Source of the DNA: Reclinomonas americana ATCC 50394
Taxonomy: Eukaryota
Length of the DNA: 64,000 bases
Assembly: GCA_048213135.1 (NCBI GenBank)
Contig: PS015010.1
Coordinates: 1,984,001-2,048,000 of the forward strand
Direction: 5' to 3'
The notes below the pieces were generated by a model. That model was given only the letters and a program-made list of their open reading frames with translations, was not told the origin of the DNA and did not search any database. Numbering within the stretch: position 1 is the stretch's first letter; each line of letters begins with the position of its first letter. This document shows positions 1-64,000 of this stretch, piece by piece. A program made the translations under genes and the position numbers.

Positions 1-520
1 AAATATGGTTGGGGTTACCGGGCCTTACTGCAAGGCAGGCATAGTTTTCATAACGACGGCTTACGGAATCGAATACGGGTGCTGTTGCTGCCTGCCAGTT
101 GGAACCACCATTGCCCGAGATATACAGGGTTTTGTCTGAAGGCGCACCATTCGTTAGTGTTCCGGCATAGAATTTATTGGCGATGGTTGGATGTTTGAAA
201 AGGCAGGATATTTTCCTCCCTCCCAAACCCGCCCTGGACCATTGTTTGGTGGCCAGTTCGTTTTTCCAGACACCGTCGCTGGTGGCTACATACACAAAGC
301 CATTGTTGTAAACAGCCGACTGGAATTCAGATTCGCTCCTGGAAGAACTCAACGTCGCGGGAATAAATCCCTGGTCGATAAAAGTGCCGCCTGCCGCTGC
401 TGCGGTTACGGAAGTTCGCATTGGTTTGCCTTCTGCTGTGGCCGGGTCGGTTTTTTCATTACAGCTGATCAATGCAGCCGGGGATAGAAAAGCGAGTGCG
501 ACAAATAGATTTCTTTTCAT
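1..520 (-). CDS. Lipoprotein with BNR/Asp-box-like beta-propeller (3'-truncated by window edge)
   Basis: Not in the ORF track; read manually from ATG at 520: MKRNLFVALAFLSPAALISC-NEK... (lipobox-like Cys20), VYVATSDGVWK, LYISGNGGSNW (Asp-box-like). Open to the window edge. Confidence 0.75.
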   Translation of the reverse strand, partial: MKRNLFVALAFLSPAALISCNEKTDPATAEGKPMRTSVTAAAAGGTFIDQGFIPATLSSSRSESEFQSAVYNNGFVYVATSDGVWKNELATKQWSRAGLGGRKISCLFKHPTIANKFYAGTLTNGAPSDKTLYISGNGGSNWQAATAPVFDSVSRRYENYACLAVRPGNPNHI

Positions 521-595
521 AAGTACTTACAATTTTTACAAAGGAGATCTTCATGATCTTCCCGCGCAAATATTTGGCTTTAAGTACTGTGATGT

Positions 596-618
596 TATCC
601 CGCAAAGACGTGATTTTT
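596..618 (-). promoter_or_regulatory. Putative regulator binding site (ATCCC-N8-GTGAT), copy 1
   Basis: TATCCCGCAAAGACGTGATTTTT, 21/23 identical to 11640-11662. Both copies start 30 nt from GCAAATAT (minus-strand -7-like ATATTTGC). Confidence 0.6.
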
Positions 619-973
619 ATTTTACTCCCGGATCCAATTGCAAAAAGTCCCCGTCGATGATCAGCAACTTAACTCCTTCTTCCGTGAAAGAACGATGCGA
701 ACTGAGGTCGTCACTTACTACGTAACTCATGCCCGCAGATAGCTGAAAAACTTCACCTGTTTGCAATTCGCTGCTGAATGCGCCTTCGAGGCAATGGACA
801 ATATGCCCTTTTTCGCACCAGTGGTTGGCCAGGTAGCCTTTACTGTATTCCACAATCCGTATCCGCAGGCCCGGGTGCTGTATCGTTCGCCACAGGGCCA
901 TACCGGTATCGCCTTTATGCTCTGTAGTTGCTATTGTATTCCAGTCGATCGCCTGGAAGGGGATATTGCTCAT
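617..973 (-). CDS. DHCW-motif cupin-fold protein
   Basis: MSNIPFQAIDW...YLANHWCEKGHIVHCLEG...SHRSFTEEGVKLLIIDG. Start moved to Met at 973. Confidence 0.8.
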   Translation of the reverse strand: MSNIPFQAIDWNTIATTEHKGDTGMALWRTIQHPGLRIRIVEYSKGYLANHWCEKGHIVHCLEGAFSSELQTGEVFQLSAGMSYVVSDDLSSHRSFTEEGVKLLIIDGDFLQLDPGVK

Positions 974-1090
974 GTTGCTTTCTTCTGAATATTTACCAAA
1001 CATACAAAAAGATGGCAGCCTTTCCGGCACTGCCACCCTGTTAACCACCCAATTGTAAACCATGCTCAGTGATATCATACACAGTTTTTA

Positions 1091-1125
1091 AAAAATGGTG
1101 GCAGCTTTGGGTATCTGCTGCCACC
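1091..1125 (-). terminator. Rho-independent terminator after the RHS gene
   Basis: 9-bp stem GGTGGCAGC/GCTGCCACC (1097-1125) followed on the minus strand by ATTTTT. Confidence 0.65.
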
Positions 1126-1182
1126 CTCGATTCCTGTTCTGGAAAGAAAGCAATCGGCCCTGCTTATGAGAAGATGATCGTT

Positions 1183-4100
1183 CTATTTATGCAACCACGA
1201 GCCAAATTTGCTGAGTAGTTTTTTGGCCTTTTCCTCCTGTTCCTGTTTTGCCTTTTGTTCCTGGGCTGCTTTTGCCGCCTGGGATCGCTGGTACAGAACT
1301 GAGTTGTTCTTATTGACAATAATTCCGCGGGATTTTATCACTCCTTCGGCCTGTTTTGAATTGTACACTTTTTTCTGCCCGAATGTATTCGTGGTAGTGA
1401 CCCTGACATGATAGATCGCTATTGAAGTGCCGCTGCCGCCCGATATTGTACCGCTCCCCCCCTGTTCATCCTCAGCTCCTTCTTCGCCACCCATATCTCC
1501 GCTTGGTGCTTTATCTGTAGCTACAGATACTTTTATTGAACTTTTAGATGAGGTCTTTGATCTCCAGTTGACATCACTTCTTATATCCGCCTTGGTATTG
1601 TCAGGGCTTTGTGTTTCATCTACGATCTCATCGATTATGATCTCAACTTCGGCATGAAATTCAGAGTTATTCAGAAAATCGTCGAATTCGGCGCTCAGCT
1701 GGGTTGGCAATGAACCGCCTCCCATGAATTGCTTCAATATCTTGTCTCTCCAACCCCTGCGCCGGCCGTCGGTACTTTCAAAATCCGATGCCGATTTTCC
1801 ACCGACAGATTTTGGCTTACCCCCTTCATTATAAGTAAAAGAAGTTGCATCCTTAACTATCGATTCGATGAACATTACGATCCCAGATGCATCCAGGGTC
1901 TCATTTGTTACGGGGTCGGTTTGTGGCACAAGTTGTTCATTGTCTGCCAGCTTTCGTTCGCCGGGAACCATACCGTCATAGTCAACAAAGCGTACGGGAT
2001 TATTGAAAGCATAGGCATAAGGAGACCAGCGACGCATTTGTTCGCTCTTCGGGTCCAGTACATGCCAGCGGCCTATTTGCGGATCATACAATCTTGCTCC
2101 GTAATCATACCATTCAAGACCGGAACCATCACTGAATTCTTTATTCTGCAATTCCTTCCCGTTGTACCTGAACTTATTTTCTTTCTTAAGTGCCGCCTTA
2201 CTGCTGATCGCTGCCAGCGTTCCACCAAAAGGATAATAATGTGTTTCTTCCAGCAACGGACCAGACTGGTGATTTACGACCAGGTTGTCGAAATAAACAT
2301 TCATCGGACTTTCATTGCTCAGGTAGATATACAGGTAACCGTTTTTCTGCATCCGCTGAAAAGGAACGGTAATGTCTGCCAGTGCGTCGGAAGTGCTCAC
2401 CTGCCGCACGAGACTGTTACCCGGTACCATATCGAACTGTTCATCAAACAGGATAAAATTCAGGTAAGCTTTGGGCTTGCCGGGATTGTTCTGCCCGGTA
2501 TTGTCCTTCAGCATATTGATGATGGAAGGAATAAAACCCGGTGTAAAAACCTGCCCATTGATCTGCCCGGCAGTTTCTTTATTCCCGGGGATAGCCGGGT
2601 TACCAGTTCCTCCGAATGCGTTCAGCACCTGGTTCAGCAGGTTATTCTGGTTACTGCTGGTATTCTGGCCTTCGAGCTTATAAAAGTATTTCGTTTGTAC
2701 ACTTATCGTATCCCCTGACATTACTTTCAGCAATAAAGCGGGACCAACCTTGACCTGGCCATCCGTGCCATTTAATTTGCTGACATAATCGTTGGGAGAA
2801 GTGGTATTGTCTGCCGGGTAGCCGCCGATCGTGTTTTTAGGAAAACGTGTATTATCGATATTGGCGAACAGCGCATTTTCCTTTACTGAACTTACAGACT
2901 CCATGGTAGCTGCATATATAGCGGTATCTTTCTGTTCTGTCAATATCGCCCGCGTACTTCCAAGATTATCTTTGATGAAATAGTCGTATACAAGCTGATT
3001 GGTTGAATCTTTACGGCGAATTTTCCCATTCTCCGTCAGTATGTGCTGAAGTGTATCGTTTTCATATACAAAACCCGAGATGTAATCCGTGGTGATGATT
3101 CTCACCGGGTTAGCTGTACTGTCTACGACTTTTTTACGCAACTTCTTCCCGGTAGCATCGTACATATAAGTAATGATACCCTTCCCTGATACATACACCT
3201 GCTCCGGTAATGAAAGATGATTGTAAATGATCCCCTGGTAAGGCCCCCTGACAATTCCTTTATTCAGATCACGGGTCAGGTTTCCGTTGCCATCATAACT
3301 ATAGTCGTCGGTTGTGGAAGCATTCCCATCCAGGAAATCTCCTGCACGACTTAAAGGATCGTTTGCAGAATCTGTTACTGCCTTTATTTTGTTGCTGTTC
3401 GGAAAGTAGTCGTAACGTAAGGCATCCATATTGGTGATGCTGGCAACTTTAACACCTTTTTGCCGCATACCCAGCATATTGCCATTCGCATCATAAGAAA
3501 GGTTCTGAACACTGAAATCCATTTTATCTTTTGACCAACCGGATGCGCCTTCATTTTGCTGGTTGAAATCAGCCGATACCAGGCGACTCGAGTGGTCATA
3601 TCCATAACCATACGCCCTTCTGATGCCATCGCCTGCACTTTTCCATTGCTGCCCGGATAAATTGCCGTCGAACTGGTTCACAGAAAAACCATAGTCATAA
3701 CTGATCACCTGGCCGAAGAAATGATTGCTTTGCGAACCATTCACGTAGTTCTCATTGATCCCTGATACCCAGCCCCGGATGTTATAATTATAGTCCGTTG
3801 ATTCAATATTATTACCTGTCACCTGAGTTTTGATCTTACCTGCTTCATTGTATGTCGTCTGCAGGATTGTTTTTTCCGGGGTATTGTCGATTTTTTTGAC
3901 CAGCTTTAAAGCCCTCCCTTCGTGATCGAATTCATTTTTTGTAAGTAAGGTATGGGCCTGCGGGTTTGAATTTCCTTTGTAATGTTTCAGGTGTGTTCTC
4001 AGCACTTTACCTGAGAAGTCGTACTGCGTGGTATTGATCTCTGCCCCTCCTTTGTGGTTGGTAGATTGAACCTGAATAACATTATTATTCTCATCATAAA

Positions 4101-5553
4101 TATTGAGTGTATACAGGTAATTCTGGCTTCCCACTATATTCGTTCTTCCACCGGTCACCTGCCCTTTAGTCAGGTAACTGGCTGTCAGCGGCCTCGCAAA
4201 AAAAGGCGCCTGGTTACCATTCATGATGAAGTTAGCGGCATTGATATTTGACATATCCAGGTTCTTGCTTATTCCTGCAATCCCGTTCGCCCATTCATAG
4301 TTATCATAAAAAACTTCATTCAGGACTACATATGTGCCGGATAACAATACAGGATAAGCCACACTCGTTTTTGCAGCAAGCGTATGGCTGGCAAAACTGC
4401 CATTGTTTGTCCAGATGCCGTTTTGAACAAGCCGGTTGTACTCATCGTATTTGTTGTACAACCATTTTCCCTGGAAACGCTGCACAGAATCCTGTGTCAG
4501 CACTGCCCTGCCTCTTGCATCGTACACTGACAAAAAATCGCCTGCACCGGGAATCCTTTTCCTTACCACCCGGCCATGGCTGTCGTAATAATAGCTGAAG
4601 CAGAGTTCGTTAACGATCGAAGCCGGTAATGTCTTTTTGGGAGTTGTTAACCCGGCAGCATATTCAACTGCCCGAGGGGAAAGCACAAATCTCAGGTTAT
4701 TAAAAACATCATACACATAATAAGTGCACAGCCAGCCGGTACATCCCGCAGAAGGATTAGCTGCAGATTGTATCTTTTTCAATACGAGCATGTTCTCCTT
4801 GTTCTTGTATTCGACCGACATTTTCCCATTCTCACTTTCAGTAATGGTCTTCGTAAGTACACCGGGAGAAAAACAGGCGTCCGTGTATGGCAAAGCAGTC
4901 GTTGCATCAATAAGCCATTCCCTGACTGAATCAGCATTTGCATTTGATCCATACCTGGTTATTTTGCCGCGATTACTGCCGGCCCACGAATTACCGGCAT
5001 CCAATTGCCTGGTAATCCTTTTCAACGGAGAGTTCTCGATCTCCTCTTTTGAATAAATGAATTGTTCGGCCGGGAATTGCCCTTTATTGAAAACAGAGTC
5101 TTCCTGAAATGCGTTATACTTAAACCCACCGTCATTGGTATTATCGCCGGGAATCAATGAAAGAGAGGCAAAGGGCAGATAGCTGTATTCTTCCCCGTTC
5201 ATTTCATTAAATATCTTGGGGACAACCATATCCTTTTTCCCGGGAGTAGTTTGCCGCGATACACTCTGGATAGGTCTTCCCAATCCATCGGCATAATTGG
5301 TAACTACACCCACTTCTTCAACAGATTTCAGAACAAGGGCGGCCGCCTCCTTTTCCGGCCCCTTTGCCAGCCATGTTCGTACATAGTTCAGTTTCGCATC
5401 CGCCTTATATGCAGCAGGCAGCCTTTGCGGTGTGATCACAGGAGCCGGCACGCCGCCGTTCACCGGCACATTACTTTGCGCACACAATGACGATGCGGAA
5501 AACAAAGTGGCGGCGGTCACCACGCATTGAATCAGTTTGATTATTTTTCGCAT
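1183..5553 (-). CDS. RHS repeat-associated core protein (DUF6443-like N-terminus, polymorphic C-terminus)
   Basis: Signal peptide MRKIIK...SLCA-Q; YADGLGRPIQ; YD repeats; core motifs HYYPFG, YNGKELQ, YDYGARLYDPQIGRW, YAYAFNNPVRFVDYDG. Confidence 0.93.
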   Translation of the reverse strand: MRKIIKLIQCVVTAATLFSASSLCAQSNVPVNGGVPAPVITPQRLPAAYKADAKLNYVRTWLAKGPEKEAAALVLKSVEEVGVVTNYADGLGRPIQSVSRQTTPGKKDMVVPKIFNEMNGEEYSYLPFASLSLIPGDNTNDGGFKYNAFQEDSVFNKGQFPAEQFIYSKEEIENSPLKRITRQLDAGNSWAGSNRGKITRYGSNANADSVREWLIDATTALPYTDACFSPGVLTKTITESENGKMSVEYKNKENMLVLKKIQSAANPSAGCTGWLCTYYVYDVFNNLRFVLSPRAVEYAAGLTTPKKTLPASIVNELCFSYYYDSHGRVVRKRIPGAGDFLSVYDARGRAVLTQDSVQRFQGKWLYNKYDEYNRLVQNGIWTNNGSFASHTLAAKTSVAYPVLLSGTYVVLNEVFYDNYEWANGIAGISKNLDMSNINAANFIMNGNQAPFFARPLTASYLTKGQVTGGRTNIVGSQNYLYTLNIYDENNNVIQVQSTNHKGGAEINTTQYDFSGKVLRTHLKHYKGNSNPQAHTLLTKNEFDHEGRALKLVKKIDNTPEKTILQTTYNEAGKIKTQVTGNNIESTDYNYNIRGWVSGINENYVNGSQSNHFFGQVISYDYGFSVNQFDGNLSGQQWKSAGDGIRRAYGYGYDHSSRLVSADFNQQNEGASGWSKDKMDFSVQNLSYDANGNMLGMRQKGVKVASITNMDALRYDYFPNSNKIKAVTDSANDPLSRAGDFLDGNASTTDDYSYDGNGNLTRDLNKGIVRGPYQGIIYNHLSLPEQVYVSGKGIITYMYDATGKKLRKKVVDSTANPVRIITTDYISGFVYENDTLQHILTENGKIRRKDSTNQLVYDYFIKDNLGSTRAILTEQKDTAIYAATMESVSSVKENALFANIDNTRFPKNTIGGYPADNTTSPNDYVSKLNGTDGQVKVGPALLLKVMSGDTISVQTKYFYKLEGQNTSSNQNNLLNQVLNAFGGTGNPAIPGNKETAGQINGQVFTPGFIPSIINMLKDNTGQNNPGKPKAYLNFILFDEQFDMVPGNSLVRQVSTSDALADITVPFQRMQKNGYLYIYLSNESPMNVYFDNLVVNHQSGPLLEETHYYPFGGTLAAISSKAALKKENKFRYNGKELQNKEFSDGSGLEWYDYGARLYDPQIGRWHVLDPKSEQMRRWSPYAYAFNNPVRFVDYDGMVPGERKLADNEQLVPQTDPVTNETLDASGIVMFIESIVKDATSFTYNEGGKPKSVGGKSASDFESTDGRRRGWRDKILKQFMGGGSLPTQLSAEFDDFLNNSEFHAEVEIIIDEIVDETQSPDNTKADIRSDVNWRSKTSSKSSIKVSVATDKAPSGDMGGEEGAEDEQGGSGTISGGSGTSIAIYHVRVTTTNTFGQKKVYNSKQAEGVIKSRGIIVNKNNSVLYQRSQAAKAAQEQKAKQEQEEKAKKLLSKFGSWLHK

Positions 5554-5574
5554 AAAATTATTTTTTATGACCGG

Positions 5575-5608
5575 CATGGAGCAACACCTCTCCCGGCATT
5601 GCTCCATG
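5575..5608. other. Intergenic stem-loop between YD and RHS genes
   Basis: 10-bp perfect inverted repeat CATGGAGCAA/TTGCTCCATG. Confidence 0.5.
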
Positions 5609-5627
5609 GCAGTCTGTTAATTGAATA

Positions 5628-8600
5628 TTACTGGGGTATGGTACAACCCGGAATTTTTACAGATTTCCTGAAGTTGCCGCTGTTCGGACCGCAATCCCAT
5701 TCATAATGATAAATGGTGATCCTGTAACAACCCTCATCATAAGGAGGTTCTTCCACCTTCCGGCCCAGTACACACACATTATTGATCTTTCGGTATCCCT
5801 CTCCTGTACATGCAGGAGTTACAGGACAGATCGTGGTATTGGTACCGATGATACCGGTAAGCCTGGTTTGATTATAAGTAGGGCTATAAGGGTTTTTATC
5901 TTTCTCAATATTCTTATACTGCCCCGTACGGTTTCCACAGGCGTCGGATACACATTCCCACCCGTAGTACTGCCAATCCGGAGTTATGGGGCATGCTGCA
6001 GCATCTATACCCATTCTCACCCACCTGAACTGGTTGTAGGTTGGGCTGTATAAACTGGTGTCCACCTGCTTTTTCAATCGGTACCCGGTATTGTAAATAT
6101 TACCGGCGCCAATATCCATTCCTGTTTCACAACGCATTTCACCAGGGAAGACATCCTTCCATCCCGGCGCTGTACTGCGCTCCTGTTTGCGGTATTGATA
6201 GTCGATGAGCTGCAGGATATTACCGTCCTGGTCACGTAAGGCCTTCAGCCTGTTCATCACATCGTATTCATAATAAGCGATGATGTTATCGGCCGAATTC
6301 CTGCTCAGTATGCCGGTACCCACCTCGTAAGTATAAGTTACCATTTCCGCTTTTTCAGGATACAGGCGCAGCTCATCTATCAGCCCGTAACCGGAAACGG
6401 TTACAGAAGTGGTTGCCGTACCCGTTATATGCTCGTAATAGGTCCAGCCCCTGTCATTCGTTTTTCCTGCAACGGCTGGTATCCCGTTCACGTTGTAAGC
6501 CCCGTTCTTCGACCAGTAGGAGACAATATATTTATTGCCCGCGCTAAGCCCGTTTTTACTGATGCTTCCATTGACTAACTGGTAGGCATACCTGCCGGTG
6601 AGTACATCGGAGGAAGTGCGTACATATGCCGACCCCGAACCAATGTACCAGCCCCCATCGATATTGCTGAAGCTTTCAAAACTGGTAAAGGCGATATTAT
6701 TGCTGGTGGCATTACTTACTTCCGCAGCGGGGTTACCGGTAAGATCGTCCCATACATAGCTGTAAGGCAAGTCGTTGCTCCTGCGTTGCTGCCTGACATT
6801 GCCATACAGGTCGTACTGTTCAATGTCATACTTTCTTTCCATGGGCTCCGTACCATTTTGTATCGACATCCCGGACATGGCCGTTTGGTTATGGCCGAAT
6901 GCGTCGAAATTTTTGTAATGGTTACGGATGCGGATGGTATTGATTCCCTGGCGCTGCTTCTGCTCTTCCAGCACTGCTGCCGTCATACCGATCGATTTCA
7001 TGTTGCCGATCGCTTCCAGCTCTTCGGGTGTAAGTCCCTGCATGCTGCCTTCATCACCGGGATATTTGTACAGCACAACGCTGCTGTCTTTATCTGTCGC
7101 ATTATTTTTCACCACAATCCTTTTTGCAAGCTGCAGGCTGTTATCATATTCATATCCTTTTTCAATAGTAAAACCATCCTGCATATGAATTTCTCTGCTA
7201 ATCCTCGGGAACCCCAGGATGAGCCTGTTATTGGAGATGGCGAAGAAATCATTAATACCATCGTTATCAACGTCCATATAAGAGTTGTCGCGGCATACAG
7301 AGGCACCATTGGGGTTAGGGCATGGGCAATCGACAAGTCCTTTACTGGCTTTTACAGAGAGCAGGGCTTCCTCTTTAAATGCATACTCAAAACTGTCTTT
7401 CTTCACTACCTGCCCGTCGCTGTTGTAATAATTCTCACTCAATACCAGGCCTGTCTTGTACGCGTAAGACTCCGGTGACCCGAAAGGCTTGACGGCGTTG
7501 ATCAGGTCGGGATAGAGAACAGGGGAAGTATAATTCGTTACGATCTTCCCGTTGGGCTGGCCTTTGTATACTTCCCAGTCGGTTACCTGCTGGTAGCCTA
7601 CGGGGCTGCCCGAGGTTTCACCAAGTATGACCTGGCTTGAGCCTACAATCGTTCGGTTAAGACAGGCCACTTCATTCGTGGAATTGGGATAGGTATGTAT
7701 GGGGTAACTGTTATAAATGTATTTAGGCTCAGCATAAATAACACCGCTGGACACGTTGTGACCGTTGCGCTGCATGTTATAATCATACCTTCTGATCTTA
7801 GTCACATTCCCTATGGAATCATGATCACTGACCTGCTTCACCCGCAGCCCTCCCATTTTCTTCCGGATAACTTTTTCCGAACTATTGTAAGTGAACGACA
7901 CATTGAAAGTAACGTTGTCGGGTAATTTTACACCGGGTATACTATCCTTCTGGAAAGGCCTGGTGGTAGCTTTCGCTTCCAGCTTATAGGTACCCGGCTG
8001 CAAGGTCTTCGGAAAAGTGCCCTGCGTATTATTGATGCCCAGCTTATAGCTGAACACTTCGCTGTAATTGTTCTGTGCCGGGTTAAACTGGAAAAGCGAC
8101 ACAACGGGAAAATTCAGGATTCCCGGTCCGCAGAATACTCCACCATCGGGATTGGAATTACACGGCGCCAGAAAAGCATTATACTCAAAAGTCGCATCAC
8201 ACACAGCACTCACAGAGAACACTTTCGAAACGATATTGTAATCAGGACTCGTGAACCCCTGACCGGATGAATAAACAGAGTGGGTTGTATCCCTTACAAA
8301 ATAGAGGTCTTTATCCTCAAGCGCTTCATTTTGTAAAAAGCTGTATTCGTTCTGTTCATAGTCCAGTTGCGTAGTGCCACCAGTCGGGTAAGTGATCTTT
8401 TCCAGCACCTGCGCCTTTGTTTTAATGAAGTCCGGGTCCCTGTCTGATCCACCGTTCAGGTTCACGTAGTTCCAGCCTGGTACATTCACTTCAGCATAGG
8501 ATGGAAGCAATGTTCCGCCATTATTGAAATAACCCCAGTGATCGATATTTTCCCTTCCCGCGATCCTGTCGGGCAACGATACCGTGTTATATGCAAATTC

Positions 8601-9821
8601 ATAGGGCGGTACGGGCATGCTTTCATCGTTCGCTATTTTCTGTACAGACTTCAGCATAAGGCGGTTGCCCTGGTAGAAGTATTTCAGTTCAGCTTTTTCA
8701 ATCCTTTTCATCCCCGATCCGGTATCCCGCGAAACAACAATAGCGTCGAGTGACCTGTCGTTGATGGTAGCGGGGAGATCGAGCCGCCTGTTGTTATAAA
8801 TAAAATCAATGTAAATGCGGCTCTCGGGTATTGTTATCTGTTTTAGTTTTTTGCCTTTAATATAGGTACGGCTCCTGCTATTGCTTAGCTGCACATGCGT
8901 CGATGTATTTGGGAACGCAAGGATGCAGTTGCTGCCCGACCATGCGGTATGCGTTTCCGTATTGGTTTTGATGGTCTCGTAATCGGTGTTGTAATCGTCA
9001 TAGGCAAAATGTACCTCCCCTCTGCTGAACCCGTTAACACTGCTGATGTCTGTCAGGAACCAGCTGGAAGTATACTCTTCCACGGGCATTATCAGCGGAT
9101 TACAAGGATCCGTTTCGTGCGGGATCTTTTCTGTTCTTGTTCTTTCAAGTGCGGCAAAAGTGTACTTTAACCCGTCGGGCGTAACAATTTGCCATTCTGA
9201 TATACCGCCGTTGGCAAACCGGTAATTCACTTTCAGTGGCACGTCGCTGCTTACAACCAGCGGATCACCCGGGTTCGCGCTGCCCGTATCGCGGAATGAC
9301 ATCTTACCGGAATAACCATTAAAGGAAAAGTAGAATTCATCAGGCTCACCATCATACCGGCTGCCCGTAAGGCCGAGCAATACCGTCCACCCGTTAATGG
9401 TATTATTAAAAGGCGTTGCCAGGTTGTAAATATTGGTTTTCCACCCGGCCTGGTTGATCTTACCCCTGGGTGCATCGTCGGGGATGCCTTTTACTTTACG
9501 GGAGATCATACCCCCGGCATTCAGTTTCCAGCCCAGCCCCGTATAGCTGGCCACTTCATCCACTTTATTGCCCGAAGTATGATAGCTTAGCGAAATGGGT
9601 ACGCCGGTTGTTTTGCCGGCGGCATTCACCAGTGGAATGCTGATGTCGGCCGTGCCGGTATACTTGCTCACAGGAATATCCTGGAATTTGAACAGCATCG
9701 CTGCTTCCGGTGAAGCAGGTGCAAAATTAACTTTCAGACCACCCGGACCATCCTGCGCCACCAGCCCCTGCAAGGCTGTAAACAGCAGGATACTCATCAA
9801 TGGTATCACTTTTTTGAACAT
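5628..9821 (-). CDS. Secreted YD-repeat protein with SpvB/TcB-like N-terminus and Cys-rich C-terminal repeats
   Basis: Signal peptide; TGTADISIPL...ISLSYHTSG...GLGWKLNAGGMISRKVKGIPDD; DHWGYFN; LEKITYPTGG; GGLRVKQV; YEYDVMNRLKALRDQDGNI. Confidence 0.85.
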   Translation of the reverse strand: MFKKVIPLMSILLFTALQGLVAQDGPGGLKVNFAPASPEAAMLFKFQDIPVSKYTGTADISIPLVNAAGKTTGVPISLSYHTSGNKVDEVASYTGLGWKLNAGGMISRKVKGIPDDAPRGKINQAGWKTNIYNLATPFNNTINGWTVLLGLTGSRYDGEPDEFYFSFNGYSGKMSFRDTGSANPGDPLVVSSDVPLKVNYRFANGGISEWQIVTPDGLKYTFAALERTRTEKIPHETDPCNPLIMPVEEYTSSWFLTDISSVNGFSRGEVHFAYDDYNTDYETIKTNTETHTAWSGSNCILAFPNTSTHVQLSNSRSRTYIKGKKLKQITIPESRIYIDFIYNNRRLDLPATINDRSLDAIVVSRDTGSGMKRIEKAELKYFYQGNRLMLKSVQKIANDESMPVPPYEFAYNTVSLPDRIAGRENIDHWGYFNNGGTLLPSYAEVNVPGWNYVNLNGGSDRDPDFIKTKAQVLEKITYPTGGTTQLDYEQNEYSFLQNEALEDKDLYFVRDTTHSVYSSGQGFTSPDYNIVSKVFSVSAVCDATFEYNAFLAPCNSNPDGGVFCGPGILNFPVVSLFQFNPAQNNYSEVFSYKLGINNTQGTFPKTLQPGTYKLEAKATTRPFQKDSIPGVKLPDNVTFNVSFTYNSSEKVIRKKMGGLRVKQVSDHDSIGNVTKIRRYDYNMQRNGHNVSSGVIYAEPKYIYNSYPIHTYPNSTNEVACLNRTIVGSSQVILGETSGSPVGYQQVTDWEVYKGQPNGKIVTNYTSPVLYPDLINAVKPFGSPESYAYKTGLVLSENYYNSDGQVVKKDSFEYAFKEEALLSVKASKGLVDCPCPNPNGASVCRDNSYMDVDNDGINDFFAISNNRLILGFPRISREIHMQDGFTIEKGYEYDNSLQLAKRIVVKNNATDKDSSVVLYKYPGDEGSMQGLTPEELEAIGNMKSIGMTAAVLEEQKQRQGINTIRIRNHYKNFDAFGHNQTAMSGMSIQNGTEPMERKYDIEQYDLYGNVRQQRRSNDLPYSYVWDDLTGNPAAEVSNATSNNIAFTSFESFSNIDGGWYIGSGSAYVRTSSDVLTGRYAYQLVNGSISKNGLSAGNKYIVSYWSKNGAYNVNGIPAVAGKTNDRGWTYYEHITGTATTSVTVSGYGLIDELRLYPEKAEMVTYTYEVGTGILSRNSADNIIAYYEYDVMNRLKALRDQDGNILQLIDYQYRKQERSTAPGWKDVFPGEMRCETGMDIGAGNIYNTGYRLKKQVDTSLYSPTYNQFRWVRMGIDAAACPITPDWQYYGWECVSDACGNRTGQYKNIEKDKNPYSPTYNQTRLTGIIGTNTTICPVTPACTGEGYRKINNVCVLGRKVEEPPYDEGCYRITIYHYEWDCGPNSGNFRKSVKIPGCTIPQ

Positions 9822-9866
9822 ACGAATAGTGTATTTAAAATGTAGGATTACTAATGTTTACTATGA

Positions 9867-11309
9867 TCAGAATGCTATACCGAACCGTATTTTGAAAGCT
9901 TCGGTATGCGGTAAACTTTGCCTGTGAAGGAAATCATACAGGATGGTAATGGTATTGCTGCGGGTACGGCTCTTGCCCCATTTATTTCCTAAAAAAGATT
10001 TCCCGAAACTCATCTTCTTACCAATCCCCATAAGGGCGCTGCTCTTCCATGCATGTTGTTTACCGATATCACTGATGCTGCCGAAGCTGTTGAAATAATT
10101 CTGTTCCCATCCACCGCTCAGAAAGAAATTCTTTTTCAGCTCCATTTTGCAATAAGAGGTAATACCGATACCCTGGTTGCTAAGGGCGATCTTTTTAAAA
10201 CCTTCTCCCAGTCCCAGCCTGTACATAAAGCCGATACCCATCGATGCCTTGTCTGAGAATTTATAACCGGCCGACAACATCACTTCGGTACTGGCCGGGA
10301 GCATGGCATTTTTCCCGGTAAACTTGAGATTGCTCCCCAGTTCCATACGCTGAAGGAAAGTTTTGGTCTTAATATCTTTGGGTTTAAAATCAGGCAAATC
10401 ATCCGCATTGGCAGACCCTGAAAGTTTCTGTTTCAGCTCATCCATTTTGGCATGAACGATTTGCAGTTGCTGCGACATCAGGCCTTTTACATCGACCGAA
10501 GAAGAAGAAAGCTTTTCCTTTAATACGACCTGTATCATATCGCGGGTTTGCAGACCAGCCACAGACTGATCTCCCTGAGATACCGGGAAAAGCCCGGCCA
10601 GCATGGAGTTTTCTTTCATAAAAGATTTGAATGCCGGCAACTCTCTCAAAACCGACAACAGTTTTTCTTCGATTTTTGAAGGATTAGACAGTAGTTCCTT
10701 ATAATTTTTTACCTTTTCATTATAATAATAGAATTCCTTTTTTACAGCACCCAGGTAATCCTGCACCTGCTTCTTATATTTGTCACCAAGTTTCACCAGG
10801 ATATTTTGCTGCTCCTGCAACAGCGCCTTTATCTTATCGGCACTGCCGATGGCTGCCTTTACATTTCCGAGCAGTTCCAGGTTCTTTAGCAGTGCAGGGT
10901 TTCCCTGGGGGAGACTGGCATTTTTCAATTTTCCCAGGAACCCCAGGCTGCCTGCAAGCGTGTCCAGGTAAGGCTGGTAATTGTAGCGGACAGATGTCCC
11001 CGCTTCGCTGAAAAACGATGTGGCACGTGCGACCGGGTCGCCTATCATAGCGCTGTTCAACAGCGAATCGGTGCCGGGTTTACGCATCAGCTTTCTTTGT
11101 TTTCCTGCCATTCTTTTCAGGAACTTTTCAGTTGCCGACCGGATGTCTGAGTTGAATTTTTCGAGTTTATTATTTACGGCATCCTGGTAAGAGTCATGGA
11201 TCGACTTGATCAATTCGATTTTCGCTGTACTTCTTTCCTGCGCATTTGTCCCAGTATGGCAGAATACAAAAACCAGGATCATCACGGCAACAGTAAAAAT
11301 TTTACGCAT
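9867..11309 (-). CDS. Secreted protein, helical/coiled-coil N-part and predicted C-terminal beta-barrel
   Basis: 480-aa ORF; signal peptide ending TNA-Q; Lys/Glu/Leu-rich helical region; alternating amphipathic strands in the last ~165 aa; ends KIRFGIAF. Confidence 0.75.
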   Translation of the reverse strand: MRKIFTVAVMILVFVFCHTGTNAQERSTAKIELIKSIHDSYQDAVNNKLEKFNSDIRSATEKFLKRMAGKQRKLMRKPGTDSLLNSAMIGDPVARATSFFSEAGTSVRYNYQPYLDTLAGSLGFLGKLKNASLPQGNPALLKNLELLGNVKAAIGSADKIKALLQEQQNILVKLGDKYKKQVQDYLGAVKKEFYYYNEKVKNYKELLSNPSKIEEKLLSVLRELPAFKSFMKENSMLAGLFPVSQGDQSVAGLQTRDMIQVVLKEKLSSSSVDVKGLMSQQLQIVHAKMDELKQKLSGSANADDLPDFKPKDIKTKTFLQRMELGSNLKFTGKNAMLPASTEVMLSAGYKFSDKASMGIGFMYRLGLGEGFKKIALSNQGIGITSYCKMELKKNFFLSGGWEQNYFNSFGSISDIGKQHAWKSSALMGIGKKMSFGKSFLGNKWGKSRTRSNTITILYDFLHRQSLPHTEAFKIRFGIAF

Positions 11310-11639
11310 AGCTTTGGTTTAAATTTTAAATAATACGTGAGCATTCCCGATGGTCGCCTGTTGTGTACGCAGGGCTCCCACAAGGGGTACACGGGCAGAT
11401 GCACGTTATGTGATGGCTGGCGTAAGGGATAAAATACCCGGCAGTTTCCTGCTTTCCGGAAGGCAGATCATTATCGTACCGGTTTGGGAAATTTTTACAT
11501 CCTTACCTGGTTGATAAGGATGGCTGATAACATTTCGTTTAGCCATATACGGACCTGGTATCACTCACATTCATAGAAACAGATTAATAGTGGTTTATAA
11601 TTTCGAGGTGCAAATATGAAACTTGCTGCCGCTACCGGA

Positions 11640-11662
11640 TATCCCGTAAAGGCGTGATTTTT
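11640..11662 (-). promoter_or_regulatory. Putative regulator binding site (ATCCC-N8-GTGAT), copy 2
   Basis: TATCCCGTAAAGGCGTGATTTTT; GCAAATAT at 11610-11617, same spacing as copy 1. Confidence 0.6.
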
Positions 11663-11727
11663 TTCAAAGTTTCGGGGCAAATGAAAAATATATCAAACCT
11701 TTACAAAAGCATGCTAACACCAATACT

Positions 11728-13740
11728 ATGTCCGCTTTAAAAAAGGTCTTCCTCTACCTGGCGATCCTGCTCCTTGGTGTGCCCCTTTGTAACGGGGCGC
11801 AAAGGCCCGGGTTTGAAAAAGAAAGAGATGAAGCCATTAAAAATCTCAATAAAATAAATAACAATGATACTGCCCGTGTCAATGCCCTCCTGAAAGTGTT
11901 TTCAAGCGCTACGTACTTAAAAGAATGGAAGACGGTAATGCCTTACTGCGAGGAAGCACTGGTATTGAGCCGCCGGCTGAATTATGAAAAAGGCCTTACC
12001 GGTTGCTATCGTTATCTCGGCCATTATTACAAGAGTGCATCGAACCGCCAAATGGCCCAGGCCTGTTTCGATTCAGTGATCCGGATTGCAGGCGACCGGG
12101 AAGATAAAACACTTCTCGAACACAAAGCGGTGGCGCAAAGATGGAAAGGCAGGATATACCACGACCAGGAGAATTATTACATGGCACTGCAATATTATTT
12201 CGATGCGCTTCCCTATTTTGAACAGCACATTTCAAGGACCACTTATTTTATTTACAGCGATATTTCCGGTATCTATATGGAACTGAATAACCTGGATAAA
12301 GCGCTGGAATATGGAAAGAAAAATATAACATTGGCAGAGAAAGACACCAGTAAAATCATGCTTTTGCAGGCGTATTTGGGTTTTGTCAACATTTGCCTGG
12401 AGAAGAATGACCTGCCAACCGCATCCATGTATCTCGATAAAGCGGAGCCTTATATTCCCCAGCCCAACGAGATTCTCGTCAACTATGCTTACTACCAGAG
12501 ACGCGGGCACATCGCATTTCAGCAAAAAAAATTTGCTGCTTCCTATGGGTACTACCTCCGGGCTTATCATTACTCGGAGATGAGTGGCCATTACACGCAT
12601 ATGTGTCTTTCATTACACTACCTCTCCCAGAATGCAATGGAACTGGGCAATATGGCCGATGCAAGGAAATTTGCTTTCCGTAACCTGGAACTGGCAGAAC
12701 AGGCGAACAGCAAGAGTTCCAGGATTGATGCACTGCTGAATGTTGCGGCTTATTACAACAAAACCGGCAATTCAGGCAAGGCCGCCTATGATTACCTGAA
12801 ACAGGCTATGCTACTAAAGGATACACTTGTATCGGATAAGAACCTCAGGCAGATCAACAGCCTGGAGGCCTTGTATGAATCAGACAAGAAGGAAAAAGCC
12901 ATTATTCAGCTGCAAAAAGAAAAAGCATTGCAGATGGCAGCAGCGAAAAGAAATTCGTTACTGAATAAAATATTTTTTGTTTCTATAATCGTTCTCCTCC
13001 TTTTCGGATATCTTTTCTACAATCTTTTCCGGAACAGGCAGCAGATATCGAACCAAAAACAAACCATGCAGGAACAAAAGATCGTCCAGCTGGAAAAAGA
13101 CAGGAAACTGACAGCAATAGGCGCTATGCTGAAAGGCCAGGAAGAAGAAAGAAGCCGAATTGCCAAAGACCTGCACGACGGTTTAGGCGGGTTGTTGTCA
13201 GGTACTAAATTATCGCTGCTGAATGTAAGGGAGAATATTTTACTCAATCATGAAAATGCTGTTTATTTTGACAGGGCATTGAGCATGCTGGACAATTCTA
13301 TCGGCGACCTGCGTAAAGTGGCACATAACCTGATGCCGGAAACACTGGTCAAATTCGGATTGCCGGATGCGTTAAGTGATTTTTGTAATTCGGTAAAATT
13401 ATTTTCCAATGCGGATGTCATATATCAGCAGTTCGGGGAGCCGCATCCACTGAGCGGTACCGCGGAAGTGTTTATTTACCGCATCATACAGGAATTAGTG
13501 AATAATGCCGTACGGCACGCCGATGCCAGGCAGATCATTGTACAACTGAGTATGAACAGCGATAAAACCAGGATCACAGTTGAAGATGATGGGAAAGGAT
13601 TTGACGAAAATTGCCTGGTCAGGTCAAAAGGCGCCGGGATGTCGAATATCAGGTACAGGGTGGAGTATTTCAATGGATCTCTCGATATAGAGACCGCGCC
13701 GGGTAAAGGAACATCTGTCAATATCGAATTAAATATATAA
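11728..13740 (+). CDS. TPR-repeat sensor histidine kinase (HisKA_3/NarX type)
   Basis: Signal peptide, TPR-like helices, TM segment, EERSRIAKDLHDGLGG H-box, ELVNNAVRHA, VEDDGKGF, GAGMSNI. Confidence 0.93.
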   Translation: MSALKKVFLYLAILLLGVPLCNGAQRPGFEKERDEAIKNLNKINNNDTARVNALLKVFSSATYLKEWKTVMPYCEEALVLSRRLNYEKGLTGCYRYLGHYYKSASNRQMAQACFDSVIRIAGDREDKTLLEHKAVAQRWKGRIYHDQENYYMALQYYFDALPYFEQHISRTTYFIYSDISGIYMELNNLDKALEYGKKNITLAEKDTSKIMLLQAYLGFVNICLEKNDLPTASMYLDKAEPYIPQPNEILVNYAYYQRRGHIAFQQKKFAASYGYYLRAYHYSEMSGHYTHMCLSLHYLSQNAMELGNMADARKFAFRNLELAEQANSKSSRIDALLNVAAYYNKTGNSGKAAYDYLKQAMLLKDTLVSDKNLRQINSLEALYESDKKEKAIIQLQKEKALQMAAAKRNSLLNKIFFVSIIVLLLFGYLFYNLFRNRQQISNQKQTMQEQKIVQLEKDRKLTAIGAMLKGQEEERSRIAKDLHDGLGGLLSGTKLSLLNVRENILLNHENAVYFDRALSMLDNSIGDLRKVAHNLMPETLVKFGLPDALSDFCNSVKLFSNADVIYQQFGEPHPLSGTAEVFIYRIIQELVNNAVRHADARQIIVQLSMNSDKTRITVEDDGKGFDENCLVRSKGAGMSNIRYRVEYFNGSLDIETAPGKGTSVNIELNI

Positions 13741-13742
13741 GT

Positions 13743-14363
13743 ATGACCAGGGTTTATATTGTGGACGATCATTCTGTTGTTGTGGAAGGCATATACTCTC
13801 TTCTGCAAAGGGAAAAAGATATTGAGGTGACCGGTTATGCCGGCAGTGCAGAAAATTGCCTGCAGCACTTTTCAACACATACTGCCGATGTCATATTAAT
13901 GGACATCAGCCTCCCCGACGCAAGTGGCATCGACCTTTGTAAAGCTATAAAGAAAAGATACCCGGGCATTATGGTACTTGCACTGACTACCTTTAACCAG
14001 GGTACTTATGTAAGGAAAATGATGGAAAGCGGCGCCAGTGGTTACCTGTTGAAGAACGCCGGAAAAAAAGAGATCATCGATGCCATTAAGACGGTTACTG
14101 CCGGAAAAACCTACCTGAGTTTTGACGCCGGGCAGGCGTTGAAATCCGATCAGCAACTCCGCAATACTATCCCCATACTCACGAAAAGAGAAAAGGAGGT
14201 GCTTGCCTACATTGCTGAGGGACTTACCAACCCGCAAATATCACAGCAACTTTTTATCAGCATCGATACGGTCGACAGTCACCGAAAAAACCTTCATACC
14301 AAACTGAATGTAAAGAATACGGCCATGCTGATCCGATTTGCGGTTGAGAATAATTTACTCTAA
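13743..14363 (+). CDS. NarL/LuxR-family response regulator
   Basis: IVDDH, ILMDISLPD, GYLLK, LTKREKEVL...TVDSHRKNLHTKL HTH. Confidence 0.95.
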   Translation: MTRVYIVDDHSVVVEGIYSLLQREKDIEVTGYAGSAENCLQHFSTHTADVILMDISLPDASGIDLCKAIKKRYPGIMVLALTTFNQGTYVRKMMESGASGYLLKNAGKKEIIDAIKTVTAGKTYLSFDAGQALKSDQQLRNTIPILTKREKEVLAYIAEGLTNPQISQQLFISIDTVDSHRKNLHTKLNVKNTAMLIRFAVENNLL

Positions 14364-14373
14364 TGCCCCATCC

Positions 14374-15633
14374 TTATTGCCTGCTTCCCAGCACCCCCAG
14401 GGCTTTCACGATGAAAATATCTTCGTTCCAGGCTTTACTTTCCTTTTCCCGGTCAATGTATATACCCGGGAGATAATCTTCCCTTTTTACGTTTCTGCTG
14501 GTATACAATCTTTCCACGGGTATATTATACCGTATCTTAGTGTTCGGCATTTCGAAAGTATATACTGCTCCTTTCAGTCTTGCCAGTTTAGTACCTATGA
14601 TCGATATGTTTTTCCTGCGCAGCCCATCAAACCCAACCACAATGGCTTCAGCTATACTTCCCGTCCAGTGATTGGCGAGGATCACCAGCGGCTTACCATA
14701 GTATTTCCCTTTCCGTGGAGAAACGATTTCCATCCAGCTTCTTTTTACACCGAATTGTTTTTCCTCGCTGTAGTCTTCATGTTTTTGGTAAAAACAATCT
14801 TTGAGGGTAAACCATCCCAGTATGGCCCGCGCTACGGTAGTGTTGCCACCACTGGGGGTTTCACGCAGGTCCAGTATCAATGATTGCGTGTTCTGCATCC
14901 GTTGCATAACACTGTCAAATGCAGCGATGAGGTCATTGTCGTACAGGCAATTATTGATGCGGATATAACCCGTACTGCCTATCATTTTTGTTTCAAGCAG
15001 GGATGCGTATTGTATATGTTCCAGTTGAAATTGATCACGATCGGGGAAGAAAACGACTTCACGTCCTCCTGTTTTCAAGGTCAGCTTACGAGCCTGTACA
15101 TGATCGCCTGCCAGCAGCACACGAAGCGCATATCCCCTGGCCTCATCATCCGCGAAACCGGAAGACTGCGGCAAAAAAGGGACGATCGCTTTCTCTACGG
15201 ACACATCATTGACAGCAATCACTTCCATACCTTCTTTCACACCTGCAGTTGCTAGGCCGTAGCCTGGCCGTACTTCTGTTATAAGTGGTTTCCCGTTCAC
15301 GTACTCCGCCCACATATCCGCATTGGTAGGCACCAGCCTGCGGGAGTAAGGTGTATTGGTATTCAGTCCTGCATGGTGATCATAGATTTCATACAAAGCC
15401 TTTTCAATAATGCCGGTAAACTCAGTTCTTGAATGCACGGTATCCATGGCGGCTGTATACATCTCTTTCACCCGTGCCCAGTTGGTCACTTTGGGATTAA
15501 AGTAGCAGTAATTCCTGTCGATGGTTTCCCAGAAACTGTTGAAATCTTCCCGGAATTGGGCACCGGTAAATGACTGGCTTTTCACCTGTTGCAAGAGGGC
15601 CGCACTGAACAGGACAATAATGATACGCTTCAT
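14374..15633 (-). CDS. S41-family peptidase
   Basis: Signal peptide; GYIRIN, LILDLRETPSGG, WTGSIAEA; PDZ-like segment. Confidence 0.88.
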   Translation of the reverse strand: MKRIIIVLFSAALLQQVKSQSFTGAQFREDFNSFWETIDRNYCYFNPKVTNWARVKEMYTAAMDTVHSRTEFTGIIEKALYEIYDHHAGLNTNTPYSRRLVPTNADMWAEYVNGKPLITEVRPGYGLATAGVKEGMEVIAVNDVSVEKAIVPFLPQSSGFADDEARGYALRVLLAGDHVQARKLTLKTGGREVVFFPDRDQFQLEHIQYASLLETKMIGSTGYIRINNCLYDNDLIAAFDSVMQRMQNTQSLILDLRETPSGGNTTVARAILGWFTLKDCFYQKHEDYSEEKQFGVKRSWMEIVSPRKGKYYGKPLVILANHWTGSIAEAIVVGFDGLRRKNISIIGTKLARLKGAVYTFEMPNTKIRYNIPVERLYTSRNVKREDYLPGIYIDREKESKAWNEDIFIVKALGVLGSRQ

Positions 15634-15718
15634 AATGACGATACGTGGTTTCGTCCACGCCAGGCAAAGTTATCCTGCTTACGCTTCCTTTCATAGTACG
15701 ATATTGCAGCAGTACTGC

Positions 15719-16480
15719 CTACGCGTTCCTGTAAGCCAGCGGGGTAATGCCGGTGATCTTTTTGAAGTGTTTGCCAAAATGGGTGGCGTCGTAGAAACCG
15801 GATTCAAGGGCAATGTCGAGGATGTTATCATGTGATTGTAAAAGTTCCTTGCTTTTTTCGATCCGCTTCAGAATAAGAAAATTATTGGGCGTTAACCCTG
15901 TCTGCTGTTTGAACAAGCGCAGGAACTTGTATTTATCAAGACCGAATGTTGCGGCGGTCTGCTCCAGGGAAAATTTTCCTGAAACATCCTCTTCCATAAA
16001 CCGGCGGAAAAGTGATGTGGTACCGGTTGAGAAGTGATCCGGTGTTGCGTAACGCTTTACCAGTTGCTGAACAACAGCCAGCAACTTCTTTTCGGCATGG
16101 GCAGTATCAAACGCCTGAGAAATAAGCAGCAGTTCATGGAAGAGTGCATCATCATATATCACTTTGTCTTCAAAGAATACTTCATTACCCTGATTCGCCG
16201 CGGTAAAAACAGGAGGAGGTATATAAAATGTAAAGAATGAATTCCCTGCTTTCTGATCACAAATGGTAGCATGTACTTCGTTGGGGTTGGTGATAAAGAT
16301 GGTACCGCGGGGAGCTGACAGCCTGCGGTCGGTAAGGCGGGTATGGAAGGGCTGTTCCAGCACCAGGGTTATATTGAACGTATCATGTATATGAAAAGGG
16401 AAACTGGTCCTGTGCTGCCGGGCATCCAGCAGTTCAAGTCCGTCGAGGATGGGGAGTTTATGATAAGCGTTCCGGTTCAT
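15719..16480 (-). CDS. AraC-family transcriptional regulator
   Basis: FPFHIHDTF cupin arm; FKQQTGLTP; IALESGFYDATHFGKHFKKITGITPLAYR. Start set at MNRNAY. Confidence 0.92.
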   Translation of the reverse strand: MNRNAYHKLPILDGLELLDARQHRTSFPFHIHDTFNITLVLEQPFHTRLTDRRLSAPRGTIFITNPNEVHATICDQKAGNSFFTFYIPPPVFTAANQGNEVFFEDKVIYDDALFHELLLISQAFDTAHAEKKLLAVVQQLVKRYATPDHFSTGTTSLFRRFMEEDVSGKFSLEQTAATFGLDKYKFLRLFKQQTGLTPNNFLILKRIEKSKELLQSHDNILDIALESGFYDATHFGKHFKKITGITPLAYRNA

Positions 16481-16633
16481 GCGTATATAGCAGCAATTTA
16501 GTGAATACGTCTGAGGCCCGGAACATTTTATAAGAAATATAACAGATACGAAATGGGAGATGATATAATTCCGAAAACGCAATTAATAAACGTTCCAAAA
16601 CAATAAATTGTTCCGCTCGAATAGTTATTCTGA

Positions 16634-16667
16634 AAACGAATTATCATTATTTGTAAACGAATTATCA
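16634..16667 (+). promoter_or_regulatory. Direct repeat with 21-bp period (LytTR-box-like)
   Basis: AAACGAATTATCA at 16634 and 16655. Confidence 0.6.
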
Positions 16668-16842
16668 AAGCCTGTTTATTAAATATTCATTCCAGTCATA
16701 ATGTTATTACGGTTTTACTATTTTGTGATGAACGAATAAAACGGATAGCCTTTAACTGCCATTAATATTTTCAAATGGCTGGTCAGTAATATCTATATTT
16801 GCAACTCAATTAACTGCTCTCACTGTATTACGTTAGTCTATT

Positions 16843-18750
16843 ATGTTCCAATACCAATCAAGAAAAACTGTTTCTGTTGTTTTATTTTCCTTGTTAAGTT
16901 TTTGCTCTGGTAAAGTATTCGCCCAATCAACTCCTGATACCAATGCGATCAAAGCAAATATTAAAACTATCGGAGACAGCATCACCGCAAACCCTGTCTT
17001 TGCCAAAGACCTGGCCAACCGCACATTAAAAACATCACAACAGATCAACTATCCCTGGGGGATTTTTATGAACACACTTGCACTAGGGTCAATAGCCTAC
17101 AATGACGGGGAGCGTGAACAGGCTATCAAGCTGCACGAAACAGCATTGACTTATGGTCGTGCGCATGGTTTCAGGCAAAAAGAATCAACTGTACTCAGCA
17201 ATCTTGCAAAAGATTATGGGGGCTCAGGCAATACCCAAAAAGCAATCAACCTTTACCACGAGGCTGTAAAAGTAGCGCAGGAAATAAATGACAGTTTGCA
17301 AATAGGTGGCGCATTGCAGGGCCTGGGCCAAACCTACAGCAGGATCGGTTATCCAGAAGAAACCATTAAATACTGCAGCCAGGCCGCTGAAATATTTATA
17401 AAGAAGAAAAAGTATTCTACATTAAGGTGGTCGTATAATAATATCGCCGCTTCGTATATGGAGCTCTCCAAATTTGACAGCGCCTATCGGTATATATGGT
17501 TAACAAGGATAGCTTATGACAGCGCTACGGGAGGAGCACCTCCGGAAACGGAATTTTATATTAATATGGCTGTCGTTTCTGACTCCCTGCATAGAAAGGA
17601 TTCCGCTGCTTACTATTTTAAACAGGCATTACCGGTTGCCCTTCGCACGAATGACCACATAGCACTGGAATCTGTCTATTCATATCTCGCCATAAAAGAG
17701 GCTGAGGCCGGCAATACAGGCAAAGCCATACAGTATTATAAAGAAGTACTGATACTCACTGAGAAATTCCACAACCTTGAAGGCAGCATTAGCACCGCCG
17801 GTAGTCTTGCCAGATTATACGCGAAGAATAAGGATTATTACAATGCCTATACCTATGCATTAAAAGAGGCCGCCTTCAGGGAGGACTATATTAACCAGGA
17901 AAAAATAAAGGCCGTTACCGCATTAAATGCAAAATTTGAGAAACAGCAATTACAGTATGACTTCGATAAGAAAACAGCTGCTACAGCATTGGCTAATCAA
18001 AAGAAAATAGCCAGAAGAAATATGTTACTGTACGGCTTTATCGCACTTGCCCTGCTGTTAGGAGCTGTCATTATTTTCGTGGTTAAATATTTCAGACAGA
18101 AAGCGATCATCACAGCCAACAGGAACGAACAATTGAAGCAACGATTATTGCTTACACAGATGAACCCGCATTTCATATTCAATTCGGTAGACAATATTCA
18201 AAGCCTTATCCACAGCAATAAAGATGAAGAGGCGATAAGTTACTTAACGAAGTTTTCCAAACTCACGAGACAGATACTGGAAAATTCAAGGGAGAACTAT
18301 ATCAGCCTGGCTGAAGAGCTTAATATGCTGGATAACTATATGAATATTCAAAAGTTGCTGTACAATAATAATTTTACCCATAAGGTGTCAATAGCCGACG
18401 GAATAGACCCCGAAACTGTTTTACTGCCACCGATGCTTACCCAGCCTTTTATTGAAAATGCCATCAGGCACGGGTTAAAAAACAAAAAGGAAGGAGGCGT
18501 TATCCATGTTCGTTTTTACATGAAAGATGACCAGTTGTTTTTTGAAGTAACTGATAACGGAACAGGACTTGCAGAAAAAGAAACAGATGACGGTCAACGC
18601 TCCCTATCAACGCAAATTACCAAAGAAAGGCTGGCTAGTATTGCATCCAAAAAGAAGATCCTAATTCATACATTGAATATCACGGGTGAGAATAACGCTG
18701 TACAAGGTGTAAAGACCTCTTTTGAAATTCCATACATTTATAATAATTAG
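16843..18750 (+). CDS. TPR-repeat LytS-type histidine kinase
   Basis: TPR helices, TM, TQMNPHFIFNS, QPFIENAIRHG, VTDNGTG. Confidence 0.93.
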   Translation: MFQYQSRKTVSVVLFSLLSFCSGKVFAQSTPDTNAIKANIKTIGDSITANPVFAKDLANRTLKTSQQINYPWGIFMNTLALGSIAYNDGEREQAIKLHETALTYGRAHGFRQKESTVLSNLAKDYGGSGNTQKAINLYHEAVKVAQEINDSLQIGGALQGLGQTYSRIGYPEETIKYCSQAAEIFIKKKKYSTLRWSYNNIAASYMELSKFDSAYRYIWLTRIAYDSATGGAPPETEFYINMAVVSDSLHRKDSAAYYFKQALPVALRTNDHIALESVYSYLAIKEAEAGNTGKAIQYYKEVLILTEKFHNLEGSISTAGSLARLYAKNKDYYNAYTYALKEAAFREDYINQEKIKAVTALNAKFEKQQLQYDFDKKTAATALANQKKIARRNMLLYGFIALALLLGAVIIFVVKYFRQKAIITANRNEQLKQRLLLTQMNPHFIFNSVDNIQSLIHSNKDEEAISYLTKFSKLTRQILENSRENYISLAEELNMLDNYMNIQKLLYNNNFTHKVSIADGIDPETVLLPPMLTQPFIENAIRHGLKNKKEGGVIHVRFYMKDDQLFFEVTDNGTGLAEKETDDGQRSLSTQITKERLASIASKKKILIHTLNITGENNAVQGVKTSFEIPYIYNN

Positions 18751-18754
18751 GAAT

Positions 18755-19501
18755 ATGCTCAGAGCAATCATAATAGATGACATGAACAATATCCGCCAGA
18801 AAAACATGGCGGTCATAAAACAATATTGTCCCAATGTTGCCATTATTGCTGAAGCGGATGGTGTAGCATCCGGGATTGCCGCTATCAAGAAATACTTACC
18901 CGATCTTGTTTTCCTGGATGTTGAAATGAAGGACGGTACGGGGTTTGACTTGTTACAAAAACTAAAACCCATTGATTTTAAAGTGATATTTATCACCGCC
19001 TTCCAGGAATTTGCCATCAAAGCTTTTCGTTTCAGCGCCATTGATTTCCTATTGAAGCCTATAGATCCTTCAGACCTTATTGAAGCCGTCAAAAAAGCCC
19101 AGGAAACATTAAGCAAAGAAATGCTGGAACTGCAATTCAGTACGTTATTTTCAAATATTGAGCGCCCCAGGAACCTGCAGAAGATCATTTTAAAAACGGC
19201 GGAAAAGGTTTATTCGATTAATGTGCAGGATATAATACGCTGCGAGTCTGAAAAAAACTATACCACTTTTTATATGCTGAATGGTCAGAAACTGCTTGTT
19301 TCTACTACCCTGAAAGAGTACGAAACCATGCTATTACCCATGGGCTTTTTCCGTACACACCAATCGCACCTCATCAATATGCTTTACTTTGATCATTATG
19401 TAAAGACAGATTCAGGAAGCATCATTATGAAAGACAAAACGGCCATACCCCTGTCCGTTAGAAAGAAGGAAGAGTTTCTCAACTCCCTCAACTCACTATA
19501 A
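18755..19501 (+). CDS. LytTR-family response regulator
   Basis: MLRAIIIDD, VFLDVEMKDGTGF, FITAF, FFRTHQSHLIN. Confidence 0.95.
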   Translation: MLRAIIIDDMNNIRQKNMAVIKQYCPNVAIIAEADGVASGIAAIKKYLPDLVFLDVEMKDGTGFDLLQKLKPIDFKVIFITAFQEFAIKAFRFSAIDFLLKPIDPSDLIEAVKKAQETLSKEMLELQFSTLFSNIERPRNLQKIILKTAEKVYSINVQDIIRCESEKNYTTFYMLNGQKLLVSTTLKEYETMLLPMGFFRTHQSHLINMLYFDHYVKTDSGSIIMKDKTAIPLSVRKKEEFLNSLNSL

Positions 19502-19525
19502 GCATTGCGTACATCTCCCTGATGG

Positions 19526-19559
19526 CAACGAATTTTCAGAAAGTGCCAACGGATTTTCA
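19526..19559 (+). promoter_or_regulatory. Direct repeat with 21-bp period (LytTR-box-like)
   Basis: CAACGAATTTTCA at 19526 and CAACGGATTTTCA at 19547. Confidence 0.65.
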
Positions 19560-19631
19560 TTTGGGTAAAATAGTATACCAGGGCATACTATTTTGCATAC
19601 ATAATTTATTTCAAACCAAAACTTAAATAGT

Positions 19632-20018
19632 ATGAAGTCAAAATTCACAATGATCGGAGCCGGTGTACTTTCAATTATCTCTGCCTGGTTGCCCTGGGTT
19701 AAATTAATGGGCATTACCCAAAATGGTTTTATGGGAGAATACAGGGGTAACCCGGGATTATTTTTTGTTGTACTGGGCGCTATCATCGCAATTATGGGAT
19801 TGCTGAACAAGAAATGGAGCGCCATTGTAGCCATCATTTTTTCATTGCTCGTTTGCGGGTTGGGTTTTAAATATTTCAGTGACGCCACCTCAGGCGACGC
19901 AGCAACAGCCGGTGCTTCCGCAGGTTTCGGCATCTACTGTATGATCCTCGCCGGTATTGCAGGAATTGCAGGTGGCGTAATGCGTTTACTGGTAAAGAAA
20001 AATGTTGTATCCGCATAA
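19632..20018 (+). CDS. Small membrane protein (about 4 TM)
   Basis: 128 aa, four hydrophobic segments, ISAWLPWVK. Confidence 0.8.
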   Translation: MKSKFTMIGAGVLSIISAWLPWVKLMGITQNGFMGEYRGNPGLFFVVLGAIIAIMGLLNKKWSAIVAIIFSLLVCGLGFKYFSDATSGDAATAGASAGFGIYCMILAGIAGIAGGVMRLLVKKNVVSA

Positions 20019-20123
20019 TCAGCCCAGTTTTATCAGCCAAGCCAATCGGAAAAGATTTTCGAATGGAAGCGGGTAAGACAAATCAGTTTTTTTGTTAAAA
20101 ATAAAACCGTTAATTAAGTTAAT

Positions 20124-21260
20124 ATGAAATGTGTTCGTTTATTCCTGGTGCTTATATCAGCCGGAGCCTTCAGTTTTTCCCAGGCCCAAATCTCCGCTTT
20201 TATTAATGGTAAACCCATGAAATCCGGTACCGCGATCAATAAGGCCGACCTGGCCTCATTGGAAGTCAGTTTTAAAAACCCCAAAAGTCCTTCTTTCATA
20301 TATGGAAGATCTGTATTGGTTGTAGATATCATTGATGCCAAAAATGAGGATGTGGGATACTGGTATATCAGAAAAGACGGCACCGCCGCCGTAGAGGATT
20401 TTTTAAAAAATACTTCCGCCACAAAGAAATTCCGGGTTTTTGAAAACGGGGTGATGGAAAAGGGTGGCAATGACCTGGATTGGATATTCAATTCTTCCGC
20501 AGGAAGAGAAGACAGGAAAACACTCCAGGTTAAAATTTCCATGTCGTACAGGGAAAAAACAGGATACGAGCAATATGGCCAGGCAATTTCTTTACTGGAA
20601 CCGTTCATTTTAAATGTGCCGGTATGGGATGCCAAAAACCTGTCGCTCCCCTACCTTGACCTTACCGTTGATAAGAGCAATATTACCACTGACTTTTCTT
20701 TGAAACAAAACGGCAGACTTGGTGCAAAAGGTACGATACTGGGATATGAGTTGAAAGATAACAACAACTACCGGTATAGCATCTATGCCATATCAAGTGA
20801 TGATTACCCGGGTATGAATGTAAAAGAACTGGCTGATGATTTCATCCATGCGGCAGCGCTATATGCAGCACAGGATTATGTTACCAAATTCAGTAACTAC
20901 GATATCGAAAAATATACAATCGCCTGGGACGATATTAATGACTTGCTGAGTGAACGCAGGAGGATACCAAGTCTTAGCTGGAAAGGCAATAAAGACATTA
21001 GAAAAATGGACCTGCTGACTTTGTACCAGCCTGTGGAAATAAATGGATTGAAAGGATACACATTTAAAGCTGATGAAGAGTTCAGGCCAGACAGGAGTTC
21101 TAAATGGGAAAACAACGGCAAGTTTGTGATCTATATTCTTAACCATCCTTCCAATCCAAAATTAACGCTGGTAGCTTCAAATTCTTTACACAATCAATCT
21201 AAAAACGTGGAAGAAATGGACGCCTTTTTAAAGAGCATAATCAACAGCATCAAACATTAA
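20124..21260 (+). CDS. Secreted hypothetical protein
   Basis: 378-aa ORF with signal peptide ending SQA-Q. Confidence 0.8.
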   Translation: MKCVRLFLVLISAGAFSFSQAQISAFINGKPMKSGTAINKADLASLEVSFKNPKSPSFIYGRSVLVVDIIDAKNEDVGYWYIRKDGTAAVEDFLKNTSATKKFRVFENGVMEKGGNDLDWIFNSSAGREDRKTLQVKISMSYREKTGYEQYGQAISLLEPFILNVPVWDAKNLSLPYLDLTVDKSNITTDFSLKQNGRLGAKGTILGYELKDNNNYRYSIYAISSDDYPGMNVKELADDFIHAAALYAAQDYVTKFSNYDIEKYTIAWDDINDLLSERRRIPSLSWKGNKDIRKMDLLTLYQPVEINGLKGYTFKADEEFRPDRSSKWENNGKFVIYILNHPSNPKLTLVASNSLHNQSKNVEEMDAFLKSIINSIKH

Positions 21261-21309
21261 AAAACTCTGTGAAAATCAACAATTTTTAATCAACCAATTA
21301 TTTAAAAAA

Positions 21310-21687
21310 ATGAAGAAAGTATTTACAGCGGTAGCATTATCTGCAACCCTCTTTATCGCGGCATGCGGCGGCGGCTCAGACAAGCCGGCAGAAGCACCGG
21401 CAGTAGCCAACCCGGGCAAAATGAATGATTTTATCGCAATTCTTGACGGCACGGACGGAAGTTCAAAGAAGGCCGCCGATACTTATTTTAGTGACAGCTT
21501 AAAAAACAGCCAGGCAGAGTCCAACAACCTTACTTTTACCAATTATATCATGAAGGATGCAAAGGTTGTATCTGTAGAAGGCCAGTGTTGCACAATGGAA
21601 GCGAAAGCAGGTGTTACAACCCGCAGCTTCAAACTTTGCTGGCAGGGTGATAAAGTAACAGGTATTGAAGATCTGGGGATAAAGTAA
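21310..21687 (+). CDS. Hypothetical lipoprotein
   Basis: MKKVFTAVALSATLFIAA-C lipobox; followed by a terminator. Confidence 0.8.
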   Translation: MKKVFTAVALSATLFIAACGGGSDKPAEAPAVANPGKMNDFIAILDGTDGSSKKAADTYFSDSLKNSQAESNNLTFTNYIMKDAKVVSVEGQCCTMEAKAGVTTRSFKLCWQGDKVTGIEDLGIK

Positions 21688-21720
21688 ACAGTCTCTTTTA
21701 TCGGTTCAGATAAAAATTGT

Positions 21721-21749
21721 AAAGCCCTTCGTAATTGAAGGGCTTTTTT
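21721..21749 (+). terminator. Rho-independent terminator
   Basis: AAAGCCCTTC-loop-GAAGGGCTTT plus T tail. Confidence 0.85.
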
Positions 21750-21891
21750 ATGACGTATCGTGTGCCGCAAGTGATTGAAATACATTCTAGCCACCCATTA
21801 ACGAGGTTTTAAAATGTGTAGTGGGGATGGCTGGGCGCCATGCTGCACATTCCCTGGAATCATCCGCACTATTTTCTTATAGCACAAAAAC

Positions 21892-21918
21892 AAAAAAGCC
21901 CCACATTTGTGAGGCTTT
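21892..21918 (-). terminator. Terminator of tRNA-Asp
   Basis: Minus strand AAAGCCTCAC-AAAT-GTGGGGCTTTTTT directly after the tRNA. Confidence 0.75.
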
Positions 21919-21922
21919 GTTG

Positions 21923-21996
21923 CGGACTGGACGGGACTCGAACCCGCGACCTCCGCCGTGACAGGGCGGCATTCTAACCAACTGAACTACCAATCC
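21923..21996 (-). tRNA. tRNA-Asp (GTC)
   Basis: Reverse complement GGATTGGTAGTTCAGTTGGTTAGAATGCCGCCCTGTCACGGCGGAGGTCGCGGGTTCGAGTCCCGTCCAGTCCG; cloverleaf; CCA not encoded. Confidence 0.97.
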
Positions 21997-22045
21997 AAAA
22001 CTGTTGGTTTTGGTCCCCGAAACAGGTTTCCCGTTTAAGGGATGG

Positions 22046-22077
22046 CAAAGATAGGTTTTTGGTGTTTTCTCACCAAA
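22046..22077 (-). promoter_or_regulatory. Bacteroidota primary-sigma promoter of tRNA-Asp
   Basis: Minus strand TTTG-N20-TATCTTTG, matching TTTG-N19-21-TAnnTTTG. Confidence 0.75.
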
Positions 22078-22181
22078 CTTTTATAAAAAAAAATTGCGGG
22101 CGCTGAATTTAGCAACTATCTTACATCCTGTTTCAGAATATATAATATTAATTCATTAATATTCAAGCGCAAAACTACTCC

Positions 22182-23153
22182 ATGCCAGAACTTAGTAAAC
22201 GCCAGTTCCTCGATTTTGAAAAGCCCATTAAGGAGCTGTATGACCAGATAGAAGTACAAAAAACAACAGGGGAAAAAGGCAAAATAGACGTGAGCGGCAC
22301 CATTGCCATGCTCGAACAAAGAATACTCGAAACCAAAAAACACCTCACCGCCAACCTCACACCCTGGCAGAAGGTGCAGATCAGCAGGCACCCCGACAGG
22401 CCCTATACACTCAAGTACATCGAAAAAATGTGTACCGACTTCATGGAACTGCATGGTGACCGCAATGTAAAAGACGACAAAGCCATGGTGGGCGGCTTCG
22501 CGAGGCTGGGCGACGAAACCGTAATGATCATCGGGCAGCAAAAAGGCTCCAATACCAAGATGCGCCAGATGCGGAACTTCGGTATGGCCAATCCTGAAGG
22601 TTACCGCAAAGCACTGCGCCTGATGAAACTGGCGGAAAAATTCAACAAACCCATTATCACCCTTATCGATACCCCCGGGGCTTATCCCGGCCTGGAAGCG
22701 GAAGAACGCGGACAGGGCGAGGCCATCGCACGTAATATTTATGAAATGATACGCCTTAAAGTACCCGTGATCTGTGTGGTCATCGGTGAAGGCGCCAGCG
22801 GCGGGGCTCTCGGCATAGGCGTAGGCGACCGCGTATTCATGATGGAAAACACCTGGTATACCGTTATCTCTCCCGAAAACTGCAGCACCATCCTGTGGCG
22901 CAGCTGGGCTCAAAAAGAAGTGGCGGCTGAGCAACTGCGGCTTACAGGTGACGACATGCTGCGTTTTGGGCTGGTTGATGGCGTGATACCCGAACCCCTG
23001 GGCGGTGCCCACTGGGATTATGATGAGGCTGCACAATTACTGAAGAACTACCTCATACCCGTACTGCAGGAACTGAAAAAAATACCTGCTGAAGAAAGGG
23101 CACAGCAAAGAATAGAGAAATTTGGCAAGATGGGTTTCTGGCAGGAAGCCTAA
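22182..23153 (+). CDS. accA: Acetyl-CoA carboxylase carboxyltransferase alpha
   Basis: [57 protein letters not shown]. Confidence 0.98.
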
Positions 23154-23177
23154 CCTTCTTCCCCTTGAACAATAGTA

Positions 23178-23207
23178 AAGCCCTCCCATACCGGAGGGCT
23201 TCTTTTT
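23178..23207 (+). terminator. Terminator after accA
   Basis: AAGCCCTCC/GGAGGGCTT stem plus T tail. Confidence 0.75.
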
Positions 23208-23296
23208 ACACCCATCCCCTCTTTTGCCACGCTCCTGTACTTTGTTTTTAGGGTTTCACGCATATTTTGTTGGTTTGCTTCATAATTAAACACCTC

Positions 23297-24361
23297 GTGC
23301 AAAAGAACAGTTCTCTTTCCCTTTACTGGAAATGCCAGCTACTCGGCTGGGCGGCGGCATCACTGTACTGGGGATACATGGGGTATATCGGTTCCAATTT
23401 CAGTTATTGGCTGGCCCTCATTCATTTTTTTGCCGATATGCTGATGTACATCGGTCTTACCCACCTGTTCCGTAACCTCTCCCGTCACTGGTCCTGGCAC
23501 ACCCTTTCACCGGGAAAATTATTGCCGCGTATTATACCTGCAGTAATTGTTTTGGGTTTTCTCTTTATGATGGTTACGGTTGGAAAAACCTACCTGGTAA
23601 GGTACTGGTTTGAATACGGGTTTTCGGAATCACTCCGTGTGTATGCCAGCAACATAGTATTGGTAACCACATTTATGACAGGTATAAGGTTGATGTCGAT
23701 ATGGCTGCTGGCTTATTACGGTTACCATTATGCGCAGCGGGAGATCAGAGCTTCACGTGAAAGCGCCCGGCTGGCCCTGGTTGCTAAAGATGCACAGCTC
23801 AACAACCTGGCGGCACAACTCAACCCGCATTTCTTTTTTAATTCACTCAACAATATCAAGTCACTGGTAACTGCCGATCCCCTCGCGGCACGGCGGGCTA
23901 TTGATTTGTTGTCTGAATTGATGCGCACTTCCTTATATAAACGGGATCAGCAGCTGATTACGGTACAGGAAGAAATGGCTCTGGTGAGCGATTACCTGGA
24001 ACTGGAGAAAATACGTTTTGAAAAAAGATTAACCACTCATATCCAGGTCGGTGATCAAACAGCGACAGCACTGGTACCGCCACTCAGTATACAAACTTTA
24101 GTTGAAAACGCTATCAAGCATGGTATAGCACAACGAAAGGAAGGCGGCACCATCAACATCATCATAAGGCAGGAACAAAATGATACCCTTATCACCGTGG
24201 AGAACCCGGGGCAACTGCACTCCAGCGCGGCACCGGGACTTGGGCTGAAAAACCTGGAAGAAAGGCTGCAGCTGCAATTCAATGGGCGTGCGAGTTTCAG
24301 GTTAATGTCAACTACGCAGGACACCATATTGGCAACGCTTACAATTCCGCAGCATGGGTAA
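23297..24361 (+). CDS. Membrane LytS-type histidine kinase
   Basis: Four TM segments; AQLNPHFFFNSLNNI; QTLVENAIKHG; GLGLKNL. GTG start uncertain. Confidence 0.9.
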   Translation: MQKNSSLSLYWKCQLLGWAAASLYWGYMGYIGSNFSYWLALIHFFADMLMYIGLTHLFRNLSRHWSWHTLSPGKLLPRIIPAVIVLGFLFMMVTVGKTYLVRYWFEYGFSESLRVYASNIVLVTTFMTGIRLMSIWLLAYYGYHYAQREIRASRESARLALVAKDAQLNNLAAQLNPHFFFNSLNNIKSLVTADPLAARRAIDLLSELMRTSLYKRDQQLITVQEEMALVSDYLELEKIRFEKRLTTHIQVGDQTATALVPPLSIQTLVENAIKHGIAQRKEGGTINIIIRQEQNDTLITVENPGQLHSSAAPGLGLKNLEERLQLQFNGRASFRLMSTTQDTILATLTIPQHG

Positions 24362-25064
24362 ATGGCAGGTCATAATTATTGATGATGAACGGCTGGCACG
24401 GGAAGAACTGCGCCGGGCATTGGTCGCCTATCCCGAACTGGAAGTAGTGGCAGAAGCGGAACATGCCGATGAAGCGGAAGAACAGATCAGGAAATGGCAA
24501 CCGCAACTTATCTTCCTCGATATACAGATGCCGGAGCGCACAGGTTTCGATCTGCTGGAATCACTGGAACAGGTGCCGGAGATCATTTTCACCACAGCAT
24601 TTGACCAGTACGCGGTGAAAGCATTTGAGGCCAATGCGCTCGACTACCTGGTAAAACCCATACGTGATGAACGCTTATCCATGGCGATGGAGAAAGTCAG
24701 AATAAAGTTATCCGCCCGTGAGCAGGAATTACCGGAAGATAAAACACTGTTCATTAAAGACGGGGAACGTTATCATTTTATAAAGGTGAGTGATATTTAC
24801 CTGGCGGAATCCGCCGGCAATTATGCCCGTCTTTATTTCAGCAATAAAAAAATTTACATCCGCCGGTCGCTGAACCAACTGGAGAACATTCTGCCTTCGG
24901 CTGTGTTCTTCCGTACCAGCAGAACGGAGATCATCAACCTTAATTTCATCAGCTCCGTAGAAAGCTTACCCAACGGGCATTTGATGGCAACCCTGCAAAG
25001 CGGGCAATCCCTGGTCATGTCAAACCGGCAATCGGCGGTATTCCGGAATAAGAACAGTTTATGA
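24354..25064 (+). CDS. LytTR-family response regulator
   Basis: IIDDERLAR, IFLDIQMP, FTTAFDQYA, DYLVKP, FFRTSR. Confidence 0.95.
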   Translation: MGKWQVIIIDDERLAREELRRALVAYPELEVVAEAEHADEAEEQIRKWQPQLIFLDIQMPERTGFDLLESLEQVPEIIFTTAFDQYAVKAFEANALDYLVKPIRDERLSMAMEKVRIKLSAREQELPEDKTLFIKDGERYHFIKVSDIYLAESAGNYARLYFSNKKIYIRRSLNQLENILPSAVFFRTSRTEIINLNFISSVESLPNGHLMATLQSGQSLVMSNRQSAVFRNKNSL

Positions 25065-25110
25065 TCCACAAAGAATAAATGATATTGTAATCACTCACTA
25101 AAGTATAGCC

Positions 25111-26829
25111 ATGAAAAAAATAATGCTTCTTGCCATGATGGCAATGACAACGTATGCCTGCACCTCGCAAAACCAGGCCGACAGCACCTACAGCATCAGC
25201 GACAGTGTACTCATCCGCACTCGCGATGGTGCACAGGTATCAGCGTTACTGGTACGAAAAAAAGGGGTTACGGAGAAACAGGCCACTATATTGGTATTTA
25301 CCATTTACGCCAGGCCAACCGACATTAAAAAAGCGAAAGAGGCCGCGGATAAAGGCTATACCGGCATGGTAGCTTTTACGCGGGGTAAGCGGTACAGTCC
25401 GGATGCGCCCCTCCCTTATGAGCATGATGGCGAAGATGTGTACGACGTCATAGACTGGATCGATCACCAGCCCTGGAGCAATCACCAGGTGGCTATGTAC
25501 GGCGGCAGTTATACCGGTTTCACCTCCTGGGCTTCCATGAAAAAATTGCATCCCGCACTGAAAACGATCGTCGCTTCCGCTTCCTGTGCTCCCGGCCTGG
25601 ATGTACCCATGACCAACAATGTGTTCATGAGTTTTGCCTTCCCCTGGATATATTATACCACCAATAACAAATGGCTGGATGAAAAAGATTACCGTGATAC
25701 CATCTGGAACCGCCTGTACTGGCGATGGTACAATGAAGGCAGGGCCTACAATGCACTGGACACGATGATCGGCAGGCCCAGTGATATTTACCAGCGCTGG
25801 CTGGCCCACCCTACCTACGATAGTTACTGGCAGCACATGATCCCTTATAAAGAAGAATTTGCGCAGATCACCATTCCGGTACTTTCCACCACGGGTTACT
25901 ACGACGGCGGGCAGATAGGCGCTACCTATTACATGCGGGAACACCTTAAGTACAACCCCAAAGCGGAACACTACTTTATCATCGGTCCATACGGTCATTT
26001 TGGTTCGCAGGGCTACCCCGATTCTGTTTATAATGGTTACCGCATCGACCCGGCGGCCAACATCCGCATACACGATATCATTTATGAATGGTTCGGTCAT
26101 GTTCTGAAAAAACAACCGCTTCCTTCCCTGCTTAAGGACAGGGTGAATTTCCAGGTGATGGGTTCCAATGAATGGACACACGTTCCATCGCTTCAGCAAA
26201 TGAGTAACGATACACTCAGGATGTACCTCGCCAATACAACGGAGGGGAAAATAAAGCTGAGTTCTGTCCGCCCAAAGAAGAAAGAATACACACTGCAAAA
26301 AGTAGATTTCGCAGACCGCAATACCATCAACAATTACTATTTCATGAACGCAGTGATATACGACAGCCTGGATACCAACAACGGCCTGCTGTTCGTAAGT
26401 GATCCTGTAAAAGAAAGCACGGATATCAGCGGCAGGTTCTCCGGCCTGATGAATGTGATCATCAACAAAAAAGATATGGACTACAGCGTTGTGCTTTTTG
26501 AACAAATGCCCGATGGCAAATATTTTCTCCTCAGCTACTTTATGGGCCGGGCCAGCCATGCTGCCGATGTTACCACAAGAAAATTACTGGTACCGGGTGT
26601 TCCGCAAGGCATCCCTTTTACCAACAGTTATATCACAGCCCGCAGGCTGGAGAAAGGAAGCCGTATTGTGGCGTTGGTCAACATCAATAAAAGCGCTTTC
26701 GAACAGGTGAACTACGGAACAGGAAAGGATGTAAGTACTGAAGATATCAGCGATGCGAAAGAACCTTTACTGGTAAAATGGCTAAACAGCAGCTACCTCG
26801 ACATACCTGTTCGCAAGTGGCAAAAATGA
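25111..26829 (+). CDS. CocE/NonD-family serine hydrolase (possible lipoprotein)
   Basis: DWIDHQPWSN, YGGSYTG nucleophile motif, IGPYGH, PepX-like C-terminal domain. Confidence 0.92.
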   Translation: MKKIMLLAMMAMTTYACTSQNQADSTYSISDSVLIRTRDGAQVSALLVRKKGVTEKQATILVFTIYARPTDIKKAKEAADKGYTGMVAFTRGKRYSPDAPLPYEHDGEDVYDVIDWIDHQPWSNHQVAMYGGSYTGFTSWASMKKLHPALKTIVASASCAPGLDVPMTNNVFMSFAFPWIYYTTNNKWLDEKDYRDTIWNRLYWRWYNEGRAYNALDTMIGRPSDIYQRWLAHPTYDSYWQHMIPYKEEFAQITIPVLSTTGYYDGGQIGATYYMREHLKYNPKAEHYFIIGPYGHFGSQGYPDSVYNGYRIDPAANIRIHDIIYEWFGHVLKKQPLPSLLKDRVNFQVMGSNEWTHVPSLQQMSNDTLRMYLANTTEGKIKLSSVRPKKKEYTLQKVDFADRNTINNYYFMNAVIYDSLDTNNGLLFVSDPVKESTDISGRFSGLMNVIINKKDMDYSVVLFEQMPDGKYFLLSYFMGRASHAADVTTRKLLVPGVPQGIPFTNSYITARRLEKGSRIVALVNINKSAFEQVNYGTGKDVSTEDISDAKEPLLVKWLNSSYLDIPVRKWQK

Positions 26830-26934
26830 CGTCCGGCTATGCAATTATTTAATAGTAAATAAGCCGCCTGTGGCATGGTTTTTTCCTAGTTTTACAGGGA
26901 GATCCCCATACGTTTAACCTGTAAAATAATAGCT

Positions 26935-27756
26935 ATGAAAACGATACTCGCAGCCACCGATTTTTCGCCTGCTGCAGTTAATGCAGTCAACTACGCGGCA
27001 GGCATGGCACAGCAACTCCAGGCAGAACTGGTACTGCTGCATGTGTACCAGCTTCCCGTGGTTTACACGGAGATGCCTGCAGCCCCTATGGAGATAGCGG
27101 ATTTTGGCGAAGACGCCGAAAGAAAACTCAGGGCTGTAAAAGATGAGTTGATACATGCCACCAACAGTCAGCTTAACATTACCACGGTTACCAAACTGGG
27201 TATGTTTTACCCCGCACTGGAAGAAGCCTGTGAAGAAGTGCAGCCATACCTGGTCATTATGGGCAGCCAGGGTACTACCGCTGCTGAAAGGTTTCTTTTT
27301 GGCGGACATACCGTTCATGCCATGAAAAACCTCAACTGGCCGTTGATCTCCGTTCCACCGAATGCCGCATTCGGTCAAATAAAAAAAGCAGGGCTCGCCT
27401 GCGATTTCATTGATGTGGAAGATACCGTTCCCGTTGCAAAGATCAGTAAGTTCCTCAGTGATTTTGGCGCCGAACTGCATGTGCTCAACACAGGAAGAAA
27501 GGAACAGTTTGACCCTGAACTGGTATTTGAATCAGGTATATTACGGCGCCTGTGGCACAATCCCAAACATGTATATCATTATATCACCGCGGAAGATACC
27601 GACCAGGGTGTAATCGATTATGCCGGTGAAAAGGAAATCGATCTGCTGATCGTTATACCCAAAGAGCACAGTTTACTGGAAAAGATATTTTTCAAAAGTC
27701 ATACAAAACAAATGGTGCTGCACAGTCCCATACCGGTGATGGCACTGCATTACTGA
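26935..27756 (+). CDS. Universal stress protein (tandem USP)
   Basis: MKTILAATDFS, LVLLHVY, LVIMGSQG, SPIPVMAL. Confidence 0.93.
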   Translation: MKTILAATDFSPAAVNAVNYAAGMAQQLQAELVLLHVYQLPVVYTEMPAAPMEIADFGEDAERKLRAVKDELIHATNSQLNITTVTKLGMFYPALEEACEEVQPYLVIMGSQGTTAAERFLFGGHTVHAMKNLNWPLISVPPNAAFGQIKKAGLACDFIDVEDTVPVAKISKFLSDFGAELHVLNTGRKEQFDPELVFESGILRRLWHNPKHVYHYITAEDTDQGVIDYAGEKEIDLLIVIPKEHSLLEKIFFKSHTKQMVLHSPIPVMALHY

Positions 27757-27761
27757 AGTAA

Positions 27762-28334
27762 CTATTCAATTACTATATCATACTTCCCCAGCAAACCGGC
27801 GAGTCCGTTTACGGAGAACAGGGCTTTCTTTATCCTGTTGGCCTCGGGGTTGATCGTAAAATTCCATGCCGTGCGGAAATCAACCTTCTCCAATACCGAT
27901 CGATCGAAAACGGCGCCGGCCATATCACAATGATCAAATACAGCGCCTGCAAGATCCGCTTCAGTAAAATCCACTTCGTGTACAACACATTTTTTAAATA
28001 TAGTCTTGCGCAGGTTGCGCTGGTAGAAACAGGAATGGGTAAGGGTACAATTATCGAAGCTCACTTCAAACGATAATACTTTGCAATGTTCAAAATGCAA
28101 GCCCAGCATTTTACAATCCTGGAAACTGACTTCCTGGAAAGCTGTTTCTCCAAGCATACACATACTCAGGTCGCAATTATCAAAAACACATTCCGTGAAT
28201 TGTATCGCTGAAAGATTGACTCCGCCCAGGTTGCAGTTCACAAAGCGGCAATGCTCATATACCCCGGGCTTCAAAGGTTGTTCTGTATAGTTGATGTGTG
28301 AAAATGTCTGCTCTTCGAAATATTGCTTCTCCAT
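27762..28334 (-). CDS. Pentapeptide repeat protein
   Basis: Repeating CxFxx/ADLAG/AVFDR pentapeptides. Confidence 0.92.
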   Translation of the reverse strand: MEKQYFEEQTFSHINYTEQPLKPGVYEHCRFVNCNLGGVNLSAIQFTECVFDNCDLSMCMLGETAFQEVSFQDCKMLGLHFEHCKVLSFEVSFDNCTLTHSCFYQRNLRKTIFKKCVVHEVDFTEADLAGAVFDHCDMAGAVFDRSVLEKVDFRTAWNFTINPEANRIKKALFSVNGLAGLLGKYDIVIE

Positions 28335-28354
28335 ATCAATTAAAGCGAATAGTG

Positions 28355-29197
28355 TTAATGATAATTAGCTAAACCTGTCATACGGATCACTTCATCGCGG
28401 CTCCTCCCCTCCTTGCGCAGGCTTTGTATTGACAACGCTCCTTCCGACTTTGACAACTTTGTTCCCTGTCCGTCTTTCAGCAAAGGATGATGATAAAAAT
28501 AGGCTGATAAAAAAGCTCCCGCATCCAGTACATCTGCCAGGTACAATTGCGCCAGCGTGGAATCGAGCAGGTCTTCTCCCCTTATCACCAGGTCGATGCC
28601 GAAATGCAGGTCATCGGCCAGTGAAGCCAGCTGGTAAGCCGGGTACCCGTCCTTTTTGCGTATTACAAAATCTTTCACCGATGCCGGCAATGTATATCGA
28701 TGTATCTGCCCGTCCGGGGACTGGAAAGAAAGAGGTTTTGACATATTCGTACGTATTCTCCAGTTCACACCCGGCGTGTCCAGTGGTATTTGTTTGTCGC
28801 GGCAGGTACCGGCATAAGCACCATCAACGCTGTGCTGCAGTACCTGTGTACGGGTACAGGTACAGGCAAAGACCAGCCTTTTGTCAACCAGCTGTTGCAG
28901 TAATGCCTGGTAAACGGGCAGCCGATGTACCTGCGAATACAGTTCGCAGTACTCCTGCATATTCTGCGGTCCCTCATTCCATGTAATGCCCAGGAAATTC
29001 AGGGTATTGAAAATATCCTGTACATAGTCGTCCTGTATTCTTTCCCTGTCAAGATCATCGATACGTAACAATATACCTGCCCCATACTGTGCCGCCACCC
29101 GGCTGGTAAGCAGGAAACTATATGCATTGCCCAGGTGAAGAAAACCACTGGGCGTTGGTGCAATACGGGTTTTGACAAAATGAGGCTGACCGATCAT
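28355..29197 (-). CDS. gluQ: Glutamyl-Q tRNA(Asp) synthetase (GluRS catalytic-domain paralog)
   Basis: RIAPTPSGFLHLGN, LRIDDLD, CTCTR...Y...C zinc site, AYQLA, RGEDL, KLSKS; no anticodon-binding domain. Confidence 0.85.
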   Translation of the reverse strand: MIGQPHFVKTRIAPTPSGFLHLGNAYSFLLTSRVAAQYGAGILLRIDDLDRERIQDDYVQDIFNTLNFLGITWNEGPQNMQEYCELYSQVHRLPVYQALLQQLVDKRLVFACTCTRTQVLQHSVDGAYAGTCRDKQIPLDTPGVNWRIRTNMSKPLSFQSPDGQIHRYTLPASVKDFVIRKKDGYPAYQLASLADDLHFGIDLVIRGEDLLDSTLAQLYLADVLDAGAFLSAYFYHHPLLKDGQGTKLSKSEGALSIQSLRKEGRSRDEVIRMTGLANYH

Positions 29198-29345
29198 AAT
29201 ACTGAGGAAAGTAAAGATAGGATTTCCGGTGCTGACATTTACCGCACAGGATGTCAACCTAACCAGCTGCCCCTCCCCAGAATATTTGCCCCCTGCTGCC
29301 TGATATAGCCTTAAAAAATTATCTTTGGCAAAAGAAACATGCTAT

Positions 29346-30317
29346 ATGCTTAAAGTAGGAGTCATCGGGGCAGGCCACCTGGGAAAATTTCACCTGAATA
29401 ACTGGACTGTGATCGATGGGGTACAACTGGTTGGTTTTTGCGATACCGACGATGCCAATTCCGCCCTGGTAGCGGAAAAATATAATATCCCCCGTTTTGC
29501 CACAACTGAAGAACTGCTCGATGCCTGCGATGCCGTAGATATTGTAGCGCCTACTACTTTTCATTACGAATTATGCGAAGCGGCGATCAAGAAAGGCAAA
29601 CATGTTTTTGTGGAAAAACCGCTGACCAATACCATGGACGAGGCCCGCAACCTGGTAAAACTGGCCAAGGAGGCCAATATCAAATTCCAGGTGGGGCACG
29701 TAGAGCGTTTTAACCCCGCTTTCCTGGCCCTCAAAAAACAGCAGCTCCAGCCCATGTTCATCGAGGTGCACCGCCTGGCGCAATTTAATCCACGCGGTAC
29801 GGATGTAAGTGTGATCCTGGACCTGATGATACACGATATTGACATCATCCTCAGCCTGGTTAAAAGCGACGTAAGTTATATCAGCGCCAACGGCGTGGCT
29901 GTTATGAGCGATACGCCTGACATTGCCAACGTTCGCATTGAATTTGACAATGGCTGCGTAGCCAACCTCACCAGTAGCCGTATTTCCATGAAAAAAATGA
30001 GGAAGATGCGCCTGTTCCAGAAAGACGCCTACATTGGTATAGATTTCCTGGAAAAGAAAACAGAAGTGATCAAATTGAATACGCCGGGAGATAAAGATGT
30101 ATTTACATTCGATATTGAGACCAATAATGGTAAAAAAACCATCGCCATTGCCAATCCCGCCATTGCCGAGGTGAATGCCATGAAACTGGAACTGGAAGAA
30201 TTCAGGGATGCCATCCTCTACAATACCGATACCCCTGTAAGTATTGTAGACGGCTTCAGGGCCATGGAAGTCGCTCACCAGATACTCGACAAGATCGGCA
30301 AACTCAGCGTACACTAA
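29346..30317 (+). CDS. Gfo/Idh/MocA-family oxidoreductase
   Basis: [42 protein letters not shown] promoter element at 29320-29327. Confidence 0.93.
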
Positions 30318-30384
30318 TGTAATTGTCCGTTCGGCACTGAACGATTATTCCCGTAACAACAACGGTATTGTTTACATTTACAGC

Positions 30385-31782
30385 ATGAATCAACCACGGA
30401 TACATACAAGCTGGTACGCATTCGGCGATTTTGTGGCTTCCGTTCTGTCGTGGCTGGTTTTTTATTATCTGCGGAAGGAGATCATCAATGAACCCTTCAT
30501 TACCGGCCCCAAATTCTATATCGGGCTGGCACTGTTCCCCTTCGCCTGGCTTACCCTGTACCTGCTAACGGGAAGCTATAACCGCATTTACCAGAAATCG
30601 AGATTGAACGAATGCCTGTACACGGTAGGTGTAACATTTGCCGGCAGCCTTCTCATTCTTTTCCTCTTCCTGCTGTATGATGCCATTGGCGATTACAATA
30701 TTTATTATAAGGAATTTGTGACCCTGGTATCGGTTCAGAGTTTTTTTGTGATCGCGTCACGCCTCATTTTTCTGAACCGGGCCAAAACACAACTCACCCA
30801 CGGTTTCGTTTTTTTCAATACCCTCATTATCGGTTCCAACAAAAATGCCGCGGATCTTTACCAGTCGATCACCGGGAACAGGGAAAAAACGGGATTCCGC
30901 GTAGTGGGATTTGCCAATACCAATGGCCATCATGGTTCTTTTCTCCCGGTAGACCTTCCCCATCTCGGCGAAGCGGCAGATGTGCCATCTATTATTTCAC
31001 AGCACCATATTGAAGAGGTGATCATTGCCATAGAGAAGAAAGAAAGGGGGCAACTGGAGAAAATGTTGCGTCAGCTCAGTGATAAAAATGTGAACATCAG
31101 GATCACGCCCGACATGGTAGATATTATCAGCGGCGCTGTACAAACCAGCAATGTGCTGGGCATCCCCCTCATTGATCTTCATTCCGGGTTACTGCCCCTG
31201 TGGCAACAGAACATCAAGCGCATTATCGATATCGGTGCTTCACTTACCGGGCTGCTCCTCCTGTCTCCTCTATTCATTTATGTTGCCATAAGGGTGAAGT
31301 TCAGCTCCCGTGGCCCTCTCCTTTACCTGCAGCAAAGAGTGGGTTATAAAGGAAAGCCATTTTCGATGATCAAGTTCCGCAGCATGGTGCAGAACGCGGA
31401 GCCCAACGGGCCGGAACTGAGCAGCGATCATGATCCGCGTATCACGCCCTGGGGCAGGATCATGCGCAAATGGCGGCTCGATGAACTGCCCCAGTTATGG
31501 AATATCCTTAAAGGCGAAATGAGCCTGGTAGGTCCGCGGCCGGAACGCAAATTCTATATCGACCAGATCGTAGCCCTGCACCCCGAATACAATTACCTGC
31601 TGAAAGTCAAACCCGGTCTCACCAGTTGGGGCATGGTCAAATTCGGCTATGCTTCCTCGGTAGAAGAAATGACCGAGCGCATGAAGTACGATCTTATCTA
31701 TATCGAGAATATTTCCCTCGCACTCGATTTCAAAATCATGCTGCATACTATTAAGATTATATTGTCGGGGAAGGGGAAATGA
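30385..31782 (+). CDS. Polyprenyl glycosylphosphotransferase (bacterial sugar transferase)
   Basis: N-terminal TMs; [40 protein letters not shown]. Confidence 0.95.
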
Positions 31783-31790
31783 TTTTTCTT

Positions 31791-31827
31791 ACCGCAAAGC
31801 AACGATGAACGCAGAGACAACGCAAAG
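31791..31827 (+). repeat. Left arm of 37-bp inverted repeat flanking the GxxExxY gene
   Basis: ACCGCAAAGCAACGATGAACGCAGAGACAACGCAAAG; 32/37 identical to the reverse complement of 32304-32340. Confidence 0.9.
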
Positions 31828-32214
31828 TTAAAGCCTGTATACAACCCTTTTAAATCCATCCTTCAAAAGCGGTACATGGAAGTTGATAAGATAGCCGAGG
31901 TTTCTTTTATACAACTTCAGGTAAGTGATTAACTGCGCCATAAACACGGGCGTTATACTTTCGCAGGCCTTTACTTCAATGATAATCTCGTCCTCCACCA
32001 GCAGATCAATAACATATGTTTTGCCTAACGGAACAGATTTATAGGTAAGCTCCACTGCAACCTGTTCTTTTACCAAAAACCCCCGTAACTCCAGTTCTTT
32101 ACGTAATGATACTCGGTAAGCAGATTCCAGTAATCCCGGGCCAAGCTCTTTGTGAACTGTTAAAGCCGAATCCAAGATATTTTTACCAATATTTTCCAAT
32201 ACTACTCTGTCCAT
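31828..32214 (-). CDS. GxxExxY protein (PD-(D/E)XK nuclease-like)
   Basis: VHKELGPGLLESAY, IDLLVEDEIIIEVKA, AQLITYLK, GYLINF. Confidence 0.93.
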   Translation of the reverse strand: MDRVVLENIGKNILDSALTVHKELGPGLLESAYRVSLRKELELRGFLVKEQVAVELTYKSVPLGKTYVIDLLVEDEIIIEVKACESITPVFMAQLITYLKLYKRNLGYLINFHVPLLKDGFKRVVYRL

Positions 32215-32303
32215 ATAAGTGATTTTATTCTCAAAAATATTATGTGACAGAATGGTTTTGACAGTAATAATACCCTTGCCCGTTTACTTTCCAAACCCTA
32301 TAC

Positions 32304-32340
32304 CTTGGCGTCACCTTTGCGTTCATCGTTGCTTTGCGGT
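32304..32340 (-). repeat. Right arm of 37-bp inverted repeat flanking the GxxExxY gene
   Basis: Reverse complement ACCGCAAAGCAACGATGAACGCAAAGGTGACGCCAAG; first 23 nt identical to the left arm. Confidence 0.9.
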
Positions 32341-32415
32341 TACATATGGCGTCAGCCATCTCCCCATACCCAACTTGCCGCCTTTTTGCTTACTTTTGAG
32401 CACAAACCGACTGCT

Positions 32416-35247
32416 TTGAAAAAGCTCCTTTTATTCAGCATATTAACCAGCCTTCTGCAATCCTCCCTTTTGGCGCAATTAACCGGGAAAAATGAGCCGT
32501 ACTGGCAGCAGGAAGTCAACTATACTATTGAAGTAACTCTCAACGATGCCGACCATACCCTGGATGGTTTTGTGAAGATGGAATACATCAACAATTCCCC
32601 TGATACCCTGCACTTCATCTGGATCCACCTCTGGCCCAATGCGTATAAAAATGACCGCACCGCTTTCACCGACCAGGCATTGGAAAATGGCAGCACCGCC
32701 TTCTATTTCAGCGATAATGACAAACGGGGGTATATCAACCGGCTCGACTTTAAAGTGAACGGGGTATCAGCAGCCTTACAGGATCATCCGCAGCACCAGG
32801 ATATTGTTCAGCTGCAATTGCCCACTCCGCTGCCACCGCACAGCCGCACCCGGATAGAAACCCCTTTTCATGTTAAACTGCCTTATGCATTTTCGCGGGG
32901 CGGGCATGTGGATCAGACCTATCATATCACACAGTGGTATCCCAAGCCCGCTGTATATGACCGTAAAGGATGGCATCCCATGCCTTATCTCGACCAGGGA
33001 GAATTTTATGCGGAGATCGGCAGTTATGATGTACAGATCACCCTTCCTCAAAATTATATCGTAGCCGCTACAGGCGCCCTGCAGGATGCCGGCGAAAAAG
33101 CGAAACTGGATAAAGGTATTTCATCCGCCGCCACGGGTAACAAGAAAGGAAAGCCCGCCGCTATCCCTTCTGATCAAACAACCAAAACTTTACATTACCG
33201 GCAAAACCATATCCATGACTTTGCCTGGTTTGCAGATAAGGCCTTCGAAGTTAAACACGATACGCTGCGCCTGCCCTCCGGTAAAGTGATCGACGCCTAC
33301 GCCTTTCATTACCCTGAAAAAGCAGGACTGTGGGCCAGCAGCCTTCCCATGATCAAGAGGGCTATTCTGACCAAGAGCCAGCTGATCGGCGATTACCCCT
33401 TTCCGGTAGTAAGCGTGGTGGAAGACAGGAATAACGACGGCGGGGGAATGGAATATCCAACCATTACCTTATTGGGCACAGGCGGCTCCGAGCAAAGTCT
33501 TGATTTTGTGATCGGCCACGAAGTGGGGCACAACTGGTTTCAGGGCATACTGGCCACTAATGAGCGGCTGCATCCATGGATGGACGAGGGCATGAACACC
33601 TATTACGATAACCGGTACATGCAACAGCAATATGGCAGCACCGGCCCGGTAAGAATAGACGGACCTGGTTTCATTAAAAAGAAGATGCCGGCCGACCTGC
33701 TGCAAACCAGCCTGCAAACCGTTACCGGTCTTAAAAGGGACCAGCCGATAGAAACATCATCCGAAAAATTCTCCGATATCAATTTTAACCTCATCGCCTA
33801 TACTAAAACAGGCAACTGGATGAAGATGATGGCTGATGAACTGGGGCAGCCCTTATTCGACAGTTGCATGAAAGCCTATTACCAGGAATGGAAATTCAAA
33901 CATCCTTACCCGGAAGATTTCCGCAAAGTAATGGAAAGCGTGAGCGGTCGTGACCTGGGCAAATTCTTCAGCCTGCTGCAACAGAAAGGTATGCTTCCTG
34001 CACTGGGGCCGAAGAAAGGCATTCGCTTTGCCGGTTTCTTCAGCATGAAGGATGCCGATAAGTACCATTATATTTTTGCTTCACCCGCAGTGGGTTACAA
34101 TTTTTATGACAAGATAATGATAGGTGCCATTTTTCATAATTATACCCTGCCACTCTCCCGCTTCCAGTTCCTGGTGGCGCCTTTATACGCTACCGGCAGT
34201 AAACAGGTGAACGGACTGGGCAGGCTGGGTTATACTTTCTTCCCGGGAAACAATGGCCAGAAGCTGGAGATCGCCGTTGCAGGCGCCAGCTTTACAGGCG
34301 ACTCTTTCACCGATTCTACCGGTACCGTTAACTACCAGCGCTATTCGAAAATCGTACCTTCACTGCGTTACGTATTCGCCAACAAAAATCCGCGAAGTAC
34401 GATCACCCGTTTCCTGCAATGGAAAACATTCCTGATCAATGAAAAGGACATTCTTTTCACGAGGGATACGACCAATGATATCGACATAATCACCTACCCC
34501 AATAAATTCAGGTACATCAACCAGTTGCAGCTGGTAATTGAAAACAACCGGAAACTCTATCCTTACCGTGCCGCATTCCAGGCCGAGCAGGGTGAAAGTT
34601 TTGTACGGCTGAATTTCACCGGCAATTATTACTTCAATTATGCTAAGGGCGGAGGAATGAATGTACGGGTATTCGCGGGCAAGTTCCTGTACCTGGGTGA
34701 CCGCACTTTCACCAAACAATTCCAGACCGACCGTTACCACCTGAATATGACCGGGCCAAAAGGTTATGAAGACTATACCTACAGCAACTACTTCATTGGC
34801 AGAAATGAGTTTGACCGTTTCTCTTCCCAGCAAATTATGATGCGTGACGGCGGTTTTAAAGTGCGCACGGATATGCTGAGTGATAAAATCGGCAAAACAG
34901 ACGACTGGCTGGCCGCGGCGAACTTTACAACTGATATACCGAAAGCCATCAACCCTTTATCATTACTTCCCTTTAAGCTGCCCATAAAAGCATTTGTGGA
35001 TGTGGGTACCTATGCCGGCGCCTGGAAAAAAGATGCCAGCACAGGTCGTTTCTTATATGATGCGGGATTGCAGCTTTCCCTGTTCAGCAATGTGGTCAAC
35101 ATCTATGTTCCCCTGCTGTACAGCAAAGTATACAAGGATTATATCAAGTCCACTATACCGGATAAACGTTTCATCAAGAACATCAGTTTCAGTATCGATA
35201 TACAGAACATCAGCATCCGGAAACTGGTTCCTCAATTGCCGTTATAA
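32416..35247 (+). CDS. M1-family metallopeptidase with beta-rich C-terminal domain
   Basis: YWQQEVNY, WYPK, HDFAW, GGMEYP, HEVGHNW...WMDEG. TTG start inferred before the signal peptide. Confidence 0.92.
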   Translation: MKKLLLFSILTSLLQSSLLAQLTGKNEPYWQQEVNYTIEVTLNDADHTLDGFVKMEYINNSPDTLHFIWIHLWPNAYKNDRTAFTDQALENGSTAFYFSDNDKRGYINRLDFKVNGVSAALQDHPQHQDIVQLQLPTPLPPHSRTRIETPFHVKLPYAFSRGGHVDQTYHITQWYPKPAVYDRKGWHPMPYLDQGEFYAEIGSYDVQITLPQNYIVAATGALQDAGEKAKLDKGISSAATGNKKGKPAAIPSDQTTKTLHYRQNHIHDFAWFADKAFEVKHDTLRLPSGKVIDAYAFHYPEKAGLWASSLPMIKRAILTKSQLIGDYPFPVVSVVEDRNNDGGGMEYPTITLLGTGGSEQSLDFVIGHEVGHNWFQGILATNERLHPWMDEGMNTYYDNRYMQQQYGSTGPVRIDGPGFIKKKMPADLLQTSLQTVTGLKRDQPIETSSEKFSDINFNLIAYTKTGNWMKMMADELGQPLFDSCMKAYYQEWKFKHPYPEDFRKVMESVSGRDLGKFFSLLQQKGMLPALGPKKGIRFAGFFSMKDADKYHYIFASPAVGYNFYDKIMIGAIFHNYTLPLSRFQFLVAPLYATGSKQVNGLGRLGYTFFPGNNGQKLEIAVAGASFTGDSFTDSTGTVNYQRYSKIVPSLRYVFANKNPRSTITRFLQWKTFLINEKDILFTRDTTNDIDIITYPNKFRYINQLQLVIENNRKLYPYRAAFQAEQGESFVRLNFTGNYYFNYAKGGGMNVRVFAGKFLYLGDRTFTKQFQTDRYHLNMTGPKGYEDYTYSNYFIGRNEFDRFSSQQIMMRDGGFKVRTDMLSDKIGKTDDWLAAANFTTDIPKAINPLSLLPFKLPIKAFVDVGTYAGAWKKDASTGRFLYDAGLQLSLFSNVVNIYVPLLYSKVYKDYIKSTIPDKRFIKNISFSIDIQNISIRKLVPQLPL

Positions 35248-35248
35248 C

Positions 35249-36160
35249 TTGTCCATCCGGTTTGTACCATATCGCCAGATCGACAAAATAAAATGGGACG
35301 ACTGTATCACCCATGCAGCCAACGGCCTTATCTATGGTTACTCCTTTTACCTGGATGCGATGGCAAAGCAATGGGATGCGCTGGTATGGAATGACTATGA
35401 AGCCGTGATGCCGCTTACCTGGAACAGCAAGTATGGCATCCGCTATTTATACCAGCCCGCGTTTACACCCTGCCTCGGCGTTTTTGGCAATACCATCACG
35501 CCCGGGCTGGTAAATGATTTTCTGGATGCTGTACCTTCCTCGTTCCGCTTCTGGGAGATCAGCCTGAATCAGCGCAATGCCCCAAAAGTAAAAGGGATTT
35601 CGATACAGCAACGCGTCAACTATGTACTTGATCTTTCCTCGCCTTATGAAGAATTGTTCAAGGGCTTCAGGGAAAACAACCGGCGCAACATTAAAAAAAG
35701 TGAACAGTTTGGCAACACGGTACAAAAAGGTATTCCTGCCGGGGAAATTATTCAGCTGGCCAAAGAACAAATGACAGGACTGACCAACCTGCGGGATGCA
35801 GACTGGCAACATTTTGAACAACTGTATCATTACCTCAGCGAAGAAAATAAAACGGAAACCTACGGTGTTACCGGGAAAAACGGGCAGTTGCTGGCCTCCT
35901 GCATTTTTTTCTTTTCACATGGCCGGGCTTACTATATCCTGGTAGGCAATCATCCCAACGGAAAAACACTGGGTGCTTCGCATGCCCTGCTGAATGCTTT
36001 TATTAAGGATCATGCAGGACAGGCCTTGCTGCTCGACTTCGAAGGAAGCGACATCAGCCAGCTCGCATTTTTTTACAGTGGGTTTGGGGCTGTCACAGAA
36101 AGCTATCCTGCCATACGATTGAACCGGCTGCCTTTTTACCTGAAGTGGGCGAAGAAATAA
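35249..36160 (+). CDS. GNAT/FemAB-like protein
   Basis: IDKIKWDDCI, YLYQPAF, RRNIKK, LDFEGS...FYSGFGA. Start uncertain. Confidence 0.75.
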   Translation: MSIRFVPYRQIDKIKWDDCITHAANGLIYGYSFYLDAMAKQWDALVWNDYEAVMPLTWNSKYGIRYLYQPAFTPCLGVFGNTITPGLVNDFLDAVPSSFRFWEISLNQRNAPKVKGISIQQRVNYVLDLSSPYEELFKGFRENNRRNIKKSEQFGNTVQKGIPAGEIIQLAKEQMTGLTNLRDADWQHFEQLYHYLSEENKTETYGVTGKNGQLLASCIFFFSHGRAYYILVGNHPNGKTLGASHALLNAFIKDHAGQALLLDFEGSDISQLAFFYSGFGAVTESYPAIRLNRLPFYLKWAKK

Positions 36161-36167
36161 TGTTGAA

Positions 36168-36842
36168 TCAGGACTGCTTTTCTTTAAGCAGTATTTCCGC
36201 GAGGATAAGATCGGATGGTTGCGTTATTTTGATATTGCTCACTTCACCTTCCACCAGTTGCACTTTCATACCAAACGCTTCCACTACAGTGGCTTCATCT
36301 GTAAAGCGGTCTTTGTAATCAATATTAAAGGCGGGCAATAATATTTTGCTGTGAAAGGTTTGTGGTGTTTGTACCAGTTTTACTGTACTGCGTTCCAGCG
36401 CTTCGTTGCCTTCTGCTGTCAGTACGCGGATACTGTCGCGGCTGTCGATCACCGGTATTGCGGAACCATTCTCCGCCGCGGCTTCATAACAACGCTGTAC
36501 CAGGGAGGTGGTGGCCAGGCAACGAACGGCGTCATGCACAAATACAATACTCTCCTCTTCCACCAGTTTCAAGCCGTTCTGCACCGAATGAAACCTCGTT
36601 CTTCCGCCAACCGTGATCTGTATCCTTTCATAATCAAAAAAGGCATCGATGATCTCCTGTCCGGATGCCACGTGCTCTTCAGGAAGAACAAGTATGATCT
36701 CCATATCCGGGTAAGCATCAAGGAACGTGCGGAGGGTATAGTACAATACGGGTTTACCGTCGAGTAGAAGAAATTGTTTGGGAACTGCGTTGTTCATCCT
36801 GCTGCCGCTTCCGCCGGCAACTATAACTGCGATCTTTTTCAT
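36168..36842 (-). CDS. ispD: 2-C-methyl-D-erythritol 4-phosphate cytidylyltransferase
   Basis: AGGSGSRM...PKQF, GGRTRFHSVQNGL, VHDAVR, QTPQTF, TDEA, NIKIT. Confidence 0.95.
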   Translation of the reverse strand: MKKIAVIVAGGSGSRMNNAVPKQFLLLDGKPVLYYTLRTFLDAYPDMEIILVLPEEHVASGQEIIDAFFDYERIQITVGGRTRFHSVQNGLKLVEEESIVFVHDAVRCLATTSLVQRCYEAAAENGSAIPVIDSRDSIRVLTAEGNEALERSTVKLVQTPQTFHSKILLPAFNIDYKDRFTDEATVVEAFGMKVQLVEGEVSNIKITQPSDLILAEILLKEKQS

Positions 36843-36899
36843 GCTGCGCTTGTCTGTCTGCCTGCGTGGCACAGGCGTTTAGACTGCAAAAATACCGTA

Positions 36900-37850
36900 T
36901 TAATCGTTGTAAATACCAATATAGTTTTCGCCGCTGCTGTTGCGCATGCCGCGGTACATACCGGCGCTGTTGAATATCATGGCCGCGTTGCCTGCCGCGT
37001 CAACACCAATCATACCACCCTCCCCTTCTATCTTCATCAGTTTGTTGTTCACCACTTCTTCCATGGCTTCCTGCAGGCTCAGGCCTTTATATTCCATAAG
37101 GCAGCTTACATCATAGGCGGCTACGGCACGGATAAACATTTCGCCATGACCGGTGCAACTGATGGCGCAGGTTTTATTATTGGCATAGGTACCACAGCCA
37201 ATGAGCGGACTGTCGCCGATACGGCCGTATTTTTTATTGGTCATACCACCGGTGCTCGTCGCGGCGGCTACATTGCCCTCTCCGTCGCAGGCCACAGCGC
37301 CCACTGTTCCAAATTTTTTATCTTTCATCAGTTCTTCCAGTCCCTGGTGGGTATGGTCGAGGGAATAGTTATCACTGTCGCGGATGGCTTTCCACTGGTC
37401 ATAACGGAACTGTGAAAAAAAGAACTCATCTGGTTCCAGTTTAATGCCCTGTTTGATAGCGAAATCATTGGCCCCTTTACCGCTGAGAAAAACGTGGTTG
37501 CTGTTGTGCATCACTTCCGCGGCCAGTTCAATTGGATTGCGAACATTCCGGATACCGGCAACAGCACCGGCATCAAGCATCTTTCCTTCCATAATGGCAG
37601 CATCCATTTCCTGTACGCCTTTTTTGGTGAATACAGAGCCACGGCCTGCATTGAAAAGCAGGTTGTCTTCCAATATCACTACAGCCGCCTTAACGGCATT
37701 GGTAGCGGAACCGCCTTCTTCCAGTACAGCATAACCGGCGTCCACAGCTTCCTGCAAACCCTGCATATAAGCGGCTTCCAGCCCTGGTGTCATGTCTTCC
37801 CTGAGGATGGTGCCTGCCCCTCCGTGTATAACGATCGAAAATGGTTGCAT
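36900..37850 (-). CDS. iaaA: Isoaspartyl peptidase/L-asparaginase (Ntn hydrolase)
   Basis: IHGGAG, FNAGRGS, EMDA, GTVGAVA, TSTGG, GRIGDSP, SCTGHGE. Confidence 0.93.
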   Translation of the reverse strand: MQPFSIVIHGGAGTILREDMTPGLEAAYMQGLQEAVDAGYAVLEEGGSATNAVKAAVVILEDNLLFNAGRGSVFTKKGVQEMDAAIMEGKMLDAGAVAGIRNVRNPIELAAEVMHNSNHVFLSGKGANDFAIKQGIKLEPDEFFFSQFRYDQWKAIRDSDNYSLDHTHQGLEELMKDKKFGTVGAVACDGEGNVAAATSTGGMTNKKYGRIGDSPLIGCGTYANNKTCAISCTGHGEMFIRAVAAYDVSCLMEYKGLSLQEAMEEVVNNKLMKIEGEGGMIGVDAAGNAAMIFNSAGMYRGMRNSSGENYIGIYND

Positions 37851-37926
37851 ACGTGCTATTGGGTATTAAAATGAAGCCCCAAAAATATTTATTTTACCAT
37901 CACAAACTTTCGAAGTTTTTGAAGCA

Positions 37927-38577
37927 ATGTTTAAACGTAAGCTAACAATAAACGATTTCCCTTTAATTGTCATCAATCTCATTCCCTTATACGGTGTGTG
38001 GTTCGAGGGGTGGGACGCCAGCCGCATCTTCCTGGTCTATTGCCTGGAAACAGTGATCATTGGCCTGGTCAATGTACTGCGTATGGCCGGGGTGACTTTA
38101 TTTTACCGGTCAAAAGACAAATGGCACAACAACGGCAGTTTTACCATGCAAAGTGGTTGGTTCTTCATTTTTTTCTTTATTGTGCATTACGGGTTCTTTG
38201 TTTTTGTACAAACGCAGATCTTTTTTGGCGTATCGGGGATCGATAATGACATAGGGTTTGCTGTATACCGTAAACTCCCGCAATTGCTGGGCCCTGAAGG
38301 AAGGCTGCTGCTGTTCATTTTTATTGCTGCTTACTGCTGGCAAATGGTCAAAGGTTTTTATTCCGGTGAATACAAAGAAATGTCGCTGATGCGGATGATG
38401 TTCCAGCCTTATGCACGCATCTTCGTTCAGCAGGTGATCGTGATCCTCGGCGGGATATTCCTGGGTTTTGGCGCAGGTAAAATATTCATCGTGATACTGG
38501 TGGCAGTAAAATTATGGGCAGACCTTTATCTTGACCCGGACAGGCTTCTCCGCCAGGCAGAAATCAACAAAAAGTAA
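37927..38577 (+). CDS. Membrane protein (DUF6498-like)
   Basis: NLIPLYGV, YCLETVIIG, FFIVHYG, PYARIFVQQ; several TM segments. Confidence 0.75.
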   Translation: MFKRKLTINDFPLIVINLIPLYGVWFEGWDASRIFLVYCLETVIIGLVNVLRMAGVTLFYRSKDKWHNNGSFTMQSGWFFIFFFIVHYGFFVFVQTQIFFGVSGIDNDIGFAVYRKLPQLLGPEGRLLLFIFIAAYCWQMVKGFYSGEYKEMSLMRMMFQPYARIFVQQVIVILGGIFLGFGAGKIFIVILVAVKLWADLYLDPDRLLRQAEINKK

Positions 38578-38685
38578 GTACCCCGTTTTATTGATACTCA
38601 CCCTGTTATCCTTTTTTATTTGGACAAGCTTGTCTTTTTACACCTGCCGGATTTTCCTATCATTGCGAAAACTAAATCAGATATT

Positions 38686-39114
38686 ATGAAAAGACTGATC
38701 ATTCCGATGATTGTGTTAATGGCATTCAGTTCGTGTAAAAAAGACAAGGATGAAGTTACCTGCGAAGCTTCCGTTAGCGGTATTGCCGGCAGTTACAAGG
38801 TAACTAAAGTAGTGATTTCCGTTTCAGGGTTTCCTGACACAGACGTAACCAGCTTAACGCTGTCCTCCTGCAATTCAGGCGGTATTTACCAGTTAAAGGC
38901 AGACAAAACTGCTGCTTATACGGAATCTACGGCTTGCGCCAACAATGATTCCGGCAAGTGGGATGTTGCCAGTAACAACCTGAGCATTGATTTTGAACCG
39001 ATCTCCGGTATTACACTCGATGGTTCTGCTATTTCCGGATGGGACTGCAGCACACTCGTTTTATCGAAGAATGCTGGTTCGGGTACTTATAAATATACCC
39101 TGACCAAACAATAA
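38686..39114 (+). CDS. Lipocalin-like lipoprotein
   Basis: MKRLIIPMIVLMAFSS-CKKDKD, IAGSYKV, SGKWDV. Confidence 0.8.
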   Translation: MKRLIIPMIVLMAFSSCKKDKDEVTCEASVSGIAGSYKVTKVVISVSGFPDTDVTSLTLSSCNSGGIYQLKADKTAAYTESTACANNDSGKWDVASNNLSIDFEPISGITLDGSAISGWDCSTLVLSKNAGSGTYKYTLTKQ

Positions 39115-39130
39115 TTTTTCAGAATTTGAC

Positions 39131-39166
39131 AAAGGCCGCCTTATTGAAGAATGGGGCGGCTTTTTT
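39131..39166 (+). terminator. Terminator between convergent genes
   Basis: GCCGCC/GGCGGC stem plus T6. Confidence 0.7.
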
Positions 39167-39187
39167 ATACCTGTAAAAATGGGGCAA

Positions 39188-40174
39188 TCATAACAGGAGG
39201 GTCTTGCACTCATCCAGCAACTTTTGCTTGTCGATGGCCACAGTCCCCACCTCTTCGCAAACCAGTCCGCCGGCAACATTGGCCATTTCCGCGGCAAGGT
39301 CCGCATCTCCCGTCGCCGCGTATACAAGCGACGCCACCGCGATGACCGTATCTCCGGCACCACTCACATCTGCAATGTTGCGGACATGCGTAGGTATGAG
39401 GCGGGCAGTTTCGTCCTGCTGGTAGAAAATACCTTTTTCCGACAAGGTGATGAGTGATATCTTATGTTCCAGTTCAGCGGATAACAGCTGGTGGAGATAT
39501 TTCATAGAAGGCAGGTCCACATCCCCGGCCAAAACGTGCAAACCTTCTTTGGCTTCCTTCAGGTTGGGCTTGAAAATATCAACTCCTTTATACGCAAAGA
39601 AGTTGTTGCGTTTCGGATCAACCGTTACGATAATATCACGGCTTTTACACAACGCTATGATCTTTTCTATGGAAGTGGGTGTAAAAACACCTTTGTTGTA
39701 ATCTTCCAGTATCACTACAGCGGGCTGTTCTTCATGCAGGTATTTTTCAACGGCTGCCAGCAGCTCTTCCTCATCCACTTTACCCAGGTCACTGGTCTGC
39801 TCGGCATCAAGGCGCATCATATGCTGGTTGCGGCTGATGATACGGATCTTATTGGTGGTAATGCGCTCCGAACTGGCCACCAGGTAACGGGTATCTATAC
39901 CCTGTTCATCCAGTAATGTTTTGAGCAGTTTCCCATCTTCATCTTTACCCGTAACGCTGAGCATGCTTACCCGGGCGCCCAGCGAGCGCAAATTGAGGGC
40001 CACATTCGCTGCGCCGCCTATCCGTTGTTCTTTTTTGGAAACAGCCACTACGGGCACCGGGGCTTCGGGAGAAATACGGTCTACTTTACCCCACCAGTAC
40101 GTATCCAGCATTACATCGCCTATTACAGCGACCCTGGTATTGCCAAACGTATCGAATAATTGATCAAAGTTCAC
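39188..40174 (-). CDS. rfaE1: D-glycero-beta-D-manno-heptose-7-phosphate kinase (RfaE/HldE domain I)
   Basis: GDVMLDTY, RISPEAPVPV, GGAANVA, DYNKG, KPNLKE, DVSGAGDTV. Confidence 0.9.
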   Translation of the reverse strand: MNFDQLFDTFGNTRVAVIGDVMLDTYWWGKVDRISPEAPVPVVAVSKKEQRIGGAANVALNLRSLGARVSMLSVTGKDEDGKLLKTLLDEQGIDTRYLVASSERITTNKIRIISRNQHMMRLDAEQTSDLGKVDEEELLAAVEKYLHEEQPAVVILEDYNKGVFTPTSIEKIIALCKSRDIIVTVDPKRNNFFAYKGVDIFKPNLKEAKEGLHVLAGDVDLPSMKYLHQLLSAELEHKISLITLSEKGIFYQQDETARLIPTHVRNIADVSGAGDTVIAVASLVYAATGDADLAAEMANVAGGLVCEEVGTVAIDKQKLLDECKTLLL

Positions 40175-40204
40175 TTGCTGCGCTCTTATTTTGGAACGAT
40201 AAGG

Positions 40205-41644
40205 TTACTCCGCGGCAGATTTCTTTTTCCCTGCTACCGCGAGATAGTACAAAGGTATTCCAATAGCAACGATAATGAGCCCCGGCCACACAAATTTTGG
40301 TTTGTAAATGATCAGGAGCGTACAAAAGGCCAGTCCCATGAGTATATAAAGGGCAGGCAGAACGGGGTAACCAAATGCTTTATAAGGACGATCTGCGTCG
40401 GGTCTTTTTTTCCTGAGGATGAAAATGCCGGCAATGGTAAGCATATAGAACATCACCACAACAAAAGAGATCATATCAAGCAGATCACCATACTTGCCGC
40501 TCAGGCACCAGGCTGCCGCAATAATGCATTGTATCCATAACGCGTAAGCAGGTACGCTGGCTTTGTTCAGTGTGCCGGCTTTCTTAAAGAAAAGACCGTC
40601 ATTGGCCATGGTATGGTATACCCTTGCACCGGCCAGTATGAGCCCATTATTACAGCCGAAAGTAGATACCATGATGAGCAGGGCGATCATAGTCGTACCG
40701 AATGCCGGGAATATTTTATTGGCAGCCGCGACAGCTACACGGTCATCGGCACAAAAGGCGATATCATTCAACGGCAGCACATTCAGGTACATCAGGTTGG
40801 TGCATACATAAATGATAGTAACGATCAGCGTTCCCAGGAAAAGGCTGAGGCCGATATTTCTTTTGGGATTCTTCATTTCACCGGCGATGAAGGTCACGTT
40901 GTTCCAGGCGTCGCTGCTGAAAATACTTCCCGTCATAGAAGCGGCAATGGCGCCCAGCAGGGCCGCTCCGCCTATGCCCCGCCATCCGGAAGGCGTTACA
41001 CCTTTACCATCCACACCTGCATCCTGCATGGCGTTGAACCCGGTAGCCATATTCTGCGACCAGAAGCTTTCCTTTACCAGGAAGAAGCCGAACAGGATAA
41101 GGCCGAATAAAGCCAGCAATTTGGCACTGGTAAAAATGGTTTGTATGAACTTCCCCTCCTTAATACCGCGGGAATTGATGAGGGTAAGGAGTATGATGAT
41201 GCCGATGGCCAGCAACTGGCCGGAGTGTATTTTCAGGCTGCCTATGGAGAATAAGTAGTAATTATTGCCGAGTTCCGGAACCAGGTAAGCGATGAATTTG
41301 CTGAAGGCCACACCCACAGCCGCGATGGTAGCGGTTTGAATAACGGCGAAAAAACTCCAGCCGTACAGGAAACCGGCCAATGGGTTAAACGCTTCTTTCA
41401 GGTAAACATACTGACCGCCGGCTTTGGGGAACATACCGCTCAGTTCGCCATAGCTCAAAGCGGCCGTCAGTGTCATAAAACCGGTGATCAGCCACACGGC
41501 GATGAGCCAGCCGGCACTGCCCACATTGCGGGTGATATCGGCGCTTACAATAAAGATACCCGAGCCGATCATCGATCCGGCAACGATCATGGTACCATCG
41601 AACAAACTGAGTGTTGGCTTGAATGCAGTGTTTTGGTCTGACAT
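40205..41644 (-). CDS. APC-family amino acid permease
   Basis: GSMIGSGIF, PKAGGQYVYL, AGEMKNPKRN, RPYKAFGYP; many TM segments. Confidence 0.95.
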   Translation of the reverse strand: MSDQNTAFKPTLSLFDGTMIVAGSMIGSGIFIVSADITRNVGSAGWLIAVWLITGFMTLTAALSYGELSGMFPKAGGQYVYLKEAFNPLAGFLYGWSFFAVIQTATIAAVGVAFSKFIAYLVPELGNNYYLFSIGSLKIHSGQLLAIGIIILLTLINSRGIKEGKFIQTIFTSAKLLALFGLILFGFFLVKESFWSQNMATGFNAMQDAGVDGKGVTPSGWRGIGGAALLGAIAASMTGSIFSSDAWNNVTFIAGEMKNPKRNIGLSLFLGTLIVTIIYVCTNLMYLNVLPLNDIAFCADDRVAVAAANKIFPAFGTTMIALLIMVSTFGCNNGLILAGARVYHTMANDGLFFKKAGTLNKASVPAYALWIQCIIAAAWCLSGKYGDLLDMISFVVVMFYMLTIAGIFILRKKRPDADRPYKAFGYPVLPALYILMGLAFCTLLIIYKPKFVWPGLIIVAIGIPLYYLAVAGKKKSAAE

Positions 41645-41695
41645 AAAAAAGTCCCGGTTTTTATACCAGGACAAGATAAATAAATTTAATCGTAA

Positions 41696-42316
41696 TTATT
41701 TCTTTATGAGGGCTTTCATTTTCTCATTCATTCCCCTGATGACATCATCGGTGATGTTGAGGGAGGGGTCGCGGTACACCATATAATCAAGACCGGTACC
41801 CGAGGTAAGGATGTACATGTACTTCTTTTCCTGGTTGTATTCGTTCAGGAAATCCTTGAGGGCTTTCTGCACTTCATCCATGAAACTGAAGTTCTTTTCG
41901 CTCAGCTTTTGTCCCATCGCCTGTTTTTTCCCTTCAATCTGCTGTTGTTGTTGTGCCAGGTAATTCTGGAATTTGATCACATCATCCTGGCTGGCGGTAT
42001 TGCCTTTCTCTTTAATGAATTTATTTTTTTCAGCTTCCAGGTTGCGCATACTGTTTTCCCATTCCGATTCGATCGCTTTTTGTTCCGCTTCCAGTTCTTT
42101 ACGTCTTTCCCTTACATAAGTTATCTTCTCATACATGGAATCCAGTTCCACATAAGCGATGGGTGAACGGCTGCAGTTGGTATCCTTACTGCCGGATGAT
42201 ACAGAACCTTTGTCACTGCCTTTTCCGCTTTTCTTCCCGGAAAAAGTATGATAAAAAAGATAGCCCACTGCCAGCAGCAGGACGAGGTTCAGTATTAAGG
42301 AAAATTGCTTCATCAA
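41696..42316 (-). CDS. OmpH/Skp-family chaperone
   Basis: IAYVELDSM, coiled coil, LNITDDVIRGMN. Confidence 0.85.
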   Translation of the reverse strand: MMKQFSLILNLVLLLAVGYLFYHTFSGKKSGKGSDKGSVSSGSKDTNCSRSPIAYVELDSMYEKITYVRERRKELEAEQKAIESEWENSMRNLEAEKNKFIKEKGNTASQDDVIKFQNYLAQQQQQIEGKKQAMGQKLSEKNFSFMDEVQKALKDFLNEYNQEKKYMYILTSGTGLDYMVYRDPSLNITDDVIRGMNEKMKALIKK

Positions 42317-42402
42317 TGCTAATGTTTAATCCGGCAAGATAACCACAAAAGCCAAATGGGCAATGAGTCAGGGCGAAGTTTTAGGAAACACTTAACCTAT
42401 CG

Positions 42403-42434
42403 GAATTATGAATTACGAATTATGAATTATGAAT
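42403..42434. repeat. Heptamer tandem repeat (GAATTAY)x4.5
   Basis: GAATTAT GAATTAC GAATTAT GAATTAT GAAT. Confidence 0.85.
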
Positions 42435-42550
42435 GGGTGGGGCTTGGGTTATTGCTGGTTGTTCAGCCCAGTAGCGGACACAGCCGAAAGACAATAACAG
42501 CAGGTCCCGTATACCTGATCCTTTCTATTAATTCCGGCAGGAGCAGCAAT

Positions 42551-42579
42551 AAAAAAGGAGCAGGGGTTAGCCTGCTCCT
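42551..42579 (-). terminator. Terminator of rpoBC
   Basis: AGGAGCAGG/CCTGCTCCT stem followed by a T run on the minus strand. Confidence 0.85.
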
Positions 42580-42600
42580 GTATAATGATCCTGAATGATC

Positions 42601-45600
42601 TTACTCTTCGTCGTCGAAGCTCATGGCCTCTTTCGTGGTCATCAGCAGTTCATATTCTTCCTTGCTGCCTACGATCATGTTCTCGAACTCACGCATACCG
42701 GTACCTGCAGGGATGTGGTGACCGGTGATCACGTTCTCTTTCAGGCCGAGCATTTCATCTGTTTTACCCTGGATGGCAGCAGATGACAATACTTTTGTTG
42801 TTTCCTGGAACGAAGCGGCAGATATCCAGCTATGTGTACCCAGTGAAGCCTTGGTAATACCCAGCAGCAACGGAGATGATGTTGCGGGTTTGGCGTCACG
42901 GTATTCCACCAGTTTTTTATCAGCCCTTCTCAGGATAGAGTTCTCTTCACGTACATCACGCAGGGTAACGATCTGACCAGCCCTCAGCTTGGTGCTTTCA
43001 CCGGCTTCGGTTACTACTTTCTTATCGAAAATATAGTCGTTCTCTACGTTAAAGTCGTAACGGTCCTCTGTATCTCCTTCAAGGAATTTGGTATCGCCCG
43101 CATCTTCAATAGTCACTTTACGCATCATCTGGCGAACGATCACTTCAATGTGCTTGTCGTTGATCTTCACACCCTGTAAGCGGTATACTTCCTGGATTTC
43201 GTTCACTACGTATTCCTGTACGGCAAACGGACCTTTGATGGCGAGGATGTCTGCAGGTGCGGTCTGACCGTCACTCAATGCAGCACCGGCTTTCACGAAG
43301 TCACCGTCCTGTACCAGGATCTGGCGACTCAGCGGCACCAGGTATTTCTTCACCACACCGTCTTTGGCTTCCACGATGATCTCGCGGTTACCACGCTTGA
43401 TGGCGCCAAAGGCTACCACACCGTCGATCTCGCAAACCACGGCAGGATTGCTCGGGTTACGGGCTTCAAACAGTTCGGTTACACGTGGCAGACCACCGGT
43501 GATATCCTTCAGTTTGCTCAGCACCCTTGGGATCTTCACCAGCACCTGTCCGCTCTTCACATCTTCAGCTTCTTCTACCACGATGTGAGAACCTACCGGC
43601 AGGTTATATACTTTCTTTTCTTTGCCTTCTACAATGATGGAAGGCAGTTTGGTTTTGTCTTTGGTTTCGATAACCACTTTCTCACGGTGACCGGTTTGTT
43701 CGTCGGCCTCATCGCGGTAGGTGATACCTTCAATCAGACTTTCGAAGTGAATGGTACCGTTCAGTTCGGCAACGATAACGTTGTTGAACGGATCCCAGGT
43801 ACAGATGATGTCGCCTTTGGCCACTTTCTGTCCATCCTTCACATTCAGTACCGCACCGTAAGGGATGTGCATGGTGTTCAGCAAACGATCGGATTTAACA
43901 TCGATGTTCCTGATCTCACCTGTACGGCCGATAACCACGTTCACTTTCTTACCGTCGTTGCTTTCGGTGCTAACCGTACGCAGACCGTCGAATTGCAGTG
44001 TACCGTCGAATTTGGCAGGTAATGTTGATTCTACCGAAGCAGAACCCGCAACACCACCTACGTGGAAGGTACGCAGGGTAAGCTGTGTACCCGGTTCACC
44101 GATTGACTGGGCAGCGATGATACCTACGGCGTCACCACGTTGTGCGGTCATACCGGATGCCAGGTTCTTACCATAACATTTCACACACACACCGCGTTTG
44201 CTTTCGCAGGTGAGTACGGAACGGATCTCTACGGTTTCAAGGCCGCTTTCTTCAATAAGCCTGGCCATTTCCGCGCTGATCTCTTCGCCTGCGCCGATCA
44301 TCAGTTCTTCCGTTACCGGGTGGAACACGTCGTGCAGTGAAGTACGTCCTTCGATCCTGTCGCTCAGCGGTTCAATAATGTCCTCGTTATCTTTCAGTGC
44401 AGAAGTAGCAATACCACGCAGGGTACCGCAATCCTCTTCATTAATTACCACGTCCTGTGAAACGTCCACCAAACGACGGGTCAGGTAACCGGCATCAGCC
44501 GTTTTAAGGGCCGTATCCGCCAGACCTTTACGGGCACCGTGCGTTGAGATGAAGTATTCCAATACGCTCAGACCGTCTTTAAAGTTGGCGAGGATCGGGT
44601 TTTCGATGATCTCGCTTCCTGATGAACCGGATTTACGCGGTTTAGCCATCAGGCCCCTCAGGCCGGCCAGCTGTTTGATCTGCTGCTTGCTACCACGGGC
44701 ACCGCTGTCGAGCATCATGTACACGGAGTTGAAGCCTTGTTTGTCGGTAGCCAGTTCACGGATCAGGGTTTCCGTCACCTTCGTATCCACACGGCTCCAG
44801 ATGTCGATGATCTGGTTGTAGCGTTCGTTGTTGGTGATCAGACCCATATTGTAGTTTTCCCAAACCTCGTCCACTTCCACCTGTGCGTTCTCGATCATTT
44901 CCTGTTTAACCTCAGGGATGATGAGATCGTTGATGTTGAACGACAGACCACCACGGAAGGCCATACGGTATCCGAGTGTTTTGATATCGTCCAGGAACTT
45001 GGCAGTGATGGGAACACTTGTCCATTTAATGATATCGCCAATGATCTCACGCAAAGATTTTTTGGTGAGCAGGGCGTTGATGAAACCTACTTCTTTTGGA
45101 ACAAACTGGTTGAAGATCACACGGCCAACAGTGGTATCGAGCAGTTTCCTGCTGAGGGTACCGTCGGTATTGCGCACATCGGTTTTAACTTTGATGTGGG
45201 CGTGCAGGTCAACCTGTTTTTCGTTATAAGCGATGATCACTTCTTCGGCAGAGTAGAAAGCTTTACCTTCTCCCCTTACCTTTTCAGTTTCCGTTGATTT
45301 TTTTCCTTTGGTGATGTAGTACAGACCGAGTACCATGTCCTGAGAAGGCAGGGTGATCGGCGTACCGTTCTGCGGGTTCAGGATGTTGTGCGAACTCAGC
45401 ATCAGCAACTGGGCTTCCAGGATGGCTGCACTGCTCAGCGGCACGTGAACGGCCATCTGGTCACCGTCAAAGTCGGCGTTGAACGCGGTCGTTACCAGCG
45501 GGTGCAACTGTATCGCTTTACCTTCGATCAGTTTAGGCTGGAAGGCCTGGATAGACAGACGGTGAAGGGTTGGCGCCCTGTTCAGCATAACCGGGTGACC

Positions 45601-46893
45601 TTTCAGTATATTTTCAAGAATGTCCCAGATGATGGCTTCTTTTTTATCTACCAGCTTACGGGCACTCTTAACGGTTTTTACGATACCCCTTTCAATCAGT
45701 TTACGAATGATAAAGGGTTTGAACAGTTCGGCAGCCATATCTTTCGGCAGGCCGCATTCGTGCATCTTCAGTTCAGGACCTACCACGATAACGGAACGAC
45801 CAGAGTAGTCAACACGTTTACCCAACAGGTTCTGACGGAAACGGCCTTGTTTACCTTTCAATACGTCTGACAGTGATTTCAGCGCACGGCCACCTTCTGC
45901 TTTTACCGCATTTGATTTACGTGAGTTATCGAACAATGAGTCGATCGCTTCCTGCAGCATACGTTTTTCATTACGCAGGATCACTTCCGGCGCCTTGATC
46001 TCGAGCAACCTTTTCAGACGGTTGTTACGGATGATCACACGACGGTACAGATCATTCAGATCGGATGAAGCGAAACGGCCACCATCCAGTGGAACGAGCG
46101 GACGCAGTTCCGGTGGAATAACGGGGATGTATTGCATCACCATCCATTCCGGACGGTTGTTGATGCGGGTATTGGCTTCACGGAAACTTTCCACTACGCT
46201 CAAACGCTTCAGGGCGTCTGCTTTACGTTGTTGTGAAGTTTCATTGGCCGCGGCATTACGCAGGTCGAAGCTCAGCTGATCGAGGTCGATGCGCTGCAGC
46301 ATATCATGTACCGCTTCTGCACCCATCTTGGCGATGAATTTGTTCGGATCTTCATCCGGCAGATGCTGGTTGTCTTTTGGCAGGGTATCTAAAATATCCA
46401 GGTATTCTTCTTCCGTCAGCAGGTCAGCGTAGTTCTGGCCTTTGTCGGTACGGACACCGGGCTGTATCACCACGAAACGTTCGTAGTAAACAATGCTCTC
46501 CAGTTTTTTGGAGCTCATACCCAGCAGGTAACCGATCTTATTCGGCAGTGATTTGAAGTACCAGATATGCACTACAGGCACCACCAGTTTGATGTGGCCC
46601 ATCCTTTCGCGGCGTACTTTCTTTTCTGTTACTTCCACACCGCAACGGTCGCACACGATACCCTTGTAACGGATACGTTTGTACTTACCGCATGCACATT
46701 CGTAATCTTTCACCGGTCCGAAGATCCTTTCGCAGAACAAACCATCACGTTCGGGTTTGTAGGTACGATAGTTGATCGTTTCCGGCTTTAACACTTCACC
46801 ATAGCTTTTTTCTAAAATACTATCCGGGGAAGCCAGTCCTATCGTGATCTGCGAAAAGGTGGCCCTTGGACGATTTTCTTTTTTGAATGCCAT
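42601..46893 (-). CDS. rpoC: RNA polymerase beta' subunit
   Basis: KPETINYRT, zinc finger, [20 protein letters not shown]. Confidence 0.99.
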
Positions 46894-46918
46894 ATTTAGT
46901 TTACTGTTTGTAATTTTT

Positions 46919-47019
46919 AAAAATTCAAAAGTTAAAATTCAAAAGTCAAAATGCTAAACTGAATACTCCTCTTTCTATCTTCCTCTCCTTTTTACTTTTG
47001 ACTTTTTACTTTTGACTTT
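46919..47019. repeat. Inverted pair of AAAA(G/T)TH heptamer arrays in the rpoB-rpoC spacer
   Basis: AAAATTC AAAAGTT AAAATTC AAAAGTC (46920-46947) opposite TTTTTACTTTTGACTTTTTACTTTTGACTT (46989-47018). Confidence 0.8.
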
Positions 47020-50000
47020 AGTCGAACTTCAGGTCAAGGCCCAGGCCACGTAATTCGTGAACCAGTACATTGAACGATTCCGGAATACCCGCCCTTGGAA
47101 TGTTATCACCTTTAACAATGGCCTCGTAGGTCTTCGCCCTTCCGATGATGTCATCCGATTTCAGCGTCAGCAGTTCCTGCAGGATGTTGGAAGCACCATA
47201 TGCTTCGAGGGCCCACACTTCCATCTCACCGAAACGCTGTCCACCGAACTGGGCTTTACCACCCAATGGTTGCTGCGTGATGAGACTGTAGGGTCCGATC
47301 GAACGGGCGTGCATCTTATCATCCACCATGTGGTGCAGTTTGATGATGTAGATGATACCCACGGTAGCTTTCTGATCGAAGCGTTCACCGGTTTCACCGT
47401 CGTACAGGTAAGTATGACCGAATTTAGGCAGACCGGCTTCGGTGATCTTCTGATCGATCTCTTCTACGCTGGCACCGTCAAAGATCGGTGTCGCGAAACG
47501 GCAACCCAGTTTTTCACCGGCCCATCCGAGAACGGTTTCATAGATCTGTCCGAGGTTCATACGGCTTGGTACACCCAGCGGGTTCAGTACGATGTCAACA
47601 GGCGTTCCGTCTTCAAGGAACGGCATGTCTTCCTGGCGAACGATTTTGGCCACAATACCTTTGTTACCGTGGCGGCCCGCCATTTTATCACCCACTTTCA
47701 GCTTACGCTTAACCGCCATATACACTTTAGCGAGTTTCAGTACACCTGCAGGCAGTTCATCACCGATAGAGATGTTGAATTTCTCACGCTTGTAACGGCC
47801 GAGTTCTTCGTTGTATTTAATATTATAGTTGTGCAGCAGGATGTTGATCAGTTCGTCAGTCTTGCTGTCGCCTGTCCAACCCAGCGGGTTCACATTCTGG
47901 TAATCAATATTGGCGAGGTTCTTCGCGTTGAATTTGGCGCCTTTACCGATCAGTACTTCACCGAAATTGTTGCTTACACCTGTGCTGGCTTTGTCTTTCA
48001 GCAGGGTCTGCAGTTTGTTGATCAGCAGTTCCAGCAGGTCGGCTTCATTCTTCTCGTGTACTTTTTCGATCTTTTCCAGTTGCGCCTTTTCCCTCACTTT
48101 GGCATTCTTATCTTTCTTCGCACGCTGGAACAGTTTTTTATCGATCACCACACCTTCAGTACCGCTTGGTGCTTTCAGTGAAGCATCTTTCGCGTCACCG
48201 GCTTTATCGCCGAAGATGGCACGCAGCAGTTTTTCTTCCGGTGTAGGATCACTTTCACCTTTCGGAGTGATCTTACCAATGATGATGTCGCCTTCTTTAA
48301 TGTGAGCACCGATACGGATGATACCGTTCTGATCCAAATCTTTGGTAGCTTCTTCACTCACGTTCGGGATATCCGGCGTCAGTTCTTCTTCACCCAGTTT
48401 GGTATCACGTACTTCAATTTCAAACTCACTGATATGGATAGACGTAAAGAGATCTTCTTTTACCACTTTCTCGCTGATCACGATGGCATCCTCGAAGTTG
48501 TAACCTTTCCATGGCATGAACGCCACTTTCATGTTACGGCCCAGGGCCAGTTCACCACCTTTGGTCGCGTAACCTTCGGTAAGGAAGTCGCCTTCCACTA
48601 CTTTCTGGCCTTTCGCTACCGCGGGGCGGAGGTTGATGCAGGTTTCCTGGTTGGTGCGAACGAATTTGGTGAGTTTATATACTACCAGGTCTTCTTCAAA
48701 AGAAACCAGTTGCTGTGTTTCATTGCGTTTGTAACGAACATGGATCTCGTTGGCGTCAACGAATTCCACTACACCGTCACCATCAGCGTGGATCTGGATC
48801 CTCGCGTCACGTGCGGCTTTGCCTTCCAGGCCGGTACCCACGATAGGTACTTCCGGCTTGATCAGCGGTACAGCCTGGCGTTGCATGTTTGATCCCATCA
48901 GCGCACGGTTGGCATCGTCATGCTCCAGGAACGGGATCAATGAAGCACTGAGGCCCACGATCTGGTTAGGAGCAACGTCCATATATTCCACTTCGCCTTT
49001 GTCGAGGATCGGGAAGTCACCGGTTTGGCGGCTCTTGATCTTATCTTCAACGAAGTTTCCTTTTTCATCAATATCGATATTCGCCTGTGCGATCTTGGCG
49101 GTATCTTCTTCTTCAGCACTCAGGAAAGTGATCTTTTTCATATCCACTTTACCATGATCTACTTTACGGTACGGGGTTTCGATGAAGCCCATATCGTTGA
49201 TCTTGGCGTGAACACAGAGTGTGGAGATCAGACCAATGTTCGGACCTTCCGGTGTTTCGATCGTACAGAGACGACCGTAGTGAGAGTAGTGAACGTCACG
49301 CACCTCAAAGCCTGCCCTTTCACGGCTCAGACCACCGGGTCCGAGTGCGGAGATACGACGCTTGTGCGTGATCTCACTTAAAGGATTGGTTTGATCGAGG
49401 AACTGCGATAACTGGGATGTACCGAAGAAAGAGTTGATCACGGAAGACAGTGTCCTCGCGTTGATCAGGTCTACCGGTGTGAACACCTCGTTGTCACGAA
49501 CGTTCATCCTTTCACGGATGGTACGGGCCATACGGGCCAGACCTACACCGAACTGGGCGTAGAGCTGTTCGCCCACGGTACGCACACGACGGTTGCTCAG
49601 GTGATCGATATCATCCACCTCGCTCTTGCCGTTGGTCAGCAGTACGAGTGTTTTGATGATCGCGATGATATCGTCTTTAGTGAGTACTTTTTTGGTGATC
49701 GGGAAATCAAGGCCCAGGCGGCGGTTGATCTTGTAACGGCCAACTTCGCCAAGGTCGTAACGCTTGTCGCTGAAGAACAGTTTGTCGATGATACCACGGG
49801 CGGTTTCATCATCGGGTGCATCAGCGCCACGCAGTTGTTTATAGATATGCTGTACCGCTTCCAGTTCACTGTTAGAGGTATCTTTATTCAGTGTGTTGTA
49901 GATGATCGCGTAATCACCGCTCACTTCTTCTTTCTGGATGAAGATGCTTTTCACATCCATTTCCAGGATCATGGCGATGTTGGATTCGTCGAGAACGGTA

Positions 50001-50827
50001 TCCCTTTCCAGCACGATCTCGTTACGTTCGATAGACACCACTTCACCGGTATCTTCATCCACAAAATCTTCTACCCAGGTACGGAGTACACGGGCAGCGA
50101 GGCGTTTGCCGATATAGTTAGCGAGTGTTTTTTTATCCGCTTTCACTTCATTGGCCATACCGAACAGTTCCAGGATATCCTTATCGGTTTCAAAACCAAT
50201 AGAACGCAGCAGCGTGGTTACCGGGAATTTTTTCTTACGGTCGATATAAGCGAACATCACGTTGTTGATGTCGGTAGCGAATTCCATCCAGGCGCCTTTG
50301 AAAGGGATCACACGGGCGGAGTAGATCTTGGTTCCGTTCGGGTGAACCGACTGGCCGAAGAATACGCCGGGTGAACGGTGGAGCTGGCTTACCACTACAC
50401 GTTCGGCACCGTTGATCACGAAAGTACCACGCGGTGTCATGTAGGGAATGTTACCCAGGAAAACGTCCTGAACGATCGTCTGGAAATCCACGTGTTCCTC
50501 GTCGTTACAGCTCAGCCTCAGTTTTGCTTTCAGTGGAACCGCGTAAGTGAGCCCCCTTTCAATACACTCTTCAATGGTATAGCGCGGAGGATCCACGAAA
50601 TAGTCAAGAAATTCCAGTACGAAAATGTTACGGGTGTCGGTGATCGGGAAATTTTCCTTGAACACGCGGAACAGACCTTCCACATTACGTTTGTCGGGAG
50701 TGGTTTCCAACTGGAAGAAATCTTTGAATGACTGAATCTGGATTCCGAGCAAATCGGGGGTCTCCGCCAGCAGTTCAACTTTACCGAAATTGATGCGCTG
50801 TGCGGCTTGTGTTTTTGTTGCAGACAT
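47018..50827 (-). CDS. rpoB: RNA polymerase beta subunit
   Basis: [52 protein letters not shown]. Confidence 0.99.
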
Positions 50828-50918
50828 ATTGTAATTAAAACGTTTTAGTGTGCAGAAGACCTTTTCATTTGTGGTGAGTATTCATAAATAATGCCACTAA
50901 CCCCAAATTAAAGGAGGG

Positions 50919-50926
50919 CAAAGTTA
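50919..50926 (-). promoter_or_regulatory. -7 promoter element upstream of rpoB
   Basis: Minus strand TAACTTTG (TAnnTTTG), about 90 nt before the rpoB ATG. Confidence 0.6.
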
Positions 50927-51234
50927 CATATATTTTCGCTATTTTTTACTTACTCAAGGCTATTTTTTAGGATTTTGGAAAGGTTTTTGCTGAAAAAACG
51001 ACTTTTGGGCTTTTTATACACATTCTGAAGGAGTTAAGTTCCGCTGTTGTCCTGCTTCACCCCTCCCGGCTCCATCTTTTCCTTTTTGAAGAATCCGTTA
51101 TTAATATACATTGATTTTCAATACAATATATCTTTCCCGCCAGTAGCATTATACTCAAAAACCGGGTGAAACCATTTCCCAATTTGCCCGGAAGGCCATA
51201 GATTGCAGCCTGTTTCATCATTTTTACCCATTTT

Positions 51235-52290
51235 ATGATCTTTTCCACCGAAGCCGGTATACAGGGCCTGTCTATTCACTACTCTGGTAACCCGGCAGCC
51301 GGAGAAGACTGTGTTCTGTCGGATCAGCCCACTCCCCTGCCGGACGAGATACTTGAGCGACTGCTGATACAATATTTTACGGCTTCCTTTGAGAAGACTA
51401 CCGAGATATTCGGGTTTACCCATACTTCGGGCGACCTCGGTCTGAATGAGATGTTCCATTTTTCTTCCCTCATTTTTGAAGATCCGTCCGTTTTGCATGA
51501 TACCAGCCGGAAAATCATGCGCCACCTGTATGAATGTTCCGGTCACCCGCGGATCAGGCCGGGCGAAGTATACGTGGTGTATTTCAGGCAACTGCAGGTG
51601 GAAGGCGAACTGACCAACGCTCTGGGCATATTCAAATCGGAAACCAAGGAGTCTTACCTGAAGGTAAACTCCAGCGGCGGAGATTTCAGTATCAGTTATG
51701 AGCAGGATGCCATCAATATCCGTAAACCTGATAAAGGGTGTCTTATTTTCAATACTAAGAAAGAGGAAGGGTATAAAGTCGCCGTAATTGACCAGACCAA
51801 CCGAGGTGCTGAAGCGGCATACTGGGTAGATGAGTTTCTTAAACTGAAAGCCAGGAATGATGAATATGCGCAAACCCACGCGGTGCTGAAAGTATACAAA
51901 GAATTTGTGACCGATAAACTGGGGGAATCATTCGACCTGCAGCGTACCGATAAAATTGACCTGCTCAACCGTTCGATCAAATATTTTAAGGAGAATGACC
52001 AGTTTAACCTGCAGGAGTTCAGTGAAGAGGTGATCGCTAACGAGGAAGGTATACGGTCCTTTCATGAGTATAAGAACAACTATGAACAGGAATACGGTAC
52101 TTCCATAGATGACCAGTTCGCCATTTCAAACGCCGCTGTAAAAAGGCAGGCCAGGATATACCGCAGCATTCTGAAACTGGACCGCAATTTCCATGTCTAC
52201 ATTCACGGCAACAAGGAAATGATCGAGAAAGGATATGATGAACAGACCGGCCTGCATTATTACAAGTTATATTTCAGGGAAGAGAATTGA
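51235..52290 (+). CDS. Nucleoid-associated protein (NA37/YejK-like)
   Basis: LSIHYSGN, HLYECSGHPRIRPGE, GIFKSE, DKGCLIFN, YWVDEFL, LKLDRNFHVYIHG. Confidence 0.8.
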   Translation: MIFSTEAGIQGLSIHYSGNPAAGEDCVLSDQPTPLPDEILERLLIQYFTASFEKTTEIFGFTHTSGDLGLNEMFHFSSLIFEDPSVLHDTSRKIMRHLYECSGHPRIRPGEVYVVYFRQLQVEGELTNALGIFKSETKESYLKVNSSGGDFSISYEQDAINIRKPDKGCLIFNTKKEEGYKVAVIDQTNRGAEAAYWVDEFLKLKARNDEYAQTHAVLKVYKEFVTDKLGESFDLQRTDKIDLLNRSIKYFKENDQFNLQEFSEEVIANEEGIRSFHEYKNNYEQEYGTSIDDQFAISNAAVKRQARIYRSILKLDRNFHVYIHGNKEMIEKGYDEQTGLHYYKLYFREEN

Positions 52291-52295
52291 CGCGT

Positions 52296-53051
52296 TTACA
52301 ATCCTATCGAATCCAGGAAATCGCCTTTTTTCCTGCTCGACACCGGAACGGTACTTCCGTCTTCCATTTCAATATAGCTTTCCTTACCCCGGTAAAACTT
52401 ACTCAGGAATTTCCGGTTCACCACCCAGCTGTGGTGTACCCGCACAAACTGTACTTCCGATAACAGTTTCTCTATTTCCCCGAGGCTTTTGGAACAGGTG
52501 ATCTTCTGCCCCCTGACCAGGTAAACGATGCAGTAGCTCCCTTTTGCTTCCAGGCGTATGATATCATCAGCATTAACGAACTGTACACCTTCCGCAATGG
52601 GTACGCTGATCTTGAACTGCGGCGTTTGTTGCTTTAGCTGCTCCAGCACATCAGTAATGTTCCGGGCGGTTTTAGTGGCATTGATCTTTTCCACTGCTTT
52701 TGCCGTTGCATGTTTCAGTTCCGCGATGCTGATCGGTTTCAGTATGTAGTCGACCGCGTTCTGCCGGAATGCCTTTACCGCGTATTCGTTGAACGCGGTG
52801 ATAAAGATCACTTCAAACCAGATGCCTGTGGTATTCTGCAATTTTTCCAGCAGTTCGAAAGCATTGCCCTGATTCAGTTCAATATCCAGGTACACCAATT
52901 GAGGTTTTACAGAAGTGATCAGATCATAGGCTTTGTCGAGGTTGGTTGCGCTGCCAACCAGCTCCACATCCGCAGAGCAGTGGGTTTCAATAAAGGTTCT
53001 CAGGAGAACGATGTTCCTGGGTTCATCCTCAATATAAACGGCTTTTATCAT
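52296..53051 (-). CDS. LytTR-family response regulator
   Basis: IEDEP, VYLDIEL, FITAFNEYA, DYILKP, FVRVHHSWVVN. Confidence 0.95.
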   Translation of the reverse strand: MIKAVYIEDEPRNIVLLRTFIETHCSADVELVGSATNLDKAYDLITSVKPQLVYLDIELNQGNAFELLEKLQNTTGIWFEVIFITAFNEYAVKAFRQNAVDYILKPISIAELKHATAKAVEKINATKTARNITDVLEQLKQQTPQFKISVPIAEGVQFVNADDIIRLEAKGSYCIVYLVRGQKITCSKSLGEIEKLLSEVQFVRVHHSWVVNRKFLSKFYRGKESYIEMEDGSTVPVSSRKKGDFLDSIGL

Positions 53052-56044
53052 GATGACCTGGTTTTTAAAGGTAATTGCAGGATGACCTTAGTGCCGAAGG
53101 CCTCGCCATCCTTATTAGTATTATCGATTACTTTGATGAAATAGTTTCCCCGATCATAGCCAGCAAGACCTGTCAGCCGCTTCTCCACTATACCCAGTCC
53201 AAAACTTTTTGTGCCGGCATAAATACTGCCGGGTGATTTTTCCTTGCGGCCTACCCCATTGTCTGTGACCTCGCAACGCAGGTAACCATCAAAGCGGCTG
53301 ATACGGATATCGATGACACCTTTCCTGTTTTCCAAATGTTTGATACCATGGCGCACACAGTTCTCCACTATCGGCTGCAGCATCATATTGGGGATTTCTG
53401 TACGGTCGGTGTTGATGTCATTATCAATCGTAAAATGAAACTCAAATTGCCCGGGTATCCGCAGTTGTTCCAGTTCCAGGTATTCGGAAATATATTCCTT
53501 TTCTTCCGCCAGGCTGATGTGTGAACGGATGGAAAGTTCCAGTGTTTTGCGAATCAGCCGGGAAAATTTCACCAGGTATTCATTGGCCTCATCGCGGCTG
53601 CCCGCTACTACCAGTTGCTGGATGGAAGCCAGGCAGTTGAAAATAAAGTGCGGGTTCATCTGGCTGCGCAGTGCCACCTGTTTCAGTTCCGCCATCTCTG
53701 TTTGGATAGCCGTCTTTTCTTTCTCGCGGCGGGTGATCGCTTTTACCCTGCGGTTATAAATGTAGTATACGATCAGCAGGAACAAAAGCAACACGCCTAT
53801 CCTTACCGCGTTCCACTGCCACCAGGGTTTTTCAATGGTGATGTCCAACTCCTGCACCGCAGAACGCCGACCGTATTTTGGCAGTTCTGCCTTTATCTGC
53901 AGTTTATAATTACCGGGTGTGAGGTTACCCAAAACGATCTGAGAGGTTTGCAGATTATGCCAAGTGGTGTCCGAGTCGCTAAATAAACGATAATAATACT
54001 GAAGTTCTGAGTAAGCATTATAACTTATTGCATCAAAATCAACTGTCAGTTGGTTGTGGTGATAAGGCAAAGTGATACTGGTAATCCCGGAGGTATCCCC
54101 TTTGTTGTAGGAGAGCCGGGTAATATACAGAGGAATAGGGATGGTTGGTTGCCGTAACAATTTTTCCATATTCTCCAACGTGTACAAACCTTGATTGGAA
54201 GGGATCATAATATTCCCGTTATGTTCCGCTAACTGATGGATCACCAGGTTCTTAAGCCCTGTATTTTCCGATAAGTTGATTATTCTATAACGTAATGGAT
54301 CAAAGGAGGAAAATTCAATGACGGATATCCCATTAGACATGGCCAGCCACAGTGTATTATTTACAGGTAATATATACCTTACTGAGTTGCTCAGCAGTCC
54401 CTCATTCTCCGTGATATGCGCTATCACTTTTTCTTTATGAATCAGGGCGATCCCTGAAGAAGTGATGCCAGCGACCAGGATACCATTGGTCATTTGCCTG
54501 ATCGTATTACATCCTTTTGACAGTACGCCCGATCTATCCGTAAGTTTGCGAAACTTGTTAGCCGCTACATCATATTTAAACAGCCCGGTATAGGCTGGGG
54601 CCCACAGTCCACCTTCATTGTCCAGGAATAGCTTCCCTCTTCCCGGCATTTGTTCAAGCATTACGATAGCCGGTTCCTGTATTTTGCCTTCCTTCATTAC
54701 GAAACTATTCAGAAACCCTCCTAATGACAGAAAAACGCGTGGACCATTGTTAGTGGCAATTTCATTATCAATAGCCAGGTGATAAACTAATCTCCCGTGC
54801 ACACCTCTCAGTTGCAACTGCGACTGTTTATAATATGATTTTTGATGATCCATCTTGCCCGGCTTACAGCCAATAAGAATATTTCCATGCCGGTCCTCAA
54901 TAATTGCAGTGGCCTCATGTATAGGCCTGTCTGTAACACGAATAGCACGGTCACCCTCCCACTGGTATAATCCACCATTGGCTATAAATAGCAGAAGACT
55001 GTCTTTGTAATAATGCACCCGGTTCACAGCCTCTTCTGTAATCTTTACCGGAGAATGTCTTTTATGGTAGAAGACCCCGCTTTCCAGTGTAGTAAACCAC
55101 TTCCCGCCCTCATTATCAAACGCTATACTACTTACACTCTTATTATGCAGTGGCGTGTATTCCTTCTGATCAGCTATTGTAAAGTCCGCCATGTCCACCT
55201 TTACGACTCCGTTTACCTTCATCCCTACATATAAGGCATTTTCGGCCTCTTCATAATTCATGGTTAAAATATCTCTCGGGAAAATAAATTCATGGTATTC
55301 CCCCCCGGGCAGAAGTTGTATAAGATGGTTCCCTGCAAAAAGAAGAATGCTGCCGTTTTTAGCAAAGCAACTCCCGTAAAAATCAAAGACCAAACGAGGG
55401 GCTATGGGGATAGTATAAGTGATAACCTCTTTCGTATTTTCCGCGTGAACAACCAGTTGGTTCCAGTTTCTCACACCACTTGACATTAACTGGGGCCAGG
55501 CAGCGTTACCCTTCAACCGGCTAATACTGACAACACTCGATAGACTTGAATCAATCATGGAAGTCCGAAAATTGACAACCCTGATCTGCCCGGTATTAAT
55601 GTCTATAATATAATTACTTACCCCCCATACATTGACGTGTATACTATCGTCGTTTGAAATAAACACGTCAGAGATAACGCTTTTACCCATTACCTTTTCT
55701 ACAATATCATTATGACCATAAAGGTGGACCTGGTTATTTTCATAATAAGAGAGTTTATTGTTACGTGGAAAAAACCATATTCTTCCCTTGCGATCTTCAC
55801 GTATTTTAAAGATCACATTATCCGGCAAACCTTTTATCACTTCCATGCCCCCACCCTTATGCCGTACAACTCCCTGGTCAGTTGCTATCCAGATATATTC
55901 TTTGCTGTCCTTATATACACAATACGCCTCATCGCTCGGCAAACCATTTTTTTGTGAATATTTCAACAATGCACCCACTTCTGTCTGCCCGTATACACAA
56001 CCGGCAGATAGCAACAGCATGAGTATTGCAAGAAAACGGGGCAT
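53048..56044 (-). CDS. Beta-propeller/Y_Y_Y LytS-type histidine kinase (paralog B)
   Basis: GLPSDEAY...IWIATDQG propeller repeats, NLTPGNYKLQIKA, KPWWQ-TM, SQMNPHFIFN, ENCVRHG. Confidence 0.95.
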   Translation of the reverse strand: MPRFLAILMLLLSAGCVYGQTEVGALLKYSQKNGLPSDEAYCVYKDSKEYIWIATDQGVVRHKGGGMEVIKGLPDNVIFKIREDRKGRIWFFPRNNKLSYYENNQVHLYGHNDIVEKVMGKSVISDVFISNDDSIHVNVWGVSNYIIDINTGQIRVVNFRTSMIDSSLSSVVSISRLKGNAAWPQLMSSGVRNWNQLVVHAENTKEVITYTIPIAPRLVFDFYGSCFAKNGSILLFAGNHLIQLLPGGEYHEFIFPRDILTMNYEEAENALYVGMKVNGVVKVDMADFTIADQKEYTPLHNKSVSSIAFDNEGGKWFTTLESGVFYHKRHSPVKITEEAVNRVHYYKDSLLLFIANGGLYQWEGDRAIRVTDRPIHEATAIIEDRHGNILIGCKPGKMDHQKSYYKQSQLQLRGVHGRLVYHLAIDNEIATNNGPRVFLSLGGFLNSFVMKEGKIQEPAIVMLEQMPGRGKLFLDNEGGLWAPAYTGLFKYDVAANKFRKLTDRSGVLSKGCNTIRQMTNGILVAGITSSGIALIHKEKVIAHITENEGLLSNSVRYILPVNNTLWLAMSNGISVIEFSSFDPLRYRIINLSENTGLKNLVIHQLAEHNGNIMIPSNQGLYTLENMEKLLRQPTIPIPLYITRLSYNKGDTSGITSITLPYHHNQLTVDFDAISYNAYSELQYYYRLFSDSDTTWHNLQTSQIVLGNLTPGNYKLQIKAELPKYGRRSAVQELDITIEKPWWQWNAVRIGVLLLFLLIVYYIYNRRVKAITRREKEKTAIQTEMAELKQVALRSQMNPHFIFNCLASIQQLVVAGSRDEANEYLVKFSRLIRKTLELSIRSHISLAEEKEYISEYLELEQLRIPGQFEFHFTIDNDINTDRTEIPNMMLQPIVENCVRHGIKHLENRKGVIDIRISRFDGYLRCEVTDNGVGRKEKSPGSIYAGTKSFGLGIVEKRLTGLAGYDRGNYFIKVIDNTNKDGEAFGTKVILQLPLKTRSS

Positions 56045-56045
56045 A

Positions 56046-59045
56046 TCAGATGTCTCTTATCTTTAAAGGTAATTGCAGGATGACCTTAGTGCCGGAGGCC
56101 TCGCCATCCTTATTGATATTATCGATTACTTTGATGAAATAATTCCCCCGGTCATAACCTGCCAGCCCTGTCAACCGCTTCTCCACGATACCCAGGCCAA
56201 AACTTTTGGTGCCCGCATAAATACTGCCGGGTGATTTTTCCTTGCGGCCTACACCATTGTCTGTGACCTCGCAACGCAGGTAACCATCAAAGCGGCTGAC
56301 ACGGATATCGATGACACCTTTCCTGTTTTCCAAATGTTTGATGCCATGGCGCACACAGTTCTCCACTATCGGCTGCAGCATCATATTGGGGATTTCCGTC
56401 CGGTCGGTGTTGATGTCCTTATCGATCGTAAAATAAAATTCAAACTGACCCGGTATCCGCAGTTGTTCCAGTTCCAGGTATTCGGAAATATATTCCTTTT
56501 CTTCCGCCAGGCTGATGTGCGAACGGATGGAAAGTTCCAGTGTTTTGCGGATCAGCCGGGAAAATTTTACCAGGTATTCATTGGCCTCATCACGGCTGCC
56601 GGCCACTACCAGTTGCTGGATGGAAGCCAGGCAGTTGAAAATGAAGTGCGGGTTCATCTGGCTGCGCAGTGCCACCTGTTTCAGTTCCGCCATCTCTGTT
56701 TGGATAGCCGTCTTTTCTTTCTCGCGGCGGGTGATCGCTTTTACCCTGCGGTTATAAATATAGAATACGATCAGCAAGAATAAAAACAGCGCTCCTATAC
56801 GTACCACGTTCCACTGCCACCAGGGTTTTTCAATGGTGATGTCCAACTCCTGCACCGCAGAACGCCGGTTCTGTTTAAGTAACTCTGCTTTCACCTGCAA
56901 TTGGTAATTACCCGGTGTGAGATTACCCAGTACGATCTGCGTAGTTTTAAGGCTATGCCAGGAAGTATCAGCACCATTTAACAAGCGGTAAGAATATTGT
57001 AATTCAGACGGTGAATTATAGCAAATGGCGTCGAATTCAATAGTCAGCTGGTTGTGTTTATAGGGCAGGTTAATCTTATGGATACCACTTGTATCACCCT
57101 TATAATAGTTGATTTTGGTAATATACAGGGGAATAGGCGATGCTTTCTTATGGAGTAACTCTTCTACATTCCCGAGTTCATACAGCCCCTGGTTGGAAGC
57201 GATCATAATATTGCCATCGTGTTCTTCTAATTGCCGGATCACGAGATTCTTTAGCCCGATATTTTCAGATAAGTTGGTTACACGATATTGCAATGGTGCG
57301 AAGGATAAGAACTCAATGACGGATATACCGTTTGACATAGCCAGGAACAGTTTATTTTCAACGGGCAGGATGTACCTGACCGAATTACTTAACAATCCCT
57401 GCTCTTCTGTGATATGCCCTATTACTTTTTCGTCTTTTATCAATGCAATTCCCGAAAAATTGATGCCCGCGGCAAATACACCACTGGCCATTTGCCTCAT
57501 GCTATTGCATCCCTTCGACAGTATACCAGAGCTGTCCGGAAGCTTGCGAAACTTGTTAGCCGCTACATCATACCGGAATATACCTGTATAATCAGGATGC
57601 CATACCTCCCCATTTTTGTCCATAAATAATTTCCCTCTGCCCGGCAATTGTTCCCTCATAATAGAAATCGGTTCCTGGAACTTCCCGTTCCGTATCTCGA
57701 AGCTATGCAGGAACCCTCCCATAGATACGAAACCTACAGAACCGCCATTCACCGCAAACTCATTATCGCTCAAAAGCCTGTAAACCATCCTGCCTCCTGC
57801 CAGCCCTGGCAGGGACAAAGGATAATGGTCAGATGAATTGTTGTTGCTGGACCTGTCGGGCCTGCACCCTATGATAATATTTCCGTAAGTATCTTCAATG
57901 ACAAAAAAAGCATCATGCAAAGACTTATCGAGTACCGGCAAAGCACGGTTACCTTCTAACCGGTACAAGCCGGAATTGCTTGTGAATAATAACAGGCTGT
58001 CCTTATAGTAGTATACCCGGGAAACCGGCAGATCTGTTAGCCGGGCAGGGGAATAACTCTTATCATAAAAAGCCCCGCCTTCCAGTGTTGTAAACCATTT
58101 ACCTCCTTCATCATCAAACGCAATACTGCTTATGCTCTTATTCGCCAGGGTGCTGTACTTCCTGTCATTCACTATCGTAAATCCATCCATTTCAACCTTT
58201 ACCACACCATTGACTCTCGTTCCTACGTAAACCGCATTTTCTGGAGGATTATATTTAATGGCCAGGATGTCTTTGGCTAAAGTCAGCTTATGATACCCCC
58301 CATTGGCCATAAGTCTTAACAGGTGATTTCCTGCAAAGAGAATAATATCCCCATTATTTGTGAGGCAGCTCCCATAAAAATCAAACATCAAACGATAATC
58401 AACAGGTATCGTATATGTAGCCGTTTTATCACCGCCGGTAACATGTACGATTAGCTTATCCCAGTGAACAATACCACTTAATACCAGTCGCGGCCAGGCA
58501 ATATTGTCACCAAAATGATTAATATTAATAACACACACAGGAATAGTATCCCTGGTGGACTTAATGAAATCAATTTTCCGGACCTTGCCGGTATTGATAC
58601 TGATAACGAAATTCTTGAAATCCCATACATTGATACGGATACTGTCATCAGCAGAAATAAATGCATCGGTAACTACCGCATTCTTTAATACCTTCTCAAC
58701 CTCATCATTATATGTATAAATATGTACCTGGTTATTTTCATAATAAGAAAGTTTATTGCTACGTGAAAAAAACCATACCCTCCCTTTTCTGTCTTCCCGT
58801 ATTTTAAAGATGACATTATCAGGCAATCCCTTTATCACTTCCATACTCTCTCCTTTATGCCTTACCACGCCCTGGTCCGTGGCTATCCATATATACCCTT
58901 TACTGTCTTTGAATACACAATACGCTTCGTCGCTGGGCAGGCCATTTTCCTGCGAGTAGTTGATCAATGTCCCATCTTTCACCTGCCCGCACAGGTTGGG
59001 CAGTACTCCGGTCAGCAGGAATAATGGTATGAGAAAGCGCAACAT
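56046..59045 (-). CDS. Beta-propeller/Y_Y_Y LytS-type histidine kinase (paralog A)
   Basis: Same architecture as paralog B; start set at the MLRFLIP signal peptide. Confidence 0.95.
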   Translation of the reverse strand: MLRFLIPLFLLTGVLPNLCGQVKDGTLINYSQENGLPSDEAYCVFKDSKGYIWIATDQGVVRHKGESMEVIKGLPDNVIFKIREDRKGRVWFFSRSNKLSYYENNQVHIYTYNDEVEKVLKNAVVTDAFISADDSIRINVWDFKNFVISINTGKVRKIDFIKSTRDTIPVCVININHFGDNIAWPRLVLSGIVHWDKLIVHVTGGDKTATYTIPVDYRLMFDFYGSCLTNNGDIILFAGNHLLRLMANGGYHKLTLAKDILAIKYNPPENAVYVGTRVNGVVKVEMDGFTIVNDRKYSTLANKSISSIAFDDEGGKWFTTLEGGAFYDKSYSPARLTDLPVSRVYYYKDSLLLFTSNSGLYRLEGNRALPVLDKSLHDAFFVIEDTYGNIIIGCRPDRSSNNNSSDHYPLSLPGLAGGRMVYRLLSDNEFAVNGGSVGFVSMGGFLHSFEIRNGKFQEPISIMREQLPGRGKLFMDKNGEVWHPDYTGIFRYDVAANKFRKLPDSSGILSKGCNSMRQMASGVFAAGINFSGIALIKDEKVIGHITEEQGLLSNSVRYILPVENKLFLAMSNGISVIEFLSFAPLQYRVTNLSENIGLKNLVIRQLEEHDGNIMIASNQGLYELGNVEELLHKKASPIPLYITKINYYKGDTSGIHKINLPYKHNQLTIEFDAICYNSPSELQYSYRLLNGADTSWHSLKTTQIVLGNLTPGNYQLQVKAELLKQNRRSAVQELDITIEKPWWQWNVVRIGALFLFLLIVFYIYNRRVKAITRREKEKTAIQTEMAELKQVALRSQMNPHFIFNCLASIQQLVVAGSRDEANEYLVKFSRLIRKTLELSIRSHISLAEEKEYISEYLELEQLRIPGQFEFYFTIDKDINTDRTEIPNMMLQPIVENCVRHGIKHLENRKGVIDIRVSRFDGYLRCEVTDNGVGRKEKSPGSIYAGTKSFGLGIVEKRLTGLAGYDRGNYFIKVIDNINKDGEASGTKVILQLPLKIRDI

Positions 59046-59398
59046 GCCATAAAGATAATAGCTGCCGGGGTTAATCGGGAGTTCCCGGCAACTGGCTATT
59101 GAAGCGCTTATCCCGTTTTTATACACTTATGCCCTAAACCCCACAGTTATCCCGGAATGCCAGCAATAAAAAAAGAAAAAAAAATCTTCAAAAGTATTGA
59201 TGAATTTTCTTGCCTGTTTCTCACTGGGGTATAGAGAGTTTACCCTGATGGAACCGGAAAAAATCAGCAACGGGGACTGCCTAGGTCCCCGTTTTGCGTT
59301 TTTGCCGTTCACACCCCAAAAAACGCTTTCATTTTTCCATAAGAAACTGTATTTTGTTGATAAGGGACTATCCCCTCTACACCTTAAAACGTACTCCA

Positions 59399-60871
59399 AT
59401 GAAAAAACATCTCCGGCAGGGGCCTTCCCGTGCTGCCAACACCCCAACACTTTTTACGGGAAAAACTTCTTTCTTTTTACTATGTTTCTTTATCCTGTTT
59501 TCAGCTGCAGCGCCCGGCAAACTCTACGCCCAGGCTTCGGTAAGCAACGTGAGCTTTACCCAGTTTGACCGTTATGATACGGACGGAAGCTTGCTCTTCG
59601 AAAATTCGAGCCTGGGCAAGGTCAACTTCTCGGTTACACCGGATCCTTCGTTTACCTATTATGTGAACATTTACGCCAAAACCAAATCCAACACCAGTAC
59701 CTGGATCGTTCAGAATCTCCCGGTTACACCTGTCCCGGTTCCTGTACCGGGCTCCTGTATTTCAACAGAAGTTGATTTTAAGTTCCTGGAAGAAATACCC
59801 GGCACCAGGATAGCAACCATTACCTATGCGGTGGAGGTTTCGAGGCTGGTGAAAGCTACTGCCACTACCACTACGGTAAGGTCTGTCAATAAACAGGCAG
59901 CGGCCAATCTCACGGCTACCCCGGTATCCTATTCTACCATCCCGGTAGGAAAAGGAAGGTACCTCAATGAGGTTTCAGCCCGTTACAGCGAATCGGCCAA
60001 CCTGGCTTTGTTCTCTATGACAGCACCTGTTGCCGTTACCAACAAAGACAAAAATATCCCTCCTCTCGATGAGGACACCAACCAGTGCCTCCCCGGTGCT
60101 TTTGCCCGCAGCATATCCTGGCTGTTGGGTGAGAATGGTTACCCCAATGTACCCAAGCCCAAGGAGATTTACGACACTTTAAGAAAGCTGTTTGCCAGTT
60201 GCTCCACGTACGCCTGCGCTGTCAATAAGAAGAAGGATTACCTCAAATCCATCTCCGGCGGAAAGGGCACTACCGACCCGATATGGTGGCCGTCAAAACC
60301 CGGGGACAGCATTAAGAAGTACAATGACAAATGTGATGTGGAAGTATCCTGGGCCGATACCCCAAGAGGACATATCATTACCATTGTTGGTATTACCTGC
60401 GGGGCGGATGGCTGCTGTACCATCCGTTACCGGGATGATGACAGGCAGGGCCAACCCGGGGGCGATACCTGTGTAAAAACGACGGTGATCTGCGGCGACA
60501 GCATCAATACCCCGGCGGGTAAAAGAAAGATAGACGCTGTTATTGTTGAATGTGCTCCCCCGGCTACTACCACCCGGCCGGCGATAGCGCTGGAAGACAA
60601 CGTGGAATTATTGCAGAATGTACCTAACCCGTTCAGCAATACAACACAGATCAGCGTAAGGGTAAAACAAGCCAGCCTGCTCAAAAACGCGGTGCTTATT
60701 ATCAGCAATATGAACGGCACGGAAATAAGAAGGATACCCGTACAATTGCGTGACGGGCTCAACCAGTTCAGGTATGCAGTGCCGCTGGAAATAAAAGGGG
60801 TACTTTATTATTCGCTGGAGATCAATGGAAGGATCACCGATTCAAAGAAAATGTTTGTAACGTCTAACTAA
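59399..60871 (+). CDS. T9SS type A sorting domain protein with putative papain-like cysteine peptidase domain
   Basis: Signal peptide ending LYA-Q; NQCLPGAFARS...GHIITIVG...YRDD; C-terminal QNVPNPF...YYSLEING...KKMFV. Confidence 0.8.
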   Translation: MKKHLRQGPSRAANTPTLFTGKTSFFLLCFFILFSAAAPGKLYAQASVSNVSFTQFDRYDTDGSLLFENSSLGKVNFSVTPDPSFTYYVNIYAKTKSNTSTWIVQNLPVTPVPVPVPGSCISTEVDFKFLEEIPGTRIATITYAVEVSRLVKATATTTTVRSVNKQAAANLTATPVSYSTIPVGKGRYLNEVSARYSESANLALFSMTAPVAVTNKDKNIPPLDEDTNQCLPGAFARSISWLLGENGYPNVPKPKEIYDTLRKLFASCSTYACAVNKKKDYLKSISGGKGTTDPIWWPSKPGDSIKKYNDKCDVEVSWADTPRGHIITIVGITCGADGCCTIRYRDDDRQGQPGGDTCVKTTVICGDSINTPAGKRKIDAVIVECAPPATTTRPAIALEDNVELLQNVPNPFSNTTQISVRVKQASLLKNAVLIISNMNGTEIRRIPVQLRDGLNQFRYAVPLEIKGVLYYSLEINGRITDSKKMFVTSN

Positions 60872-60886
60872 CAGCGATTATATATA

Positions 60887-60922
60887 ACTAAAAGAGCTTT
60901 CCACTTGGAAAGCTCTTTTAGT
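60887..60922. terminator. Bidirectional terminator
   Basis: Perfect inverted repeat ACTAAAAGAGCTTTCCA/TGGAAAGCTCTTTTAGT between convergent genes. Confidence 0.85.
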
Positions 60923-60970
60923 ATACCGAATTGACTATACAATTACTTCTTCAGTAAGATTTAAAAACAC

Positions 60971-61411
60971 TTACGCCTTTGACTTGCCATATTCATAGCT
61001 TACCATCCAGTTGATGCCGAATTTGTCGGTCAGCATGCCGAAGTAGGAATTCCAGAAAGTTTTACTCATGGGCATGGTGGCCATTCCGCCTTCTGCCAGC
61101 CCGTTGAAAATGCGGTCGGCTTCAGCTTCGCTGTCGGTATTTACAGAAATGGAGAAGTTATTCCCCTGTACCGTGGCGGGCCCGAAACCTGCAAGGGTAT
61201 CGCTTCCCAGTAAAACGGAGTCGCCACCCAGCGGCAGGGACATATGCATGATTTTTTCACCATCACTCTCAGAGATGGCTTTTCCTTCCATGGGTGGCAT
61301 GTCTTTAAAACGGCCAACAAACGGGAATTCTCCTCCGAATACGGATTTGTAATGATTGAAGGCCGCCTCACAGGTGCCGTCAAAAGTGAGATAAGGGTTG
61401 ATAGATGTCAT
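60971..61411 (-). CDS. VOC-family protein (PhnB/YjdN-like)
   Basis: NPYLTFDGTCEAA, IMHMSL, TFWNSYFGMLTDKFGINWM. Confidence 0.92.
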   Translation of the reverse strand: MTSINPYLTFDGTCEAAFNHYKSVFGGEFPFVGRFKDMPPMEGKAISESDGEKIMHMSLPLGGDSVLLGSDTLAGFGPATVQGNNFSISVNTDSEAEADRIFNGLAEGGMATMPMSKTFWNSYFGMLTDKFGINWMVSYEYGKSKA

Positions 61412-61746
61412 TATATTTTAGCTTTTGGTTTTATATAATAAAAATAGAAGTATTTTTTTCCTATCGCAAGTGTACCTGCAAGTGCTGTTGTTAAATTAAA
61501 AACGGCTGTCCACCCACGTGGAACAGCCGGTAATGAAATCAGGCCTCTACCCCTGATTCACTGACAAATTTCAGCGTCTTTTAAGGGACGTTGTATTATG
61601 ATGAACACATAAAAAGTATCATTGTGAAAGAGCGGTCCGCTGATAAGATAGACGTATGTGGCGGTTATATGGTTGCAATCATATGAAAGATAATAACCTC
61701 TTGTGAAAACAAAAAAATATAGTTGTTCATTTAAAAAAAGGAGAAT

Positions 61747-61774
61747 AAAAAAGCCGGGAGCATGTCCCGGCTTT
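61747..61774 (-). terminator. Terminator of rplKAJL
   Basis: AAAGCCGGGA/TCCCGGCTTT stem with a minus-strand T tail, 35 nt after the rplL stop. Confidence 0.85.
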
Positions 61775-61808
61775 CATATAATCGAACTTTCGTTCTGTTG
61801 CTGTTTAC

Positions 61809-62182
61809 TTAGGCAATCTCAACTTCAGCGCCAGCTTCAGTCAGTTTTGCTTTCAGGTCGTCGGCAGTAGCTTTATCCACGCCTTCTTTAACTGGTTTAG
61901 GAGCGCCGTCTACCAGGTCTTTTGCTTCTTTCAGACCCAGGCCGGTCAGTTCCTTAACGATCTTAACAACGGCCAGTTTGTTGGCACCACCGCTTTTCAG
62001 GATAACGTTGAAAGATGTTTTTCTTCAGCAGCAGCGGCACCGTCACCACCACCCGCGCTTACTACAACTGCAGCAGCAGCTGGTTCAATCCCGTATTCAG
62101 ATTTCAGGAATTCTGCGAGTTCCTGTACTTCTTTAACTGTTAAACCTACAAGGTTTTCAGCTAATGCTTTTACGTCTGCCAT
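61809..62182 (-). CDS. rplL: 50S ribosomal protein L7/L12 (apparent 1-nt frameshift at 62018-62022)
   Basis: N-half MADVKALAE...AAAEEK; C-half [37 protein letters not shown]...AGAEVEIA* in another frame; span is 374 nt. Confidence 0.95.
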
Positions 62183-62300
62183 AATGTTTACATTTTTACC
62201 GCCTTCATTGTTTTTGACTCCGGCGGAGTGATTAAAAAAATTGTGTCTTATTCAGAACAGCGGCAAGGCCGCTATTAAGATACTGTTGTTTTGCCGGTGA

Positions 62301-62903
62301 TTATTCGGCTGCTGGTGCGGCTGCTTCGTCAGATGCTGCCGGAGCTTCTGTGGCCGGAGCCTCAGTTGCCGGTGCGGCTTCTGCCACGGGAGCAGCTTCT
62401 TCAGTTTTACCTGAAGCGGCTTCTTTGTTCTGCAGGGCGCCCAGTACACGCTGGATAGGCGATTGCAGCAACCCGATGATCTCGCCAATGAGTTCGTTCT
62501 TGGTCTTGATCTGGGTGAGGGCTTTCAGCTGGTCGTTACCTACAAATACGTCGCCATTAATGAAAGCGGCTTTCAGGAGCGGCTTTTCATTGTTGTTCTC
62601 CTTACGGAAGCTGCTGATGATCATAGCAGGTTCTTTAGGATTTTCGCTGAACATGAGGGCAGTCACTTTATGCAGGGAGTCGTAAACACCGGCATATTTT
62701 TCCGCGTCGAGGCTTTCCAGCGCTTTGCGGATAAGTGTGTTTTTAGCCACTTTCATTTCCACCTGCTTGCTGAAGCAATGACGGCGGAGTTTACCCACCT
62801 GGTCAACCGTAAGGCTTTCCGTATCGGTGATGTAGAAGTTATTATATTGAGAGAACTTGCCTTTCAGCACTTCTATCACTTCGTTTTTTTCCTGTTTTGT
62901 CAT
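62301..62903 (-). CDS. rplJ: 50S ribosomal protein L10
   Basis: LRRHCF, VAKNTLIRKA; position between rplA and rplL. Confidence 0.97.
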   Translation of the reverse strand: MTKQEKNEVIEVLKGKFSQYNNFYITDTESLTVDQVGKLRRHCFSKQVEMKVAKNTLIRKALESLDAEKYAGVYDSLHKVTALMFSENPKEPAMIISSFRKENNNEKPLLKAAFINGDVFVGNDQLKALTQIKTKNELIGEIIGLLQSPIQRVLGALQNKEAASGKTEEAAPVAEAAPATEAPATEAPAASDEAAAPAAE

Positions 62904-62949
62904 AACAAATATTTTTTGTTAACCCTGGTCCGATAGATACGGTGCCGGA

Positions 62950-63639
62950 TTAGTTTTGAACAGATTTGGTGTCGATTGCAATGCCGGGGCTCATCGTGCT
63001 GGCCATGCTCACACCTTTCAGGTAAGTACCTTTTGAGGAAGAGGGCTTCAGTTTGATGATGGCATTGATTAATTCCTGGCTGTTTTCAGCGATCTTTTCA
63101 GGAGCAAAGCTTACCCTTCCGATAGAAGCGTGGATGATACCCACTTTATCTACCTTAAAGGCAATTTTACCACCTTTCAGATCGGTAACGGCACCAGCCA
63201 CATCGTTGGTTACTGTTCCGGTCTTGGGGTTTGGCATCAGGTTACGGGGACCGAGTATCTTACCCAGTTTACCCAGTTTAGGCATCACCGATGGTGTAGC
63301 CACGATCACGTCAATATCTGTCCAGCCACCTTCGATCTTGGTGATGAATTCATCCAGGCCCACATGATCAGCGCCGGCGCCTTTGGCTTCGGCTTCTTTA
63401 TCAGGCGTACACAGTACCAGTACACGCTTGGTTTTACCGGTGCCATGAGGCAGGGATACGGTACCGCGGATAGCCTGGTCGGCTTTCTTAGGGTCCACAC
63501 CCAGTTTGATATGAAGATCAACAGAGCTGTCGAACTTGGTGGTATTGATTTCTTTTACTAATGATGAAGCTTCTTTAAGGGAATACGCCTTATTACTATC
63601 AACCTTAGTATTGGCAACTTTTCTTTTCTTAGTAATCAT
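62950..63639 (-). CDS. rplA: 50S ribosomal protein L1
   Basis: [42 protein letters not shown]. Confidence 0.99.
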
Positions 63640-63664
63640 TGTCTTTTATTTTAAGGTTTGATAA

Positions 63665-64000
63665 TTAATTTTCCCAGGGAGCTTTACCTTCAACGGTTAA
63701 ACCCATGCTGCGGGCAGTACCGGCAACCATGCTCATAGCGCTGTTCAGGGTGAAAGCGTTCAGATCGGGCATTTTATCTTTCGCGATCTCTTCCACCTGT
63801 GCCCAGGTTACTTTACCTACTTTGCTACGGTTGGGTTCTTTACTTCCGCTCTGGATCTTGGCAGCATCCATCAGTTGAACGGCAGCCGGAGGGGTTTTGA
63901 TAATAAAGTCGAAAGACTTGTCGGCGTAAACGGTGATTAATACGGGAAGTACTTTTCCTTGTTTATCCTGGGTCCTGGCATTGAATTGCTTACAGAACTC
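63665..64000 (-). CDS. rplK: 50S ribosomal protein L11 (5'-truncated by window edge)
   Basis: [10 protein letters not shown]...[12 protein letters not shown]...KMPDLN...AGTARSMG. Confidence 0.97.

Follow-up and report, generated by a model that had tools for sequence, protein, structure and literature searches.

A putative split RHS polymorphic toxin cassette of Bacteroidota with an outer-membrane partner protein

The cassette described here, three genes that we call A, B and C, is a split form of the known polymorphic toxins that combine a signal peptide, an SpvB domain and RHS repeats, and its first gene encodes an outer-membrane partner from a family without earlier description. It lies on a soil-type Bacteroidota chromosome, within a 64,000-nt stretch of DNA that was analysed as a whole (hereafter, the window). 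Our overall explanation, to which we assign a probability of roughly 0.55, is a Chitinophagaceae-type, two-part, Sec-exported polymorphic RHS toxin of Bacteroidota in which B is exchangeable and A is an accessory tether. C is the cargo carrier, in which DUF6443 and RHS repeats are joined to an Rhs core and a polymorphic tail, and B, a separate gene here, is fused ahead of C in other lineages. The original observation of the three genes was confirmed; the interpretation placed on it, that B and C are two halves of one shell that A exports or anchors, is partly supported.

On the ORF track of the window, A, B and C are co-oriented, all on the minus strand (Table 1). The predicted gap of 45 nt between A and B was recovered, but the 57 nt proposed between B and C was not: the distance is 20, 50 or 74 nt, depending on whether C is started at its longest ORF (1183–5607, 1,474 aa), at Met11, or at Met19 (5553), the Met at which its signal peptide begins. 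Each of the three proteins opens, as had been noticed, with a Sec signal peptide that runs, read by eye, from a basic start through a hydrophobic core to a small-x-small site, with Gln as the next residue (A, ..TNA/QE, Q24; B, ..LVA/QD, Q23; C, ..LCA/QS, Q26 from Met19). In the alignments of all three families this Gln is conserved at 90% or more, in keeping with the Bacteroidetes Q-rule (PMC5837995, PMC10653852). Two absences that had been claimed also hold: A, B and C show no match to Por_Secre_tail or T9SS sorting domains at E<=0.1, and no VgrG, PAAR or TcA family matches any of the 43 window ORFs of at least 90 aa (39 screened at E<=1e-5, the four cassette ORFs at E<=0.1).

Table 1. Positions of the cassette genes, their parts and the flanking genes in the window (residue numbers of C follow the longest ORF)
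Feature	Position	Strand	Basis
Gene A, 480-aa outer-membrane protein, unnamed family	9867..11309	-	ORF and translation
A residues 305-323, most conserved family motif, LPDFKP..KTKTFLQR	10341..10397	-	family alignment
A residues 322-480, 8-stranded OmpA/Opa-like beta-barrel, terminal Phe	9870..10346	-	AlphaFold2 and Foldseek
Gene B, 1397-aa secreted protein	5628..9821	-	ORF and translation
B residues ~29-280, TcB/SpvB-type N-terminal region	8982..9737	-	profile-profile comparison
B residues 523-672, hypervariable indel-rich centre	7806..8255	-	48-homolog conservation
B residues 1123-1215, conserved C-terminal YD repeats	6177..6455	-	conservation 0.46-0.55
B residues 1216-1397, Cys-rich extension, variable among homologs	5631..6176	-	10 of 19 Cys
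Gene C from Met19, 1456-aa DUF6443-RHS polymorphic toxin carrier	1183..5553	-	ORF, Pfam, NCBIfam, family alignment
C residues 78-218, DUF6443	4954..5376	-	Pfam E 7.4e-27
C residues ~903-1118, conserved non-YD insert before Rhs core	2254..2901	-	family alignments
C residues 1124-1213, Rhs-associated core	1969..2238	-	TIGR03696 E 5.2e-17
C residues 1214-1474, variable tail, presumed toxin, 261 aa	1186..1968	-	no Pfam family
Downstream DHCW-motif cupin gene	617..1078	-	NF038084 E 1.6e-48
TPR/HisKA_3 histidine kinase and LuxR-type response regulator, divergent	11728..14363	+	Pfam

Judged by gene order and fusions, B and C are one functional unit. We surveyed 80 related loci and counted synteny in the 52 that carry an A homolog followed by 9 kb or more of sequence; B was present in 43, C in 40, and both in the same-strand order A-B-C in 39, across many genera and with gaps mostly below 60 nt, which bears out the predicted linkage of barrel-protein homologs to the other two genes. 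B is also followed by C in all seven Bacteroidota plasmid loci (Cytophagales, Flavobacteriales), which lie outside Chitinophagaceae-type genomes and from all of which A is missing. Natural B–C fusions measure 2048–2445 aa, and in 10 of the 12 long hits examined a B-like part gives way within 12–40 residues to a DUF6443-RHS part. The segments joined in this manner are the conserved YD end of B, which abuts DUF6443 at the junctions in P0136 and P0137, and the DUF6443 of C itself. In addition, the 2175-aa fusion on Runella pRUNSL03 has DUF6443 at residues 1059–1171 and is followed by an Imm9 immunity gene. It is the synteny, the seven plasmid pairs and these fusions together that lead us to treat B and C as belonging together. 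Upstream of A, the divergent kinase and response regulator are weakly supported candidates as cassette regulators, a related response-regulator gene lying at most three genes upstream of A in 8 of the 80 loci.

The Rhs core of C aligns with SepC residues 570–680 (hhalign, probability 94%), and a PDB search with C gave a match limited to the Rhs core of TccC2 (E 6.9e-7); in characterised Rhs and TcC proteins this core is the autoproteolysis module. Neither DUF6443 nor the insert before the core has a sequence match in the PDB, and the insert is missing from the fused relatives, being skipped in P0136 and P0137. The tail behind the core, presumably a toxin, has no BLAST match in the 80 related loci, no Pfam family and no usable Atlas match, and a homolog search with it returned a shorter copy of the same protein alone, in agreement with the earlier description of C as an RHS core protein with a variable tail. 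A tail without toxin family, relatives or adjacent immunity-like ORF, and with low-complexity Gly/Ser/Glu and Lys/Glu-rich stretches, would also suit a cassette that is no weapon, in which B and C are surface or periplasmic structural or adhesion proteins and the tail is non-toxic; such a role has been proposed for some bacterial teneurin-like YD proteins. In the window, C is followed not by a tightly coupled immunity ORF but by a gap of 104–209 nt and then the cupin gene, whose likely start is near 973 given that its NF038084 match begins at residue 38. The cupin family is widespread, and this member sits where a small immunity-like gene is found in relatives; there is no evidence that it is an immunity gene itself. 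The relatives, however, are toxin-like: their tails are variable, a small, mostly singleton ORF lies at most 120 nt after C in 27 of 30, the Runella fusion has its Imm9 gene, and orphan core fragments follow C in three loci (L003, L023 and L078). We regard a non-toxic cassette as very unlikely.

B consists of a signal peptide (residues 1–22), a conserved core (23–1215) and a lineage-specific Cys-rich extension (1216–1397), and it has 752 relatives at E<=1e-3. The proposed resemblance of its start to SpvB and TcB is supported by profile comparisons, in which the B family matches YenB residues 35–220 (E 6.8e-4) and SpvB (6p0x, E 0.13) in the PDB and, by hhalign, SepB (E 9.6e-4) and a four-sequence TcB alignment (E 1.1e-5, probability 82%, 198 columns); Pfam gave TcdB_toxin_midN alone, and weakly (E 0.053). 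Beyond the first ~250 residues, TcB or RHS likeness is undetectable except for one or two YD repeats near residues 1160–1210, and no beta-propeller, midN/midC or RHS similarity was detected in the body of the protein. YD repeats are thus present, but the label of "YD protein" overstates the case, because only one or two can be detected; the YD-repeat similarity of the B end to Rhs and teneurin chains is weak (E ~0.03). Among 48 homologs, both ends are conserved (mean top-residue frequency 0.47–0.58) and the centre is hypervariable (0.14–0.24, with gap fractions of 0.34–0.53). The extension holds 10 of the 19 Cys residues of the protein and a duplicated YSPTYNQ motif, and DUF5977 stands in its place in 10 of 40 homologs.

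How B and C fit together is where the possible readings diverge most. In the originally predicted arrangement, they form the two halves of a closed TcB-TcC-type cocoon, and A is a dedicated outer-membrane exporter or anchor, making up a route distinct from T6SS, T9SS and TcA. The TcB-type start of B favours this arrangement, as do the terminal YD repeats that run straight into DUF6443/YD repeats in the fusions, the conserved synteny in 39 of 52 loci, and the combined length of the B core and C shell (~2380 aa), which is close to that of a TcB plus TcC shell (SepB 1428 aa, SepC 973 aa); moreover, no TcA-size ORF (at least 1500 aa) occurs outside the B and C clusters in the 80 loci. On the other side stand the body of B, with none of the expected domains, the seven plasmid loci that lack A, and the size of C, in which ~1170 aa separate the signal peptide from the core. 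In single-chain Rhs proteins of known structure, the part that forms the shell is smaller than that (those matched here have total lengths of 1121–1481 aa). Together with the exchange of B and the barrel size considered below, these points make a two-half cocoon served by A unlikely. Alternatively, C could close into a full Rhs cocoon by itself, plugged by DUF6443, and B could be a separate secreted accessory of the same pathway, such as an adhesin or receptor-binding protein, perhaps attached only via its last YD hairpins and contributing no shell wall. Single-chain Rhs shells are known (7pq5, 7q97 and 8cp6 were matched in our searches), hhalign of B against C finds a single YD repeat only, and the hypervariable centre of B and its evolution, decoupled from that of C, would be natural for such an accessory. 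However, the start of B is homologous to a TcB part within a cocoon-forming subunit, the fusions put B in frame directly ahead of DUF6443, and a plug role for DUF6443 is without structural support; we consider this arrangement fairly unlikely.

Comparison among loci indicates that B is an exchangeable module and the hypervariable partner of the pair. Loci in which A (99%) and C (90%) are almost the same can differ by replacement of the entire B gene: in the pairs L009/L012 and L041/L048, DNA similarity is lost at the B gene and returns in C, and C is 88–90% identical where B has been swapped. Across the 26 pairs of loci whose A identity is 80% or more, the median identity is 0.22 for B (0.12–0.33) and 0.61 for C. 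The distances of A and C correlate (Spearman 0.70, Mantel p 0.001), and those of B correlate with neither (-0.01 and 0.07), although B distances are near saturation (median 0.74), which alone lowers the correlations. The near-identical locus pairs make the same point as these weak correlations. Whole-gene swaps of B beside a nearly constant C are contrary to what a large, co-evolving half-shell interface would predict.

A is divided into a signal peptide (1–23), a helical domain (~24–297), a low-confidence linker (298–317) and a barrel (322–480). Its AlphaFold2 model has an overall pLDDT of 73, with helices at 22–297 and eight strands at 322–479, the latter at pLDDT 85–94, and the chain ends in ..FGIAF; a terminal F is found in 170 of 262 family members. 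Both the description of A as a helical protein ending in strands and a terminal Phe and the expectation of a predicted barrel for this gene were thereby confirmed. Foldseek matches the barrel to the OmpA TM domain, OprF-N, NspA, Ail and designed 8-strand barrels (probability 0.99–1.0), and to phage-encoded Opa/OMP barrels (TMt up to 0.66, rmsd 3.7). The most conserved motif directly precedes strand 1 and overlaps a low-pLDDT stretch (292–314), with P306, D307, F308, K309, P310, K316, F318, R321 and E323 invariant or at least 90% conserved. A has no match in Pfam or NCBIfam, and its own family is large and uniform, with 2578 representative clusters at E<=1e-3 and lengths of 450–634 aa among the best 150. 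The proposed role of A as exporter fails on its fold: 8-stranded barrels have no lumen for protein export, so A cannot be the export channel for B and C, proteins of ~150 kDa. From its model, A could be an anchor in the outer membrane, and we place its helical domain in the periplasm on account of the textbook topology of even-stranded barrels, which puts the N-terminal domain there. These genes give no explanation for the passage of the B–C complex out of the periplasm.

It is also conceivable that A stands outside the toxin system, as a general envelope protein or as the partner of X1, and marks a recombination-prone insertion spot for B–C. X1, which is tail-fibre-like (PHROG tail-fibre families, E down to 1.7e-14; bd2133 weakly, E 0.031) and not in the window, directly adjoins A in 35 of the 80 loci, a link of gene order only. 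A heads X1 arrays without B–C in L037 (A and eight X1), L030 and L018, and occurs without B, C or X1 in about 6 of the 52 loci (alone in L019, L044, L051, L053, L059 and L070), just as B–C exists without A. Weighing against an unrelated A are the tight same-strand A-B-C order seen in so many genera, the A–C distance correlation, though shared descent alone could produce that, and the finding that some A-only loci (L031, L052) are decayed cassettes with B fragments. We judge an A unconnected with the toxin to be improbable.

In the two-part toxin that we prefer, A, B and C would each cross the inner membrane by Sec, and the new N-terminal Gln would be cyclised. The C-terminal YD segment of B would dock on, or continue into, the DUF6443/YD spiral of C, given that the fusions join them directly; the tail would be cleaved off by C itself and stay enclosed in the C shell, as happens in other Rhs/TcC proteins, and B may supply a variable delivery or target-recognition function. 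A would be a lineage-specific accessory whose barrel anchors the ~300-residue helical domain in the outer membrane. We infer that it most likely tethers or organises B–C there, and tail-fibre-like proteins in other loci, and would not conduct B–C through that membrane.

Among known systems, the barrel of A shares its fold and C-terminal Phe with the 8-stranded OmpA TM domain, OprF-N, NspA, Ail and Opa, but neither Pfam nor NCBIfam links A to these families, and A adds an N-terminal helical domain and has no C-terminal peptidoglycan-binding domain. Likeness to the phage tail-fibre-like trimeric fibres of Bdellovibrio (8ond, 8oml) belongs to X1 and not to the window. The single-chain Rhs effectors (7pq5 Tre23/Rhs1, 7q97, 8cp6 Tse5), whose structures give weak YD-repeat matches to the B end and to C, share the YD-repeat shell, the Rhs core and a polymorphic tail. 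The solved examples are T6SS cargo with PAAR/VgrG-linked N-termini, whereas the cassette has a Sec signal and DUF6443 instead. The TANFOR toxins of Bacteroidetes are likewise large, polymorphic and equipped with a signal peptide, with an unresolved passage across the outer membrane for which T9SS involvement was hypothesised from neighbouring T9SS substrates; they differ from the cassette in their N-terminal domain and lack an RHS shell (PMC7073777). The conserved neighbour of our cassette is the A barrel protein.

The Tc toxin B-C cocoon (YenB/YenC2, SepB/SepC) is also encoded by two adjacent, sometimes fused genes, the first with an SpvB/TcaC-type N-terminus and the second with RHS repeats, an Rhs core and a variable C-terminal domain; the 261-aa tail of C falls within the 201–400 aa typical of TcC variable regions, but C as a whole (1456 aa) exceeds the 851–1050 aa of 97% of TcC proteins (PMC7861908). 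The cassette differs further in that all its proteins have Sec signal peptides, it has no TcA gene or equivalent large ORF, B is without detectable beta-propeller or midN/midC similarity, and B is the hypervariable partner; the Tc toxin of Y. entomophaga is released by T10SS-dependent lysis (PMC10847048). Also similar are the toxins that Zhang et al. 2012 class as "TcdB/TcaC-type", which are listed for Bacteroidetes and unite a signal peptide and an SpvB domain with RHS repeats and a polymorphic C-terminal toxin, an immunity gene coming next (PMC3482391). By definition an integrin-like beta-propeller follows SpvB in this class, and none is detected in the cassette; no outer-membrane partner is mentioned, and the term "outer membrane protein" is absent from the first 300,000 characters of that paper (PMC3482391). 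The fused B–C relatives fit this class best, and the window version is split over two genes.

Three genes make up the cassette: A, for an outer-membrane protein; B, for a large protein with a TcB-like start; and C, for a DUF6443-RHS toxin carrier. The gap between A and B measures 45 nt, exactly as originally predicted, and that between B and C is 20, 50 or 74 nt depending on the choice of start codon, in place of the 57 nt claimed; Met19 of the C ORF is the start of an evident signal peptide. All three proteins do begin with the predicted Sec signal peptide (basic, hydrophobic, small-x-small) followed by Gln, as read by eye; signal peptides, cleavage sites and membrane topology were all read without a dedicated predictor. 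Each of the family alignments shows this Gln (Q24 in A, Q23 in B, Q26 in C) at 90% conservation or more, and Gln after the cleavage site is the Bacteroidetes Q-rule, described for signal peptidase I substrates (PMC5837995, PMC10653852).

Coordinates of the cassette, its parts and neighbours, and of features in related loci (residues of C are counted on its longest ORF; L numbers denote related loci)
Feature	Sequence	Position (nt)	Strand	Residues	Details
A	window	9867-11309	minus		480-aa ORF
A, helices	window			22-297	AlphaFold2 model
A, linker	window			298-317	low confidence
A, eight strands	window			322-479	pLDDT 85-94
B	window	5628-9821	minus		1397-aa ORF
B, C-terminal extension	window	5631-6176		1216-1397	lineage-specific
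C	window	1183-5607	minus		longest ORF; 1456 aa from Met19 (nt 5553)
C, DUF6443	window			78-218	Pfam E 7e-27
C, insert	window	2254-2901		~903-1118	conserved, ~215 aa, non-YD, just before Rhs core
C, Rhs core	window			1124-1213	TIGR03696 E 5.2e-17
C, tail	window			1214-1474	261 aa
DHCW-motif cupin	window	617-1078			downstream of C; NF038084 E 1.6e-48
Likely lipoprotein	window	2-520			after cupin; ..LISC..; runs off window edge
TPR/HisKA_3 kinase and LuxR-type regulator	window	11728-14363			divergent from A
tRNA	window	21922-21996			sole tRNA
X1 examples	L005	11450-12601
	L037	11446-21430
	L079	14679-21027
B of swap pair	L009	12754-16026
	L012	12727-16287
GPx-like gene	L002	14913-15443			between B and C
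	L025	15406-15924			between B and C
Orphan Rhs core plus tail	L003	20571-21362			downstream of full C
	L023	20208-21230			downstream of full C
	L078	20695-21330			downstream of full C
700-aa protein	L083 (Chondrinema plasmid)	6799-8901			just upstream of B

Outside the cassette the window looks like ordinary chromosome, with rpoB/rpoC, rplA/rplJ, accA and numerous two-component systems. As predicted, none of the 43 ORFs of the whole window matches the VgrG, PAAR or TcA families; none matches a T9SS-machinery family either, and neither a type A (Por_Secre_tail) nor a type B T9SS sorting domain was found in A, B or C at E ≤ 0.1 in Pfam and NCBIfam, again in line with the prediction. PADLOC gave no match to A, B, C or the cupin. 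Among the marks of a genomic island, no flanking repeats and no tRNA were found at the cassette. A strict pattern for the Bacteroidetes-type promoter consensus had no match upstream of A, and sigma-70 and terminator scans were not usefully above shuffled sequences. In 8 of 80 related loci, one of the three genes preceding A encodes a regulator related to the LuxR-type one in the window.

For comparison across genomes we used 80 loci with a homolog of A, the best 80 of 155 matches to one peptide pattern; because a single pattern was used, Chitinophagaceae are favoured in this sample. That B and C form one functional unit is well supported by synteny, by B-C pairs on plasmids, by natural fusions and by the toxin-locus behaviour of relatives. 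A homolog of B is present in 61 of the 72 loci with at least 1.5 kb downstream of A; where at least 9 kb is available (52 loci), B is present in 43, C in 40 and both, in the order A-B-C on one strand, in 39, which bears out the predicted linkage. A tblastn search of plasmids with the start of B returned 24 records, all from Bacteroidota, and B is followed by C in all seven plasmid loci opened (Runella, Pontibacter, Chondrinema, three Hymenobacter and, as degenerate fragments, Empedobacter); NCBI labels the pair 'RHS repeat domain-containing protein' and 'DUF6443 domain-containing protein'. The 120 best relatives of B include proteins of 2048-2445 aa bearing both DUF6443 and RHS_repeat, and in 10 of 12 such long matches examined, a B-like part (to B residue ~1210) is followed after 12-40 residues by a C-like part starting from DUF6443. 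In Runella, for example, a single 2175-aa fusion, WP_013921753, has DUF6443 at 1059-1171 and an Imm9 immunity gene after it. The terminal YD hairpins of B run directly into DUF6443 in the fusions, an arrangement that fits one continuous spiral and would be compatible with the composite shell of the original prediction, in which the two proteins are halves of one shell.

The related loci have the behaviour of polymorphic toxin-immunity loci: in 27 of 30 of them, C is followed within 120 nt on the same strand by a small ORF, unique in most cases. In the window, C is followed after a gap of 104-209 nt by the cupin, which belongs to a widespread family, at the place where relatives carry the immunity-like ORF. 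Orphan fragments consisting of an Rhs core plus tail lie downstream of the full C in three loci (see the table), an arrangement familiar from classical Rhs loci, which keep spare toxin cassettes. Several cassettes (L007, L029, L035, L064 and L074) also have genes for conjugation or mobilisation as neighbours (T4 coupling protein, relaxase, NikA-like), and the plasmid-borne B-C pairs (L081-L087) include one on the conjugative Runella plasmid pRUNSL03.

C has the domain content of an ordinary polymorphic RHS carrier and starts in the Bacteroidota manner. It also bears YD repeats (YD_repeat_2x E 7e-5), and the core also matches that of TccC2 (E 6.9e-7) and SepC (prob 94%). Across the family, sequences stay conserved as far as the D..G motif closing the core and diverge beyond it; the C-terminal end is polymorphic. 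The tail of the window C has no Pfam family, no match in the 80 related loci and no Atlas look-alike; a search for its relatives among 5.8 billion proteins, at lengths of 810-2580 aa, returned just one shorter copy of the same protein. The insert before the core had no match among PDB sequences, and PDB profile searches with the middle of B, the DUF6443 region of C and the insert gave nothing informative beyond YD repeats. Fused B-C relatives skip the insert. A literature search for 'DUF6443' found no paper, in a collection with most subscription journals outside its coverage.

The predicted resemblance of the B start to TcB/SpvB holds up at profile level. With a profile built on its first 350 residues, YenB is matched over residues 35-220 (E 6.8e-4) and SpvB at E 0.13. 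By hhalign, the E value is 9.6e-4 with SepB and 1.1e-5 (prob 82%, 198 columns) with four aligned TcBs from plasmids; the likeness is remote but consistent. The Pfam SpvB family falls below threshold in the window B, and 1 of 40 homologs nearly reaches it (21.5 bits, with the cut-off at 22). In this sequence-level test the TcB alignment stops at about residue 280 (hhalign, the first ~200 columns), and no FG-GAP/VCBS propeller, mid-N or mid-C region was found at that level; TcdB_toxin_midN, the sole Pfam match of the window B, has E 0.053 there and is seen in 0 of 40 homologs. Describing B as a YD protein overstated what its sequence shows: 19 of 40 homologs have a single weak RHS_repeat close to the C-terminus, with DUF5977 after that position in 10 of 40, and when the profiles of B and C are compared, they share just one YD repeat.

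The B family is conserved at its ends (residues 23-122 and 1123-1215), and its centre (523-672) is indel-rich and hypervariable. Beyond the conserved end, the window B has a lineage-specific extension with 10 of 19 cysteines and a duplicated YSPTYNQ motif, at the place where 10 of 40 homologs have DUF5977 instead. A gene for a glutathione-peroxidase-like (GPx-like) protein of 170-190 aa lies between B and C in 11 loci (the two in the table and 9 further ones) and is missing from the window; Pfam GSHPx matches two of three such intervening genes tested (E 8e-23 and 5e-20), and the gene may relate to the Cys-rich ends of some B proteins.

The variability of B extends to the gene as a whole. Across 35 complete loci, distances between A proteins track those between C proteins (Spearman 0.70, Mantel p 0.001), while B distances, which are near saturation, follow neither A (-0.01) nor C (0.07). 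In 26 locus pairs with A at least 80% identical, the median identity of B is 0.22 (0.12-0.33) and that of C 0.61 (maximum 0.88). An illustrative example is provided by L009 and L012, in which A is 98.9%, C 89.8% and B 27.4% identical: their DNA is collinear at 85-90% through A and the adjoining X1 gene (a tail-fibre-like secreted protein), loses all similarity across B, regains it inside C and diverges again in the tail. The pair L041 and L048 shows the same break across B, and in both pairs B proteins are 24-27% identical against 96-99% for A and 88-90% for C. As the evolution of B is uncoupled from that of A and C and the DNA breaks at the B gene, B is therefore a module replaceable as a whole gene. 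Such swapping would be unexpected if B shared with C an extensive shell interface that co-evolves, and expected if B is a module docking via its conserved ends.

We turn now to A, which matches no family in Pfam or NCBIfam. Its own family is large and very uniform: 381 of 8000 candidates scored are matches, representative clusters number 2578 at E ≤ 1e-3 and 972 at E ≤ 1e-30, and the best 150 relatives are all 450-634 aa, with no fused forms among them. Nearly all relatives come from Chitinophagaceae genomes. An AlphaFold2 model (42 sequences, mean pLDDT 73, pTM 0.42) divides the protein into a helical part, a linker and a strand domain; the most conserved motif of the family, LPDFKP..KTKTFLQR (305-321), sits where the linker meets the barrel. 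Foldseek places the strand domain with the OmpA transmembrane domain, OprF-N, NspA, Ail and designed barrels in the PDB at probabilities of 0.99-1.0, with TMt up to 0.61 and weak E values (from 1.6e-3), and with phage Opa/OMP barrels among viral models (TMt up to 0.66, rmsd 3.7 Å). A itself and 170 of 262 relatives end in Phe. Together, the modelled strands and the structural matches bear out the predicted barrel, which is eight-stranded and OmpA/Opa-like with a C-terminal Phe. An even-stranded barrel has both termini in the periplasm.

Several other identities for A were considered. An Omp85-type (two-partner) or Slam-type exporter would have a 16-stranded barrel with POTRA domains or a 14-stranded DUF560 barrel, respectively; A has eight strands, and POTRA, Omp85 and DUF560 all fail to match it at E ≤ 0.1. 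A PorP/SprF-like T9SS partner finds no family match, and nothing supports a spanin-like lysis factor. A BAR-domain reading of the helices was set aside as too weak (Foldseek probability 0.3-0.7, rmsd >40 Å). In a PHROGs search, A had no match and B a negligible one. No published account of the A family or the cassette was found, in a library that omits most subscription journals.

The original prediction had A exporting or anchoring the B-C product, and the part making it a dedicated exporter does not stand: eight strands leave no channel for a 150-kDa protein, folded or unfolded, and A is neither required by B-C nor exclusive to it. When six-frame ORFs up to 9 kb from the B match were scanned, HMMs of A and X1 gave no match at E ≤ 0.01 in any of the seven plasmid loci, all of which are matched by the B and C HMMs in the same scan; A is not a general requirement of B-C. 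Conversely, X1 directly adjoins A in 35 of 80 loci, and arrays of four to eight X1 copies accompany A without B-C (eight copies at L037; L030 and L018 are similar). A stands alone in about six loci and with B fragments only in two. A is thus not exclusive to B-C. X1 proteins (~350 aa, secreted) vary in their N-terminal parts, share a conserved C-terminal segment with a coiled coil at its end, and match PHROG tail-fibre families (E down to 1.7e-14) and, weakly, a Bdellovibrio fibre protein; none is encoded in the window. On its fold and gene order, the best reading of A is a lineage-specific anchor or platform in the outer membrane, one that would serve both B-C and the fibre-like X1. The Chondrinema plasmid locus, where A is missing, has a 700-aa protein in front of B with a weak match (E 4.5e-5, below the cut-off) to DUF2490, a family predicted to form outer-membrane barrels; this protein may be an unrelated stand-in for A.

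A wider question is how Bacteroidota pass giant, Sec-exported RHS toxins without a T9SS signal across the outer membrane. No cassette gene accounts for that step: there is no T9SS signal, and none of the 80 loci has a TcA-size ORF nearby. The Bacteroidetes TANFOR toxins raise this question too (PMC7073777); in these sources the outer-membrane step is a pathway label for TcdB/TcaC (PMC3482391) and a hypothesis for TANFOR (PMC7073777). Here we have a small conserved gene set (A, B, C and often X1) that includes a large outer-membrane family without a name in the libraries searched. We consider it unlikely, at a probability of roughly 15%, that A, X1, B and C together make up an undescribed contact weapon of Bacteroidota, Sec-dependent and anchored in the outer membrane, as a TcA-less counterpart of the ABC toxins. 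In this weapon A (with its 2578 clusters) would be the envelope platform, and B, together with the fibres, would determine the target specificity of an RHS-encapsulated toxin. On the same reading, weak BAR-like matches of its helices suggest that A might be a cargo-selecting vesicle-budding factor. A TcB-like B exchanged as a whole gene would add a second axis of polymorphism to the one in the toxin tail. If B is indeed the targeting part, this would explain why SpvB/TcB-type N-termini mark a distinct trafficking class, and the TcB start would be used without a propeller and independently of TcA.

Comparison with known systems places the cassette as follows. A shares eight strands and the C-terminal Phe with OmpA/Opa-like barrels, without a sequence-family match to them. 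B shares the SpvB/TcaC-type N-terminal region with TcB but, as far as its sequence can tell, lacks the propeller (FG-GAP/VCBS), mid-N and mid-C. The TcA translocator of the Tc complex is absent among the 43 window ORFs, and the 80 related loci hold no ORF of at least 1500 aa outside the B and C clusters. With TcC, C shares RHS repeats, the Rhs core and a variable C-terminal region; however, 97.2% of TcCs are 851-1050 aa long (PMC7861908), a range that C exceeds, and C has DUF6443 and an insert to which SepC has no alignment. The TcdB/TcaC-type polymorphic toxins are defined by a signal peptide, SpvB, an integrin-like propeller, RHS and a toxin in one polypeptide (PMC3482391), and this signal-peptide/SpvB/RHS class is filed under a 'TcdB/TcaC-like export pathway' and listed for Bacteroidetes (Zhang et al., PMC3482391). 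Of these parts the cassette has the signal peptide, an SpvB-like start and RHS, but the propeller is undetected and the whole is split over B and C, with fused relatives known alongside the split form. The cassette is, on its domain makeup, a variant of the signal-peptide/SpvB/RHS polymorphic toxins that is split and propeller-less.
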